IMG/VR virus record: IMGVR_UViG_2703718674_000012 | Direction: 5' to 3' (one strand) | DNA: 7,903 nucleotides | Origin: a virus | Lineage: Duplodnaviria > Heunggongvirae > Uroviricota > Caudoviricetes | Shown here: positions 1 to 7,903 of the stretch, piece by piece | Numbering within the stretch: position 1 is the first letter of the stretch | How the letters are laid out: the number at the start of each line of letters is the position of its first letter | Translations under genes and position numbers: made by a program | The notes under the pieces: model-generated | Seen by the model: the letters and a program-made list of their open reading frames with translations, nothing else | The model's database searches: none | Told to the model about the DNA's origin: nothing

Positions 1-201
1 CTGCTTCATAGCCTGCTTCTCCTTGACCTTTCGGTCCGTAAGAGGCAATCTATATGTGACGAGCATATAGGGGCCTCACTTCGATTTATAGTCGGGTGGG
101 GCTTTTATCTATCTGCCGTTGGTGTTCATGCCCGAGGCAGATAGCCTCAAGCACCCGCAGCAATCCTACTTAACTCTGCCGTTACAGCAAACCGTTTTCG
201 C

Positions 202-225
202 CCGATATGGGAATTCCCATATCGG
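202..225. repeat. Perfect 24-bp palindrome CCGATATGGGAATTCCCATATCGG, downstream of the binding-protein gene
   Basis: Read directly: the sequence is its own reverse complement (12-bp arms, no spacer). No T-run follows on either strand, so it is not a canonical intrinsic terminator. Function unknown (protein-binding site or cruciform). Confidence 0.5.
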
Positions 226-344
226 AATGAATTCAGTTCACCTGGCGAGGCTTAGCGTACAATTTTTTCCGTTTTGTGAGCTGCCCCTACATGCCGCTGG
301 CGCGGCATCCGGAAAAAGAATCCACGTCCTGAAGGACGAGGATG

Positions 345-1103
345 TCAAGTGCCTTTCCTGGTCCAGCCATATTTTTTGAATGCAGGCGCCGCTTCATCGG
401 TTTGTAGCCATTCTGCAAATCGACGGGTTTCATCATTTGCATCCTGACGTACTGTAATGTTCATATCACGCCATATCACGTAGTCTGGCGCTATTTCCAC
501 GACATCACCAATTTCTGGATTACTGGCTGCCCAGTCAGCCCAGGTTATCCAGACATCTGCTCCAGGCTGATTCTCAAGAGCCTTACGTGCAGTTCCGCTA
601 TTGGGCGCATATAAAATAATATTTTTTCGGATTGCGGCGACAGTTTCTATATTCCCTTTACGTCCGGCAATATCTTCCCAGACGCCAGTGCCTGATGTAT
701 TACTGGTACCACCACCATCATTAACAATTACGCCAATCCCAGGTCTGGTCAGGTCGTCAATACTCCGGATATTTTTAGGATTACCTTTCTTTACCAGTAA
801 AATACTTTTTCGCAGATAAAGAGGCTGAATATCTTTTTCACTGAAGCTGTCTTTATGGTCCCGAATGATAGCCAGAGCAGATTGTTCTGATGCGCCAAAC
901 AAGATATCTGCATTTTTTTTGGCATCTTCATTCCATTTGTTCTGTGGGCCGTAATGAACGTTCACTATAATACCTGTTTTTTCGGCATAAAGTTTGGCTG
1001 CATCAAGCAAGGCTGTATGCGGGCCACCAGGACCATACAGATTGATATCAGCATAAGCAGCAGAAGACAGGAATATTAAAAAACCTGCCATTATGTTCCT
1101 CAT
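345..1103 (-). CDS. Periplasmic substrate-binding protein, ModA-like (molybdate/tungstate-type fold); solitary, with no transporter partner genes in the window
   Basis: 252-aa ORF. RBS AAGGAG upstream of ATG at 1103. N-terminal signal peptide MRNIMAGFLIFLSSAAYA followed by D. Length, domain order and C-terminus (...FKKYGWT) resemble ModA as I recall it; not searched. Gene and its upstream region are visibly AT-richer than the phage genes. Confidence 0.6.
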   Translation of the reverse strand: MRNIMAGFLIFLSSAAYADINLYGPGGPHTALLDAAKLYAEKTGIIVNVHYGPQNKWNEDAKKNADILFGASEQSALAIIRDHKDSFSEKDIQPLYLRKSILLVKKGNPKNIRSIDDLTRPGIGVIVNDGGGTSNTSGTGVWEDIAGRKGNIETVAAIRKNIILYAPNSGTARKALENQPGADVWITWADWAASNPEIGDVVEIAPDYVIWRDMNITVRQDANDETRRFAEWLQTDEAAPAFKKYGWTRKGT

Positions 1104-1267
1104 AAAAAACTCCTTTTATTGGTTATCATGAAATAAAGTTATAAACACTACAAATAATATATATTACATCCAGATAAACTTATCCGACTTTACCTCGTGC
1201 ATAGCTTGTTATTTAAAGTCAACAAAATAAGGAAAATTATACGCATATTGAAGAGTATAAACCTTAC

Positions 1268-1295
1268 ATGTTGATTACATTTTTGTAATCAACAT
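1268..1295. repeat. Perfect inverted repeat ATGTTGATTACA-tttt-TGTAATCAACAT in the AT-rich region upstream of the binding-protein gene; candidate operator or hairpin
   Basis: Read directly: 12-bp arms at 1268-1279 and 1284-1295 are exact reverse complements with a 4-nt spacer. It lies about 165 bp upstream of the start codon at 1103 on the promoter side. Confidence 0.5.
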
Positions 1296-1521
1296 CCTGT
1301 TTGGAATAGCCAGCCTTTAATGGATAACTATTTCTGACAATGCAATGAGTATAATCAAGTCCATCTTCCACTGAGAATTAGAGGCGGCATGCTTTTTCCG
1401 GCTCTTGCCGGATATCCGTAATTGTCCATAATCTGCAGATTTATACCTTCTGCATGACCTGTCAGCGAAAATTTGTCCGGTGTTTCTACGGGAATGACAT
1501 CAAAAGTTACACGCACTCGCG

Positions 1522-1833
1522 TTACCGTGTAGACCTACTTTCCTGCACTTGCAAGATCACAGTGGTGTAACCGTAACAGGAATTTATTCTCTGGACCGGC
1601 AGTAAATCCCTGAGTGGCGTGGTTCCCATATCAATTTCCCGCCAGGCAGCCTCCATTGCCAGCGTACAGGCTGGAGCCATGACCTGCCCTTTAAATCTGG
1701 CCCGACCATCCCACCGGACGTGTTCTTCTCCCCTGAACTTAGGTACAGTCATCTCCAGTGGCACAAAAGTGTCAGCGCCATAATTTTTGACCGTTATCGC
1801 GCTACGGATATTTTGTTGACTGGTGAAAATCAC
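1522..1833 (-). CDS. Hypothetical protein, probably a fragment of a decayed nin-region gene (GTG start)
   Basis: 103-aa ORF with GTG start immediately after an in-frame stop and no convincing RBS. A second fragment in another frame (ATG 1939 or 1927 to stop 1802) overlaps its 5' end, consistent with a frameshifted gene. No recognisable family. Confidence 0.3.
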   Translation of the reverse strand: MIFTSQQNIRSAITVKNYGADTFVPLEMTVPKFRGEEHVRWDGRARFKGQVMAPACTLAMEAAWREIDMGTTPLRDLLPVQRINSCYGYTTVILQVQESRSTR

Positions 1834-1962
1834 CCCGCAGAATCAGGCTTATTCCCTTAACCTGGGCTTTCATCCTGACCGCCGCCTCACTACGACCAAT
1901 CAGACTGCCGATGCATTTTACCTTCATTGTTAGTATCATGATTTCAGGCCTGCACCATCCGC

Positions 1963-2697
1963 TCATTGCCCGGACTTCCGACAAATCCCGGCAACCATAT
2001 CCCGGTGCTTGTTCAGCTCCCGCAGCGCGGCGCAGACTCGCTCCCACTTCTGGACATGATTCTTCGCCCTACGCAGTTCGCGATTTGCCATATGCAGCGA
2101 TGGCAAAATCAAATCATCTTCTCGCGTTGCAGTAAACGATGGCAGCGACTGCACAATGTCCGCCACAGTTTCTGTTTTAATATCTTCCTGTGTTGCATCT
2201 TTCTGTACCGGTAACGCAACACCGGCTGGCTGAGGAAAGGCTTTACCATCGGTTTCCGCTACCGATTCAACTTTCGGCTCTGCTGGTAAATTATCACCTG
2301 GTATGCAGTAACGAATTTTACCGTTCTGGTTTACGCGAATCAGACGACCTTTGCTGATTGCCATTGCCAGCGTTGAAGCAACTTTGCGGGATGTTGTACC
2401 GAACAGCGTAGCCAGTTCATCCGCCGTTTGTGGTCCGCGTTGTTCAATCGTCGCGGTTAAATCGCACTCTGAGATTTTCGCTTCTGTTGCCGTGGTGGTT
2501 TCTTCTGGCGCTGGCTGTTCCTGCTGAACGTTGTTATCAGCCACACGCCAGGTGTATACGCTTTTATCAACGAAGCCAGCCTTTTTCAGTTCCCACAGCT
2601 CGTTCAGTACTTCTTCACGACTGATATCAAGTCGCGCAGCCAGCTATACCGACGTGGCTTTTCCCATCGCTTTCAGTGCGTCAAAAACGGTTTCCAT
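1963..2697 (-). pseudogene. Conserved prophage protein with two predicted winged-helix-like segments, interrupted by an in-frame amber codon at codon 18 (TAG at 2644-2646); the longest intact ORF is 1963-2544 from a GTG
   Basis: Strong RBS GGGAGG about 8 nt upstream of ATG at 2697. Translation reads METVFDALKAMGKATSV[32 protein letters not shown]... and continues in the same frame into the 193-aa ORF from the track. The sequence across the stop looks like one continuous N-terminal domain. Confidence 0.5.
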
Positions 2698-2731
2698 TAA
2701 ATTTTCCTCCCGGTAAAAATTACTTCTCAAC

Positions 2732-3397
2732 TCAGACAAAACCGGCCGCTTTCCGGCGTTCATATTCCTGTTTCAGCAACTCAATTGGCGTTGGCCCCGA
2801 CGGGCGTTTGGGGGCCGCCAGTTGTCGCCGGACTGGCGGAACGCTCAGGCCGTTACTAACATGCTTTGCCCATTTCGTCAGTTGCCGTTCTGCAAGCCGT
2901 TTTAATTCCCCTTCGGTCATCTGGCGCTCAATCCCCTTTGAACGCATCTCGAGGCAAATGTGATACAGCACAGGCTGAGACCACGGGTACTTATCACTTC
3001 CGTCGTATCGCCAGGACTCATTGCGCCAGCGGCGGTACTCCTCCATCACAGCATCCACCGTCAGACCGAATGGATTGGCTCCGCTTTTCGAAATCAGTGC
3101 CACAAACTCAGCCAGGTCCGGAGGCCATGTTTCACCCGCCCGGCAGCGGTCCATGCACTGGCGGCAGACCTGCCGGATTTGCTGCTCAGTCATCGCGCCA
3201 ATCTGTGCAATCCAGAGCTTCGAAGGTGCGGCCCCGTTCTTCTGGATCCAGCGGTTCGAATAAACCACCCCCATGAGTTCCCACAGCTTCCAGGCCGTTT
3301 CCGTCGCTGATAAATCCGTTTTCACGTTCCCACTGCTCACGTGCTGCCCGAATTTCCTGAACTGCCCGTGATGCGGTGCCACCTGGTGCTGCTGCAT
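2732..3397 (-). CDS. Replication protein P-like (lambda P family helicase loader)
   Basis: 221-aa ORF. RBS AAAGGGG upstream of ATG at 3397, which directly follows an in-frame TAA. The C-terminal half (DKYPWSQPVLYHICLEMRSKG...ELKRLAERQL) resembles lambda P (ESYPWKSNAHYWLVTNLYQNM...ELRRKAADEL) as I recall it. Third-codon-position GC is high in this frame across 3191-3390 (hand count). Confidence 0.75.
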   Translation of the reverse strand: MQQHQVAPHHGQFRKFGQHVSSGNVKTDLSATETAWKLWELMGVVYSNRWIQKNGAAPSKLWIAQIGAMTEQQIRQVCRQCMDRCRAGETWPPDLAEFVALISKSGANPFGLTVDAVMEEYRRWRNESWRYDGSDKYPWSQPVLYHICLEMRSKGIERQMTEGELKRLAERQLTKWAKHVSNGLSVPPVRRQLAAPKRPSGPTPIELLKQEYERRKAAGFV

Positions 3398-4225
3398 GGT
3401 TTACCCCTTTGCTGACTGGTTTAACCTGCGCCCTGACGTGATTTACGTGACGGGCGAATTTCTGCTCCCACTGAATCTGCGTAAACACTTTCCCCTCCGC
3501 TGCCCAGTAGTCCCGGAAGGCGGCAAGTTCAGCAGGTGTAAATTCTGTCTCCGGCAAAGCCATCCCCCACAACGCAGCCCGTCGTCGAAAATCCCGTGAC
3601 GGATACCAGCTATCGCTCATCGGGAATTTTCCGATGGGTTCGCTCAGGCCATACAGGAATACAGGGGGGCTGCCTGTAACGACAAAACTTCCTGCTCACT
3701 GGTCGGAGCACTCTCGCGTGCGTTATGTGTGGGGTTTAGATCTTTGGGTTCCTTTGGGTTCCGTGATCCGTTTTTGGGTGTCTTTGATGGAAAATTTGGG
3801 TGTCTTTGGTTATTTTCCATGCAGCTAAGAGTTCTGTTTTTGGGTCTGTTTTGTGCTGAAACATAACCATTTTCGGTACTGTTTTTATTAACAGCACCAA
3901 TTGTACCCACCTTTAAAGACTCCCGTTTTTGGGTGTATTCAGGCTCGGCAACACTTTCTTCTACACCGATAAGTCGGTACACCACAATTTGCTTTGTTCT
4001 GCCTTTTCTCTCACCGGTATCAACAATTAACCCAATCTCCATCAGGTGTCGTAAGCTGTCCTGCACAGTCTTTTTGTTCAGTTCCGTTACTTCTGCCAGT
4101 GCAGATACAGACGGGTATGCACACAAATCGGCACCGCACATATCAGCAAGCCAGGTCAATACTGACTTACTGGATGAACTGCCGGTTTTCACCTTTTTAG
4201 CCCATCGTAGTGCATCGATACTCAT
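3186..4225 (-). pseudogene. Replication initiator O-like (N-terminal HTH, iteron-encoded linker, C-terminal DnaT-like domain), split by a frameshift at a C6 tract (plus-strand G6 at 3664-3669)
   Basis: N-terminal part: ATG 4225 with RBS AGGGGG, HTH-like MSIDALRWAKKV...LTWLADMCG...LIGV, frame ends at stop 3644-3646. C-terminal part: a different frame is open from 3695 to 3186 and encodes PIGKFPMSDSWYPSRDFRRRAALWGMAL...AEGKVFTQIQWEQKFAR, which resembles the C-terminal domain of E. coli DnaT as I recall it. Adding one C to the C6 tract joins the two frames as ...SLQAAPPVFLYGLSEPIGKFPMSDSW... Confidence 0.6.
3743..3936. repeat. Iteron cluster plus AT-rich tract; candidate origin of replication inside the O-like gene
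   Basis: TTTGGGT core at 3743, 3753, 3773, 3795, 3839 and 3928. Two perfect 14-mers TTTGGGTGTCTTTG at 3773-3786 and 3795-3808. Tandem TTTGGGTTCC at 3743-3762. AT-rich segment about 3810-3900. This layout matches lambda ori lying within O (established knowledge). Confidence 0.6.
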
Positions 4226-4748
4226 ACGACCCCCTGGCAGACATTTGTTTATCTGCAAAGTAATATTGGTATTGCTGACGATACGCGTGCTTGAAAGCAA
4301 TAGCTTTTTCTATAAGCTCGTCAGTCTCACGTTCCACAACAACTGGATCCGCAAAAAGCAGCCCGGACTCCACCACATCGCCATATTCTTTGTTTAACCC
4401 GGCGATCATGTACGTAATGCTTTTTCCGTCAGTAATTTCACAATACAATCTGAAATCGCTGATCCGGATAGCCTCCATAATTGCCGGAATCAGCGCCGTG
4501 AATTTGTCACGCTTATCTCTGGTGTCGATAGCTTTCCAGCGTTCGAATATCTTCACCCGGTTAACGCCCAGCGCCCGTTGATCAACCTCGCCATCATTAA
4601 ACGTGACGCGTTGAACATCGATGTTCGGGCGTTCTTTCAGAGCCCAGAATGCTTCCGTGATTAATATCGTCGCCTGCTCCTGTGTCATTCCTGGTCGGCA
4701 TACCCAGGTATCCAGAGCCTCACAAACCTGTTCAGTGGTGATTTTCAT
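4197..4748 (-). CDS. YdaT-like protein in the CII position (between the cro-like gene and O); candidate CII functional analogue
   Basis: 183-aa ORF. Its start overlaps the dicC stop by 17 nt and its end overlaps the O-like start by 29 nt. N-terminus MKI... and the motif ERWKAIDTRDKRDKFTALIPAIMEAI resemble Rac YdaT (HRWLKGETKTQREKIQKLIPAILAIL) as I recall it; not searched. Confidence 0.5.
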   Translation of the reverse strand: MKITTEQVCEALDTWVCRPGMTQEQATILITEAFWALKERPNIDVQRVTFNDGEVDQRALGVNRVKIFERWKAIDTRDKRDKFTALIPAIMEAIRISDFRLYCEITDGKSITYMIAGLNKEYGDVVESGLLFADPVVVERETDELIEKAIAFKHAYRQQYQYYFADKQMSARGSYEYRCTTMG

Positions 4749-4959
4749 TGTTCAACCGCCCCGCCCGCTTTGCCTTACGATATTCGTCATAAACTTTGGG
4801 GTCGTACTGAAGTTCCCCGCCGGATGCCTCTTGCAGGCGCATCGCGCGACCTTCAGGAACCAGTTCCCCCCATGCAGCAACGCTTGCCAGCCTAACTCCT
4901 GCGACATTGGCAAGCTTTGTTTTGCTGCCAAAAAACGCTATAGCATCAATTTTCAACAT
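4732..4959 (-). CDS. dicC: DicC, Cro-like repressor of the Qin-type immunity region
   Basis: 75-aa ORF divergent from dicA. RBS AAGGGG upstream of ATG at 4959. Protein MLKIDAIAFFGSKTKLANVAGVRLAS...GRAMRLQEASGGELQYDPKVYDEYRKAKRAGRL closely matches K-12 DicC as I recall it. Confidence 0.85.
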   Translation of the reverse strand: MLKIDAIAFFGSKTKLANVAGVRLASVAAWGELVPEGRAMRLQEASGGELQYDPKVYDEYRKAKRAGRLNNENHH

Positions 4960-5035
4960 ATCGAACCCCTTAGATTTTCCTAAGGAAACTAGATCGTAGA
5001 GAAACCTAAGTCAAGAAAAATTAGAATTACCTAAT
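4960..5035. promoter_or_regulatory. dicA-dicC divergent control region: candidate dicC promoter, candidate operators, and a -10-like element for an apparently leaderless dicA
   Basis: Minus strand: -35 TTGACT (plus 5009-5014), 17-nt spacer, -10 TAGTTT (plus 4986-4991). Palindrome CTTAGATTTTCCTAAG at 4969-4984. 15-mer GTAGAGAAACCTAAG at 4996-5010 is the reverse complement of CTTAGGTTTCTCTAC and is repeated with one mismatch at 5518-5532. Plus strand: TAGAAT at 5022-5027, 8 nt before the dicA ATG, which has no SD. Confidence 0.45.
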
Positions 5036-5443
5036 ATGAAAAACGAAACCTTCGGTGCTCGCCTCTTATACAGGCGAAAAAAATTAAAACTGTCTCAGGC
5101 CGCATTAGGTAAGCTGGTCAAAGTGGCTCACGTAACAATTTCTCAATGGGAAAGAGATGAAACACAGCCAGCGGGGAAGAGATTATTCGCACTGAGCCAG
5201 GCGCTTCAGTGCTCGCCGACTTGGCTTCTTTTTGGAGATGAAGATAAGCAACCAGGCGAACCGATCCCAGATAATCAGCCAGTCAATCTGACAGAAGATC
5301 AAAAAGAGTTGCTTCAACTGTTCGACGCACTGCCTGAGTCAGAGCAAAAGGCTCTGTTGTCAGAGATGCGTGCTCGAGTTGAGAATTTCAACAAACTTTT
5401 TGAAGAACTACTCAAAGCTCGCAAAAGAAGCGCAAATAAATAA
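5036..5443 (+). CDS. dicA: DicA, cI-like HTH repressor of the dicB operon
   Basis: 135-aa ORF. HTH region LKLSQAALGKLVKVAHVTISQWER and C-terminus ...FALSQALQCSPTWLLFGDEDKQP...LPESEQ...EMRARVENFNKLFEELLKAR match K-12 DicA as I recall it, including identical length. No SD; see leaderless hypothesis. Confidence 0.9.
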   Translation: MKNETFGARLLYRRKKLKLSQAALGKLVKVAHVTISQWERDETQPAGKRLFALSQALQCSPTWLLFGDEDKQPGEPIPDNQPVNLTEDQKELLQLFDALPESEQKALLSEMRARVENFNKLFEELLKARKRSANK

Positions 5444-5517
5444 CCCCCCTTTTTTTCGCAACTCTCTGTAATAAAAAGCACAAACTTTCAAATACTTGTG
5501 TTTTTTACATCAAGAAG

Positions 5518-5574
5518 CTTAGGTTTTTCTACACAAAAGCTTGACCATAACTCTTAGGCTATTCTAAATTCTAC
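5518..5574 (+). promoter_or_regulatory. Candidate dicB-operon promoter (pL equivalent) with flanking candidate DicA operator sites
   Basis: -35 TTGACC at 5541-5546, 17-nt spacer, -10-like CTAAAT at 5564-5569. Operator-like CTTAGGTTTTTCTAC at 5518-5532 abuts the -35. A related CTTAGG...TTCTAC element at 5553-5574 overlaps the spacer and -10. Promoter assignment is inference. Confidence 0.4.
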
Positions 5575-5649
5575 TCATCAAGACACCGCACGGTGTTCTC
5601 AGCAAACAGTTCCGCTACCCGGCGTTAAGGGGAAGCAGAGGATTTCTCA

Positions 5650-6006
5650 GTGGGCGAAGTCAAACATCAGAATGGAAGGCGTCCAGGGATCAGCAAAGAA
5701 ACAGCGATGGCGCTTTATATTGATATCAGCGCCATTGCCGGACAGGTAAGAGTTATCAGAGCGGTAACTAAGCGGTATGCGCCTTTACTTCAGAAAGTCT
5801 CTGGTGAGTGCACCGAAGATATTGTCAACGATTTCGTCATCGAACTGCGAGGACTCATCTTCAGTTACAAGGTGACCACAATTTTTGCAGATGGCTCCCG
5901 CGAAACTGTCAGAGCCCTGCGGCTTAAAGGATGTGTCAAAGACTTAGCCACCACATTCTGGGCAAGAAAACTTGATTGTATTCATAACCAATTTCCTCTC
6001 GAGTAA
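5650..6006 (+). CDS. Hypothetical protein at the ydfA/ydfB position of the dicB operon (start GTG 5650, or ATG 5707)
   Basis: 118-aa ORF with SD-like AGAGGA 7 nt upstream of GTG 5650. First gene downstream of the candidate operon promoter. The internal ATG at 5707 would give 99 aa. No family recognised with confidence. Confidence 0.5.
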   Translation: MGEVKHQNGRRPGISKETAMALYIDISAIAGQVRVIRAVTKRYAPLLQKVSGECTEDIVNDFVIELRGLIFSYKVTTIFADGSRETVRALRLKGCVKDLATTFWARKLDCIHNQFPLE

Positions 6007-6078
6007 CAGACCCCTCAGAGGATACCACCTCGCCTGACGTGGTTAAAAAGCAGGCAACGCTAACCACAAGGAGCCGAC

Positions 6079-6297
6079 ATGCAGAAACGAGACCCCGTCA
6101 TCATCGCGCCAGACTATACCGATGATGAACTTTATGAGTGGATGCACCAGAAAATTAAGGCGGTGCAGGACCTGAAATGGGCCAATGAAGCCAGGGCTAA
6201 GCAGGCTGAAAATCTGTCCGCTCTGGAGCAGGATATCACCAATCTGGAAAAAGCAGCGGCATTAAGCATTGCCAGAATGATTACATACCCACGTTAA
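6079..6297 (+). CDS. ydfC: YdfC-like small protein of the dicB operon
   Basis: 72-aa ORF with strong RBS AAGGAG 6 nt upstream of the ATG. Size and operon position match K-12 ydfC. Sequence identity to YdfC is recalled only loosely. Confidence 0.6.
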   Translation: MQKRDPVIIAPDYTDDELYEWMHQKIKAVQDLKWANEARAKQAENLSALEQDITNLEKAAALSIARMITYPR

Positions 6298-6319
6298 TAG
6301 CTAACCAACGAGGCTAATA

Positions 6320-6727
6320 ATGGAATTTAAAGATTTACCAACGCCATTACAGGAAATGGCATCGAATATAGTTCGTTCACAACTGGCTACTCTTGACCTT
6401 AGTACCGCAGAAAAAGAAACCATCGATAATATGGTTCGTAATGTGCGCAATGCTTTTTCTGGGCTATATGGTTCTGATAATCAAAAGCAGGAAAGCGATG
6501 TTAATAAACGGGTAATTTCTGTTTGCGTGAATGGCCATGTTCTTTCATCAATCAAAACAGAAACGGCGACAGTCTTCGATTGCCTTTGCATTGTACAGAG
6601 CCTTGTTGATGCCCTGTTTCGTTCAGTGAATTTAGAAAATGATGCAAATCTGCGAGGGCGCATAATAGCACATCCATATGCACATACTTTAGGCTCTGTG
6701 GATATCAAAGATCCCACAAATCTTTAA
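6320..6727 (+). CDS. Hypothetical protein, no recognisable family; AT-rich gene following ydfC by 22 nt
   Basis: 135-aa ORF (MEFKDLPTPLQEMASNIVRSQLATLDLSTAEKETIDNMVRNV...). GAGG-type RBS about 8 nt upstream. Visibly AT-richer than neighbouring phage genes. Its 3' end overlaps the convergent ORF 6705-6938 by 23 nt. Confidence 0.55.
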   Translation: MEFKDLPTPLQEMASNIVRSQLATLDLSTAEKETIDNMVRNVRNAFSGLYGSDNQKQESDVNKRVISVCVNGHVLSSIKTETATVFDCLCIVQSLVDALFRSVNLENDANLRGRIIAHPYAHTLGSVDIKDPTNL

Positions 6728-6938
6728 TGAAATAGTTAACGCGAATTGTACTTGCTCTTTCGGTTGCTTTCAGAATACGCGTTGAAACTGCTGGCGGTAA
6801 TTTGGTATTCCATTTATTAAAATCATGCCCGGGAAAGTACTCTTCGAAAATACTTTTAACTGCAGACTCGCCTATTGAAATGCTGCTTACCATGCGATTT
6901 TGATAAAGGCATTTAGCAATAAGAGTTGATTTTAACAT
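6705..6938 (-). CDS. Hypothetical small protein encoded antisense to the dicB-operon transcript, convergent with the 6320-6727 gene
   Basis: 77-aa ORF with strong RBS AGGAGG 4-5 nt upstream of ATG at 6938. It occupies a stretch (6728-6938) that has no plus-strand ORF. Hydrophilic and lysine-rich, with no signal peptide or TM segment evident. No family recognised. Confidence 0.5.
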   Translation of the reverse strand: MLKSTLIAKCLYQNRMVSSISIGESAVKSIFEEYFPGHDFNKWNTKLPPAVSTRILKATERASTIRVNYFIKDLWDL

Positions 6939-7271
6939 TCACCCTCCTGAGGGTTGGTAATTAAGGAGTTCTCCACGGGTGAAGTGGAGTGCGTGCGCCG
7001 GACACGGGTGAACATCCGGCACTGACAGTTTACTGAAAGGATATTTCTCTGAAAAGTCAGAGCATAACGCGAAAGCGCACGGCGAGGTTGCTGGTTCATA
7101 GATAGCCTGTCGTTAAATTTTCGTCGACCGTGCGCTTCCGGTTGTGGCACTCCGCGAAATGGCGCAGCGGTAAGTATGGCGGGGTTATTCCTTCCCCGTT
7201 GAGGACACCGGGTTGTCAGGTTGACCATACGCTTAAGTGACAACCCCGCTGCAACGCCCTCTGTTATCAAT

Positions 7272-7327
7272 TTTCTGGTGACGTTTGGCGGCATCTGTTT
7301 GCCCATGAACTGATGTCCGCCCTTTTT
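7272..7327 (+). ncRNA. dicF: DicF small RNA (Hfq-dependent cell-division inhibitor sRNA) with its intrinsic terminator
   Basis: 5' TTTCTGGTGACGTTTGGCGG matches the K-12 DicF 5' region as I recall it. Terminator stem GGCGGCAT / ATGTCCGCC (about 7287-7321) followed by TTTTT at 7323-7327. Located about 145 nt upstream of the dicB core, as in Qin. Confidence 0.75.
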
Positions 7328-7391
7328 AAAGTGAATTTTGTGATGCAGTGAATGCGGCTAAGCGCACGCGGAACAGTTAAAGCTAAAAACA

Positions 7392-7658
7392 GTGTTATGG
7401 GTGGATTCTCTGTATCCGGCGTTAATTGTTAACTGGTTAACGTCACCTGGAGGCACCAGGCACCGCATCACAAAATTCATTGTTGAGGAAATTAATACGT
7501 CTGAAGGTTGTTTTGAAATTGGTGTCACTATCAGTAACCCTGTATTTACTGAAGATGCCATTAACAAGAGAAAACACGAACGGGAGTTATTAAATAAAAT
7601 ATGCATTCTTTCAATGCTGGCCCGTTTACGTCCGATACAAAAAGGATGCTGGCAATGA
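7392..7658 (+). CDS. dicB: DicB cell-division inhibitor; start codon uncertain (conserved core from about 7491, only GTG 7392 or 7401 in frame)
   Basis: Core NTSEGCFEIGVTISNPVFTEDAINKRKHERELLNKICILSMLARLRPIQKGC matches K-12 DicB as I recall it. No in-frame ATG between the upstream stop (7359-7361) and the core. Stop TGA 7656-7658 overlaps the ydfD ATG (ATGA). Confidence 0.75.
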   Translation: MLWVDSLYPALIVNWLTSPGGTRHRITKFIVEEINTSEGCFEIGVTISNPVFTEDAINKRKHERELLNKICILSMLARLRPIQKGCWQ

Positions 7659-7846
7659 ATACAGCATTTGCACTTGTTCTGACAGTTTTTCTTGTTTCCG
7701 GAGAGCCAGTTGATATTGCAGTCAGTGTTCACAGGACAATGCAGGAGTGTGTGACTGCAGCAACCGAACAGAAAATTCCCGGTAACTGTTACCCTGTCGA
7801 TAAAGTTATTCACCAGGATAATAACGAAATCCCGGCAGGTCTTTAA
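7655..7846 (+). CDS. ydfD: YdfD-like small protein (described in the literature as a lysis protein in K-12 Qin)
   Basis: 63-aa ORF starting at the ATG within ATGA, overlapping the dicB stop. MNTAFALVLTVFLVSGEPVDIAVSVHRTMQEC...PGNCYPVDKVIHQDNNEIPAGL matches K-12 YdfD as I recall it, with identical length. Confidence 0.8.
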   Translation: MNTAFALVLTVFLVSGEPVDIAVSVHRTMQECVTAATEQKIPGNCYPVDKVIHQDNNEIPAGL

Positions 7847-7903
7847 AACAGTTCCGTAATAAACATCCGATTTCATTCTTATATGCCAGCAATGGCAGGG
7901 ATT

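Follow-up and report, generated by a model that had tools for sequence, protein, structure and literature searches.

The PPompW prophages, in which multiple genes are reportedly inactivated and which have been described as 'apparently defective' (PMC8112680), provide the closest described setting for the replication gene examined here. Their initiator, annotated as a 'phage replication protein' (BCI48944.1, LC567818.1), is intact and 1041 nt long, as is the copy in LSU61, the closest relative compared, which encodes WP_000020556.1. Loci encoding WP_000020556.1 have the same neighbours as the locus studied here: dicA, dicC/cro, a ydaT-family gene, the initiator, P, a DUF1627 gene and paa. Two better known proteins provide the functional background. 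The N-terminal domain of the lambda O initiator is able to bind the origin on its own, and the C-terminal domain of E. coli DnaT, as the name of its Pfam family also records, binds single-stranded DNA.

In this work we describe an initiator gene on a 7,903-nt stretch of viral DNA (IMG/VR record IMGVR_UViG_2703718674_000012; the window, by which we mean the stretch at its full length). The early region of the window is 99.5% identical to PPompW prophage records, and it is on this early region that its likeness to PPompW rests; we accordingly treat the source as a probable PPompW-type lambdoid prophage that carries paa. Relative to WP_000020556.1, the window's copy lacks one base of a seven-C run (C7), which leaves two frames of 193 and 144 aa. 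The evidence presented below indicates that this is very probably a genuine one-base deletion, C7 to C6, and an ordinary inactivation of the initiator in a decaying PPompW-type prophage of the 493/89 lineage.

Results

The complete initiator gene, as delimited by PGAP annotation, by the intact LSU61 and PPompW copies and by PHROG 1032, spans positions 3186..4225 on the minus strand, where it is frameshifted. An upstream frame (3644..4225, minus strand), assigned from ORF translation and PHROG matches to the putative N-terminal winged-HTH-like part and the linker, begins at the ATG at 4225 (MSIDALRWAKK...) and terminates at the TGA at 3646-3644. Its 193-aa product ends in ...SLQAAPLYSCMA, of which the last six residues (LYSCMA) are out of frame and lie 3' of a coding-strand C6 homopolymer (3664..3669, minus strand; G6 on the plus strand). 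A second frame, shifted by -1 and encoding the DnaT-like C-terminal domain and tail (3186..3695, minus strand; identified by Pfam PF17948 and PDB DnaT chains), opens at 3695 directly past a TGA at 3698-3696 on the minus strand; its first ATG lies at 3620, from which a 144-aa ORF (MSDSWYPSRDF...) runs to 3186, beginning 21 nt past the stop of the upstream frame. Both frames are open over 52 nt, and the C6 tract, the site of the one-base deletion, falls within this overlap. No single ORF in the window thus joins the N-terminal part to the DnaT-like domain, the two frames parting at C6.

Adding one C to the tract yields a continuous protein of 346 aa with the junction ...SLQAAPPVFLYGLSEPIGKFPMSDSWYPSRDF..., in which the C7 state reads GCC CCC CCT (Ala-Pro-Pro). 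The original prediction had located the split at this homopolymer, with a second frame open from 3695 and its first ATG further downstream, and had proposed that one extra C would fuse the two parts; translation bears out each of these coordinates, and the repaired product has exactly the predicted junction. The repaired protein differs from WP_000020556.1 of LSU61 solely by K108T. When the DNA is aligned with this intact relative, the missing C is the sole difference over the 200 nt around the tract, and such a lone change argues against a chance explanation for the split.

Domain searches with the repaired protein identified the DnaT DNA-binding domain (Pfam PF17948) at residues 201-267, with a score of 61 bits against a cutoff of 25 (E = 9e-17). 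Matches to the DnaT structures 6aep, 9zbt and 4ou6 (E = 4e-18 to 2e-19) start at residue 194 or 197, with residues 194-270 of the repaired protein aligned to DnaT residues 82-157. Because these alignments start six to nine residues before the internal Met203, the similarity precedes the first ATG of the downstream ORF, in agreement with what had been proposed from the reading frames. The NCBIfam DnaT equivalog NF002770 scored 93.5 bits against a cutoff of 201 and was matched only over profile positions 82-166 of 179; since the score is below the cutoff and a single domain, the C-terminal one, is matched, the repaired protein is not a DnaT orthologue.

At the N-terminus, Pfam HTH_36 scored 20.9 bits, below its cutoff of 25, while PHROG initiator families match residues 1-176 with E-values down to 7e-28, among them the 'replication initiation O-like' families 391, 678, 8540 and 345 (E = 4e-12 to 1e-7). 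No match to Phage_rep_O, the Pfam family of lambda O, was obtained in a Pfam scan of the repaired protein at E <= 0.01. The earlier label of 'O-like initiator' therefore holds in part: remote PHROG similarity of the N-terminus and gene order favour it, and the Pfam result does not, so that we regard it as a fair functional description. A single uninterrupted match to PHROG 1032 ('replication initiation protein') covers residues 1-298 and thereby crosses the frameshift site (E = 3e-90). Since one added C restores a 346-aa ORF with this match, the window's copy is, on profile similarity, a pseudogene member of the PHROG 1032 or 'DnaT-like ssDNA-binding domain-containing protein' family.

Within the linker-coding DNA, a motif count and an analysis of repeat families revealed an iteron-like array at 3743..3934 on the minus (coding) strand. 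It consists of six copies of ACCCAAA, against 1.47 expected in the whole window, all on one strand within 192 nt; the ACCCAAA cores are embedded in longer imperfect repeats, and the repeat families D1-D3 overlie the same region. We consider the array to be a set of candidate iterons and a probable prophage origin. Their location inside the coding sequence of the initiator itself is as expected for a lambda O-type layout. No specific account of iteron-bearing phage initiators of the DnaT type emerged from a search of the literature.

The genes around the initiator are those of an early rightward operon. A Cro/DicC-like regulator (4732..4959, minus strand; Pfam P22_Cro E = 3e-13; dicC in the PPompW record) is the first gene of the operon, and a DicA/CI-like repressor (5036..5443, plus strand; Pfam HTH_3 E = 4e-14; dicA in the PPompW record) is divergent from it. 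A YdaT-family gene (4197..4748, minus strand; Pfam YdaT_toxin 24.8 bits against a cutoff of 21, and PGAP) lies upstream of the initiator in the same operon and overlaps its start. Directly downstream is a lambda-P-type helicase-loader gene (2732..3193, minus strand; Pfam Phage_lambda_P E = 4e-16; PGAP 'replication protein P'), which the end of the initiator gene overlaps by 8 nt. This position in the early operon, with a helicase-loader gene next in line, is that of a PHROG 1032-type initiator.

Beyond the replication genes, a DUF1627 gene lies at 1963-2544 on the minus strand. Its upstream and start region (2646-2744) shows clustered small indels and substitutions relative to LSU61, and PGAP gives the gene a length of 681 nt in 493/89, shorter than the 735 nt of LSU61; in 97-3250 and 2014C-3050 it is annotated as 'frameshifted'. 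The paa adhesin gene (345-1103) adjoins a fimbrial-protein pseudogene at 1355-1833 on the minus strand, which PGAP annotates as 'frameshifted; internal stop' and which shows the same kind of degradation in each of the six annotated E. coli genome regions examined.

Save for a small difference near dicB, the window aligns at 100% to the chromosome of E. coli O157 strain 493/89 (NZ_CP038412.1). There PGAP annotates the identical initiator stretch as a pseudogene ('frameshifted') whose product is given as 'DnaT-like ssDNA-binding domain-containing protein', and the split is thus already known from public annotation. The difference lies in the window near 7490 (7488-7493), where, in the minus-strand context GACGTATTAA-TT-TCCTCAACAATG, TT replaces the 29 nt CGTTTGGTAATAACGTTTCCATTATCGCG. 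These 29 nt are present in every matching public record and hold the dicB start codon and first seven codons, so that with TT in their place the window has no dicB start. Neither complete E. coli genomes nor GTDB representatives contain the TT junction, and it is likewise missing from those fetched loci that extend over dicB (L001-L006, L011, L014); it is either a private deletion in the source of the window or an artefact.

To compare tract length across related prophages, short queries centred on the tract were searched, and complete E. coli genomes with identical flanks were counted. C7 vastly predominates, with approximately 512 records, while six records carry C6 and one carries C8. The C6 records are 493/89, 97-3250 (two assemblies), 10_253, 2014C-3050 and O111:H8 7-16 37A; the C8 record is JNE132847 (NZ_AP028094.1). 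The alleles that break the frame (C6 and C8) account for 7 of the approximately 519 records with identical flanks (about 1.3%), and isolates thus differ in tract length in a way that switches the frame. A protein collection of approximately 15 billion sequences presents a similar picture: the intact protein with K108 occurs on at least 1000 contigs, the corresponding C6 product on 73, and the C8 product (allele P0005; 205 aa, ending ...AAPPCIPVWPERTHRKIPDER) on 30. A diverged allele, P0004, retains the tract region (...LQAAPPVF...). Judged from these comparisons, C7 is the ancestral and predominant state of the tract. Because both C6 and C8 alleles occur, the C7 run is also a hot spot at which slippage has recurred towards both shorter and longer tracts, with C6 present on two backgrounds and C8 found as well; such behaviour is to be expected of a homopolymer.

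The window's allele is distinguished by T108, a substitution private to it. Precisely this 193-aa product is encoded on 14 contigs, which come from four draft assemblies at NCBI, an ENA metagenome assembly and several run assemblies in Logan, and one Logan contig with T108 and C6 is common to at least 20 samples. In the DNA of the ten listed loci encoding this product, T108 and C6 occur together in every case, and C6 is the only tract length on record for the T108 lineage; the repaired, intact T108 protein is absent from the approximately 15 billion protein sequences. In the comparison with LSU61, which has C7, the window shows 9 mismatches in 7.5 kb, and in the same comparison 25 mismatches with strain 97-3250, which has C6 and K108. 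As the window is nearer to the former, its C6 most likely arose within the 493/89 lineage, separately from that of 97-3250.

In more distant relatives, namely Rac-SA53 YdaU, TL-2011b gp12 and the O protein of Citrobacter phage Chris1, the frame is continuous through the position of the tract (LQAAEPDYLEGLSEPIGKFPM, LQVAEPAFLDGLSEPIGKFPM), and the codons at the equivalent position are unrelated and form no C-run. DNA similarity to these three begins near codon 161, slightly upstream of the tract position, and the identity of their DnaT-like modules to that of the window is 80-92% in the E. coli phages (Rac-SA53 and TL-2011b) and about 61% in Chris1. Aligned with the window's gene, as had originally been suggested, homologues with an intact DnaT-like C-terminus are single in-frame ORFs. 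Since these relatives stay in frame there without a C-run, the single fused protein is, by this alignment, the conserved state, and the homopolymer itself is not conserved. Two naturally separate genes, which according to the original prediction would have spoken against it, were not found: the module lies within a larger initiator gene in the gene tables of all three (Rac-SA53, TL-2011b and Chris1), and the names of the features matched when phages were searched more broadly point in this direction too.

Discussion

A missing base in a homopolymer raises the question of whether it is missing from the genome or only from its sequence. Under the latter explanation the true genome would carry C7 and an intact gene, and there are grounds for suspicion: homopolymer indels are a typical error of long-read sequencing, C6 is confined to a few, scattered complete genomes (6 of about 520 records), and one of these, 7-16 37A, is frameshifted a second time, in the neighbouring cro gene (cro/dicC, at 3259-3485 of the fetched locus from NZ_CP077519.1). 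Because of this neighbouring frameshift, the C6 call in 7-16 37A could stem from a true mutation or from faulty assembly. For the window's allele the situation is different, since at least four further NCBI assemblies, the ENA metagenome and the Logan assemblies carry T108 as well and all of them have C6, while no intact T108 protein exists in the 15-billion collection; in addition, the two assemblies of 97-3250, which were deposited separately, agree on C6. The original prediction had listed sequencing error among its explanations and had noted that a C7 reading would reduce the split to an assembly error; independent assemblies give C6, and we therefore reject the explanation as extremely unlikely. 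The agreement among them fits a mutation that was inherited and became fixed in the 493/89 lineage, as opposed to a one-off error. A genuine length change could alternatively belong to a contingency locus, in which C7 is maintained by selection as a reversible switch of replication, with C7 on, C6 and C8 off, and the states interconverting in populations. In keeping with such a role, all three lengths occur naturally, C6 does so on at least two genetic backgrounds, and the tract persists in the diverged allele P0004. Against it, off alleles are rare (7 of approximately 519), the 493/89 lineage is fixed in the off state with no revertant on record, related initiators have no tract, and seven bases are few for high-rate switching in mismatch-repair-proficient E. 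coli; moreover, neutral slippage in a decaying prophage predicts the same pattern. We consider a contingency locus very unlikely, and would place at a similarly low level its extension to a mutational switch exploited by selection, whereby slippage to C6 or C8 would repeatedly shut off replication and ground a prophage carrying paa and effectors, with the 193-aa fragment then inhibiting or excluding incoming related phages.

A different possibility takes the C6 allele to be functional as it stands, with programmed recoding, through -1 ribosomal frameshifting or transcriptional slippage, providing full-length initiator and setting the ratio of truncated to full-length product. The arrangement of the frames is compatible with this, as the tract lies inside the 52-nt overlap and, judging from the codons, a tRNA-Pro that occupies the P site at CCC could slip back and pair in the -1 frame. 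However, the two-frame layout is not conserved, because the predominant C7 allele is in frame and distant relatives have no C-run. Furthermore, no X XXY YYZ slippery heptamer was found in the zero frame of the overlap region, and the 94 nt downstream, examined for a stimulatory structure, fold no better than shuffled sequences (-27.6 kcal/mol, z = -0.47). A run of six is also shorter than those known to give efficient transcriptional slippage in bacteria. Nor was a Shine-Dalgarno sequence found upstream of the ATG at 3620, which speaks against separate translation of the 144-aa ORF; weak, low-level reinitiation there could occur, since the ORF starts 21 nt after the upstream stop. The slippery-tract frameshifting that had been suggested earlier thus finds no support in these features, and recoding is in our judgement the least probable of the explanations weighed here.

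The reading that we prefer remains ordinary inactivation by a one-base deletion. That the lesion is an inactivating mutation in a cryptic prophage had been among the original suggestions, and it is supported both by the inheritance of the allele within the lineage and by the reported defectiveness of the prophage family. Most likely, slipped-strand replication removed one C from the C7 run. The intact protein would be tripartite, beginning with a winged-HTH-like domain and ending with a DnaT-like domain, the two joined by a linker in whose DNA the iteron array lies. On the model of lambda O and P, the first of these domains may bind the iterons at the prophage origin, and the DnaT-like domain may couple origin binding to the downstream P-type helicase loader or to single-stranded DNA. 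With the deletion, translation would stop six codons past the tract and produce a 193-aa origin-binding fragment devoid of the DnaT-like domain, and the DnaT-like frame would have no ribosome-binding site of its own. The lack of this domain from the fragment, together with the lack of a ribosome-binding site for the remaining frame, suggests that the prophage has most likely lost initiator function and, we infer, replication with it. Since the N-terminal domain of lambda O is sufficient for origin binding, the fragment could by analogy still bind DNA and keep a degree of activity, such as interference.

The lesion is a case of ordinary prophage decay, one more step in an already defective prophage, in which the fimbrial gene nearby has likewise become a pseudogene. 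It adds a documented inactivating mutation to a family that had already been called defective, and goes little beyond the existing annotation. The combination of T108 and C6 serves as a marker of the 493/89 lineage, as distinct from an assembly artefact. The gene also offers a clear case of a mosaic class of initiators, in which a variable N-terminal origin-binding domain is joined to a common DnaT-like module.

This mosaic structure is best appreciated in relation to known systems. The lambda O/P module resembles that of the window in its order of cro, a gene in the cII position, initiator and P, in the iteron-like array inside the initiator and in the lambda-P homologue downstream; the proteins themselves are alike in that the window's N-terminus matches 'replication initiation O-like' PHROGs, and unlike in that the window's initiator has no Pfam lambda O match and ends in a DnaT-like domain in place of that of lambda O. 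With E. coli DnaT the likeness is restricted to one common domain, residues 194-278 of the repaired protein corresponding to DnaT 82-166, its C-terminal domain, while the equivalog model NF002770 remains at 93.5 against 201 bits. The same C-terminal DnaT-like module is found in Rac YdaU ('primosomal protein I' in Rac-SA53) and in the initiators of TL-2011b, epsilon15, phiV10 and SPN1S; Rac-SA53 YdaU is 92% identical to the last 144 aa of the window's protein, and in Rac-SA53 and Chris1, as in the window, a replication or P-type gene comes next after the gene bearing the module. Rac YdaU, TL-2011b and their kin differ from the window in having no C-run and in N-terminal DNA-binding domains that are unrelated to or different from its own. 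It is because these N-terminal domains vary while the C-terminal module is common to all that the initiator family is a mosaic.

What the first reader, a model, noticed from the sequence alone, without database searches (positions are those of the whole stretch)
6300..6960. Unrecognisable convergent gene pair inserted in the dicB operon between ydfC and DicF
Two ORFs with good ribosome-binding sites (135 aa on plus at 6320-6727; 77 aa on minus at 6705-6938) converge and overlap by 23 bp at their 3' ends. The segment is visibly AT-richer than the flanking phage genes, which suggests acquired cargo. From memory, the ydfC-to-dicF gap in K-12 Qin is only a few hundred bp, while here it is about 975 bp. 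The minus-strand gene must have its own promoter inside the DicF leader and is transcribed against the operon, a layout seen in toxin-antitoxin, exclusion and anti-defence modules. Neither protein resembles anything I can name, so this is the best candidate for an undescribed module.
Basis: partly seen in the sequence, partly recalled or inferred. Interest (0 to 1): 0.7.

Follow-up and report, generated by a model that had tools for sequence, protein, structure and literature searches.

The report
Conserved convergent phage gene pair
The two overlapping, oppositely oriented small genes are real and form a widespread but completely uncharacterised two-gene module of temperate phages, here dropped into the dicB operon of an E. 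coli O157 prophage; what it does is still unknown.

Summary
ORF135 (6320-6727, +) and ORF77 (6705-6938, -) converge with a 23-bp overlap. They fill an exact 634-bp segment (6318-6951) that K-12 Qin lacks. The segment is in 659 of 5,426 complete E. coli genomes; the empty junction is in 2,697.

In Serratia, Klebsiella, Dickeya, Proteus, Photorhabdus and IMG/VR phage contigs, A and B almost always sit convergent and 3'-overlapping (65 of 69 A-anchored loci). They usually lie just downstream of the CI-type repressor, in the early-left operon.

The A domain carries varying N-terminal fusions: a ClpX zinc finger, a YdfC-like domain, and here an E. coli-specific "MEFKDLP" domain.

In other genera B follows a highly conserved extended -10 promoter-like element. 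In this window that element is elsewhere (6013-6064), and B has no convincing promoter.

Function is unproven. My best guess is a lysogeny-coupled B effector, switched off by early-operon transcription and by A.

The parts
6318..6951 (.). 634-bp segment absent from K-12 Qin (accessory cassette in the ydfC-DicF slot)
   Evidence: blastn breakpoints against K-12; junction alignment, no target-site duplication; present in 659 of 5,426 genomes; the empty junction is in 2,697 of 5,426
6320..6727 (+). ORF135 (phrog_1363), co-directional with the dicB operon: N-terminal 'MEFKDLP' domain fused to the conserved A domain
   Evidence: the AF2 model has low confidence (pLDDT 44)
6320..6484 (+). N-terminal ~55-aa 'MEFKDLP' domain, two predicted helices. 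Alternative E. coli proteins of 124, 133, 137 and 208-212 aa share it; the one locus examined (the 124-aa variant, L004) sits upstream of the DicF leader and dicB but lacks ydfC
   Evidence: PHROG partial hits phrog_6937/2151/9419; sequences; L004; this DNA is in 1,518 of 5,426 genomes
6485..6727 (+). A domain: predicted beta-hairpin plus long helix, then a low-confidence (pLDDT < 50) tail carrying the conserved motif LE.EAN..G+T..H
   Evidence: blastp to the partners of B in other genera, E 1e-14 to 1e-18; alignment A6; phrog_23433
6705..6938 (-). B: 77-aa stand-alone protein (phrog_10348), a compact five-helix fold with no known relative
6705..6727 (.). 23-bp 3' overlap of the two coding regions. 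It holds an AAAGAT...ATCTTT inverted repeat, and the stop codon of A lies inside the conserved Ile-Lys codons of B
   Evidence: read from the sequence; the same 23-bp overlap in other genera; overlap classes of 23, 26, 33 and 51 bp
6944..6949 (-). Shine-Dalgarno AGGAGG of B. The cassette boundary lies only 13 nt upstream of the B ATG
   Evidence: The same SD precedes a different 63-aa antisense gene in L014
6079..6297 (+). ydfC, the upstream neighbour. A YdfC-like domain is fused to, or adjacent to, the A domain in other phages
   Evidence: annotation; blastp 35% identity, E 2e-9, to the N-terminal part of the L099 partner, and a YdfC-like gene next to A in Proteus L017; L132 and L137
6013..6064 (-). 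Copy of the conserved promoter-like or boundary element that precedes B in other genera (-35 TTAACC at 6041-6046, extended -10 TGGTATCCT with the -10 hexamer at 6019-6024). Here it points into the 99-aa ORF, not at B
5707..6006 (+). 99-aa early-operon gene (phrog_21318). Its homologue is fused C-terminally to an A domain in L114
7273..7322 (+). DicF variant, the downstream landmark of the slot
   Evidence: Rfam RF00039, 43.5 bits, below the gathering score of 48, E 6.9e-8

Best explanation
Window 6318-6951 is a mobile two-gene module of temperate phages.

Gene A runs with the early-left (pL / dicB) operon. It encodes a ~75-aa conserved domain that is here fused to an E. coli-specific N-terminal domain. 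Gene B is encoded antisense, overlaps the 3' end of A, and encodes a compact five-helix protein.

Proposed mechanism, largely inferred:
1. B is made from its own sigma-70 promoter, which fires against the early operon while that operon is repressed, that is, in the prophage state.
2. B acts on a conserved host or phage target, in an exclusion or host-modulation role.
3. When the operon is derepressed, transcription through A runs head-on into and across B. This gives transcriptional interference and antisense pairing, since no terminator can fit between the genes.
4. The A protein then binds, regulates or redirects B.

Shown: the genes are real, selected and co-inherited; the convergent overlapping layout and the position next to the immunity region are conserved; a conserved promoter-like element precedes B in other genera.

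Inferred: the timing of expression, the A-B interaction, and the target of B.
For: Co-occurrence and layout:
- Every intact B-anchored locus in Serratia, Dickeya, Klebsiella and Proteus, and in the IMG/VR contigs that encode B, has an A homologue convergent with a 23- or 26-bp overlap; in Photorhabdus L019 A is present but B is frameshifted.
- 65 of 69 A-anchored IMG/VR loci have B convergent and overlapping. This includes a high-GC phage with a 38-bp overlap.

Position:
- A CI-type repressor gene lies on the same strand 0.1-2 kb upstream of A in most loci. In this window the pair lies downstream of dicA.

Selection and fold:
- dN/dS for B is 0.10-0.38.
- The B model has pLDDT 96.8.

Promoter-like element upstream of B:
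- A 33-column core upstream of B is 76% identical across loci in which the B coding sequence is only 56% identical.
- It reads as -35 TTCACC, a 16-nt spacer and an extended -10 TGGTATCYT, at a fixed ~31 nt from the ATG.
- It has no RNA consensus structure.

Features of A:
- A has a conserved C-terminal tail that the model leaves at low confidence (pLDDT < 50).
- A acquires N-terminal modules in different lineages: a ClpX C4 zinc finger twice (34 and 36 bits against a cut-off of 27) and a YdfC-like domain. I read these, from general knowledge, as dimerising or adaptor-type modules. That fits an adaptor or regulator role.
Against: - No expression or interaction data exist.
- In this E. coli window B lacks the conserved promoter at its usual place. 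Only weak sigma-70 matches lie upstream, so B may be poorly expressed here, or only by read-through.
- The conserved element also occurs without B, and twice per operon. It may therefore be a recombination 'boundary sequence' rather than B's promoter.
- The A domain occurs without B: in the 201-aa E. coli variant with a different antisense gene and in L114 and L164.
- There are no PADLOC hits.
- The net charge of B is not conserved: pI 9.5 here, 4.9-6.4 elsewhere.
- The fixed overlap length can be explained as a frozen reading-frame accident.
Confidence: 0.3

Rival explanations
1. Two independent accessory genes. A is an ordinary early protein, and B is a separate moron that happened to land tail-to-tail with it. 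The overlap is a frozen accident, because the stop codon of A falls in the conserved Ile-Lys codons of B. On this reading there is no functional coupling.
For: - The last ~7 residues of A are poorly conserved and appear dictated by the C-terminus of B.
- B alone can be swapped for a different antisense gene while A stays.
- A occurs without B in a few loci.
- A distant B homologue in Psychrosphaera has no A next to it.
Against: - Co-occurrence in 65 of 69 A-anchored loci, and in all intact B-anchored enterobacterial loci, holds across sequence divergence down to ~35-45% identity and across several overlap classes.
- That is hard to explain without selection on the pair.
- The pair also moves as a unit to different genomic contexts. 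In Photorhabdus it sits between the lysis and terminase genes. In phage Evi it sits next to Kil instead of DicB.
Confidence: 0.2
2. A regulatory pair acting on the early operon or on the lysis-lysogeny switch. A, or B, would be a small dimeric DNA-binding protein that recognises the conserved dyad element (CCAC-N10-GTGG / GCCTG-N14-CAGGC). That element overlaps antisense promoters scattered along the early-left operon. The partner protein would antagonise the binder.
For: - The conserved element is repeated within operons in a fixed orientation, and its dyads straddle the -35/-10 spacer.
- It is conserved among phages with different repressors, so its binder should be a conserved protein.
- The module always lies near the immunity region.
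- A is fused to a ClpX zinc finger and to a YdfC-like domain. I take these to be dimerising modules (my reading; not tested here).
Against: - No HTH, RHH or other DNA-binding family or fold was detected for either protein.
- The A model is unreliable.
- The element also occurs where neither A nor B is adjacent.
Confidence: 0.15
3. A toxin-antitoxin or addiction-like pair: B is a growth-inhibiting protein and A its protein antidote.
For: - Two small, tightly linked genes that are always together.
- A has a conserved tail that is not confidently modelled, reminiscent (from my general knowledge) of the flexible tails of antitoxins.
- Prophages at this operon position do carry TA pairs, for example RelBE-type pairs in L004 and L015.
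Against: - The genes are convergent, not a co-directional autoregulated operon.
- A sits in an operon that is repressed in the lysogen, so it could not continuously neutralise B.
- No match to any toxin or antitoxin model in Pfam, NCBIfam or PADLOC.
- There is no consistent basic-toxin / acidic-antitoxin charge pattern.
Confidence: 0.12
4. A host-takeover or anti-defence pair, with both proteins expressed early in lytic growth. The N-terminal adaptor domains of A, such as the ClpX-type zinc finger, would direct a host factor or B to proteolysis or sequestration.
For: - The location is among early-left accessory genes (DicB/Kil, exonuclease, and RdgC-like genes in relatives).
- ClpX zinc-finger fusions arose in two lineages.
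- The slot is hypervariable, with many alternative cargo domains.
Against: - B is oriented against the early operon, so it cannot be co-expressed from pL.
- No similarity to known anti-defence proteins was found in the PHROG annotations or the BFVD structures.
Confidence: 0.1

Closest known systems
Lambda cII / OOP RNA and P22 ant / sar (antisense transcripts convergent with a phage regulatory gene)
   Same: A transcript starts from a constitutive-looking promoter pointing against an early operon and overlaps the 3' part of an early gene. The two transcripts must therefore be complementary. The position is close to the immunity region. (The comparison rests on general knowledge of lambda and P22.)
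   Different: Here the antisense transcript encodes a conserved, well-folded 77-aa protein. The overlapped gene product A is itself conserved together with it. No RNA structure or RNase III site has been shown.
Prophage-expressed exclusion systems beside the repressor (lambda RexAB, P22 SieB with its escape function Esc, Salmonella BTP1 BstA)
   Same: Small accessory functions sit next to the immunity region. The logic is 'prophage factor plus phage-encoded self-escape'. A 307-aa gene of unknown family, the size I recall for BstA, lies between the repressor and the pair in Serratia locus L006; its identity was not tested.
   Different: There is no sequence, profile or fold similarity. The orientation is antisense to the early operon. 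There is no evidence yet that B is expressed in lysogens or excludes phages.
Type II toxin-antitoxin modules
   Same: Two small, tightly linked genes, one of them with a tail that is not confidently modelled.
   Different: The genes are convergent and overlapping rather than co-directional. There is no family match and no consistent charge pattern.
Lambdoid 'morons' and conserved 'boundary sequences' at module junctions
   Same: An AT-richer insert lies between conserved operon genes. A short conserved sequence recurs at gene boundaries of the early-left operon. The boundary-sequence concept is cited in PMC3029335.
   Different: The cassette boundary lies 13 nt from the B start codon, so no promoter travels with it in E. 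coli. No terminator was found. The pair, rather than a single gene, is the conserved unit.
The dicBF operon of Qin (ydfABC-dicF-dicB-ydfD)
   Same: The host locus is the same, and the flanks are 92-95% identical to K-12. The operon is described in PMC5069750.
   Different: The pair is not part of the K-12 operon. In phage Evi it sits beside Kil, and in other genera in operons without dicB or dicF. It therefore has no specific tie to DicF or DicB.

Membership tests
Type II toxin-antitoxin system | Toxin and antitoxin genes co-directional in one autoregulated operon | tested here: not met
   The genes are convergent with a 23-bp 3' overlap in the window and in all relatives
Type II toxin-antitoxin system | Homology of either protein to a known toxin or antitoxin family | tested here: not met
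   No Pfam, NCBIfam or PADLOC match, and no PDB match by sequence, profile or fold
Type II toxin-antitoxin system | The toxin arrests growth; the antitoxin neutralises it by binding | not testable with these tools
   Needs expression and interaction experiments.
Type I toxin-antitoxin (hok/sok-like) | A small hydrophobic membrane toxin controlled by a cis-antisense RNA | tested here: not met
   B is a soluble helical protein (GRAVY -0.13, no hydrophobic span, pLDDT 96.8). No Rfam hit falls in 6300-6960 apart from a chance-level one
Prophage superinfection-exclusion or defence gene (RexAB / SieB / BstA type) | Located next to the immunity repressor | tested here: met
   A CI-type repressor lies 0.1-2 kb upstream on the A strand in most loci. 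In the window the pair is downstream of dicA
Prophage superinfection-exclusion or defence gene (RexAB / SieB / BstA type) | Own promoter active in the lysogen | tested here: inconclusive
   A conserved extended -10 promoter-like element precedes B in other genera. It is missing upstream of B in this window, where only weak matches exist. There are no expression data
Prophage superinfection-exclusion or defence gene (RexAB / SieB / BstA type) | Similarity to a catalogued defence protein | tested here: not met
   PADLOC-DB: no family at E <= 1
Core dicBF operon of Qin-type prophages | Present in K-12 Qin and in most dicB loci | tested here: not met
   Absent from K-12. The insert is in 659 of 5,426 genomes, against 2,697 of 5,426 with the empty junction
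PHROG families phrog_1363 (ORF135) and phrog_10348 (ORF77), both of unknown function | Full-length profile match | tested here: met
   E 4.8e-47 over residues 1-130, and E 1.1e-47 over residues 1-77
ClpX C4 zinc-finger proteins (PF06689) | Match to the zinc-finger profile above the gathering score | tested here: not met
   Window ORF135 has no such hit. Only the A-domain proteins of L092/L138 and L154 do, at 34.1 and 36 bits against a cut-off of 27
Moron (promoter-gene-terminator insert in a phage operon) | The inserted unit carries its own promoter and terminator | tested here: inconclusive
   The insert boundary is 13 nt upstream of the B ATG, so no promoter lies inside it. One weak terminator-like site on the minus strand lies at 6274-6257 inside ydfC, which is no more than chance expectation

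The most novel reading that the evidence does not exclude
A-B would be a previously unrecognised class of phage switch module. B, a protein with a new fold, would be made from a conserved antisense promoter in the prophage state. It would be silenced, both by head-on transcription and by its co-evolving partner A, when the early operon fires. Such a module could be a new exclusion or defence system with a built-in self-antidote. Alternatively, it could be a new layer of lysis-lysogeny control shared by many N-less lambdoid phages of Proteobacteria.
Probability: 0.25. Interest if true: 0.8.

Novelty: new variant of a known kind. Interest (0 to 1): 0.6.

Why it matters
Prophage accessory genes next to the immunity region have repeatedly turned out to be exclusion, defence or host-control functions, such as RexAB, SieB, BstA and DicB itself.

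This pair stands out for three reasons. It is widespread in temperate phages of Enterobacterales and beyond. It is carried by the major EHEC lineages, including O157:H7, O145 and O111. And it has an unusually rigid architecture, yet no family, fold or literature record.

It gives a compact, directly testable system of two genes totalling about 630 bp. That system can be used to ask how convergent transcription and a partner protein control a prophage-encoded factor.

In O157 the module also sits in the path of the transcript that yields DicF and DicB. Both affect cell division and phage resistance, and DicF also affects EHEC virulence.

Tried and rejected
- Family searches for both proteins found nothing meaningful. 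Pfam, NCBIfam and PADLOC gave no real hits; PHROGs gave only unknown-function families.
- PDB searches by sequence and by profile found nothing.
- The afdb50 library was unavailable.
- The ORF135 model was too poor (pLDDT 44) to search with.
- I tested whether the conserved element upstream of B is a structured RNA, either a 5' leader or a put-like antiterminator. RNAalifold gave no consensus structure (-0.22 kcal/mol, no compensatory pairs), so I read it as a DNA-level element.
- I looked for toxin-antitoxin-style charge asymmetry. It is not conserved.
- I considered apparent 'B without intact A' contigs (L106-L108) as evidence against an antidote role. The A lesions are single-base indels in homopolymer runs, likely sequencing errors, so I did not use them.
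- Literature searches on PPompW, the WP accessions, guessed EDL933 tags, and ydfC/ydfB found no functional information on these genes.
- I rejected a specific link to DicF or DicB, because the pair occurs in operons without them.

Full report
**Origin of the window.** The window is 100% identical to a lambdoid prophage integrated at ompW in E. coli O157:H7 and related EHEC strains. Its layout reads: paa, replication genes, a YdaT-like gene and a dicC-like cro on the minus strand. The plus strand then carries dicA, a 99-aa gene, ydfC, the two ORFs of the finding, a DicF variant, dicB and a ydfD-like gene.

**1. The observation.**
The 135-aa ORF is at 6320-6727 (+) and the 77-aa ORF at 6705-6938 (-). 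They overlap by 23 bp and both have good Shine-Dalgarno sequences.
- GC drops to 0.38-0.415 over 6300-6900, against 0.475-0.54 on either side.
- The remembered K-12 comparison is right. K-12 has 340 bp between ydfC and dicF; this window has 975 bp.
- blastn places the difference exactly. Window 6079-6317 equals K-12 3824-4062, and window 6952-7903 equals K-12 4063-5043. So 6318-6951 (634 bp) is extra DNA holding just the two genes. There is no target-site duplication.
- The insert is found in 659 of 5,426 complete E. coli genomes, mainly O157:H7 with O145, O111 and scattered others. The K-12-type empty junction is in 2,697.
- The insert also occurs in phage Evi, next to a Kil gene rather than dicB.

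**2. The minus-strand protein, B.**
- It has no Pfam, NCBIfam, PADLOC or PDB match. It belongs to phrog_10348, of unknown function.
- Same-length homologues at 57-72% identity occur in Klebsiella/Raoultella, Dickeya, Xenorhabdus, Salmonella, Morganella, Yersinia and Serratia.
- A profile search of 1.84 billion representatives finds 163 clusters. Nearly all are stand-alone proteins of 74-80 aa, and none is in Pfam.
- dN/dS between genera is 0.10-0.38.
- AlphaFold gives a very confident five-helix model (pLDDT 96.8).

**3. The plus-strand protein, ORF135.**
- It is a fusion of two parts. Residues 1 to ~55 ("MEFKDLP...") are shared with many other E. coli proteins of 124, 133, 137 and 208-212 aa whose C-terminal parts are unrelated. 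In the one locus examined, the 124-aa variant (L004) lies upstream of the DicF leader and dicB, after a DUF1391 gene rather than ydfC.
- DNA for this N-domain is in 1,518 of 5,426 genomes. The DNA just upstream of the DicF leader therefore looks like a hypervariable cargo slot, of which the A-B cassette is one occupant.
- Residues ~58-135 form a second conserved unit, the A domain. It matches the 77-85-aa gene that lies next to B in other genera, at 35-43% identity and E 1e-14 to 1e-18. Alignment A6 shows the conserved motif VNG...T..A..DY...LE.EAN..G+T..H.
- The AF2 model of ORF135 is unreliable (pLDDT 44). It suggests two helices, a beta-hairpin, a long helix and a low-confidence (pLDDT < 50) tail.

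**4. The pair is a conserved module with a rigid layout.**
- In eight loci from Serratia, Dickeya and Klebsiella, B is convergent with A with the same 23-bp overlap. The pair sits just downstream of the CI-type repressor gene, in the early-left operon.
- Proteus shows the same layout. In Photorhabdus A is present but B is frameshifted and the two reading frames no longer overlap.
- Across about 90 B-anchored loci, every intact one has A convergent with a 23- or 26-bp overlap.
- Anchoring instead on A, 65 of 69 IMG/VR loci have B convergent and overlapping. The overlap classes are 23, 26, 33 and 51 bp.
- A high-GC phage has the pair with a 38-bp overlap.
- A CI-like repressor lies on the A strand 0.1-2 kb upstream in most loci.
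- The pair also travels as a unit. In Photorhabdus it sits between the lysis and terminase genes.
- The fixed overlap length has a simple cause. The stop codon of A lies inside the conserved Ile-Lys codons of B, and the last residues of A vary as B's strand dictates. What selection clearly keeps is the tail-to-tail juxtaposition with no room for a terminator.

**5. Fusions on the A domain.**
- A ClpX C4 zinc finger has been added N-terminally in two different lineages (34.1 and 36 bits against a gathering score of 27).
- A YdfC-like domain is fused N-terminally in L099, L132 and L137 (35% identity to the window's YdfC, E 2e-9).
- In Proteus a YdfC-like gene lies directly upstream of A, as ydfC does here.
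- In L114 the A domain is fused C-terminally to a homologue of the window's 99-aa protein (57% identity, E 7e-40), and B is absent.
- In a common E. coli variant (201 aa), the B coding region is replaced almost exactly (window 6704-6937). The replacement is 395 bp that extend A by 66 residues and carry a different 63-aa antisense gene, again overlapping by 23 bp and using the same SD.
- A can therefore exist without B. In Enterobacterales I did not see B without A.

**6. The promoter question.**
- In non-E. coli loci, the ~45 nt just upstream of B is more conserved than the genes. The core is 76% identical, against 56% for the B coding sequence and 37% for the flank.
- It reads as a sigma-70 promoter: -35 TTCACC or TTAACC, a 16-nt spacer, and an extended -10 TGGTATCYT. 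The -10 ends ~31 nt before the ATG, and two dyads straddle the spacer.
- RNAalifold finds no consensus RNA structure, so I take it as a DNA-level element.
- It is not exclusive to B. It occurs twice in some operons and in loci lacking B, always pointing against the operon.
- In this window the only copy is at 6013-6064, between the 99-aa gene and ydfC. It points into the 99-aa gene, not at B.
- Upstream of B here, the cassette boundary is 13 nt from the ATG. The DicF leader offers only weak matches: TTTTCA-17-TAAACT with its -10 hexamer beginning 94 nt upstream, and TTAACA-16-GAGAAT 472 nt upstream.
B expression in O157 is an open question.
- The element could alternatively be one of the short conserved 'boundary sequences' proposed to mediate module exchange in lambdoid phages. 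That concept is cited in PMC3029335.

**7. Mechanism.** The evidence supports a co-selected module at the immunity-proximal end of the early-left operon, with one gene on each strand.
- My preferred reading (confidence about 0.3) runs as follows. B is made from the antisense promoter while the early operon is repressed, and acts on a conserved target.
- Derepression then sends RNA polymerase through A and head-on across B, and supplies A, which binds or regulates B.
- Only the architecture, the conservation and the promoter-like element are shown. The timing, the interaction and the target are inferred.
- The rivals are independent genes with a frozen overlap (0.2), a DNA-binding regulatory pair acting on the conserved dyad element (0.15), a TA-like pair (0.12) and an early anti-defence or host-takeover pair (0.1).
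- The TA reading fails the co-directional operon criterion and has no family or charge support.

**8. Comparison and novelty.**
- The nearest analogies are architectural: lambda cII/OOP and P22 ant/sar for the antisense layout, RexAB, SieB/Esc and BstA for position and logic, and morons for the insert.
- None shares sequence or fold with this pair.
- I found no paper on these proteins. The dicBF literature treats the ydf genes as unknown (PMC5069750).
- I rate the pair a new variant of a known kind, a prophage accessory module. The chance that it is a mechanistically new class is about one in four.

Noticed in passing
window 6013-6064 (-); also L130 2905 and 3475, L145 3477 and 4401, L114 3547 and 4455, L164 3892: A ~45-nt element (TGCCTG..TTYACCAC.TCAGGC..GGTGGTATCYT) recurs at gene boundaries of early-left operons in many genera. 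It always points against the operon and is more conserved than the neighbouring genes. It looks like an extended -10 promoter with dyads, but it could be a lambdoid 'boundary sequence'. Here it would start an antisense RNA about 6 nt beyond the stop of the 99-aa gene.
   Followed up: partly
window 6320-6484 and E. coli proteins P0043, P0047, P0055, P0061, P0088, P0104: The DNA just upstream of the DicF leader looks like a hypervariable cargo slot. At least five unrelated C-terminal domains are attached to the same ~55-aa 'MEFKDLP' N-terminal domain, giving proteins of 124 to 212 aa. The N-domain DNA is in 28% of complete E. coli genomes.
   Followed up: partly
L014-L016 4001-4775 (E. coli): In a 201-aa variant, B is replaced almost exactly, coding region for coding region. 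The replacement is a 66-aa extension of A plus an unrelated 63-aa antisense gene. That gene again overlaps by 23 bp and uses the same Shine-Dalgarno sequence.
   Followed up: partly
L092/L138 and L154 (IMG/VR contigs): ClpX C4-type zinc fingers (PF06689, above the gathering score) are fused to the N-terminus of the A domain in two separate lineages. This hints at a link to ClpXP or at a dimerisation role.
   Followed up: partly
window 7273-7322 (+): The DicF copy of this prophage is a variant. It scores 43.5 bits, below Rfam's gathering score of 48, and differs from the Rfam DicF consensus within the terminal hairpin.
   Followed up: partly
window 7324-7475 (+): A sub-threshold match to the sRNA family STnc100 (32.3 bits against a gathering score of 47, E 6e-5) lies between DicF and dicB.
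   Followed up: no
window 7-156 (-): A full-length sok antitoxin RNA (RF01794, 103.9 bits) lies at the left end of the window, implying a hok/sok-type locus beside paa.
   Followed up: no
window 6952-7272 (+) and K-12 L002 4063-4382: The DicF leader starts with a degenerate, oppositely oriented relative of the conserved element (TTCTCCACGGGTGAAGTGGAG). It then holds a GCCGGA..TCCGGC hairpin. That hairpin looks homologous, with compensatory changes, to the GCCTG..CAGGC dyad of the element in other genera.
   Followed up: partly
L006 5713-6636 (Serratia): A 307-aa gene with no Pfam hit lies between the CI repressor and the A-B pair. Its size matches my recollection of the BstA defence protein, which sits at the same place in Salmonella BTP1. 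The identity was not checked.
   Followed up: no
L011 about 4880-4925 (Klebsiella): In the early-operon direction, a GC-rich hairpin followed by a T-run lies just beyond B and the conserved element, before the RdgC-like gene. It looks like an intrinsic terminator. The pair would then sit between pL and the first terminator, the position of gene N in lambda.
   Followed up: no
L001 3211-4423 (strain PV15-279): In some O157 strains an IS1203 copy interrupts the replication-gene region of the same prophage. The window lacks this insertion.
   Followed up: no
L106-L108 (IMG/VR): Three related metagenomic contigs show A broken by single-base indels in homopolymer runs while B is intact. These are probably sequencing errors, but could be genuine loss of A.
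   Followed up: partly

Follow-up and report, generated by a model that had tools for sequence, protein, structure and literature searches.

The dicB gene carried by the stretch of DNA analysed here (termed the window, 7,903 nucleotides) is very probably a deletion allele, null or strongly hypomorphic, of a known prophage toxin gene. It is most likely, in effect, a 5'-truncated pseudogene, dead or crippled, rather than a gene that starts in an unusual way. Alignment with intact alleles located a small lesion at the start of the gene which takes away the initiation codon and the first codons and leaves both the Shine-Dalgarno sequence (SD) and the remainder of the coding sequence in place.

The annotation transferred from identical RefSeq records, together with Rfam and Pfam matches, identifies the 7.9-kb window as belonging to an E. 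coli O157 lambdoid prophage, of which it forms the immunity/early-left region. From the left edge onward the transferred annotation gives a hok/sok module, the paa adhesin gene, decayed replication genes, ydaT, a switch made of cro-like and cI-like genes (dicC/dicA-type), ydfC and two small hypothetical genes. The right part carries the DicF small RNA, the DicB homologue and an overlapping DUF1482 (ydfD-like) gene, forming a dicF-dicB-ydfD-like operon. The context of dicB is the expected one, with dicF upstream, the start of DUF1482/ydfD overlapping its stop codon (ATGA, an overlap present in 10 of the 10 contexts compared) and a location in the immunity-left operon of a lambdoid prophage. The hok/sok module is of the hokD type; its sok antitoxin RNA is full-length (window 7-156, minus strand; Rfam RF01794, 103.9 bits) and its hok toxin gene extends past the left edge of the window. 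The DnaT-like replication gene is annotated as frameshifted in strain 493/89, and in strain PV15-279 it carries an IS1203 insertion (L001 2956-4266, corresponding to window ~3467-3469) that is absent from the window; the fimbrial gene (window ~1264-1797) is also a pseudogene. Decay thus affects this prophage at several places. An antisense open reading frame of 172 aa (7358-7876), with no family match and no RefSeq annotation, was treated as spurious.

The neighbours of dicB call for a few remarks. DicF matches the Rfam model RF00039 over its full length with a score of 43.5 bits (E = 4.2e-08), which is below the gathering score of 48, so that threshold-based annotation would miss this copy. 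Its sequence is identical to that of strain 493/89, which is the common O157 variant, and departs from the K-12 DicF sequence in the loop of the terminator stem. A consensus terminator/promoter scan of the window returned no credible internal promoter and missed the DicF terminator. The DUF1482 frame is open from an in-frame ATG at 7601 inside dicB (7601-7846, plus strand, 81 aa), the RefSeq form being 63 aa long and starting at ATG 7655. This gene has its own AGGA, and its coupled expression may drop when dicB is no longer translated.

When the window was compared with NZ_CP038412.1 (E. coli O157 strain 493/89), the two sequences were found to share an identical common prefix of 7,489 nt and an identical common suffix of 412 nt. 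The sole difference in this prefix/suffix comparison is the replacement of 29 nt of the reference, CGCGATAATGGAAACGTTATTACCAAACG, by AA. When 5,426 complete E. coli genomes were searched with the same region, O157 genomes matched at 100% identity, in two pieces spanning 27 extra bases. The reference and K-12 read CATTGTTGAGGA-CGCGATA-ATG-(G/A)AA-ACG-TTA-TTA-CCA-AAC-GTT-AAT-ACG, that is, in the intact order, the SD GAGGA, the 7-nt spacer CGCGATA and the ATG of the 62-aa dicB annotated by RefSeq. The 29 nt comprised the 7-nt spacer and the ATG, then codons 2-8 and the opening base of codon 9; this last codon is restored by the replacement AA as AAT (Asn9). The resulting junction reads GAGGAAATTAATACG. 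With 27 nt lost on balance, the frame upstream remains in phase with the dicB core. The lesion can be read either as two in-frame deletions of 12 nt and 15 nt or as a 27-nt deletion plus CG>AA. In the former case the 12-nt part is flanked by GGA microhomology and the 15-nt part is without microhomology; no local template that could have acted as template-switch donor for GAGGAAATTAATA was found anywhere in the window.

The dicB core scores 107.9 bits against Pfam PF05358 (cut-off 27) and 111.3 bits against NCBIfam NF049927 (cut-off 100), and both DicB profiles match at profile positions 7-62 only (of 62), residues 1-8 being absent. The intact allele scores 132.7 bits. The window copy thus does not encode a full-length DicB of ~62 aa with the N-terminus M-(E/K)-T-L-L-P-N-V, nor does it offer an ATG 7 nt after the SD GAGGA; the SD is kept and the codon found 7 nt downstream is ACG. 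A preliminary description of this DNA had given the K-12 gene as starting with ATG AAA ACG, which the K-12 alignment bears out, but it took ATT GTT GAG GA for the sequence that had replaced this start. That stretch is in fact native 5' leader containing the true SD, and it is identical in K-12 and O157. The converse possibility, namely that this K-12 start was wrong and that a GTG start is the normal arrangement, does not agree with the K-12 alignment, which reveals a deletion allele instead. The features discussed here and below are collected in the following table.

Table. Coordinates of the features bearing on dicB (positions in the window, except for the last line)
Feature	Position	Strand	Basis
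DicF small RNA, O157-type variant, with terminator stem and T-run	7273..7322	+	Rfam RF00039; upstream in the dicB operon
Structured dicF-dicB leader	7330..7481	+	RNA fold -60.3 kcal/mol, z -2.5
In-frame TAA bounding the upstream open frame	7359..7361	+	Codon list
GTG 7392 and GTG 7401	7392..7403	+	Only canonical in-frame ATG/GTG/TTG before the core; without SD; within structure
Native dicB SD GAGGA, retained	7485..7489	+	Reference GAGGA-CGCGATA-ATG
Lesion junction, AA in place of 29 nt	7490..7491	+	Comparison with NZ_CP038412.1 and alignments
dicB remnant, codons 9-62 (N9...Q62), and TGA stop at 7656-7658	7494..7658	+	Pfam PF05358, NCBIfam NF049927, alignment
ACG (Thr10)	7497..7499	+	Position 7497 corresponds to the reference ATG; SD 7 nt upstream
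DUF1482 (ydfD-like) gene	7655..7846	+	Pfam PF07358, 87 bits; RefSeq WP_001090200.1
13-nt-deletion dicB pseudogene	L004 401-460 (NZ_CM147699.1); also NZ_CM147700.1, NZ_CM147701.1, NZ_CM142823.1		Marked as pseudogene by the NCBI pipeline

Of the 5,426 complete E. coli genomes, 4,283 contain the intact 81-nt start region, which occurs 8,100 times in all. Thirteen of the 14 dicB-bearing loci compared read GAGGACGCGATAATG(G/A)AAACG followed by an intact dicB, the fourteenth being a pseudogene with a 13-nt deletion. In ten loci that share one DUF1482 protein but differ in their other neighbours, a 62-aa DicB with the same spacing and the intact start sequence was present without exception (10/10). 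The deleted junction, used as a query in lengths of 50, 30 and 20 nt, was absent from all 5,426 complete E. coli genomes, and none was detected in phage records, plasmids, GTDB species representatives, IMG/VR viral contigs or JGI metagenomes; the single 20-mer match (L005, a metagenome) proved to be an unrelated chance match. At the protein level, no record of the 88-aa and 85-aa products expected from the two GTGs was found, and some 15 billion called proteins contained no instance of the junction. A set of 5.8 billion clustered proteins yielded 113 DicB homologues, of which the closest retains ...VEDAIMETLL...; among the 22 whose sequences were read, those called from upstream starts read ...KFIVEDAIMETLL... 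and none carries the junction. Since the junction is absent from all these collections and its products are unrecorded, the allele is either private or not natural. It is a previously unrecorded allele, and prophage gene decay is an already known kind of event. The earlier proposal that the copy might possess a functionally meaningful, attenuated or non-canonical start finds no support in a 29-to-2 nt lesion that is absent from every collection searched and affects a gene whose SD-ATG arrangement is so widespread.

The same absence from databases leads us to entertain, as an unlikely but real possibility, that the lesion does not belong to a living strain but arose as an error of sequencing or assembly, or through an edit of the sequence, intended or accidental, the real locus carrying an intact dicB of the 493/89 type. 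This explanation concerns the origin of the lesion and not its consequence, and it is compatible with a null or hypomorphic allele. It draws its weight from the perfect identity elsewhere, the remaining 7.9-kb window being 100.0% identical to one public genome, and from the complexity of the change, which is no single clean deletion and for which the 15-nt part shows no microhomology and the window no local template. On the other hand, natural small deletions are found at this exact spot and elsewhere in the 5' part of dicB (P0076, see below), the loss of a toxic, redundant prophage gene is to be expected, and the sequence itself bears no mark of artificiality.

Whatever the origin of the lesion, the remaining initiation signals could be examined. 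Upstream of the core the frame is open from 7362 to 7655, as it is in intact alleles. In agreement with the preliminary description, no canonical start is found between the in-frame TAA and the core other than GTG 7392 and GTG 7401. Its remark that neither has an SD is confirmed by the best pairing with the anti-SD of 16S rRNA, which amounts to -0.1 and +0.6 kcal/mol for the two GTGs versus -5.9 to -6.2 kcal/mol for the native dicB site. Both codons are also present in K-12 and in 493/89, whose dicB is annotated from the downstream ATG, and both are embedded in the leader, where opening costs about 14 kcal/mol. The leader fold is multi-branched and a 17-bp closing helix (7330-7346 / 7465-7481) encloses the two GTGs as well as a hairpin carrying the motif GGAGG (7449-7453). 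This motif, which is indeed followed in frame by ATC 7467 and ATT 7479, had been considered the only strong SD-like sequence of the region; in this the true SD had been overlooked, and GGAGG itself lies within a hairpin at 7446-7460 (CCUGG 7446-7450 / CCAGG 7456-7460), the ATC and ATT codons sitting in the 3' arm of the closing helix. The upstream part of the leader folds identically in the intact 493/89 reference. Because these leader features are unchanged in functional alleles annotated from the ATG, they indicate nothing special about the window copy.

The leader has some interest of its own. Its 17-bp helix is perfect, long-range and shared with the 493/89 reference, and looks like a possible RNase III substrate; no description of it was found in the literature examined. 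In addition, the Rfam family STnc100, a Salmonella 'sRNA' family, gives a sub-threshold match spanning the whole leader (7311-7517, plus strand; 33.6 vs 47 bits, E = 1.7e-05), which suggests that STnc100 is the homologous prophage leader and not an independent sRNA. In this sub-threshold match the same hairpins are present and the GGAGG hairpin aligns with a conserved, compensated stem.

At the junction itself, the net shift of 27 nt brings codon 10, ACG, to the exact position formerly occupied by the ATG. This ACG is the only site with SD support, with an opening energy of 8.4 kcal/mol; ATT 7491, separated from the SD by 1 nt, is unusable, and the next in-frame ATG corresponds to Met75 of the open reading frame and would leave 14 residues. 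ACG 7497 is thus the only plausible residual initiation site, and at most trace initiation is to be expected from it. Initiation in E. coli relative to AUG has been reported to reach roughly 0.02-3% for AUA, AUC, AUU and CUG and about 0.01-1% for other codons, including ACG, which is placed there in the non-near-cognate class (bioRxiv 10.1101/063800). An ACG-initiated protein with an N-terminal Met was detected in E. coli (bioRxiv 10.1101/063800).

The residues removed by the lesion are among those on which DicB activity depends. In the alignment of the DicB family, M1 and T3-V8 are at least 90% conserved, position 2 alternating between E and K. Yang et al. 2016 reported that all N-terminal truncations from deltaN2 to deltaN26 lost DicB lethality (PMC4967827). 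When over-expressed, truncated DicB was weakened but not abolished, being mildly inhibitory with MinC binding reduced but detectable; DicB activity was weakened by the L5A substitution and masked by fusing MBP or EGFP to the N-terminus (PMC4967827). The conceivable products of the window copy are a deltaN9 protein initiated at ACG or the core preceded by a 32-residue leader-encoded extension initiated at a GTG. As N-terminal residues are needed for toxicity (PMC4967827), both should be strongly attenuated, and as M1-V8 are removed by the lesion, even non-canonical initiation would give a crippled protein. Strong attenuation of MinC-dependent division inhibition is predicted for the window copy from the published truncations. 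A sequence search of the PDB for a solved DicB structure returned nothing relevant, and an AlphaFold2 model of DicB built on a 25-sequence alignment had low confidence (pLDDT 64, ~48 for the N-terminal 20 residues) and gives nothing firm on the N-terminus.

From the SD and structure analysis and from published mutagenesis, we infer that both expression and activity of the window dicB would be lost or nearly so. We propose that a small complex lesion removed the translation start of dicB in one lambdoid prophage copy of an O157 strain and that the 62-aa DicB would no longer be made, no competent initiation site being left. The upstream GTGs, without SD and buried in the leader, would contribute little and the retained SD, now facing ACG, would direct trace protein synthesis at most. 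Any product would be without the conserved M-E-T-L-L-P-N-V required for the lethal division block, which would make the allele a null or a hypomorph. Trace synthesis of the deltaN9 protein is possible, the deletion being in frame and the SD standing at its native spacing from a near-cognate ACG.

Such a trickle is the starting point of another explanation, namely that the allele is functionally attenuated, the SD GAGGA driving low-level initiation at ACG 7497 or ATT 7491 so that small amounts of a shortened DicB fulfil a biological role. The preserved SD, the in-frame ACG exactly 7 nt downstream with its low opening energy, the precedent of an ACG-started protein in E. coli (bioRxiv 10.1101/063800) and the MinC binding and mild inhibition retained by over-expressed truncated DicB (PMC4967827) all speak for it. 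We nonetheless consider it improbable, given the reported efficiency of the ACG class (bioRxiv 10.1101/063800), the 1-nt distance separating ATT 7491 from the SD, a product without M1-V8, including the L5 needed for activity, and an arrangement that is a one-off, without conservation. Very improbable, in our opinion, is an extended protein of 88 or 85 aa whose translation would begin at GTG 7392 or GTG 7401 and run across the leader into the DicB core. The frame is indeed open, in intact alleles too, and some database 'DicB' entries of 94-114 aa are annotated from upstream starts; but anti-SD pairing at the GTGs is close to 0 kcal/mol, the codons lie inside a structure closed by 17 bp, RefSeq annotates dicB of both K-12 and O157 from the internal ATG, N-terminal fusions mask DicB activity (PMC4967827) and no such product is recorded. 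Finally, we give hardly any credence to the notion that the lesion is a selected detoxifying allele whose deltaN9 trickle would bind MinC without blocking division, either in a non-lethal role (for instance phage exclusion) or by buffering, through competition for MinC, the intact DicB of other prophages of the same genome.

A null or hypomorphic allele would probably be of limited consequence to its host. O157 genomes carry several dicBF loci (PMC5069750), and a genome search found 5 intact dicB start regions in strain PV15-279. With several dicBF loci in O157, losing one of them is probably neutral, or mildly beneficial, and the allele, if real, would add another example of a decaying toxic gene that is redundant among prophages and would matter little in itself. 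Its wider meaning lies in the dicB 5' end as a recurrent site of small inactivating deletions and in annotation, since gene callers would report the window copy as an 85-88-aa 'DicB' starting at a spurious GTG. The stretch preceding the dicB ATG is an open frame in every allele seen. Public databases contain many 'DicB' entries called from upstream with an internal ...EDAIMETLL... kept, for example P0002, P0005, P0007, P0010, P0029 and P0048 (90-114 aa). As they still contain this sequence, their starts are probably mis-called, and the open upstream frame probably explains the entries of 94-114 aa.

Comparison with known systems places the window copy apart from genes with genuine non-canonical starts. 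Conservation of the AUU start and production of a full-length protein characterise infC and pcnB (bioRxiv 10.1101/063800). The only resemblance is an SD followed by a codon other than AUG, GUG or UUG, the kind of mechanism envisaged in the preliminary description; in the window a unique deletion has created this situation and any protein would be truncated, the junction occurs in 0 of the 5,426 genomes and the homologues have an ATG. As a one-off arrangement, the window dicB is therefore unlike infC and pcnB. By contrast, the dicB of 493/89 (WP_000449192.1) and of other O157 lambdoid prophages shares with the window its flanks, dicF, leader, SD, codons 9-62 and overlapping DUF1482, and differs only in having the 29 nt with spacer, ATG and codons 2-8 where the window has AA. 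The K-12 dicB of the Qin/Kim cryptic prophage, which encodes a MinC-dependent inhibitor of division and whose translation begins at an internal in-phase ATG, has in common with the window the order ydfC ... dicF, dicB, ydfD, a leader and core ~94-95% identical and the in-frame upstream open frame with its GTG codons; it differs by the presence of ATG AAA ACG TTA TTA CCA AAC GTT before AAT ACG, and substitutions in the C-terminal tail distinguish the alleles.

Further parallels are natural deletion alleles of dicB itself. The pseudogene represented by NZ_CM147699.1, and shared by three related isolates, lost 13 nt through slippage between two 8-nt direct repeats, AAACGTTA, located immediately behind the ATG. 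Like the window copy, it has a small disabling deletion at the 5' end of dicB, overlapping the interval lost in the window; it is a clean repeat-mediated frameshift which keeps the ATG, whereas the window shows an in-frame 29-to-2 nt change in which the ATG is lost. P0076 (66 aa, from NCBI E. coli) is a deletion allele formed between two EDAI-coding repeats, which joins the leader frame ...KFIVEDAI to the internal ...EDAI(N/K)... with residues 1 to ~31 gone. In view of the natural 13-nt slippage pseudogene, the 5' end of dicB seems to be a deletion hot spot.
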